32,884 bases of DNA, from positions 1 to 32,884 of the forward strand of contig JBJTWJ010000013.1 in NCBI GenBank assembly GCA_046081665.1, given 5' to 3'. The notes beneath the pieces are model-generated. The model did no database searches, was not told the DNA's origin, and saw only the letters and a program-made list of their open reading frames with translations. Shown here piece after piece: positions 1 through 32,884 of this stretch. This DNA is from Alphaproteobacteria bacterium. Lineage in GTDB: Bacteria; Pseudomonadota; Alphaproteobacteria; Rickettsiales; UBA1997. Numbering within the stretch: the first letter of the stretch is position 1; every line of letters starts with the position of its first letter. The translations under genes were made by a program, and so were the position numbers.

Positions 1-392
1 TCGGCTTTAACTTTAGAAAATGCCAAAAATGCCATGGCTGTAGTTCCTTCAAAAAAACTTAATTCAAGTGTTGGATCTTTTAAACTTGCGTTTTTACATT
101 CCAGTGAAACTTCATTTAAAAAATCATCGTTAATCATTTTATTTGCTAATTCAATTCGCTCATTAAACTCAACTAAATGAGGCGAGGTGTAGCTATGAAC
201 TTTATAGCCAGAATTTTGTAAAATACTTTTGATAAAAGCTAGAGTTGAGCCTTTGCCATTGGTTCCAGCAATATGAACAATTGGTGGTAAAAAATGTTGA
301 GGGTTGTTAAGTCTTGCTAAAAGTTCTTTTATTCTCTCTAGTCCTAAATTTATTATTTGTTTTTGCGGATTTGGCCAAGAAGGAAAAAGCAT
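1..392 (-). CDS. folC: Folylpolyglutamate synthase/dihydrofolate synthase (FolC), N-terminal part; the gene runs off the window edge
   Basis: Absent from the ORF track because it is truncated by the window edge. Reverse-complement translation from the ATG at 392-390 reads MLFPSWPNPQKQIINLGLERIKELLARLNNPQHFLPPIVHIAGTNGKGSTLAFIKSILQNSGYKVHSYTSPHLVEFNERI... It contains the Mur-ligase/FolC P-loop (HIAGTNGKGS) and an LGLERI motif typical of FolC N-termini. Confidence 0.8.
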   Translation of the reverse strand, partial: MLFPSWPNPQKQIINLGLERIKELLARLNNPQHFLPPIVHIAGTNGKGSTLAFIKSILQNSGYKVHSYTSPHLVEFNERIELANKMINDDFLNEVSLECKNASLKDPTLELSFFEGTTAMAFLAFSKVKA

Positions 393-407
393 AGCAGATT
401 ATTAAAA

Positions 408-1331
408 TTATTTTTTACGAATCTTTAGAAATACTTGATAGGTTCGATGAAAATGATAATTAAATTCTGCACCTAAAATGAATACCAAGCTTATTAAATA
501 AAAAAACATCAGAGTTATAATAATCCCAGCAATTGAACCATAAACAAAATTTACCTGATGAAATTTGTCAAGATAAAATGAAAATAACCATTCTAAAAGA
601 ACCCATAATATTACTGCTAAAATTGACCCAGGCACGGTTTTAGTAATTTTTTGCTTAACATTGGGAAGGGCGTAATACAATGTTGAGGTAGCGGTAATTA
701 ATAAAAATAAAAAGGCGATATAACGAAGATAGAAGAAATCGTAATCAATATTGAGATGAAAATTAAATTTTAATTCCAAATCTTTTAACATTGAGGGAAC
801 AATAACGAAGGCAATAATAGCGGTAATAATTGAAAAGATTATCACAAAAAATTCCATGATGCTGAATAGTCTACGCCATAAATAAGGAGGAGGGGAGGCA
901 ACACGATAAGCCCGATTTAAAATTGTTCGACATCCTTCAACTGACGAAGAAGCTGTCCAGATAACGCCAATAATGGCAATCGTTAGAAAGCTATTTTCTG
1001 GACCAGAAATAATTTCATTGATTCTTGGTGATAAAGCTTGGGACATTTCGCGTGGAATTGAGTCTAAAATTTTACCAACAAAATCAATGCCAATATCACT
1101 GGCACCAACTAGCCCAATTATTGAGATCAAAAAAATTAATGAAGGAAAAAGCGATAGAATGCTTAAAAATGCTAGATATCCAGCATGTTCAATACCATCA
1201 TGACGAATGGTGTCAATTATCGATATTCGCAAAATTTTTAAGGGAATTATGCAGTATTTGTGAAGATAATAGTTAGCTTTACGGCGTTTAGTTGCTATTT
1301 TGGCTCTGGGTTTTTTGGCTTTAACAACCAT
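408..1331 (-). CDS. YihY/BrkB (virulence factor BrkB / ribonuclease BN-like) family inner-membrane protein
   Basis: 307 aa ORF with a basic N-terminus, then DGIEHAGYLAFLSILSLFPSLIFLISIIG and about six hydrophobic segments. This matches the characteristic YihY/BrkB family layout. Confidence 0.75.
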   Translation of the reverse strand: MVVKAKKPRAKIATKRRKANYYLHKYCIIPLKILRISIIDTIRHDGIEHAGYLAFLSILSLFPSLIFLISIIGLVGASDIGIDFVGKILDSIPREMSQALSPRINEIISGPENSFLTIAIIGVIWTASSSVEGCRTILNRAYRVASPPPYLWRRLFSIMEFFVIIFSIITAIIAFVIVPSMLKDLELKFNFHLNIDYDFFYLRYIAFLFLLITATSTLYYALPNVKQKITKTVPGSILAVILWVLLEWLFSFYLDKFHQVNFVYGSIAGIIITLMFFYLISLVFILGAEFNYHFHRTYQVFLKIRKK

Positions 1332-1490
1332 TTGAGTTTGAAATTTATTTGATGATTATTAAAAATTTGTAAATTTTAATTTGACTATGTTCAACTTTAA
1401 CAAGACTAAAATTTTATTTTTAAAATATATTTTTATCAATAAATTTTTTTGTAATTTATAAATAAAAAATTTGTTTTTTTAAAAAACTTT

Positions 1491-1698
1491 CCAGTCCAGT
1501 CCAGTCATTGCGTTAGCACGACTAAAAAAAACTATATCCCTTCACTACCGTTAGCACGACTAAAAAAACTTTATCCCTTCGTTATATCCATACAGCTGAC
1601 GCTTTTTGAAGATTTTTAGCCAAAAAGATGAAGCTTAATTTATAAATACCCAAATGGTTCATTTATTAGTTGAAATGGTATTATACCATTTCCACTTA
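1491..1698. repeat. MITE-like palindromic repeat family, copy 1 (composite)
   Basis: Starts with (CCAGT)x3 at 1491-1505. Two tandem ~35-bp subrepeats CGTTAGCACGACTAAAAAAA-CT-TATCCCTTC follow (1511-1543, 1549-1580). Next comes the family arm GATTTTTAGCCAAAAAGATGAAGCTTAATTTATAAATACCC..TCATTTATTAGTTGAAATGGTATTA. An inverted terminus TACCATTTCCACTTA abuts it directly. The arm recurs at 5407-5551, 7084-7279 and 28975-29083. Confidence 0.7.
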
Positions 1699-1699
1699 G

Positions 1700-2662
1700 C
1701 TATAATAATTTTTTTCGCTTAAAAATTGCCAAGGGAATTATCGAAGATATCAACATCAAGCCTAGAGCCAAAGGATATCCAAAGCTATGTTCAATTTCAG
1801 GCATAAATTTAAAATTCATGCCATAAATACTAGCAATCAGGGTTGGAGGCATAAAGACCAACGACACAACGGTAAATGTTTTAATTACTTTATTTTGTTC
1901 AACATTCAATAAACCTAAAAAACTACTTTGCAAATATTCTAAACGAGTAAAATTAAAATTTGCATGCTCAATTAGCGAATTAATATCCTTGATAATGATT
2001 CGTAAACGATTATAGCTGTCAAGCATCAAATCTTCATTGCGAAGCAAGGATGAAAGCACTCTTTGCTTATCAAACAAAGCTTCTCGCAAAGACATGGTTA
2101 AATTTTGACTATCATTGATTTTTAACAAAATTTTCTCATCCAGTTTATTATCATGATTAATTTTTTTGCCAATTTCCATAACATATTTTGAAACCGATTC
2201 CATTAAATCAGCATCAAAATCAACCCTTGCTTCAAGTATCGCTAAAAAGATTTTAGAGGGATTGACATAAACAGCCGGATGTTGTTTGACTTTTTTTACA
2301 GTTTCAGAAATAACCCTGCTGTCAAAATAACGAAGCGTAAAAAGAGTTTTGCTGGAGATTATAAAGGTTATTTCATGCTCCTCAAGCTTTGAAGAATGGG
2401 GAATAATATTGATAAAAGTTGAATTGATTTTAATAACTTCAGCAGTTTCAAGATATCGCGAAGAAGTTTCAATCTCTTCTTGTTGTTGACGAGTAGGAAA
2501 TTTTATGCCATAAAAAATTTCGACTTCCTTAATTTGCTCAGAAGTTGGATCTTGTAAATCAACCCAAGCAACTTTTTGACGAAGCGTTTCCATGTCCTCA
2601 ATCTCGGTAAGAGATTCAAGTTTAATTTGCGAATATTCTGGCAATTGAAAAATACGAATCAT
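1700..2662 (-). CDS. corA: CorA-family magnesium/cobalt transporter
   Basis: 320 aa with a soluble N-terminal domain and two C-terminal TM helices. It carries the signature YGMNF (…SIYGMNFKFMPE…) followed by a basic tail (KRKKLL). Confidence 0.85.
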   Translation of the reverse strand: MIRIFQLPEYSQIKLESLTEIEDMETLRQKVAWVDLQDPTSEQIKEVEIFYGIKFPTRQQQEEIETSSRYLETAEVIKINSTFINIIPHSSKLEEHEITFIISSKTLFTLRYFDSRVISETVKKVKQHPAVYVNPSKIFLAILEARVDFDADLMESVSKYVMEIGKKINHDNKLDEKILLKINDSQNLTMSLREALFDKQRVLSSLLRNEDLMLDSYNRLRIIIKDINSLIEHANFNFTRLEYLQSSFLGLLNVEQNKVIKTFTVVSLVFMPPTLIASIYGMNFKFMPEIEHSFGYPLALGLMLISSIIPLAIFKRKKLL

Positions 2663-2670
2663 AAAAAAAT

Positions 2671-5352
2671 TTAAAAACTTGTTCCAAAACTAAAACGAAA
2701 AACTTGCGTTCTATCATAAATCTCTTTTCGAGCAACCTTAGAAAAATCTAATCTAATTGGACCCATCGGTGATGACCAAGCAATGCTCAAACCATATGAT
2801 GACCTAATTAACGACGAATCTGCTATGCCATATCTAGCACCTTGCACATCCTTATCGACTGATTTTACTAAACCATTTTCGCTAAATAATGCCCCATATA
2901 TTCCCAACTCTTTTGGCAAGCCAAGAGGAAAACGCATTTCTACAGTTCCAACATAATAAATTTTTCCACCAACCGAAAACCCACCCTTAGCACTTCCATT
3001 AACATCCTTGGTGCGAGGTCCTAAACCATTAAAATCAAAACCTCGAAAATCATTTCCACCCAAGAAATATGCAAAATTACTTCTTACTCCTTGCCCTATG
3101 CCATCGATTACTCCACCTCGAGCCGATAATTTAAAAATAAAATCATTTTTATAAATTGGCAAATAAAAAGCTGAAGATCCTTCATTTTTGAGATATTTTA
3201 CATTTCCTGAAACTCCACTAAACTCTTGATTAAAACTTAAAAAATATCCTCGCGTTGGGTTGATGCGGTTATTACGCTTATCATAGAAAAAACCTTGACC
3301 AATGGCTGAGCTTAAAAAATTTCCTCTTAAGCCAATTGCATTAACAGTATTGGCATTGTCAACATTGCCAATCGTAACATCATTGATTGAATATTTTATC
3401 TGGTGATTAAGAAACTCACTAATTGCATAATTTCCACGCAGAGTTGAGCCATAAGAATTTTGATCAAACATTAAAATGTTTCGTCCAACTTGATCATATT
3501 TGTATAAATCTATTCCTGCAGTCAAATTAGTTCCCATAAAATATGGCTTGGTAAAACCAATATCAGCATTTTGACGCCAATAAGATTTTTGAATGTTTAC
3601 GCCAATTTCTTGCCCAGTACCAAACAAATTATTTTCACGAATTCCAGCATTACCAGTAAGTCGATCAAAGGTTGAATAGCCAACCCCTAAGGTTAGTTCT
3701 CCAGTCTTTTTTTCTTTAACTTCAATTTCAATATCAACCTTGTCGCTGTCATTAATTCGCTTGGTTCGAAATTCAACTTTTTCAAAAAAATTAAGATTTT
3801 CAATACGCTGTTTGGAGCGATTAATTTTAGTGAGATTATACGGATCGCCTTCGCGTAAACGCATTTCTCTTCTTATCACCTCGTCAAGAGTTCGACTGTT
3901 GCCATTAATGCGAATTTGGTTGATATACACTCTTGGAGTTTGCTCAATAATAAAATCAACATCAATGGTTTTTTGTTCACGATTTCTACGCAAAACTGGC
4001 TGAACATCGCCAAATGCAAATGAAGCTTCCGACATCTTTTCAATAAAAACATCAACTGTTTTTTCTAGCAATTGCGAATCATAAATTTGCCCCTCTTTTA
4101 TAAGAATTTTTTTATCTAAAATTTTGCTATCAAACTTTTCAATCTGGTTGATGATATTAATTTTTCCAAAATTATATTTTATACCTTCTTCCAATAAAAA
4201 GGTTATAAAAAATTGATCTTTATTTGCCGAAATTTGTGATGAGGAAGAGATCACCGCAAAGTCAGCGAAGCCATTGCTGTTGTAGAATCTGCGAAGCATT
4301 TCTTTATCGAATTCAATACGATCTGAATCAAAGCTATCGCTTGATGATAAAAATCTCCACCATTGCGATTGTTTAGTTGATATTTCGTTTGACAACTCAT
4401 TGTCACTAAATTCTTGATTGCCTAAAAAATAAATTTTAGAAATTTTAGCTTTTTTACCTTCATTAATATCAAAGATTACCTCAAGTCGATTTTGATCTTT
4501 TGAAATTATTTTTGGCTCAATTTTAGCAAGAAATCTTCCACTTTTGATGTATAACTCGTTGATCCTTTTTAAGTCATTTTGCAGTTTGGCTTTCGTAAAA
4601 ATTGATCTTTTCTTTAAGCTAATTTCGCTATTCAAAGCTTCATCATCAATTTTATCATTACCCACAAATTTAATTTCGCTAATCAACGGATTTTCCTTCA
4701 GCTCTATCACTAAAAATTTATTACGGCGATAAATTTTAACATCAGCAAAAAAATCAGATTCATAAATTTTTTGTAAGGAATTTTCAATAAATAATGGCGA
4801 AAAACTTTTAACATTTTTATAGTTAATTAATTCTAAAATTAAATTTTCGTCAAGCCTTTCTAAGCCAATGATTTCAAGATTGCCAATTGTTTTTTTATTA
4901 ACGATTGGCTTGCTAATATTTGGATTTTTTTCGCTTGGCTTTTCTTGCTTTTGAGAAGAATTTTTTAAATTATTTTGCTCATTTTTTAATTGTTCTTTTG
5001 CAGATTTTTCAACTGTTGAATTTTGATTTTGAACTTCTGGCTGTTGGGCTTGTGAGTTTTGTGAATTTACCTTATGATATTCACCTGTTTTTTTATCTTG
5101 ATAAATTTTTGCAAGAATTTTTGTCCCTGAAGCTGACCCTGAAGCTATTTGTGAAACCGTTCCAGAGCTTGACCCTGAGGTCAATTCAACTCGTGAGTTA
5201 TTTTTTTCTATGTTGTTATTGTAATTTGAAACAGCATCAGCGGCTACCTGCTCTTTAGCAAAAAGCATGGTTGAGGAATTAATTATTAAAACTAAAGACA
5301 ACAATAATTTTAATAAAATTATTTTTATTTGTTTAAAATAAGTTAATTTCAA
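2671..5352 (-). CDS. bamA: Outer membrane protein assembly factor BamA (Omp85) with an extended low-complexity N-terminal linker
   Basis: 893 aa with a signal peptide and a POTRA-like repeat region (IEIIGLERLDENLI…, IKFVGNDKI…, IYFLGNQEFSD…, IRINGNSRTLDEVIRREMRLREGDPYN). A C-terminal beta-barrel ends in an aromatic residue (…RFSFGTSF). An Asn/Gln/Ser/Lys-rich stretch of roughly 130 aa lies between the signal peptide and the first POTRA. Confidence 0.9.
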   Translation of the reverse strand: MKLTYFKQIKIILLKLLLSLVLIINSSTMLFAKEQVAADAVSNYNNNIEKNNSRVELTSGSSSGTVSQIASGSASGTKILAKIYQDKKTGEYHKVNSQNSQAQQPEVQNQNSTVEKSAKEQLKNEQNNLKNSSQKQEKPSEKNPNISKPIVNKKTIGNLEIIGLERLDENLILELINYKNVKSFSPLFIENSLQKIYESDFFADVKIYRRNKFLVIELKENPLISEIKFVGNDKIDDEALNSEISLKKRSIFTKAKLQNDLKRINELYIKSGRFLAKIEPKIISKDQNRLEVIFDINEGKKAKISKIYFLGNQEFSDNELSNEISTKQSQWWRFLSSSDSFDSDRIEFDKEMLRRFYNSNGFADFAVISSSSQISANKDQFFITFLLEEGIKYNFGKINIINQIEKFDSKILDKKILIKEGQIYDSQLLEKTVDVFIEKMSEASFAFGDVQPVLRRNREQKTIDVDFIIEQTPRVYINQIRINGNSRTLDEVIRREMRLREGDPYNLTKINRSKQRIENLNFFEKVEFRTKRINDSDKVDIEIEVKEKKTGELTLGVGYSTFDRLTGNAGIRENNLFGTGQEIGVNIQKSYWRQNADIGFTKPYFMGTNLTAGIDLYKYDQVGRNILMFDQNSYGSTLRGNYAISEFLNHQIKYSINDVTIGNVDNANTVNAIGLRGNFLSSAIGQGFFYDKRNNRINPTRGYFLSFNQEFSGVSGNVKYLKNEGSSAFYLPIYKNDFIFKLSARGGVIDGIGQGVRSNFAYFLGGNDFRGFDFNGLGPRTKDVNGSAKGGFSVGGKIYYVGTVEMRFPLGLPKELGIYGALFSENGLVKSVDKDVQGARYGIADSSLIRSSYGLSIAWSSPMGPIRLDFSKVARKEIYDRTQVFRFSFGTSF

Positions 5353-5406
5353 TTTAAAAAATTAGTTTTTTATTACAAAAATATTTTTTCTTAACTTTGT
5401 GATTTA

Positions 5407-5551
5407 TTATACCATTTCCACTAATAAATGAAACAATTAGGTATTTATAAATTAAGCTTCATTTTTTTGGCTAAAAATCTGTCGTTGCCTAAAGGCAAGA
5501 CTGGCAAAAATATCTTGCTTAATTTATCATCTATTAGTGGAAATGGTATTA
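5407..5551. repeat. MITE-like palindromic repeat family, copy 2 (complete, ~145 bp)
   Basis: Has terminal inverted repeats: TTATACCATTTCCACTAATAAATGA at the left end and TCATCTATTAGTGGAAATGGTATTA at the right end. There is an internal hairpin GTCGTTGCCTAAAGGCAAGAC. The left arm is the reverse complement of the arm in copies 1, 3 and 4. Confidence 0.8.
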
Positions 5552-5726
5552 GATAAAATTATCGCAAAAACCATTTCAACTCTAAAATTAAAACAGCATA
5601 ACTTTAATCAATTATTAAAAAAAAATTAAAATTAGCGATTGCTAATTTGTAGTCAAGTAATTAAAGTATTAATTGTCTTAAAGCCATTTCAAATTTTGCA
5701 ATTTTTAAATCGATTAACTAGTCACT

Positions 5727-6824
5727 ATGTGTTTTTTTTACTGGTTTTTTTGTCTAGCATTATTAACTTTTGGATCAGCGAATTTGCAGGCCAAAGATCT
5801 AGATTTAGAAATCGCTAATGCTAATAAAAAAAGTTTTTTTTCACAATTTTTTAAGAAAAAAAATCGCCAACATATTCATATGGTTGGCTCCTCAACTGTC
5901 TATCCTTTTAGCGCTTCTATTGCTGAGAATTTTGGCTATCAAAAAAAATATAAGACCCCAATTGTTGAAGCTACCGGAACAGGAGGAGGATTTAAAATAT
6001 TTTGCATGGGAATTGGCTATGATTACCCTGATTTTGTTAATGCGTCTCGAAAAATTCTCAAAAGCGAAATGGCTAAATGTCAAGAAAACAGTATCAATGT
6101 TGGCGAAATCAAAATTGGCTATGATGGCATAGTTCTTGCTAATTCCACACAAGGAATTGACTATAATTTAACTCTTGAAGAAATTTTTTTAGCCCTTGCC
6201 AGTCAAGTTCCTGACAAATCAAATCCTGAAAAATTAATTAACAACCCATACCAAAAATGGAGTGACATCAATCCTAAACTTAATGATCAAAGAATTATAA
6301 TCTACGGACCACCTCCAACCTCAGGAACTAGAGATAGTTTTAGCGAGCTAGTTATGGTAAAAACTTGTGTAAAAAACTCAACTTTCATTAAAATTTATCC
6401 CGATGAAAAAATTCGTGCCAAAAAATGCCATCTTATCAGAAGTGATAATGTCTTTATTGAAGCCGGAGAAAATGACAATCTTATCGTTCAAAAATTAAAA
6501 AACAATCCTCACACTCTTGGCATATTTGGCTTTAGCTTTTTAGAAGAAAATCGCCAATTTATTAAAGCTAGCAAAATAAATAACATTACCCCAACTCAAG
6601 ACAACATTATCAACGACTCTTATCAAATATCTCGACCACTTTTTATATATTTTAAAAAAGAACATCTTGATTTAATTTTTGCAATGCGTCAATTTATAGG
6701 CGAAATTATTAGCAACAATACCCTTGGTTTTGAGGGATATTTGTTACATAAAGGTCTTATCCCTCTTACAGATTTGGAACTCAAAAATGTAAGGGATGAG
6801 GTAGAAATTAATCTCAAAAATTAA
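5727..6824 (+). CDS. pstS: PstS-family phosphate ABC transporter substrate-binding protein (orphan; no pstCAB nearby)
   Basis: 365 aa with a signal peptide (…LLTFGSANLQA). Motifs VGSSTVYPF, EATGTGGGFKIFC, NASRKI, IKIGYDGIVLAN and ISRPLFIYFKKEH are typical of PBP-like_2/PstS proteins. Confidence 0.75.
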   Translation: MCFFYWFFCLALLTFGSANLQAKDLDLEIANANKKSFFSQFFKKKNRQHIHMVGSSTVYPFSASIAENFGYQKKYKTPIVEATGTGGGFKIFCMGIGYDYPDFVNASRKILKSEMAKCQENSINVGEIKIGYDGIVLANSTQGIDYNLTLEEIFLALASQVPDKSNPEKLINNPYQKWSDINPKLNDQRIIIYGPPPTSGTRDSFSELVMVKTCVKNSTFIKIYPDEKIRAKKCHLIRSDNVFIEAGENDNLIVQKLKNNPHTLGIFGFSFLEENRQFIKASKINNITPTQDNIINDSYQISRPLFIYFKKEHLDLIFAMRQFIGEIISNNTLGFEGYLLHKGLIPLTDLELKNVRDEVEINLKN

Positions 6825-7046
6825 TTTTTACTTTTACTGGGGTCTTCGCTTAATTAGAATTTTTTCTAATTTTGTTGATAGGCTTCTCGTCTTTAACTAC
6901 TAAATATCTAACTACTCATGGTATTCATTCCACTTGCAGTAATTGTTACGTTATCAGTAGTTGCAACTATTTTTTAGAAAGCGTAGCGCTTCTTTTCTTT
7001 AGGGAAAAGATGGGGAGTTTATCCTAGCGATAACCTCTTTACTGGA

Positions 7047-7084
7047 CTCGCCGAAGAGCTATTGCTCTTCGGCGAGTTTTTTTT
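7047..7084 (+). terminator. Rho-independent terminator
   Basis: Perfect 12-bp GC-rich stem CTCGCCGAAGAG / CTCTTCGGCGAG (7047-7058 / 7065-7076). The short loop is followed by T8 (7077-7084). Confidence 0.85.
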
Positions 7085-7279
7085 ATACCATTTCCACTTA
7101 GTAAATGATAAATTAAGCAAAATATTTTTAAAGTCACACCTAAAGGCAATGACAAATGAAGCTGTATATCCATGTAACTGAGGCTTGCGACGCTTCCGTT
7201 AGTACGACTGGAAAAAAGATAAAGCTTAATTTATAAATACCTAATTGCATCATTTATTAAGTTGAAATGGTATTATACC
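7084..7279. repeat. MITE-like palindromic repeat family, copy 3 (complete, ~195 bp)
   Basis: Left end is TATACCATTTCCACTTAGTAAATGATAAATTAAGC. Right end is GCTTAATTTATAAATACCTAATTGCATCATTTATTAAGTTGAAATGGTATTATACC. The interior contains CCGTTAGTACGACTGG, related to the CGTTAGCACGAC subrepeat of copy 1. Confidence 0.8.
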
Positions 7280-7466
7280 TCACAGCACTCAATACTTCAG
7301 GTTCAATCTTTAAAACATTAAAGAATATTGTTTTTTTTTCGTAATAAGTTTAAATAACATTTGCAATTATAAAAAAATAGTGTTTATTAAATATAAAGTT
7401 TTTTTTTAAAACTATTAAAAATGGTTAAAATAAAAAAAAATTAAGAATTTCAAATTATTAACAACT

Positions 7467-10436
7467 ATGAACTCAACTAAAACTGCCACTAAAACTCAAC
7501 ACATTGAGCCATTTGAAGAAAAATTTATTAAGGTTGTAGGCGCTAAGGAACACAATTTAAAAAACGTCAATATCGAAATACCCAAAAATGAACTTGTCGT
7601 GGTAACTGGTCTTAGCGGATCTGGCAAATCTTCTTTGGTTTTCGATACTATTTATGCCGAAGGTCAAAGAAGATTTATTGAGAGTCTTTCGGCATATGCT
7701 CGGCAATTTCTAGATATGCAAGATAAGCCAGATGTTGAAGCTATAACAGGGCTATCGCCATCTATTGCCATTGATCAAAAAACTACTTCTCGCAATCCGC
7801 GTTCAACCGTTGGCACAGTTACTGAGATTTATGATCACTATCGTTTACTTTTTGCACGAATTGGCATTCCTTATTCGCCAAGCACTGGCAAACCAATCAT
7901 TAGCCAGTCAGCTTCGGTGATTGTTGATAAAATTTTGCAATTGCCAAAACGCACTAGGATCTATATTCTTGCTCCAATTACTCGTGGACAAAAAGGTGAA
8001 TTTCGTAAAGAGATGATGAACGCCAGAAAGCAAGGCTTTCAAAGAATCAAGATTGATGGAAAAATTCATGACCTCAACGAAATATTGCCAATTCTTGATA
8101 AAAATAAAAAACATAATATCGAGATTGTTGTTGATCGAATTGTTATCAGTGAAGATTTGGGGAATCGTGTTTCTGATTCAGTGGAAACTGCTTTGAAAGT
8201 GGGCGAAGGTCTTCTTTACATTGAAATTGTTAGCTTTCCAGACGATTTTAAACCAAGCACTTCCAAAAAAAATTCTAAAAACTCTGATTCTAATTCTTCG
8301 TCTAATGAACTTTCAAACTCTCAAGTTGGCGATGTAATTTTATTCAGTGAAAAATTTTCTTGCCCTGATTCTGATTTTAGTATTGGCGAAATTGAGCCAA
8401 GATTATTTTCTTTTAATTCACCTTTTGGAGCTTGTAAACATTGTGATGGTCTGGGAACTGAACAATATTTTAGCACAGATTTAATCATCGAAGATGAAAA
8501 TTTATCATTACGCCAAGGAGCGATTTCATTATGGCAAGGAACTCAGGAACGCTTCTTCTTGCAAGTTTTAAACGCCATGGCCAGCCATTATAAATTCAGT
8601 CTTGATGTTCCTTTTAAAACCCTTAGCGAAGAAATTAAAAATAAAATTTTTTATGGGACAGATGGCGAAGAAATCGAATTAAAAATTGAAGATGGTTTAA
8701 AAACAGTTAAAGTTAAAAAAACTTTTGAAGGAATTATTAACATTCTTAAAAAACGAATTGCCGAAGATGATGAAGAAAATGCTGGTGATGAATTTTTAAA
8801 GTTTCAAGCTTCACGAATTTGCGATGCTTGTGATGGCTATCGTTTAAATCAGCAAGCACTATGCGTAAAAATTGCTGGGTTGCATGTTGGCGAATTAAGC
8901 AAAATGTCTGTTGAAAAATCAATTGAATGGTTTGAAGAATTGCCAAAACATTTAAGCTCAATGCAACAGCAGATTTCTGAACGCTTACTCAAAGAAATTA
9001 CCCGAAGACTTGGCTTTTTAAGAAATGTTGGTTTAGAATATTTAACAATTAGCAGACAAGCTGGAACATTGTCTGGTGGGGAAGCTCAAAGGATTCGTTT
9101 AGCATCACAAATTGGCTCAGGATTGTCTGGGGTGCTTTACGTTTTAGATGAACCTTCAATTGGTCTACATCAATCAGATAACGATAAATTAATTAACACT
9201 TTAAAAAATTTACGCGATCTGGGTAATTCGGTAATTGTTGTTGAGCATGACGAAGAAATGATGCGTGAAGCTGAATATCTGATCGACGTTGGTCCAGGAG
9301 CTGGGATTCATGGCGGAAAAATAATTTCAGCTGGTCGACCTGACACCGTAATCAACGATAAAAATAGCATTACTGGGCAATATTTAAGCGGTAAAAAAAC
9401 TATTGAGATTCCAGATAAAAGACGCAAGCCCGATCCCAAAAAAATAATTACTTTAAAAAACGCCACTTTAAACAATCTTAAAAATGTTACGCTTGATCTG
9501 CCGTTAAAAATTTTTACCGCAGTATCAGGAATATCAGGCGGAGGAAAATCAAGCCTCATCATCAAAACACTTTACCCTGCTTTAAACAAAATTATTAACA
9601 AAGCTCGCGTTGTTCCGGGGCCTTATACTGGAATTTCTGGCTTTCATTTTATTGACAAAATAATCGAAATTGATCAATCACCAATTGGCAGAACTCCGCG
9701 TTCAAACCCTTGTACCTATGTTGGGGCCTTTACTTTCATTCGTGAATTTTATGCCAATTTAAATGAATCAAAAGCTCGTGGTTATAAGGTTGGCAGATTT
9801 TCTTTCAACGTCAAGGGAGGAAGATGCGAGACTTGTCAAGGTGATGGAGTAATAAAAATAGAAATGCATTTTTTACCAGATGTTTACGTTAAATGTGAAA
9901 CTTGTCAAGGCAAACGCTATAACCGCGAAACTTTGGAAATTAAATATAAAGGCAAATCTATCTCCGATGTCCTAGAAATGACTGCTGAAGATGCTTATGA
10001 ATTTTTTGGCAACATGGCTCATATAAGCGATAAATTTAAAGCCTTATGCGATGTTGGATTAGGTTATATTAAAATTGGTCAAAGCGCAACGACCTTATCA
10101 GGTGGCGAAGCCCAAAGAATTAAACTTGCCAAAGAGCTGAGTCGAAAAGCAACGGGAGATACTTTGTATATTCTCGACGAACCAACTACTGGTCTGCATT
10201 TTGAAGACATCAACAAACTTTTAAAAGTTTTACATAAGCTCGTTGATAGTGGCAATTCAATTCTAGTTATCGAACATAATTTAGATGTTTTGAAAACTGC
10301 TGACTGGATTATCGACATTGGTCCTTGCGGAGGTGAAAAAGGCGGATATATTGTCGCCCAAGGCACCCCAGAAGAAGTTGCCAAAAACAAAAATTCAGTA
10401 ACAGGTAAATATCTTGCCAAAATTTTAAAAAAATAA
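7467..10436 (+). CDS. uvrA: Excinuclease ABC subunit A (UvrA)
   Basis: 989 aa with two ABC ATPase modules ([10 protein letters not shown]; [10 protein letters not shown]; LSGGEAQRI twice). Zinc-module cysteines are present (CPDS…CKHCDGLG; CETCQGDG…CETCQGKR). A Ser/Asn/Lys-rich insertion sits near aa 256-290. Confidence 0.95.
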
Positions 10437-10439
10437 TTT

Positions 10440-11339
10440 ATGCTTGATAAAAAAAACCTCAGAGAATCTTTGCTTGCCTGCTCAATATTGGTTCATAAAA
10501 GAATGCATGATTTACTGCCCGAAAATTTTTCAACCTCGCGAATCGTTGAATCAATGCGTTATACTTGTTTATCGGAAGGCAAAAGAATTCGCCCTTTTTT
10601 AGTAATTGCTAGTGCCAAAATTTTTGGCGTTCCAACTCTTGCCTCGCTTAACGCTGCAACAGCGATTGAATTCATTCACAATTATTCATTGATCCACGAT
10701 GATTTACCAGCGATGGATAATGATGATTATCGAAGAGGTCAACCAACCAATCATAAAAAATTCGATGATGCAACAGCCGTGTTAGCTGGTGACGCTTTAT
10801 TAACTTTCGCCTTTGAAACTCTTGCCCAAATTCAAACTCACAAAGATCCGGTGGTGCGCTGTGAATTAATTTCAGCAATTGCTAAAGCAGTTGGCTTTAT
10901 GGGCATGGTTGGCGGACAAATGATGGATATTGAAAAATCTAATAAAAAAATTTCAAAAGAACAATTGGCGAATTTGCATCGTTTAAAAACTGGCGAGTTG
11001 TTCATGGCTTCAGCAGAAGCAGGAGCAATCTTGGGAAGAGCTTCGCCTGATGATCGCAAAGCACTGCGTTTTTTTGCCAATGATTTAGGTTTAGCATTTC
11101 AAATTCGTGATGATATTTTAGATCACAATGGCATCAATATTGGCAAAATAAATCTCGACGAAATCACTCACAAAAAAACTAAAGATAAGATTAGCTTTGT
11201 TGATATTGTTGGTCTAGAAAACTCTAATAAACAATTGCAAATCCTTCGCCAACAAGCAATTGATCATCTCAGGGTTTTTGGCAAAAAAGCTGATCTATTA
11301 ATTGATTTGACAAATTTTGTAATCGCCAGAAATAATTAA
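10440..11339 (+). CDS. ispA: Polyprenyl diphosphate synthase (farnesyl/geranylgeranyl diphosphate synthase, IspA-like)
   Basis: 299 aa. The first Asp-rich motif is LIHDDLPAMDNDDYRRG and the second is FQIRDDILD. It starts 3 nt after the uvrA stop, so co-transcription is likely. Confidence 0.85.
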   Translation: MLDKKNLRESLLACSILVHKRMHDLLPENFSTSRIVESMRYTCLSEGKRIRPFLVIASAKIFGVPTLASLNAATAIEFIHNYSLIHDDLPAMDNDDYRRGQPTNHKKFDDATAVLAGDALLTFAFETLAQIQTHKDPVVRCELISAIAKAVGFMGMVGGQMMDIEKSNKKISKEQLANLHRLKTGELFMASAEAGAILGRASPDDRKALRFFANDLGLAFQIRDDILDHNGINIGKINLDEITHKKTKDKISFVDIVGLENSNKQLQILRQQAIDHLRVFGKKADLLIDLTNFVIARNN

Positions 11340-11460
11340 TACCATTCCAAATCGCTAAAATATAAAAAAATAGCTTCTTAAATTAAGCGTTTTTTAATTG
11401 GTATTTATAGTTGCCCAAGCATCAGGAGCTGGTAATGATCAGTAAAATAATACCAATTCA
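11339..11460. repeat. Possible degenerate copy of the MITE-like family
   Basis: ATACCATTCCAAAT… , …CTTAAATTAAGCG…AATTGGTATTTATAG… and …AATAATACCAATTC loosely match family segments (ATACCATTTCCAC, AAATTAAGC, GGTATTTATAA). The match is much weaker than for copies 1-4. Confidence 0.3.
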
Positions 11461-11505
11461 ATTAAATTTTATTATTTTTATTTATATATAAATAATTCTA
11501 AATTT

Positions 11506-14097
11506 TTAAATAATAAGTGATCTTTGTTTAACTGGGCTTGCTGAAGCGCTTGTAACGCTATTAGATAATCCATGATCTTGATTTTGAGCTCTAGCTCTCA
11601 TAAAGGAATCTTCTTTGTATGCTTTGATTCTTGACATTGCAGCGCTAATCCTTTCGCTATCAAAACCCTTTTCAAGAGCAATATCGTAACAGTTTTTACC
11701 ATTTTTATCGGTAACAAAAGGACTGGCTCCGTAATTAAGCAAAACTTCAATTATTTCTGGACGTCCTCTTTCGAAAGCTAGATGCAGCGCGGTTTTGCCA
11801 TCATTATTTGTTATATCAATTAAAAATTTATTGGCGATCCCATGAATAATTTGCAATTGTCCGCTTACACTCGCCAAATGCAAACATAAATTACCGCAAT
11901 CATCGGTTGAGAAAATCAATTGAGAATTGCGATTTAATAAAGTTCTAAAAACATGTGGATTAGAATTTTCTATGGCCCAGTGGATGCTGTTTTTTCCTTC
12001 ATTATCTTTGCTAAATGGATTGCAGTCAAATTCTAAAAATTTTTTAACTATTTGCCTATGCCCTTTTTCACAAGCTACATGAAAACAACTTTTGCCTTGA
12101 TAATCTTTAATTTCTAAAAAACTTTTTAGTAATTGTTTTTTATCAGAAAAACAATTGAACAAATTAACAATTTCAAAATTTCCATTTTCACAAGCATAGT
12201 GAAAACAAGTTTTGCCAAGATCATCAGGTTTTACTAATTCAGCGAATCTCTTAACAAATGCCTCTTGAATTAAACTTTTTTGATCCAAAGAAGCTCTAAT
12301 TGAAGGATCGGCGTTTTTTAACAACTCGTCAACAAAATCATTGAAGGTCATCGCTTTTGATATTCGGTGAAACTGAGTTTCGTTAGTTTGAGCAGTTTTT
12401 GCAAATTCAGCTAGGATTTTTTCTTGGGTTGAATCCAAAGCAAGCTCCAAAGGCATTTGACTGGATTTATTTAGAGCATTTTGATTGGCCCCATAATTCA
12501 AAAGCATCTTTGCAAGATTAATATTTTCATTTAGACAGGCATGATGAAGAGGGGTAAACTCGTCTTCATCAAATACATTAACATCGGCGTTATTTTTCAG
12601 CAAGAGGTAAGCAATATTGGCATTGTTTTCTTTGCAAGCGATGTGCAGAGGAGTAGCTCCATTTTTATCAACAGCGTTCACGTTAGCGTTATGTTTTAGC
12701 AAGGCGTTTACAACATTTTCATTTCCATAGGCACAAGCCAAATGCAAAGGGGTTTGTAATTGACGGTGTGTTTCATTTATATCGCAACCAGATTTTGCAA
12801 GGACATCGATTAATTTGCCATTTTCCTTTAATACTGCAGTTGCAATTGCACTAAAGCCTGCTTTATCAACCTTATCAATATCGAAACCCAATTCTATTAT
12901 TCTTTTTACAACATCAACATTTCCGCTCTTAACCGCTAAGTTTAAGATAGTATGGCCATCTTGATTTTCCTCATTAAAACTATATCCACGCTTAATTAAC
13001 TCCATAAATATATCGTCTCTTTCAAGTTTTAGAGCTCGGAAAAATGGATTTAATTCAATATTTTCATTAACAAAAAGATTGGCATTATGATCTAATAATT
13101 TCTTAAAATTTTCAAGACTTAAACTATAAGCAAAATGGATTGCGGTAAAGCCAAATTTATTGAGAATATTGGGGTTAGCATTATTGCTTAACAAAATATC
13201 AATAATCTCTTCGTGACCCATTATGTAAGAAATTTGCAAAGCGGTAATTCCTCCATCGTAAATCTTATCAATATCAGCACCTTGCTTTAAATATTTTTTT
13301 ACATCTTCTGCATGCCCATATTGGCAAGCTTCAAATAAAGAGCCATGAGCATAATATGAGTCGGCTCTTTCAAGCAAATAATCGTCACTTGCTATGTCTT
13401 TTGAAAAAAAATCTTTTTTTGACAAATCAAATTGGAAAGATCGATCAACATAGCGTGCAGAAACTTTTTCTGAAAAATCTCCCAGAGGATTGCTAAGGAT
13501 TTCAATAATTAACGGATCAATATCCTTGTTTGCAAGAGAAAGGGCAGTCTCTTTAAAATAATTTTCAATTGAAACTTTAGCGTTTCTTTTTAACAATTTT
13601 TGAATTTCGAAATAATATTTATTTTTAATGGCAAAAGTTAACGGTGTTTCACCGTTATGAAGCTGGTCATTTACATCAAAATTGTGATCTTTCATTAACT
13701 CATCAACTCTTTTATTATCTTGATTTAAACAAGCTTCTTCAAAATCTTTTTGCATTTGCATTAAGCTAATTTTCGCTGAACTATCTATTAATCGAAAAGC
13801 TTCACTTCGATCAATTTCACGAGCATTTATTTTTAACGAAAAAATTTGCCCTATCTTAACAGCAAATTTGGCATGATTATCAGGTTTTAAATTTAACAAA
13901 TCCCTTGCTGACTGCGAAAATCCATCTTTAGCATCAATATTTGCCCCAATCGCTATGAGCTTTGCAAGGGTTTTATAATCTCGCTTAATAAGTGCTTGAG
14001 ATAAAAGCTTACTACTGTCTGGCAATATGGCATTAACCTCAAAATTTGGATCACTAAGTTTATTGGAGGGATACAGATCTTTAGTTGTTGGTAGCAT
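11506..14097 (-). CDS. Large ankyrin-repeat protein (candidate secreted host-interaction effector)
   Basis: 863 aa. More than a dozen ANK consensus units occur along the whole length (e.g. TPLHLACAYGNENVVNALLKHNANVNAVDKNGATPLHIACKENNANIAYLLLKNNADVN; KTALHLAFERGRPEIIEVLLNYGASPF). There is no signal peptide. The C-terminus is a Ser-rich disordered tail. Confidence 0.9.
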   Translation of the reverse strand: MLPTTKDLYPSNKLSDPNFEVNAILPDSSKLLSQALIKRDYKTLAKLIAIGANIDAKDGFSQSARDLLNLKPDNHAKFAVKIGQIFSLKINAREIDRSEAFRLIDSSAKISLMQMQKDFEEACLNQDNKRVDELMKDHNFDVNDQLHNGETPLTFAIKNKYYFEIQKLLKRNAKVSIENYFKETALSLANKDIDPLIIEILSNPLGDFSEKVSARYVDRSFQFDLSKKDFFSKDIASDDYLLERADSYYAHGSLFEACQYGHAEDVKKYLKQGADIDKIYDGGITALQISYIMGHEEIIDILLSNNANPNILNKFGFTAIHFAYSLSLENFKKLLDHNANLFVNENIELNPFFRALKLERDDIFMELIKRGYSFNEENQDGHTILNLAVKSGNVDVVKRIIELGFDIDKVDKAGFSAIATAVLKENGKLIDVLAKSGCDINETHRQLQTPLHLACAYGNENVVNALLKHNANVNAVDKNGATPLHIACKENNANIAYLLLKNNADVNVFDEDEFTPLHHACLNENINLAKMLLNYGANQNALNKSSQMPLELALDSTQEKILAEFAKTAQTNETQFHRISKAMTFNDFVDELLKNADPSIRASLDQKSLIQEAFVKRFAELVKPDDLGKTCFHYACENGNFEIVNLFNCFSDKKQLLKSFLEIKDYQGKSCFHVACEKGHRQIVKKFLEFDCNPFSKDNEGKNSIHWAIENSNPHVFRTLLNRNSQLIFSTDDCGNLCLHLASVSGQLQIIHGIANKFLIDITNNDGKTALHLAFERGRPEIIEVLLNYGASPFVTDKNGKNCYDIALEKGFDSERISAAMSRIKAYKEDSFMRARAQNQDHGLSNSVTSASASPVKQRSLII

Positions 14098-14302
14098 TAG
14101 TTTTAAAATAAATTTACTATGAGTTATAATTTACTAAAAATTAATTTTAAAAATTATAAACAGTTATAATTTTTTTTTAGAAAATTTAAAATATCAAGAT
14201 TTTTTTAAAACAATTATATTTTTCAATAAAAATCATCTTACTTGATGATTTTAAATTAAAAATAAATTTTTTTTAATAATTTATTTAGAAAAAGAAAAGC
14301 CT

Positions 14303-15325
14303 TTAGCTAGCAGAAATGCCAAGTTTTTTAAAGAGTTTTTGATCTTTAATAATTTCTGGGTTTTGAGTAGTTAACAATTTTTCACCGTAAAAAATTGAAT
14401 TGGCTCCCACTAAGAAACACAAGGCTTGAGTTTGCTCATTCATTTCTTCTCGCCCTGCCGATAATCTAACCTTGGCTTTATTCATCATGATTCTGGCGAT
14501 GGCGATGGTACGAATAAATTCAAATTGGTCAATTGCTTCAACATTTTCTAAAGGAGTTCCTTTAACACGCACTAACATATTGATTGGAACTGACTCAGGT
14601 TGTTTTTCAAGATTAGCTAAAATTATCAACATTTTTGCTCGATCTTCGCGAGTTTCGCCCATCCCAACAATTCCCCCCGAACAAACATTCAAGCCAGCTT
14701 CGCGAACATTTTTCAAAGTGTTTAAGCGATCTTGAAAATTTCTGGTGGTTATAATTTCTGAATAAAATTCTTCGGAAGAATCGATGTTGTGATTGTAATA
14801 ATCTAACCCAGCTTCTTTAAGTTTTTGACTTTGTTTTTCAGTGAGCATACCAAGAGTCATGCAGGTTTCAAGGCCAGTGTTTTTAACGGCTTTAACGATT
14901 TCACAAATTTTATCAACATCGCGATCATGCAAGCTTCGCCAAGCTGCACCCATGCAAAATCTGCTTGCCCCAGCATTTTGAGCATCAATTGCACTCTCAA
15001 CAATTTTTTCAACTGGCATCAATGATTGCTTTTCTAGACCAGTATCGAAATGTGCTGACTGCGGACAATATTTGCAGTTTTCCGGACAACCTCCCGTCTT
15101 GATGCTAAGCAGGGTGCTAACCTGCACCTCGTTAGCATTATGAAATTTTCGATGAATCTGCATCGCTTTGAAAATCAGGTCATTGAATGGCAAATTAAAT
15201 AATTCAAGCACTTCTTCAATTTGCCAATTTTTATGAGCTTCATTAGCATTATTGAGATATTCAGGGCTTATATTATTTGCCAAAATAATTTTATCATTTT
15301 CAAAATTTTGTTGTTCTATGGTCAT
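14303..15325 (-). CDS. bioB: Biotin synthase (radical SAM)
   Basis: 340 aa with the radical-SAM cluster motif [13 protein letters not shown]. Downstream BioB-like blocks are present ([30 protein letters not shown]). Confidence 0.9.
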
Positions 15326-16401
15326 TGCCAGATAATATGAAATTTAAAAAGCTCACCCATTTCTTGAGGTGAAACTAAACGATCAAAAGCTTGAGAAATC
15401 TGTTGAGCTTGCGAAGGATTTTGCGAAGATAAATTTTGGCATCGCTGTAAACCTCCAAGCTCAAGCAAAAACTGCCTTTGAGTAACTATTGAAGTTGACA
15501 GTTTAAAACTATGCGCAATTTTATCAAGTGCAAAAAAATCAACATGTCCGGTAATATCACATCCGCTTAAGGCTTGCAAAACAGGTATTTTCTGATGATG
15601 TTTAACAGCTTGCAAGGTATTGGCGAAATCGCTGTATTGATTATATCCGTAATCACAATTTAAAGCAATTCCACGATATTTTTTAAGACATTGACATAAT
15701 TCAAAATAAAAATCTTGTAAGGATTTGCTATATTCAAAAACAGCATTGATTTTGGCTTGATTGGCAATTTCATAGCCTAATTTTTCAATGACAAACTGAT
15801 TAATTTTTGGCGAAAAATTATCAATAACAAAACGAGGGTTACTCAAATTTTCTTGGTCATCAACTTCAATCAATCTCTCGCACCAGCCAATATCGGTTTT
15901 AAAAAATTGATCTATTGCAAAACAATCGAGCAACTCATTGCTAATAAAAAAAATTCTGGCATTTTGAAGGTGAATTTTATTTTTAAATTGTGAAAAATTT
16001 TGATGCCAATTTATCGAAATTTTATCGCTAAATTTTTTTAAATTCTCCTGCTGAATTTTTTTTAAAACTGGATTGATTTCAATAATATCAAAGCTTGCAC
16101 TGTTTAAAAAATCTTGCGCTAAAATGTTATTTTTTTTTGCTAAGTTAAAAATTGTTTGCAAAATATCGCGATATAAAAAACCCCTGCCAGCCCCCATTTC
16201 CACTAGCACAAAAGGGGTTTTTTGGTGCATAAAATAATTTAATAAATAGCTAGCGATAACTTCACCAAAAATCTGCGAAATTTCCGGAGCAGTTATAAAA
16301 TCTTGCTCATTTCCCAAAGGATTGTGAGTCTGATAATAACCTTTCGCTTTGTCAAATAAAGCCTGCTCAACAATTTGGGAAATTTTAAATCTTAAAGACA
16401 T
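15322..16401 (-). CDS. Class I SAM-dependent methyltransferase of the MidA/NDUFAF7 (DUF185) family
   Basis: 359 aa. Carries the signature [14 protein letters not shown] and the SAM-binding VEMGAGRG. Its stop overlaps the bioB start by 4 nt (ATGA). Confidence 0.75.
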
Positions 16402-16549
16402 TAATTAAAAACATTATTTTTAAAGTTGATTTAAAGTTGATTTTAAATTGTAATTTTTTATTTTTTCACTATATCTTATTTGATAAAATAATTTGCATTT
16501 TATTTTTTTTAATCACAATAATATTTTCAATTTTATGATGTAATTTTTT

Positions 16550-17467
16550 ATGACCAAAATATTTAATTTAAGAGGATTTTCTCCTAAGGGATTTTCTCCT
16601 AAGGGATTTTCTCTTATCGAATTATCAATTGTTATTCTAATCATTGGCATTTTAGTAGCAGGCGTAACGCAAAGCTCAAGATTGATTAGCCAAATGCGTT
16701 TAGTAAGCACCAGATCAATAACTCAAGGCTCTAGCATTCCCTCGATTCAAGGGTTGGTTGCTTGGTGGGAATGTTGCGATGAAAAAACTTTTCTTGAAAA
16801 CGAAGCTAACAATAATTCTCTAATTTCAACTTGGAACGATTTAAATCCTACATCAACCTCTAAAAGTAACCTTGTTCAAAGCAATACATTGTCTCAACCA
16901 ACTTATATTAGTTCTTCAATTAACAATTTGCCAAGTTTGCGCTTTGATGGCTCGGATCGCTTTACTACTAACAATTTCTTTAGCGAGACATTTTCGGTAT
17001 TTGTTGTTCTAAGAACCTCAATAGCTGGCAATGGCAACTCTTCTTCTCAGGCATATTTAGGATCTGCGATAATTGGAGCCGACACTCCAGGAACAGCTAA
17101 CGACATTATCCCTTTGGCAATAGGTGGGGGATTTATAAAAATATTTACTGGAAATTCAGAGACAACTTTAACATCGCCTATAACCGTTAACGATAACAAA
17201 CCATATCTAATTTTTTCTAGTCGAAATATTGCCAATGGCAACAGAACCTTGATGATCAATAATTCTAATCTAGTTAGCGACAATCTTGGCGGAACTACGC
17301 CGCTAAATTCAAACCCTCAGGTTGGCATAGGTGCAGACTCAAATCTTGGGGCAACTCCTTTTAGTGGCGATATCAGCGAAGTTATAGTATTTAATCGCAT
17401 TTTATCAACCGAAGAGCGAACCTCAATATCTCAATATCTTGCCAAGAAATACGCCATTAAATTGTAA
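16550..17467 (+). CDS. Pilin-leader + LamG-like paralog A (prepilin-type N-terminal cleavage/methylation domain protein)
   Basis: 305 aa. The leader is MTKIFNLR(GFSPK)(GFSPK)G|FSLIELSIVILIIGILVAGVTQSSRL, with Gly at -1 and Glu at +5. The C-terminus GDISEVIVFNRILSTEERTSISQYLAKKYAIKL resembles the final strands of a LamG/concanavalin jelly roll. Confidence 0.75.
   Translation: MTKIFNLRGFSPKGFSPKGFSLIELSIVILIIGILVAGVTQSSRLISQMRLVSTRSITQGSSIPSIQGLVAWWECCDEKTFLENEANNNSLISTWNDLNPTSTSKSNLVQSNTLSQPTYISSSINNLPSLRFDGSDRFTTNNFFSETFSVFVVLRTSIAGNGNSSSQAYLGSAIIGADTPGTANDIIPLAIGGGFIKIFTGNSETTLTSPITVNDNKPYLIFSSRNIANGNRTLMINNSNLVSDNLGGTTPLNSNPQVGIGADSNLGATPFSGDISEVIVFNRILSTEERTSISQYLAKKYAIKL
16574..16618 (+). 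repeat. 15-bp in-frame tandem repeat (2 perfect units plus 1 imperfect) inside the leader of paralog A
   Basis: GGATTTTCTCCTAAG occurs at 16574-16588 and 16589-16603. GGATTTTCTCTTATC follows at 16604-16618. Together they encode GFSPK-GFSPK-GFSLI. Confidence 0.95.
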
Positions 17468-17508
17468 ATATTTTAGACCTTAAATCCCCATAAATTAATC
17501 ATTAAAAT

Positions 17509-18402
17509 TTAAATTTTAATTGCCCATTTTTTGGCAAGATATTTTTCAGCATCAATTCGTTCGTCGTTACTAATATTTCGATTGAAGAAAATAATTTCTG
17601 CGATATCACCGCGAAAATATTCAAAATTAACCCAAGCATTGCCCCCAATCATCTGGTAATTAGAACCTGTTGCCCTTGGATCAGGAACTGTAGCGGTTGC
17701 AAATTGAGTAGAATTTAAAAAACCTGTCAATGTTTTTGTTGCAGAACTTTTATAAATTGCGGTAAAAATAATCAAAGAATCAGAGCTAATATTACCGGTT
17801 AAAACTTGACTAGCTGTGGTTAAACCACCTGCCAAATAATTAGTAACGCTATATGTTGATGCTTGTTTATAAATTCTTGTCAAATTAATTGGATTGGACC
17901 ACAGCCCTGCTACCAATATGTCGTGATTTTTTACCGCCCCATCATAAGGCATTCTAAAAACTAAAATTATTGTAAAAGCCGAATCGCCAGAAGGGATTGT
18001 GTTATCTGGCAATGACAGAAATTGGCCATTGGTTGCACCATTAAAATTAACCAGAGGTAACGATCCTGAGCTGTTATAAATTGGTCTTCTACCTGTGGTT
18101 GCTTGAGTGGCGTTTAAGGGAGTTGTGGTTTGGGGATTAATATCAAACCAAGTGCTAATTTCACTACCATTACTTGCTTGAATTGGATCAAAACTTTTTT
18201 CTAAAGTAGTTTCTAGCCATAAAACTAAACCATTTATTGATGAAACAGGCGAACTTAAAGTAATTGCTCTTGCTGATTGAATTTTCATAGCGTTAATCAA
18301 TCGCGAAGACTGCGTAACCCCTGCAACTAAGATCCCGATGATTAATATTACAATTGATAGCTCAATTAGTGAAAAAGCGTTTTTTTTGTTAATTTTTAAC
18401 AT
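17509..18402 (-). CDS. Pilin-leader + LamG-like paralog B
   Basis: 297 aa. N-terminus MLKINKKNA|FSLIELSIVILIIGILVAGVTQSSRLINAMK. C-terminus GDIAEIIFFNRNISNDERIDAEKYLAKKWAIKI. Confidence 0.75.
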   Translation of the reverse strand: MLKINKKNAFSLIELSIVILIIGILVAGVTQSSRLINAMKIQSARAITLSSPVSSINGLVLWLETTLEKSFDPIQASNGSEISTWFDINPQTTTPLNATQATTGRRPIYNSSGSLPLVNFNGATNGQFLSLPDNTIPSGDSAFTIILVFRMPYDGAVKNHDILVAGLWSNPINLTRIYKQASTYSVTNYLAGGLTTASQVLTGNISSDSLIIFTAIYKSSATKTLTGFLNSTQFATATVPDPRATGSNYQMIGGNAWVNFEYFRGDIAEIIFFNRNISNDERIDAEKYLAKKWAIKI

Positions 18403-18477
18403 TTTTTATTTTTTTTAATCTAATTCTAGCTAAACTTATTTTTTTATTTTTATTTAGTTGTTTATGTATAAGTTTTG

Positions 18478-19389
18478 TTAAATTTTAATTGCCCATTTTC
18501 TGGCAAGATATTTTTCAACATCAATTCGCTCGTCGTTTTTTAAATCGCGATCATAAAAAATTATTTCGGCAATATAACCATTTAAATAGCGAGAGCGATT
18601 AGTGCCATCAAACCACGAGGCAATATTGTGAGTGGTTGGAATTTTTACCATTCCACTCGGATTGCCAGCCGTTGTCCCTGCTCCTGAAGTTGCGCCATTT
18701 ATATATAATTCCACCGAGGTTCCGCGATCTACAACCGAATAAATATAAGGGATATTGGCAAGAACTCCATTGCGGTTTGCATAATGTAAAGCTGAACTAT
18801 TTCCCAAATAAGAAGCTACTCCAGTTGGCGAGCTTAAATTTGCAGTTCCATCTAATTGATAATGGACTTTACCTAACATCCAAGTGCTACTAGCATTAAT
18901 TAAAACTGCGCAACATCCGCCAGCAGAAACATTTGATGCCGAAATTACTAAAAATATACTGGCTTTTAAACCACCAATTTGCTGGGTTGTGTCTAGATAA
19001 TCATTGCCATCAAATTTTACACAGGGCAGACCATTTAAACAGTTATTAGTAAATCTAGGGCGTTGAGATCCAGAAGAAATAGCATTATTTTTTAACGTTG
19101 ATTGCAAATTTATATCAAACCAAGTTGTGATTTCTGCTCCATCCGATGCTTCATTGGCATCAAAACTTTGTTCCATAGTTGGCTCTAACCACATAACCAA
19201 ATTAGCAATTGATGGAACTGGCGAACCTAAGGTTTGCGATCTTGCAGACTTAAGCTTCATAGCGTTAATCAATCGCGAAGACTGCGTAACCCCTGCAACT
19301 AAGATCCCGATGATTAATATTACAATTGATAACTCGATTAGTGAAAAAGCTTGGTTATTTTTTGTTAAAAATCTTTTATTTTCTGGCAT
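18478..19389 (-). CDS. Pilin-leader + LamG-like paralog C
   Basis: 303 aa. N-terminus MPENKRFLTKNNQA|FSLIELSIVILIIGILVAGVTQSSRLINAMK. C-terminus GYIAEIIFYDRDLKNDERIDVEKYLARKWAIKI. Confidence 0.75.
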   Translation of the reverse strand: MPENKRFLTKNNQAFSLIELSIVILIIGILVAGVTQSSRLINAMKLKSARSQTLGSPVPSIANLVMWLEPTMEQSFDANEASDGAEITTWFDINLQSTLKNNAISSGSQRPRFTNNCLNGLPCVKFDGNDYLDTTQQIGGLKASIFLVISASNVSAGGCCAVLINASSTWMLGKVHYQLDGTANLSSPTGVASYLGNSSALHYANRNGVLANIPYIYSVVDRGTSVELYINGATSGAGTTAGNPSGMVKIPTTHNIASWFDGTNRSRYLNGYIAEIIFYDRDLKNDERIDVEKYLARKWAIKI

Positions 19390-19433
19390 GTTAACTGATT
19401 GATAATTTTTATAAAATTGAATTTAAATTGAAT

Positions 19434-20336
19434 TTAACTGGCAATTTTAATTGCCCATTTACGGGAAAGATATTGCTCCACCGCTTTACGCTCTTCAGTG
19501 TTTAAGGCTCGCGAATAAAAAATGATTTCAGCAATGTCAGCATTGTAATAAATGGAGGGATTGCCCCCTGAAATTCTTGGACCAATATGAATTTGAGTAA
19601 TATTAAAATTGCCTGTTGAGTTAGCAGGAGTATAGCCTGTTCCATTGATGTACGCAATATTAGTTGAGCCATTAAAAACTGAATCAGCAATAAATGAATT
19701 ACCATTTCCAGGGTGACTGCCCAGCATTGCTAAACAAAGTAATCCAGAATTTCTTCCGGGGATCATTCCACCACCTCCACCTTCATAAAATCCTGTAAAA
19801 GATTCAACGTTTGTGTAATCATTTCCTGAAGGACCTGTGCCGTTAATAATGCTTGAATCTTGCACCCAAGCGATTCTTCTAGCAACGATGAAGTAGGTTA
19901 ATTGCGGTCCTGAAATTCCAACTTGGTCAACTCGCAAATAATCGTCTACACCTGCCAATCGAACTGAAGGCAAACCGTTAATACCATTTTCAATAAATTT
20001 TGGACGGTTATTAGTGAGCGGTGGAAAAGCATTGAGTTTATAAGTTGCTTGGGGATTGTTATCATACCACATCGTTAATTCACTTAGATCTTGCTCTTCA
20101 GTATCATTAAAACTTTTTTCCAAAGTTGCTTCATACCATAATGCCAAATCTTTAATGGTTGGAACTGGCGAAGAGTTAGTGATATTTTGAGCCGTTAATA
20201 AACGAATTCGCTTAACTAAACGAGAAGATTGCGTAACCCCAGCAACCAGGACGCCGATGATCAATATTACAATTGATAGTTCAATTAAGGAAAAAGCTTT
20301 AGCTAATTTTTGATGTCTTTTTAATATTCTTGACAT
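19434..20336 (-). CDS. Pilin-leader + LamG-like paralog D
   Basis: 300 aa. N-terminus MSRILKRHQKLAKA|FSLIELSIVILIIGVLVAGVTQSSRLV. C-terminus ADIAEIIFYSRALNTEERKAVEQYLSRKWAIKIAS. Confidence 0.75.
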   Translation of the reverse strand: MSRILKRHQKLAKAFSLIELSIVILIIGVLVAGVTQSSRLVKRIRLLTAQNITNSSPVPTIKDLALWYEATLEKSFNDTEEQDLSELTMWYDNNPQATYKLNAFPPLTNNRPKFIENGINGLPSVRLAGVDDYLRVDQVGISGPQLTYFIVARRIAWVQDSSIINGTGPSGNDYTNVESFTGFYEGGGGGMIPGRNSGLLCLAMLGSHPGNGNSFIADSVFNGSTNIAYINGTGYTPANSTGNFNITQIHIGPRISGGNPSIYYNADIAEIIFYSRALNTEERKAVEQYLSRKWAIKIAS

Positions 20337-20450
20337 GGCTTTATAAAGCGATTGATAAATGGGTCACTTAAAAAATAAAAATGGCTTAATTTTTTAATTA
20401 AACAAATTAAAAAACTAAACCAAAAAGCCAAGATCTTAATGAGATTTTCT

Positions 20451-21083
20451 CTAAACGGGGCGGAAATTTATAAAATTTTCCAAGAATTGTAAACCGCTTT
20501 GAGCACTTTTTTCAGGATGAAATTGTGCACCGATAATATTTTCTTTAGCAATAACAGCATTGATTTTATTATCGCCGTATAGCACTTGCGCTAAGACATT
20601 ATTGTCATTTTGGCAAATAAAATGATAAGAATTGGCGAAGTAAAAATGATCACCTTGGTTAATATTTTTTAAAAGCGGATGTTTGTTATTTTTTAAAGAA
20701 ATTTCGTTCCAACCCATATGCGGAATTTTTAAATTCTTGCCAGTTAATTTTTCCACTCGCCCATTTATAAAATTTAAACCCTGATGTTCGCCATTTTCAT
20801 AACCAATTGAAGCCAAAACTTGCATACCAACACAGATCCCAAGAAACGGTTTTTTTTCTTTGGTTACTTGCTGACGAAGTTCAGATAAAAAATTAGGCTG
20901 ACGTTGTAAGCCCTGCATACAATCATTAAAAGCTCCAACTCCTGGAAGTATAATATGAGTTGATGATTTAAGTGCAGATGGATTATTAGATATTTCTATT
21001 AAGCAATTTGAATCAATATTGCGTAGTGCATTGAAAACTGAAGCAACATTGCCTGAGCCATAATCGATGATGATAATTTTCAT
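20451..21083 (-). CDS. hisH: Imidazole glycerol phosphate synthase glutamine amidotransferase subunit HisH (orphan in this window)
   Basis: 210 aa. Begins MKIIIIDYGSGNVASV. The catalytic Cys motif is GICVGMQ, HMGWN is present, and the His/Glu of the triad lie in GAQFHPEKS. Confidence 0.85.
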   Translation of the reverse strand: MKIIIIDYGSGNVASVFNALRNIDSNCLIEISNNPSALKSSTHIILPGVGAFNDCMQGLQRQPNFLSELRQQVTKEKKPFLGICVGMQVLASIGYENGEHQGLNFINGRVEKLTGKNLKIPHMGWNEISLKNNKHPLLKNINQGDHFYFANSYHFICQNDNNVLAQVLYGDNKINAVIAKENIIGAQFHPEKSAQSGLQFLENFINFRPV

Positions 21084-21086
21084 GAT

Positions 21087-21542
21087 TTAAGTTATTTTTT
21101 TGCTCTTTTTTTTCTTGCTTTGATAATATTTTTTGGGATCATAAAAAGCATCGCCAAACTGCTCCTCGTCTAGTTCGTTATTTTGCATTCTTTTTACAAA
21201 TCTAAGTTTAGCATGAGTTGCATTGCTTCCAAAAACAATGCCTGCAAATTCATAACCTTGCTGTTTTATTTTTTCGCAAAGCCAATAATTGGCGTTTAAG
21301 GCAACCATAAAAAATAAAGCGATTTGCATCGTTACTTTATCAAAATCACTTGATAATTTTGCAAAAAAACTAAAAACAAAACCAATCGCCAACAAGATGA
21401 TAATCTCTTTGAACATTTTGTGATATATAAACCACAGAGTGTTGAAAACAAAGGCTTCCCAAGAAAACCCTTCTTTAATCATGATGATGTCTTCAACTTT
21501 ACCATTGTCGTTTTTTTTGATAAGAGCATTGTAAATATTCAT
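21087..21542 (-). CDS. DUF2628-type small membrane protein
   Basis: 151 aa. The pattern …IKEGFSWEAFVFNTLWFIYHKMF… followed by TM segments matches DUF2628. As far as I recall, this family sits beside hisH in many alphaproteobacteria. It lies 3 nt upstream of hisH. Confidence 0.6.
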   Translation of the reverse strand: MNIYNALIKKNDNGKVEDIIMIKEGFSWEAFVFNTLWFIYHKMFKEIIILLAIGFVFSFFAKLSSDFDKVTMQIALFFMVALNANYWLCEKIKQQGYEFAGIVFGSNATHAKLRFVKRMQNNELDEEQFGDAFYDPKKYYQSKKKKSKKIT

Positions 21543-21629
21543 GACCTAGTTGGATTGATTTTAATTTTAAGATTAAACTAAATTAATAACAAATTTATAA
21601 GAAATCAACAATCACCATCAATTCAAAAT

Positions 21630-21686
21630 AAAATGATCGCTTCTGTCATAAATTTATTTAATAAATTTAAACTTAACGATCATTTT
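21630..21686 (-). terminator. Possible terminator hairpin downstream of rplT
   Basis: 10-bp inverted repeat AAAATGATCG (21630-21639) / CGATCATTTT (21677-21686). It encloses an AT-rich, itself near-palindromic loop. On the minus strand it is followed by ATTTTGAATT. The long loop and AT-rich stem make this tentative. Confidence 0.3.
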
Positions 21687-21711
21687 ACCTTAGTGATTTT
21701 ATAAAATTAAC

Positions 21712-22071
21712 TTAAGCTTGAAGAGCTTTTTTAGCTTTTTCAACAATTTTAGCAAAGGTCTCTGGCTCTCTAACAGCAAGATCTGCAAGCACTTTACGAT
21801 CTAAATCAATTTTAGCTAATTTTAAACCGTTGATAAATTTTGAATAAATCATGCCATGCTCTCTAACACCAGCGTTGATGCGCTGAATCCACAATGCACG
21901 AAAATCTCTTTTACGAGCTTTACGGTCACGATAAGCATATCTTAAGGCTTTTTCAACCTTTTCAATTGCAACGCGAAAACAATTTTTGGCACGTCCACGA
22001 TAACCTTTGGCTAGTTTGAGAATTTTTTTATGTCTAGCTTTTTTGGTAACACCTCTTTTAACACGACTCAT
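21712..22071 (-). CDS. rplT: 50S ribosomal protein L20
   Basis: 119 aa beginning [35 protein letters not shown]…, a canonical L20 sequence. Confidence 0.95.
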
Positions 22072-22133
22072 AGATAACTCCTAATAATAAAAAATAAAAT
22101 AATTTGAAAATAAGTAAATCTTAAGAAATTTTC

Positions 22134-22337
22134 TTAACGATTATAAGGCATCTTGAATTTCAAGATACTAGCACTGTGCCCCTCAGAAAGCGAAGCAGAT
22201 TTACGAAGTTTACGAATTCGACCTTGGCTTTTTTTATCAAGATTATGTCTTTTTCCTGCTTGTTTATGAAGAATTTTTTTGTTACGAGTAACACGAAATC
22301 TTTTTTTCGCGCTACTGTTTGTTTTGACTTTTGGCAT
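22134..22337 (-). CDS. rpmI: 50S ribosomal protein L35
   Basis: The 75-aa track ORF starts too early. The internal start at 22337 gives MPKVKTNSSAKKRFRVTRNKKILHKQAGKRHNL…, a canonical L35 N-terminus of 67 aa. Confidence 0.9.
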   Translation of the reverse strand: MPKVKTNSSAKKRFRVTRNKKILHKQAGKRHNLDKKSQGRIRKLRKSASLSEGHSASILKFKMPYNR

Positions 22338-22592
22338 ATTAACAATAATAAATTTGAACAAAGAAACAATGGTAGCTTAATGATTATTTTGATAATCATT
22401 CAAAACATTTTTTTAACCACTGAATCAAACGATTTAATCAAACGATTTAATCAAATGGTGCTCTGCTCTTAAAAACCGGTTTTGAAACCAGTTTTAAAAA
22501 CCATAAAAACCATAATAATAATTTGATAATTTTCTTGTTTATTAACCTAAAAAATAGTTTAATAATTCTCTTAAGAATTCTGTTAGGAATTC

Positions 22593-22668
22593 TGGTGGGA
22601 TCGGCAGGGATCGAACCTGCGACCAAGACGTTATGAGCGTCCTGCTCTAACCGCTGAGCTACAATCCC
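22593..22668 (-). tRNA. tRNA with anticodon CAT (elongator tRNA-Met; lysidine-modified tRNA-Ile2 not excluded)
   Basis: The reverse complement is GGGATTG-TA-GCTC-AGCGGTTA-GAGC-A-GGACG-CTCATAA-CGTCT-TGGTC-GCAGG-TTCGATC-CCTGC-CGATCCC-A-CCA. This folds as a full cloverleaf of 76 nt with an encoded CCA. Position 1 pairs with position 72 and the anticodon stem has no GGG/CCC run, so it is not an initiator. Confidence 0.9.
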
Positions 22669-22739
22669 CAAACAAGAAATATCTTATTAATCCCTCCAAT
22701 CTTAGAAAATAAGTCTTTGATTGCAAGTAATTTTTTTAC

Positions 22740-23348
22740 TTAAGAAATTTTCGCTTTAGAAACAACAACCAATGCTGGACGAATAATTCTTCCTGAAATC
22801 GCATATCCTGCTTGAACAACTTGCAAAATCACCCCTTCTTCACCTTCAAACTCCATATGGCTTATAGCCTCATGAAGATTATGATCGAATTTTTCATTCA
22901 AAGGAAAGATTCTTTTTACTTGGTTTTTTTCAAGGATCTTGAGCAATTCTTTTTCAGTCAAAGTAATCGCTGTTGCATAATTTTTTATTGCCGGAATTTT
23001 ATCAATTTCATCATTTGGAGCGTTACTGCTAGCCATCAAGAAATTTTCAACGATAACAACTAACTCACTGACAAAATTGCTGATCGCAAATTTACTAGTT
23101 TTTTCTAGCTCTTCGCGTGACCTACGGCGAACATTATCCACCTCCGCCAAGGTTCTTAGTAATTTATCATTAAGTTCATTATTTTTTTGCTCTAACTCGG
23201 CGATTTTAAGAAGTAAATTATCTGCTTGATTGTTACTAGCTTGCTGATTATTTGTTGTGTTATCAAGATCTTCTTGTTCATCTTCCCTTCGTGAAAATTC
23301 ATGAGGCTGTTGAGTTGAAGAGTTATTATTAAAATTTTGTTGAGTCAT
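22740..23348 (-). CDS. grpE: Nucleotide exchange factor GrpE
   Basis: 202 aa with an acidic, Asn/Gln-rich N-terminus. The coiled coil reads LLKIAELEQKNNELNDKLLRTLAEVDNVRRRSREELE. The C-terminal beta domain reads …VVQAGYAISGRIIRPALVVV. Confidence 0.9.
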   Translation of the reverse strand: MTQQNFNNNSSTQQPHEFSRREDEQEDLDNTTNNQQASNNQADNLLLKIAELEQKNNELNDKLLRTLAEVDNVRRRSREELEKTSKFAISNFVSELVVIVENFLMASSNAPNDEIDKIPAIKNYATAITLTEKELLKILEKNQVKRIFPLNEKFDHNLHEAISHMEFEGEEGVILQVVQAGYAISGRIIRPALVVVSKAKIS

Positions 23349-23491
23349 ATTTACTTAAATTGATTAAAAAAGAATTAAAGATAGTTCTATATTTACTTAT
23401 TAATTTGATAGTTTCAAGATTGCATTAAAAAAAATTAAATTTAAACTAAAAAAATTAATTACCTTATTTTAATATTTTTTCGACAAAATTC

Positions 23492-24136
23492 ATGTTTAAT
23501 AACTTTTCCAAAAACTATAGCGATGTCAGTGAGCAAGCTAGCTATTTAGTGCCAATGGTCATCGAACAAACACCTCGAGGTGAGCGTTCCTTCGACATTT
23601 ATTCTAGATTGTTAAAAGAAAGAATCATTTTTTTATCTGGTCCAGTCAATGACCAAGTCTCTTCACTTATAGTTGCTCAGTTGTTATTTTTAGAATCTGA
23701 AGATCCAAAAAAAGATATTTTCTTTTACATAAATTCCCCAGGAGGCGTTGTTACATCTGGCTTAGCGATGTATGACACAATGAACTATATTCATCCAGAT
23801 GTTTGTACGGTTTGCATTGGTCAAGCAGCATCGATGGGTTCACTGCTTCTAGCTGCTGGAACAAAAGGCAAAAGATATGCTTTACCAAATTCACGAATTA
23901 TGATCCACCAACCAAGCGGAGGTTATCAAGGTCAAGCTACAGACATCGAGATTCATGCCCAAGAAACTCTTAATTTAAAAAGACGATTGAACGAAATTTA
24001 TACAAAACACACTGGACAAAAACTTGCAGTCATTGAAAAATCAATGGAACGTGATAATTTTATGTCTCCACAAAAAGCCAAAGAGTTTGGAATTATTGAT
24101 GAAGTCATCGATAAAAGACCTCAAACTATTAAATAA
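23492..24136 (+). CDS. clpP: ATP-dependent Clp protease proteolytic subunit ClpP
   Basis: 214 aa containing [30 protein letters not shown]. The catalytic Ser context is [11 protein letters not shown] and the His context is [10 protein letters not shown]. Confidence 0.95.
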
Positions 24137-24149
24137 AATATTTTAAAAC

Positions 24150-25454
24150 ATGGTTAAAAAAATGGACGAAGAAAAAGAACTTCATTGTTCTTTCTGCGGA
24201 AAATCACAAAATGAAGTTAAAAAATTAATTGCTGGTCCAACCGCATTCATATGCAATGAGTGTATTGAGCTGGGAATGGATATTTTAAAACAAGAAACTA
24301 AAAAAACTCCGTTATTTAAAACCCAAAATGGCAAACCCACTCCTAAAGAAATTGCTAAGATTTTAGATGATTATGTTGTTGGGCAAGAATATGCTAAAAA
24401 AGTTCTAGCTGTTGCCGTCTATAACCATTACAAAAGAGTTGATAACTCAACTGCCAGCATTGACAGTATTGAAATTAACAAATCCAATATTTTAATGATT
24501 GGTCCAACTGGCTGTGGCAAAACTTTGTTAGCTCAAACTCTAGCAAAAATTCTTGATGTTCCTTTTACCATGGCAGATGCAACTTCCTTGACCGAAGCTG
24601 GATATGTTGGTGATGATGTTGAAAATATTATTGCCAGATTATTGCAATCAGCAAATTATGATATTGAAAAAGCTCAACGTGGAATTGTTTATATCGATGA
24701 AATTGATAAAATTGCTCGTAAATCTGAAGACAACACGCGTCGTGATATTTCTGGAGAAGGTGTTCAACAGGGTTTGCTAAAAATTATTGAAGGTACAGTT
24801 GCTTCGGTTCCAACGCAACCGGGACGCAAAACAAGTCAGCAAGAATATGTTCAAATCGATACTCGCAATATTTTATTTATTTGTGCTGGAGCTTTTTCAG
24901 GTTTAGAAAAAATTGTTAGCGCTCGAGGTATTAATGCTAGCATTGGTTTTGGTGCACAAATTCGTGATAAAGATGATTTAAATCGTAAAGATATTTTTAA
25001 AAATGTTGAGCCAGATGATTTAATTAAATTTGGATTAATTCCTGAAATTGTTGGCAGATTGCCAATTATCGCTCCTTTAGATGGCTTAACCGAAGATGAT
25101 TTAACAAAAATTCTTCATGAACCAAAAAACTCTTTAACCAAACAATATAAAAAATTGTTTGCGATTGATAAAGTTGAAATTGATTTTGACGATGAAGCTT
25201 TAAAACAAATTGCTAAAAAAGCCATTGAACGAAAAACTGGAGCAAGAGGATTAAGAGCAATAACTGAAAATATTTTACTTGAAACAATGTTCGAAATTCC
25301 TTCTAAACATGATGTCAAAGCTATCAAAGTTACCAAAGAAGCAGTCGAAAAAAATTTAGTTGATAATGTTACTTTACTAAACGAAAAAGAGCTTCACGAA
25401 AAAACTAAAAAACAAATTACTTTATTACCAAGTAAAGATAAAAAAAGTAATTAA
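24150..25454 (+). CDS. clpX: ATP-dependent Clp protease ATP-binding subunit ClpX
   Basis: 434 aa. N-terminal zinc-binding domain is [28 protein letters not shown]. Walker A is GPTGCGKT and Walker B is [10 protein letters not shown]. Confidence 0.95.
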
Positions 25455-25496
25455 CATTAACTGTTAACAATAAAAATTGTTAAAACATAACTACTT

Positions 25497-25748
25497 TTAT
25501 TTTATTATCTTTATTTCTAAAGCATGCACTCCATCTAAAAATTGTTGCTTTAAAGTCTGATTTATAAGGCGATGAATTTCAATCGTTTTTAATTCTAAAA
25601 ATTGCACTGATTTTATTTTAACTAAAAAATGAGTTTGCCCTTCAGGCTTACTATTAGCATGTCCGCGATGAAGATGAGAGTTATCCACCACCTCTAAAAA
25701 AACAGGCGAAAATCTTTCTTGTAATTTTTTTTCTATAATATTTTTCAT
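25497..25748 (-). CDS. bolA: BolA family protein
   Basis: 83 aa containing …VVDNSHLHRGHAN…THFLVKIKSVQF…IEIHRLINQTL…, the BolA fold signature. Confidence 0.8.
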   Translation of the reverse strand: MKNIIEKKLQERFSPVFLEVVDNSHLHRGHANSKPEGQTHFLVKIKSVQFLELKTIEIHRLINQTLKQQFLDGVHALEIKIIK

Positions 25749-26006
25749 ATTTTTTTATGTCAAAAACTTGTTAATAATTTGTTAACAAAATTGACTTTGT
25801 TAACAAAAAAATTTCACTTAAAAAAGTTATTAATTTTATTAACATTTTTTTCACAATGTTATTAATGTTAATATCTTTTTTAAAATAACTTTTAAAATGT
25901 TGATAACTTGTTTAAATAGTTTAAAATCATAGAATGAATTTGTTAATAAAATGTTAAAAAAATTTAATTAACAAATTAACAACTCTAATAACATAATCAA
26001 AAATAA
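25749..26006. other. Candidate chromosomal replication origin (Cori-like AT-rich spacer upstream of hemE)
   Basis: A 258-bp spacer that is very AT-rich. It has a perfect CtrA-box pattern TTAA-N7-TTAAC at 25771-25786 and a near match TTAA-N7-TTAAA at 25943-25958. Two 9-mers are one mismatch from the DnaA box TTATNCACA: TTTTTCACA at 25847-25855 and TGTTGATAA (rc TTATCAACA) at 25898-25906. Two TTGTTAACAA palindromes lie 18 bp apart (25779-25788, 25797-25806). All genes to the right are on the + strand. Most genes to the left, including rplT, rpmI, the tRNA and grpE, are on the - strand. Confidence 0.4.
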
Positions 26007-27038
26007 ATGAATAAAATTATTAATGTATTAAAACATAAAATTACTCAAAAAAATCCACCAATTTGGATTATGCGTCAAGCTGGAAGATATTTACCAGAAT
26101 ATCTAGAAACCCGTATGAAAATAGCTAATTTTTTGGATTTATGTTACAATCCGCAATTAGCTTGCGAGGTTACTCTTCAGCCAATTCGTAGATTCGATTT
26201 TGATAGTGCAATAATATTTTCAGATATTTTGGTTATCCCTGATGCTTTAGGAGTTAAAGTTGATTTTGTTAAAAATCATGGCCCTATTTTAAGTGAATTT
26301 AATTTAATAAAGGATTTATCAAAACTAAATCTTAACAATATTAAAAATCATTTAAAACCGGTTTTTGAGGCAATTAATTTAACAAGATCAAATCTTGCTC
26401 AAGATAAATCTCTGATTGGTTTTGCAGGTGCACCTTGGACATTAGCATGTTATATGATTGAAGGAAAAGGTTCAAAAAATTTTGAAAAGATTCGGCAAAT
26501 ATCATTACAACAACCTGAGTTTTTTGAACAGTTAATTTTAATTCTTGAGCAGGCTATTGTTGAATTCTTATCCTTACAAATTCAAGCAGGTGTTGATATT
26601 GTAAAAATTTTTGATTCTTGGGCAGGAATTCTTCCAGCTTGTGAATTGCAAAAATGGGTTATTAAACCAGCTTGGAGAATTGTTGAAAATTTACGTCAAA
26701 AATATCCTCACATTCCAATTATTTATTTTCCAAAAAATATTGGTTTTAATTATCAAGAATTTTATAAAAAAGTTCAACCAGATTGCTTAGCTCTTGATCA
26801 AAATGTTGATATTGTCTGGGCAAGAGAAGTTTTGCAAAACGATAATCAAGCAATAATTCAAGGTAATCTTGATAACTTTATTTTAGCTTTTGGAACAAAA
26901 GAGCAAATTAAACTTGAGGTCAATAAAATTCTAAGTAATTTTAATCAAAAACCTTTTATTTTTAATCTTGGGCATGGAATTTTACCGCAAACTCCTATTG
27001 AAAATGTTGAGTTATTATTAAAAATTATAAGAAACTAA
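26007..27038 (+). CDS. hemE: Uroporphyrinogen decarboxylase
   Basis: 343 aa. The N-terminal signature PPIWIMRQAGRYLPEY is present, and later FDSAIIFSDILVIPDALG. The length is typical for HemE. Confidence 0.9.
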   Translation: MNKIINVLKHKITQKNPPIWIMRQAGRYLPEYLETRMKIANFLDLCYNPQLACEVTLQPIRRFDFDSAIIFSDILVIPDALGVKVDFVKNHGPILSEFNLIKDLSKLNLNNIKNHLKPVFEAINLTRSNLAQDKSLIGFAGAPWTLACYMIEGKGSKNFEKIRQISLQQPEFFEQLILILEQAIVEFLSLQIQAGVDIVKIFDSWAGILPACELQKWVIKPAWRIVENLRQKYPHIPIIYFPKNIGFNYQEFYKKVQPDCLALDQNVDIVWAREVLQNDNQAIIQGNLDNFILAFGTKEQIKLEVNKILSNFNQKPFIFNLGHGILPQTPIENVELLLKIIRN

Positions 27039-27044
27039 TTATAA

Positions 27045-27992
27045 ATGTTTAAAATAAATAAAGTTAAAGCATTCTCATTAATTGAATTATCAATTGTGAT
27101 ACTCATCATTGGCATATTAGTTGCTGGGGTTACGCAAAGCTCTAGGTTGATTAATCAGGTACGTTTAACTTCTGCTCGCTCATTGACCTTTGGCTCTCCT
27201 GTTTATACTATAAAGGATCTTTACTCCTGGCAAGATGCAGTTTCTGAAAAAAGCTTTATTGATAGCGAAGCCAGTAACAACACAGCAATAAGTACTTGGT
27301 ATGATATTAATCCAACAGCTCTATCCGATCGTATAAATTTTGTGCAAACCGATAATGCTCGTAAACCAATCTTCATTTCAAATGCAATTAATGGTCTTCC
27401 GGGATTGTATTTTAATGGTGCTTATTTTTTAAGAAGCGAAAGAAATGTTTTACCATTTTTTGGAATGGGATCAGCTACAATTTTTATGGTTTTTATTGCT
27501 GATAATGTGGCTGGTCAGAAATTTATGTTAATGCATCCAATTGCTAACTGTGCAAAAAATGCTGAAATTGGAATTGGTGTTGCTAATATAGTTAGCGGTA
27601 ATTTTGGAGTTCACGCTGGATGTGGAATTGGAACTATCACTAATGGTAATGTTATTTCGGTATCGCAACCTACTATAGTTTCAATGGCATTTTTGAGTAG
27701 TCCTTTGACAGCTGGAACCACTGCAAATATAAAAATTTTTAAGAATGGTGGAACTGAATTACCTTTAGTTGGTTCTGGTGGAAGTTATACCCAAAGCATG
27801 GGTGGGGTATATGGCAATGCCATATCACCATTGTTAATTGGTTTAAGAGATGACAATAACAATGGCGGATATAATTCAGGTTTTGTCGGTGATATTGGCG
27901 AAATTATAATTTATTCTCGAACCTTAAACACCGAAGAACGCCAAGCTGTTGAAAAATATCTTAGTAAAAAATGGGGAATCGCCATTCAATAA
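27045..27992 (+). CDS. Pilin-leader + LamG-like paralog E
   Basis: 315 aa. N-terminus MFKINKVKA|FSLIELSIVILIIGILVAGVTQSSRLINQVR. C-terminus GDIGEIIIYSRTLNTEERQAVEKYLSKKWGIAIQ. It starts 6 nt after the hemE stop. Confidence 0.75.
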   Translation: MFKINKVKAFSLIELSIVILIIGILVAGVTQSSRLINQVRLTSARSLTFGSPVYTIKDLYSWQDAVSEKSFIDSEASNNTAISTWYDINPTALSDRINFVQTDNARKPIFISNAINGLPGLYFNGAYFLRSERNVLPFFGMGSATIFMVFIADNVAGQKFMLMHPIANCAKNAEIGIGVANIVSGNFGVHAGCGIGTITNGNVISVSQPTIVSMAFLSSPLTAGTTANIKIFKNGGTELPLVGSGGSYTQSMGGVYGNAISPLLIGLRDDNNNGGYNSGFVGDIGEIIIYSRTLNTEERQAVEKYLSKKWGIAIQ

Positions 27993-28028
27993 ATTATAAT
28001 TATGAAAAATATTTATTTCTCATAAAAA

Positions 28029-28895
28029 ATGTTAGAAACTAACAAAAGTAATAAATTTTCATTAAAAGCATTCTCATTAATTGAATTATCAATCGTGATA
28101 CTCATCATTGGCATATTAGTTGCTGGGGTTACACAAAGTTCTAGGTTGATTAATCAAATGCGTTTAGTTTCTGCTCGCTCAATGACTTTTAGTTCTCCAG
28201 TTCCAGCAACACCAAACTTAATTGCTTGGTATGAGTCTGTTTCAGATAAAAGTTTTGAAGAATCGCAAATGAGCGATCAAGCGTTATTGTCAAGTTGGTA
28301 TGATATCAACCCAACGACTACTGACAAAAAAAATTCATTTCAAAGCACTGATCTCAATAAGCCACAATACTCAATTGATTCGTCATCAGGTTTACCAGTT
28401 GTAAAATTTGTTGACCAAGATTTTTTTATAATGCCCGACGGCACTATTCCTTTTGGTAACACCCCTTATACGATTATTTTTGTTTCCAAAACAAATGCCT
28501 TTTGTGTTTGTGGAGTTTTGGGTTCGGGAATTTATCAAAATAATCAATCTAATGCTTTTCGCTACGATCCAACAGCAGGGCTTTTTTATAATTATTGGTT
28601 TTTGGTTGATTTAGCTTTAAGCAATGCTTCATTAAGAGATAAAATGCAAATCTTTACTTTTACTTACAATTTATCTCTTCGCGAAGGTTTTGTTGATGGT
28701 GTTTTTAAGGGAAGCGTTGCTTCGAGTAATCGAGCTAGCTCAAGCACTAACAATCGAATCGGATATTCCTTTGCTTCTGAATATATGAATGGGATTATTG
28801 CAGAGATTATAATTTTTGATCGTGCACTGAAAACCGATGAACGAAAAGCTATTGAATCTTACCTTGGCAAAAAATGGCGAATATTTGTTCAATAA
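28029..28895 (+). CDS. Pilin-leader + LamG-like paralog F
   Basis: 288 aa. N-terminus MLETNKSNKFSLKA|FSLIELSIVILIIGILVAGVTQSSRLINQMR. C-terminus GIIAEIIIFDRALKTDERKAIESYLGKKWRIFVQ. Confidence 0.75.
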   Translation: MLETNKSNKFSLKAFSLIELSIVILIIGILVAGVTQSSRLINQMRLVSARSMTFSSPVPATPNLIAWYESVSDKSFEESQMSDQALLSSWYDINPTTTDKKNSFQSTDLNKPQYSIDSSSGLPVVKFVDQDFFIMPDGTIPFGNTPYTIIFVSKTNAFCVCGVLGSGIYQNNQSNAFRYDPTAGLFYNYWFLVDLALSNASLRDKMQIFTFTYNLSLREGFVDGVFKGSVASSNRASSSTNNRIGYSFASEYMNGIIAEIIIFDRALKTDERKAIESYLGKKWRIFVQ

Positions 28896-28974
28896 ATAAG
28901 AGCGTAATTTTTTTGTTGAGTGCTGAAGGTAGGGAAGTTTTTTTCTCGTGCTTAACATTAACGATCACGTTCCT

Positions 28975-29083
28975 TACCCTGTATGGATATACAGCTTTAT
29001 TTTTTAAAGATTTTTAGCCAAAAAGATGAAGCTTAATTTATTAATACCCAATTGTATCATTTATTAAGTGGAAATGGTATTAC
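28975..29083. repeat. MITE-like palindromic repeat family, copy 4 (one arm)
   Basis: CCTGTATGGATATACAGC…AGATTTTTAGCCAAAAAGATGAAGCTTAATTTATTAATACCCAATTGTATCATTTATTAAGTGGAAATGGTATTAC. This is nearly identical to the arm at 1600-1685 and 7215-7275. Confidence 0.75.
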
Positions 29084-29141
29084 TTCCTATTTAGATAATT
29101 TTTTCTTGAATAAAATTTTTGGGTATTTAACTTTAAAAAAT

Positions 29142-29612
29142 ATGAAAATTAAAAAAAATAACAACAATAAATTATCAAAAAATTTTACTAAGAAATCAGT
29201 AAAATCAACTATCAAAAGCAAGAAACGTAAATCATCTAATTCGTCTTCAGATGAATTAAATATTAAATATTTCGTTAACTGGCTGGTTAAGGTATTTTAT
29301 GGTGTTTTATGTGATAATGGCAAAAGCGTTATAAAGCCTTTGATGTGGCTGTTTTTTGTAAATTTTGTTTTTTATCAAATTTATTGGATGGTTTTTTTGT
29401 TGAAAAAAAATTGTAGTTTACTGTTTGTTTTTCTAAAAACTCTTAATCCCTTCTTTTTGCCTAATGAGATGCTGTGCATCTTTGATCACATTCAGCGCAA
29501 TCAATCTTTTTTAAGAATAAATTCCTTACAATTTCTTTTAAATATTTTGCTAATTTTTCTGTTAATCAATTCATTATTCAATAAATTTTTTGCTAAGAGA
29601 TATTCCAAATAG
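29142..29612 (+). CDS. Hypothetical membrane protein (Lys/Ser-rich N-terminus, hydrophobic C-terminal half)
   Basis: The first 30 codons of the track ORF 29052-29612 lie inside repeat copy 4. I therefore prefer the internal ATG at 29142 (MKIKKNNNNKL…). Hydrophobic segments include PLMWLFFVNFVFYQIYWMVFLL and FLLNILLIFLLINSLF. I recognise no family and it could be a decayed remnant. Confidence 0.35.
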   Translation: MKIKKNNNNKLSKNFTKKSVKSTIKSKKRKSSNSSSDELNIKYFVNWLVKVFYGVLCDNGKSVIKPLMWLFFVNFVFYQIYWMVFLLKKNCSLLFVFLKTLNPFFLPNEMLCIFDHIQRNQSFLRINSLQFLLNILLIFLLINSLFNKFFAKRYSK

Positions 29613-29648
29613 ATAGTTTGTCAATTTTATAGAATCTAGTTTTTCGTT

Positions 29649-29704
29649 ATAATACCATTTCCCATATTTAAGTTATAATTTTAAAGATATTGAAATGTTA
29701 TAAG
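29649..29704. repeat. Possible miniature or degenerate copy of the MITE-like family (termini only)
   Basis: ATAATACCATTTCCCATATTTAAG … GATATTGAAATGTTATAAG. Both ends resemble the family termini (ATACCATTTCCAC / TTGAAATGGTAT) in inverted orientation. Confidence 0.35.
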
Positions 29705-29934
29705 ATCTGCTCTTAGCCCTCTTAACATGGTTTCAGCTTTAATTTTAGAGATTATATAAATAGTCATTTATTAAATTTAATTATTTAAAAATAGTTGTTG
29801 CATATTAAATTAATGCTAGTAAAATAAAATAAAAATATTTAAAGTTAATTTAATCTAAATAAAAAATGTTTAGGTTTAACTAAAAATTTATTAAGTTTTA
29901 ATTTTACCATAATCAACACCCAAAAAACCCAAAT

Positions 29935-31452
29935 ATGGTTGCACACACACAAACCTTCTCCTTCGCTGGTATTGATGCCATTGCGGTTGCTGTTCAAGTT
30001 AAAATATCTTCGGGAAATCCAACTTTTACTATTGTTGGCTTGCCCGACAAATCTGTTGGTGAGTCCAAGGAAAGAGTTCGTGCTGCTATTACTTCAACTG
30101 GTCTGGCTTGGCCATTTCAAAAAATTACTGTTAATCTTGCTCCTGCTGATTTACAAAAAGAAGGCGGGCATTTTGATTTGGCTATAGCGCTTGGCATTAT
30201 GATTGAAATAGGTATTTTACCTCAGGAATTATTGCGTGATTATTTTGCAATTGGTGAGCTAGGTTTAGATGGGAGCATTAATAGTGTTAACGGTGTTATT
30301 TCCTCGGCAATTTCTGCTAATCAACGCAATTGTGGTTTAATTTGTCCACAAGAAAATGGCAAAGAAGCAGTATGGTCTGGCAATTCTAAAATAATCGCTA
30401 CAACAAGTTTGATTCAATTAATAAATCATCTTAAAGGCGAGCAAGCCATCGCTCGCCCAGATCTTGTTGCTATTGAGCAAGATAATTTCGCTAATTACCC
30501 AGATTTAAATGATGTTAAAGGTCAAAATATTGCGAAGAGAGCGTTAGAGATTGCAGGTGCAGGAGGTCACAATCTTTTAATGGTTGGACCACCTGGAACT
30601 GGAAAATCAATGCTTGCATCACGTTTAATTGGAATTTTGCCACCACTTGAATTAATGGAGATACTTGAAATTAACATGATCGCAAGTATGAGCGACAAGA
30701 TTGTTGATGGCAAGCTTCTTACCAAGAGGCCTTATCGCGAAGTTCATCATTCTTGTTCAATGCCAGCAATGGTTGGAGGCGGGGTTCGTGCCAAACCCGG
30801 CGAAGTCTCGTTGGCTCACCGCGGAGTTTTATTTCTCGACGAACTTGCTGAATTTCCAAGGCAGGTTTTAGATTCGCTTCGCCAACCTCTTGAAAATGGA
30901 ATTATCAATATTTCTCGCGTTAATTCTCACATAACTTATCCAGCAAATTTTCAATTAATCTGTGCCATGAACTCATGTCGATGTGGCTATCTTGGCGATG
31001 CAAAGCGCGAATGCAAAAGAGCCCCAACATGCGGACAAGAATATAAAAGCAGAATTTCCGGACCGCTTCTTGATCGTATTGATATTGTAATTAATGTTTT
31101 GCAGGTTGATTTTTTTGGCGATAGTAATCAAAACCTTGAATCATCCAAGGATGTTAGGCAAAGGGTTATTGATGCTCGTAAAATTCAAAATCAGAGATAT
31201 AAACAATTTAAGGATGCTGAATTTTTTGGCAAAACAAATTCTGAAGTTGAGTTTAAGGTTATTGAGCAATTTTGTGTTTTTGAAGGAGATGGTCAAAAAA
31301 TTTTAGAAAATTATGTTAAGAAATCGAAATTGTCTAATCGCTCAATCTCAAGAATTTTAAGAGTTGCAAGAACAATAGCCGATCTTGAGAGCAGGTCTAA
31401 GATCAGTGCGGATAACCTTTATGAGGCGATTTCGCTTCGCCGAGACGTTTAA
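29935..31452 (+). CDS. comM: YifB/ComM family Mg-chelatase-like AAA+ ATPase
   Basis: 505 aa with an N-terminal Lon-protease-like domain (…FTIVGLPDKSVGESKERVRAAI…). Walker A is MVGPPGTGKSM and Walker B is GVLFLDELAEF. A Cys cluster (CRCGYLGDAKRECKRAPTCG) and a C-terminal ChlI-type helical domain are present. Confidence 0.9.
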   Translation: MVAHTQTFSFAGIDAIAVAVQVKISSGNPTFTIVGLPDKSVGESKERVRAAITSTGLAWPFQKITVNLAPADLQKEGGHFDLAIALGIMIEIGILPQELLRDYFAIGELGLDGSINSVNGVISSAISANQRNCGLICPQENGKEAVWSGNSKIIATTSLIQLINHLKGEQAIARPDLVAIEQDNFANYPDLNDVKGQNIAKRALEIAGAGGHNLLMVGPPGTGKSMLASRLIGILPPLELMEILEINMIASMSDKIVDGKLLTKRPYREVHHSCSMPAMVGGGVRAKPGEVSLAHRGVLFLDELAEFPRQVLDSLRQPLENGIINISRVNSHITYPANFQLICAMNSCRCGYLGDAKRECKRAPTCGQEYKSRISGPLLDRIDIVINVLQVDFFGDSNQNLESSKDVRQRVIDARKIQNQRYKQFKDAEFFGKTNSEVEFKVIEQFCVFEGDGQKILENYVKKSKLSNRSISRILRVARTIADLESRSKISADNLYEAISLRRDV

Positions 31453-31542
31453 CTGTTTGAAAATAGAGGTTTGGAGATGAATTTTAAATTTTTTGGTTAG
31501 CTCTGGTCTAAATTTATGTCGAGAGTTTTTAACTTAAAAAAT

Positions 31543-31568
31543 ATATTGTTAACGTAGGTTAACAATAT
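31543..31568. promoter_or_regulatory. Perfect 11-bp-arm palindrome (operator or weak terminator)
   Basis: ATATTGTTAAC-GTAG-GTTAACAATAT. It is followed by TTTATT, lies 91 nt after the comM stop, and ends 24 nt before the ATG at 31592. It shares the TTGTTAAC core with the bolA-hemE spacer. Confidence 0.5.
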
Positions 31569-31591
31569 TTTATTAACTTAAATATTAAAAT

Positions 31592-31762
31592 ATGAAAAAA
31601 ATATTATCACTATTATTGATTACATCTTTGTTTTCAGGTTTTTCTGTAGCTGGAAATGCCAAGGATTCGGAGGGTAAAAAATCACGCAAGAAAACTGAAA
31701 AAACTGTCAAAACTGACAAAAACTCTAAAGAATCTTCTGAATCTTCAGAGCAATCGCGATAG
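31592..31762 (+). CDS. Small secreted/exported Lys/Ser/Glu-rich protein (hypothetical)
   Basis: Not in the ORF track because it is too short. It encodes MKKILSLLLITSLFSGFSVAGNAKDSEGKKSRKKTEKTVKTDKNSKESSESSEQSR (56 aa). A clear Sec-type signal peptide (…SGFSVA|GN) is followed by a charged low-complexity tail. Confidence 0.45.
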   Translation: MKKILSLLLITSLFSGFSVAGNAKDSEGKKSRKKTEKTVKTDKNSKESSESSEQSR

Positions 31763-32804
31763 TTAAAAAGTTTGCAATCTTTAATGTTTGATCAAGCTAT
31801 TAAATTTGATTGATATTGAAATTATAAAACCGTCAAATCTAATTTTAATCGCTCATTGGTGACATGAGAATAAAGGATTGGCAGATAAAATATGACAAAG
31901 GTTTTGATAAGTTTTGTAAATTTTATTTTGTGAAAAGCGTAATTAATCGCCAAGGCTACATTGTTGATTTAGAATCAATAAAATTGTAAATTTAAAATTT
32001 ATAGTTTAGAAATTTCTTGTTAATAATGTTAAATTATTGGGTTGGATTATTTATTTTTTTGAATCACCAATTCAAAAATGGCTTAGGGCAAAATTATGAT
32101 TTGCATTGCTAAGATTAGAAGAGTTAAAGCTTTAAAACCAAGTTTTATCATCACAATTTTGGCTATCTGATGATATTATTTGAATTTTTTTAGATAAAAA
32201 ATTCAGGTTAAATTGGATAGTTTTAAGCAAGCCAAAATACCTAATTTATTTGATCAATCCTCAATCCTAACTAACAACTTAGGTTGTTTGTTTGTTAGTT
32301 GGTTGATTAGAGTTAAGATTTATTTTGAGATGAATATTAAAATAATTATTTTTGAGATTTTTAATTATTGAAAATATTCTAATACAAAAAAATAACCTAA
32401 ATCAATTATCATGGATTTGTTTTAATGTTTCTAGATCCATAGATAAAAGAAAATAGCGTCTCATCGCGATGCTATTGCAAATACCAATACTAGTTTGAGA
32501 TTTTTATGTAGCGGTATTTGTATAGGTTATGGCTTTGTAGTTATAATAATCAAGTCTTTTAGGTGAACTTGATTAGATATAGCCAAAATAAGAAAAGTTA
32601 ATAAATGCCCTAGCCTTTCTTGATTATTTTTTAGAATAAATAAAAAATAAAAGAATTAGATAATTTATAAAATAATTTCTTTTTTGGTTTGGGCTTTTTA
32701 ATAATTAAATTGAGTTTAAGAAAGAGCAAAAGAAATTATGTTAAAGTAAAAAGTTAGCCTAGTTCAATAATTGCTTTGCTAATCTTCATTAGAGTTGCAA
32801 GGTT

Positions 32805-32830
32805 TAGCATTGCCCAATCGGGCAATGCTA
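32805..32830. other. Perfect 11-bp stem hairpin next to a repeat copy
   Basis: TAGCATTGCCC-AATC-GGGCAATGCTA. No T-run follows on either strand, so it is not a classical terminator. Confidence 0.5.
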
Positions 32831-32849
32831 TCCTAAATTTTACCAGTTG

Positions 32850-32884
32850 CTACCGTTAGCACAACCAAAATAACATCCCGTCGT
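32850..32884. repeat. Start of another MITE-family copy (internal CGTTAGCAC subrepeat), truncated by the window end
   Basis: TACCGTTAGCACAACCAAAATAACATCCCGTCGT aligns with ACCGTTAGCACGACTAAAAAAACTTTATCCCTTCGT at 1547-1582. Confidence 0.55.

Follow-up and report, generated by a model that had tools for sequence, protein, structure and literature searches.

Modular pilins in which a class III signal motif (IPR012902/PF07963) is fused to a Laminin_G_3 domain (PF13385) rank among the 15 most common modular pilin architectures (Raynaud et al. 2021, PMC8179133). S. sanguinis PilC is a tip-located, glycan-binding lectin pilin (Shahin et al. 2023, PMC9934059; PDB 7OA7/7OA8). In addition, type IV pili are ancestral in Rickettsiales, are kept in aquatic and basal lineages, and have been proposed to act in host attachment (PMC9352585, PMC10847448). 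Six paralogous genes in the stretch of DNA analyzed here (32,884 nucleotides in all, hereafter the window) code for LamG-bodied, pilin-like proteins (LamG-pilins; Table 1). Their general design is thus an already catalogued type of modular pilin. An earlier note on this DNA had allowed that they might prove to be an already characterized class; the architecture is indeed catalogued (PMC8179133) and PilC is a characterized analogue (PMC9934059), but the family itself is uncharacterized. Uncultured Rickettsiales-like bacteria of fresh water carry it in many copies. We found more than 1,300 homologs, nearly all in freshwater or groundwater Rickettsiales-like metagenome-assembled genomes (MAGs). 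Each genome carries at least 12-19 copies, always dispersed among housekeeping genes.

The earlier note had described a cluster of four genes in an alphaproteobacterium-like genome, and the genome is Rickettsiales-like. The four ORFs (A to D, 16550-20336) are real, with exactly the coordinates and strands given there according to the ORF listing; however, the family in the window has six members, as E and F lie at 27045-28895, which accounts for the six proteins to which the note also refers. The flanks, previously read as NDUFAF7-like and hisH, are a Methyltransf_28/NDUFAF7-type gene and a class-I GATase gene. All six genes are full-length and have start codons of their own, and their products share one layout, namely a short basic leader, an (A/G)↓FSLIE class III signal, a near-invariant alpha-1 helix of ~40 residues, and a LamG/ConA jelly roll of ~245 residues. 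Global pairwise identity among the six is 38-46% (35-40% versus protein A in the six-way alignment), a level of protein similarity far above chance. The regions that A to D had been said to share also appear in the six-way alignment, which displays an invariant FSLIELSIVILIIG(I/V)LVAGVTQSSRL with Glu at +5, a semi-conserved block (W72, F81, W95-x-D97-x-N99, P117, and L127-P128), a poorly alignable middle, and a conserved end (I-x-E-x-I...R...ER...YL..K..I).

Table 1. LamG-pilin genes and associated features in the window
Feature	Coordinates	Strand	Description
Paralog A	16550..17467	+	305 aa; leader MTKIFNLRGFSPKGFSPKG, cleavage-type site G↓FSLIE (Phe+1 at 16607), alpha-1 helix, LamG body
Paralog B	17509..18402	-	297 aa; leader MLKINKKNA, A↓FSLIE, Phe+1 codon from 18375
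Paralog C	18478..19389	-	303 aa; AF2 model: leader 1-14, alpha-1 helix 17-54, jelly-roll strands 64-279, C-terminal helix 285-298
Paralog D	19434..20336	-	300 aa; leader MSRILKRHQKLAKA, A↓FSLIE, Phe+1 codon from 20294
Paralog E	27045..27992	+	315 aa; directly downstream of hemE; beyond the interval of the earlier note
Paralog F	28029..28895	+	288 aa; beyond the interval of the earlier note
Tandem repeat, 15 bp x 2.9, consensus TAAGGGATTTTCTCC	16569..16613	+	duplicates GFSPK in the leader of A; TRF score 81
5' segment of B, codons -1 to +31	18283..18378	-	near-identical DNA to adjacent C segment 19255-19350
5' segment of E, codons -1 to +31	27069..27164	+	near-identical DNA to adjacent F segment 28068-28163

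The N-terminus of the paralogs is recognizable as a class III (prepilin) signal followed by an alpha-1 helix, given its short basic leader, Phe at +1, Glu at +5, and hydrophobic stretch. Profile searches agree, with TIGR02532 (NCBIfam) above threshold in all six proteins and N_methyl (PF07963) above the Pfam threshold in five (25.8 bits in A), F falling short of it (19.0 versus 21.2). Leaders are 9-19 aa long in the window; across 108 copies of the family the median is 8 aa and the net charge +3, and Phe1 and Glu5 are invariant. Type IV pilins generally have Gly at -1 and only rarely Ala, whereas Ala is the rule in this family, being found in five of the six paralogs (Gly in A only) and in 95 of 108 copies family-wide (Gly in 13). 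The leader shows no constraint when orthologs are compared (47% identity, dN/dS ~1.5), and that of A's ortholog, MIKIFNLKG, does not contain the tandem repeat. Constraint peaks over residues +1 to +40 (92% identity, dN/dS 0.039), and no other part of the protein is as constrained as Glu5, Gly14, and the alpha-1 helix as a whole. The leader would most likely be removed by a prepilin peptidase.

The AF2 model of paralog C (pLDDT 86.5, pTM 0.83) consists of the N-terminal helix, an all-beta body, and a C-terminal helix. All Foldseek matches to it at E <= 1e-3 (287 in the PDB and 492 in BFVD; best E 6e-9 and 3e-15, respectively) are lectin-like jelly rolls, including clostridial neurotoxin Hc domains, trans-sialidases, and S. 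sanguinis PilC (7oa7/7oa8) in the PDB and phage tail/virion ConA-like proteins (E 3e-15, 23% identity) in BFVD. In the Pfam search, Laminin_G_3 (PF13385) exceeded the cut-off in A only (28.3 versus 27.6), was sub-threshold in B, C, and F (22.9, 19.6, and 23.4 bits), and had no match in D and E; many homologs carry a precomputed PF13385 annotation. The family profile matches the 4qvs LamG domain (E 5.5e-6) and also a sialidase CBM40 domain. The predicted body is thus a two-sheet LamG/ConA-like jelly roll, and both this fold and the class III signal had been correctly anticipated. The fold and the functions of its structural neighbors suggest that the body is a lectin, probably a glycan-binding one. 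A canonical pilin has an alpha-1 helix of ~53 residues packed on a 4-5-stranded antiparallel sheet (the alpha-beta roll). This fold is absent from the AF2 model, where the jelly roll comes directly after the ~40-residue helix with no alpha-beta roll head, and the Foldseek matches to pilins arise solely via the lectin module of PilC. With a short helix and no alpha-beta roll, the proteins cannot be assumed to enter a filament.

In the closest relative, all six paralogs have 1:1 orthologs (82-89% identity, dN/dS 0.06-0.12). The identities are 86% for A (locus L001), 87% for B (L001 8135-9046), 84-86% for C (P0002), 89% for D, and 82% for E (L001 387-1334). The dN/dS values are comparable with those of neighboring housekeeping genes (0.016-0.157), and the LamG-pilin genes are real and maintained under purifying selection. 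Since this selection extends to the supposedly variable core (88% identity, dN/dS 0.076), the repertoire is old and stably kept, not hypervariable. The differences among paralogs are concentrated mid jelly roll, and their divergence, as judged from these comparisons, is ancient and fixed rather than ongoing.

Our search for assembly machinery took in the window and 1.07 Mb of related loci. Profile searches confirmed that the 33-kb window holds no pilus or secretion assembly genes (pil, gsp, or tad). Of the components that the earlier note had proposed to look for elsewhere, a platform protein and a peptidase-like gene turned up in related genomes, together with a probable major pilin, whereas an ATPase and a secretin did not. 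The T2SSF (GspF/PilC-type) platform protein is encoded in the closest relative (L051, BJGH01000005; PF00482 E 2.9e-43, TIGR02120 254 bits) and in L025, and the clade's protein scores highest on the GspF model. The prepilin-peptidase-like protein (A24_N_bact, 78 bits versus a cut-off of 23) has 355 homologs, of which the 120 listed are 65-92% identical; RIFCSPLOWO2_01_FULL_40_26 encodes one, and another is on the REEB497 contig that also carries L030. The first catalytic Asp of the protein is invariant, its second catalytic motif reads S(F/Y)DYTKF in place of GxGDxKL, and the Peptidase_A24 Pfam domain is undetectable in it. The protein thus appears conserved yet divergent, its A24 catalytic domain included, and is a candidate prepilin peptidase. 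A single-copy pilin lies ~2 kb from its gene in a conserved mini-locus. This pilin has the N-terminus AFSLIELSIVLIIIGLLIAGVTGG, almost the same as that of the LamG-pilins, as well as a 51-residue alpha-1 helix and a conserved Cys pair; its best Foldseek match, C. difficile PilA1, is weak (E 0.03). It is likely the major pilin. Neither PilB/GspE, PilT, nor a secretin occurs in the window or the 1.07 Mb of related loci, an absence that carries no information at ~0.9 genome-equivalents over 32 genomes. The sole T2SSE-family match is VirB11 of a type IV secretion system. Because the clade's pilus genes lie dispersed among housekeeping genes, missing machinery nearby says little.

We consider it reasonably probable that the products of the six genes are modular subunits resembling type IV pilins, each showing a different lectin module on a type IV filament. 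The short basic leader would be cut after Ala/Gly(-1) by the clade's divergent prepilin-peptidase-like enzyme, and the invariant, Glu5-bearing alpha-1 helix would then put the subunit into a pilus or a T2SS-like pseudopilus. Such a filament would be built on the GspF/PilC-type platform, probably with the conserved single-copy canonical pilin. The ~245-residue jelly roll, standing in the place of the normal pilin head, would be displayed as a receptor-binding module, probably for glycans. If S. sanguinis PilC and PilB are a guide, the LamG-pilins would most likely be low-abundance or tip-located adhesins, and the family probably serves attachment to a host or prey. Since the paralogs are ancient, are each under purifying selection, and differ mid jelly roll, they would most likely form a fixed panel of differing binding specificities for host or prey surfaces, and not a means of antigenic variation.

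The earlier note had instead seen a variable repertoire with a diversified core. Such a fast-diversifying, variable or phase-variable set of adhesins, with an exposed core under diversifying selection or cassette recombination, would agree with the barely alignable cores of the paralogs, with conserved 5' and 3' ends that recombination could use, with the tandem repeat in the leader of A, and with a cluster gene order that differs between the window and the closest relative. In addition, the near-identical 5' DNA of adjacent paralogs (3 differences in 96 nt for B/C and 6 in 96 nt for E/F, versus 21-32 for non-adjacent pairs) points to local gene conversion between neighbors. However, the conversion tracts do not extend beyond the invariant 5' end, the window contains neither silent nor partial cassettes, and the ortholog comparisons run counter to the proposal, the core evolving no faster than housekeeping genes. 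We regard a variable repertoire as very unlikely.

It is somewhat easier to imagine, if still unlikely, that the LamG-pilins are themselves the major polymerizing subunits, forming thick lectin-coated filaments or mixed ones with combinatorial specificity. In archaeal pilins and archaellins the N-terminal helix likewise leads directly into a beta-sandwich, and the AF2 model, with its alpha-1 helix running straight into such a body and no pilin head, would suit this build. So would the very many gene copies, all full-length in the window, and an N-terminus that is the most strictly conserved part, as expected if helix-helix packing among many subunits matters. Against this, the separate single-copy pilin beside the peptidase-like gene, with its longer alpha-1 helix and Cys-bonded C-terminus, is the more natural major subunit, the alpha-1 helix of the LamG-pilins is short, and those modular pilins that have been characterized are minor subunits located at the tip (PMC8179133, PMC9934059). 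We give similarly little credence to a role outside filaments, in which the prepilin-like N-terminus would be an anchor or export signal, leaving the LamG body at the inner membrane, in the periplasm, or released, or in which the proteins would be piston pseudopilins of a T2SS-like system. Use of the N-terminus as an anchor or export signal is suspected for many pilin-like proteins of Planctomycetes and Verrucomicrobia. The divergence of the peptidase-like protein, the preference of the platform protein for the GspF model, the ATPase and secretin not found so far, and the fact that family genes never adjoin machinery genes are all compatible with such a role. The N-terminus also has weak GspH and GspG model matches, but these reach only the first ~25 residues (17-23 bits versus cut-offs of 80-89). 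Moreover, a mere anchor would not need the constraint seen on Glu5, Gly14, and the whole alpha-1 helix, and the body is like the modules with which phages, toxins, and PilC bind receptors outside the cell.

The LamG-pilins agree with the definition of modular pilins in that PF07963 and PF13385 occur in one protein (PMC8179133). That catalogue is a count of InterPro architectures, not a characterized family, and the LamG-pilins differ from it in their occurrence in Rickettsiales-like MAGs only, their near-invariant 26-residue N-terminus, their Ala at -1, and their multiplication and dispersal within small genomes. PilC has in common with them a pilin-like N-terminus with Glu5 and a ConA-like lectin module; it matches the AF2 model with a Foldseek E of 5.5e-7 (TM 0.50/0.45) at only 11% identity, and the family profile with an E-value of 0.34. 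It comes from a monoderm, has a processed mass of 52.8 kDa, and carries a short pilin moiety and an Ig-like module ahead of the lectin, whereas in the LamG-pilins the jelly roll comes straight after the alpha-1 helix. Furthermore, PilC has a single gene, located within the pil machinery locus, whereas the LamG-pilin genes are multi-copy and unlinked to machinery. T2SS GspH and GspG share with the LamG-pilins the ~25 N-terminal prepilin residues (NCBIfam), and their bodies are unrelated. An identity as GspG or GspH was rejected, as TIGR01710/TIGR01708 gave 13-23 bits versus cut-offs of 80-89 and aligned only model residues ~1-28. The best structural matches overall are ConA-like/LamG receptor-binding proteins of phages and giant viruses (BFVD E 3e-15, 20-23% identity, TMq ~0.6). 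Giant-virus contigs encode the same ~235-residue module in 5-24 tandem copies within giant proteins, including the C-terminal "...EIIxFxRALxxxERxxxExYLxxKW" strand-helix, at a per-module identity of only 24-28%. These viral proteins are without a prepilin N-terminus and are virion or fiber proteins rather than filament subunits.

The earlier note had described four pilin-like ORFs (A to D), and all four were recovered with the positions and strands it had assigned to them. A six-frame motif search together with the ORF list uncovered two extra paralogs, E and F. A six-way alignment of these LamG-pilins (i.e., proteins in which a class III prepilin signal and alpha-1 helix are fused to a LamG/ConA jelly roll) bore out the layout proposed in the note: an invariant N-terminus of 26 residues, FSLIELSIVILIIG(I/V)LVAGVTQSSRL, is followed by a semi-conserved block, a poorly alignable middle, and a conserved C-terminal strand and helix. 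In this alignment, proteins B to F are 35-40% identical to protein A, and the global pairwise identity among all six is 38-46%. Pfam N_methyl scored above threshold in five of the six paralogs and TIGR02532 in all of them; Laminin_G_3 was above threshold in A and below it in B, C, and F. Position -1 of the predicted cleavage site is occupied by Ala in all paralogs except A, which has Gly. Membership in the GspH or GspG families was dismissed after a comparison of NCBIfam models. The leader of paralog A contains a 15-bp tandem repeat (x2.9) that duplicates GFSPK, giving three G|FS motifs in a row; it is missing from the ortholog in the closest relative (LBMAG epi.bin2), and this leader may be slippage-prone and variable in length.

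Locations of the LamG-pilin genes and of other features in the window and in related loci (L-numbers)
Feature	Sequence	Position	Strand
Paralog A	window	16550-17467	+
Paralog B	window	17509-18402	-
Paralog C	window	18478-19389	-
Paralog D	window	19434-20336	-
Paralog E	window	27045-27992	+
Paralog F	window	28029-28895	+
Tandem repeat in leader of A	window	16569-16613	
Near-identical 5' segments of B/C	window	18283-18378 / 19255-19350	
Near-identical 5' segments of E/F	window	27069-27164 / 28068-28163	
Ankyrin-repeat protein	window	11506-14097	-
Lys-rich ORF	window	29052-29612	+
ComM/YifB-type ATPase	window	29935-31452	+
Conserved pilin mini-locus	L029	15538-19046	
Same mini-locus	L021, L053, L082, L083		
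Split LamG-pilin	L026	5393-6319	
Split LamG-pilin	L042	4628-5482	
Split LamG-pilin	L058	11154-12079	
Split LamG-pilin	L073	2074-3001	
Giant tandem-module protein	L081	8711-12451	

The other genes of the window are housekeeping genes (BrkB, CorA, BamA, PstS-like, UvrA, polyprenyl synthase, an 863-aa ankyrin protein, BioB, Methyltransf_28, class-I GATase, DUF2628, L20/L35, GrpE, ClpP, ClpX, HemE, and a ComM-like Mg-chelatase), and it holds no pil, gsp, or tad gene, as the note had stated. Within the syntenic block, only the ankyrin-repeat gene lacks conservation with the closest relative (25% identity vs 83-99% for the neighboring genes), and its product may be a fast-evolving, effector-like protein. 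Directly 3' of E and F lies a Lys-rich 186-aa ORF without a Pfam match and with a hydrophobic C-terminus, followed by the ComM/YifB-type Mg-chelatase-like ATPase; ComM is tied to natural transformation in other bacteria. A sigma-70 promoter scan returned 17 sites against 17.2 expected and is thus uninformative for DNA as AT-rich as this.

To obtain a structural model, we supplied AlphaFold2 with protein C and a family alignment of 51 sequences. The model (pLDDT 86.5, pTM 0.83) consists of a helix (residues 17-54), an all-beta body (strands within 64-279), and a C-terminal helix (285-298); the jelly roll comes directly after the ~40-residue alpha-1 helix, and the alpha-beta-roll head of canonical pilins is absent. 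Foldseek revealed 287 matches in the PDB at E <= 1e-3, every one a lectin-type jelly roll. They include the N-terminal subdomains of tetanus and botulinum toxin Hc, trans-sialidase lectin domains, an arabinanase accessory domain, a cyanophage tailspike, and the Streptococcus sanguinis minor pilin PilC (7oa7/7oa8; E about 6e-7, TM 0.50/0.45). Predicted viral structures match better (E 3e-15, 20-23% identity), namely phage ConA-like tail or virion proteins and giant-virus proteins. In addition, the family profile matches the solved LamG domain 4qvs (E 5.5e-6) as well as the sialic acid-binding CBM40 domains of pneumococcal sialidases. Collectively, the model, the Foldseek results, and the profile matches make the LamG assignment of the pilin body, first suggested in the note, a sound one.

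The body is a discrete module of ~235 aa that includes the C-terminal strand-helix EIIxFxRALxxxERxxxExYLxxKW, and it also occurs outside pilins. An exhaustive profile search yielded 118,884 matches at E <= 1e-3 and 6,018 at E <= 1e-30, with giant proteins (1.2-7 kaa) carrying 5-24 tandem copies of the whole module at the top (P0241-P0389). The gene for one of these giants shares its contig with a eukaryote-type Rpb1 (RNA polymerase) gene and with collagen-repeat genes. In IMG/VR, >586 related stretches were found (loci L084-L158), including giant-virus (GVMAG) contigs and contigs of up to 501 kb. Judged by sequence, pilin bodies and giant-protein modules belong to a shared LamG subfamily. Because the giant proteins and the pilin bodies are only 24-28% identical per module, we rejected the idea that the body was recently acquired from giant viruses by horizontal transfer.

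A protein search with protein C returned 1,313 homologs, of which the few with names ([quoted passage not shown] or "LamG domain-containing protein") come from Alphaproteobacteria or Rickettsiales MAGs, and a scan of one genome per species detected at least 375 coding stretches. The best 78 loci are spread over 32 genomes, and almost all of these are Rickettsiales-like MAGs from freshwater or groundwater with a GC content of 27-43%. By HMM count, the fetched loci hold 107 full-length copies, with at least 19 in one Loclat MAG, at least 12 in LBMAG epi.bin2, and at least 9 in another genome; the genes are always single or in small clusters amid housekeeping genes. F1 and E5 are invariant in 108 copies, position -1 is Ala in 95 and Gly in the other 13, the leader has a median of 8 residues and a net charge of +3, and 31 of the 108 share an identical 26-residue N-terminus. 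Some members are split into two adjacent ORFs that encode the N- and C-terminal halves, which may reflect pseudogenes, frameshift-type phase variation, or assembly errors. One contig labelled Lentimonas sp., a verrucomicrobial MAG (L015, JBLHVR010000007), carries six copies at 33% GC with alphaproteobacterial-type neighbors (FixH, AddB-like helicase) and is probably mis-binned or mislabelled. Several Swiss-lake MAGs bear placeholder names ("Rickettsia typhi", "Rhizobium sp. Q54").

Type IV pilus components have been reported from basal and aquatic Rickettsiales, where a role in host attachment has been proposed (PMC9352585, PMC10847448). We searched 3,651 ORFs of the window and 79 related loci with regular-expression motifs and with phmmer, using E. 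coli GspD/E/F/G/H/I/J/K/L/M/O as queries. These searches matched two PilC/GspF-like proteins, an ATPase in L078, and, at the edge of L015, a truncated GspE-like fragment. The first are GspF/PilC-type platform proteins (PF00482, E 2.9e-43; TIGR02120, 254 bits, under the equivalog cut-off), encoded on a contig of the closest relative (L051, BJGH01000005) and in one second genome. In both genomes, the platform gene stands alone between def/purN/pgk and a BioD-like gene, the latter being the ORF 3' of pilC that had been suspected to be pilD. The L078 ATPase was assigned by NCBIfam to VirB11 of a type IV secretion system and is the sole T2SSE-family protein found in the window and related loci. The six-copy cluster of L015 was likewise discarded as a machinery operon, its flanks being enolase, ThiC, PBP, and FixH. 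PilB/GspE, PilT, and secretin were not seen in the window and related loci, which carries little weight since these total only ~0.9 genome-equivalents.

Four loci encode a prepilin-peptidase-like protein whose A24 N-terminal zinc-ribbon domain scores 78 bits against a cut-off of 23 and is the only part recognized by Pfam. Its first catalytic Asp aligns with that of E. coli GspO, and its second motif is S(F/Y)DYTKF, not GxGDxKL. In this clade, the altered motif goes together with Ala(-1) in virtually every pilin-like substrate, and the two may have arisen by enzyme-substrate co-evolution. The protein has 355 homologs; the 120 listed are 65-92% identical, and some of them come from genomes, and even from one contig, that also carry LamG-pilins. 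The gene belongs to a conserved mini-locus (prs, cytochrome c, pilD-like, ahcY, greA, a ~260-aa pilin, and a 94-aa membrane ORF). Lying ~2 kb from the peptidase-like gene, that pilin represents a second, single-copy class of about 255-265 aa (120 homologs listed, 49-97% identical), whose N-terminus (AFSLIELSIVLIIIGLLIAGVTGG) nearly matches that of the LamG-pilins. Its AlphaFold2 model (pLDDT 85.8) has an alpha-1 helix of 51 residues, a beta-sheet, and a conserved Cys pair. Since Foldseek matches to canonical pilins are weak (PilA1, E 0.03), we infer rather than assert that this class supplies the major pilin.

A rapidly varying repertoire, along the lines of the variable one suggested in the note, is contradicted by the dN/dS comparison with the closest relative. 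Its syntenic locus has the same 4+2 arrangement, and the paralogs form clean 1:1 orthologs of 82-89% identity, with the cluster order shuffled (D-C-B in the window, B'-D'-C' in the relative). For the five comparable ortholog pairs, dN/dS is 0.06-0.12, values also spanned by the housekeeping genes on either side (0.016-0.157). Even the "variable core" is 88% identical between orthologs (dN/dS 0.076), close to the conserved block (82%, 0.092) and the C-terminus (85%, 0.081). The divergence of the paralogs is thus old, and each paralog is now conserved. The leader (53 codons) is 47% identical with a dN/dS of ~1.5, and the alpha-1 helix 92% identical with a dN/dS of 0.039; in these alignments, an unconstrained leader beside a maximally constrained mature N-terminus is the expected look of a cleaved prepilin. 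At the DNA level, this invariant N-terminus is kept mostly by selection, since synonymous sites differ freely (21-32 differences over the N-terminal 96 nt between non-adjacent pairs). Across the ~96 nt at the start of the mature coding sequence, the adjacent pairs B/C and E/F differ at only 3 and 6 positions despite ~45% protein identity overall, and the most similar 5' segments of the relative are also an adjacent pair (B'/D'), a sequence pattern that indicates local gene conversion between adjacent paralogs.

Domain architecture, fold, conservation, and family expansion are direct observations, and genes for a platform protein, a peptidase-like protein, and a canonical pilin are present in the clade. 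We propose that the leader would be cleaved after Ala/Gly(-1), that the subunit would enter a type IV filament through the shared alpha-1 helix, and that the displayed LamG module would act as an adhesin for glycans or receptors, with a fixed set of specificities spread over the paralogs. If PilB/PilC of S. sanguinis are taken as a model, LamG-pilins are most likely minor or tip subunits, with the single-copy class as the putative bulk component. Alternatively, the LamG-pilins might themselves be the bulk subunits of lectin-coated filaments; or they might stay membrane-anchored or act like T2SS-type pseudopilins and never reach pili. A bolder reading, which we regard as improbable, is that genome-reduced, probably ectosymbiotic freshwater Rickettsiales build type IV filaments whose subunits join the alpha-1 helix directly to a receptor-binding jelly roll of phage/giant-virus type, with dozens of paralogs co-polymerizing or swapping at the tip on the shared helix to form a combinatorial "lectin pilus" that sets protist-host range. 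Such a pilus, if real, would be to these bacteria what receptor-binding-protein repertoires are to viruses, and its structure would have converged on that of archaeal helix-plus-beta-sandwich pilins.

The proposal that Rickettsiales ancestrally attached to their hosts by type IV pili was derived solely from the presence of machinery genes, with the pilins unexamined (PMC9352585, PMC10847448). The LamG-pilin family offers concrete candidate adhesins, i.e., a large conserved lectin-type panel with one assembly helix, through which early-branching or extracellular Rickettsiales may recognize their hosts. Judging by copy number and the lengths of the sampled contigs, we estimate that the family fills about 1% or more of such small genomes. 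If displayed on pili, it could explain protist-host recognition by uncultured, probably extracellular Rickettsiales. Since pilus genes are fully dispersed in these lineages, operon-based pilus searches will miss such systems.

Our literature search found no paper on this family. Its kind is already known: pilins with a PF13385 module rank among the 15 commonest modular-pilin architectures (PMC8179133), and the lectin-bearing pilin PilC has been characterized, with its structure solved and binding of sialylated glycans at the pilus tip demonstrated (PMC9934059). In contrast to these known systems, LamG-pilins lack both a pilin head and an Ig spacer, indicating that modular pilins can drop the head entirely. 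They also use Ala at -1, are encoded by multi-copy genes unlinked to machinery, and are confined to uncultured Rickettsiales-like lineages.
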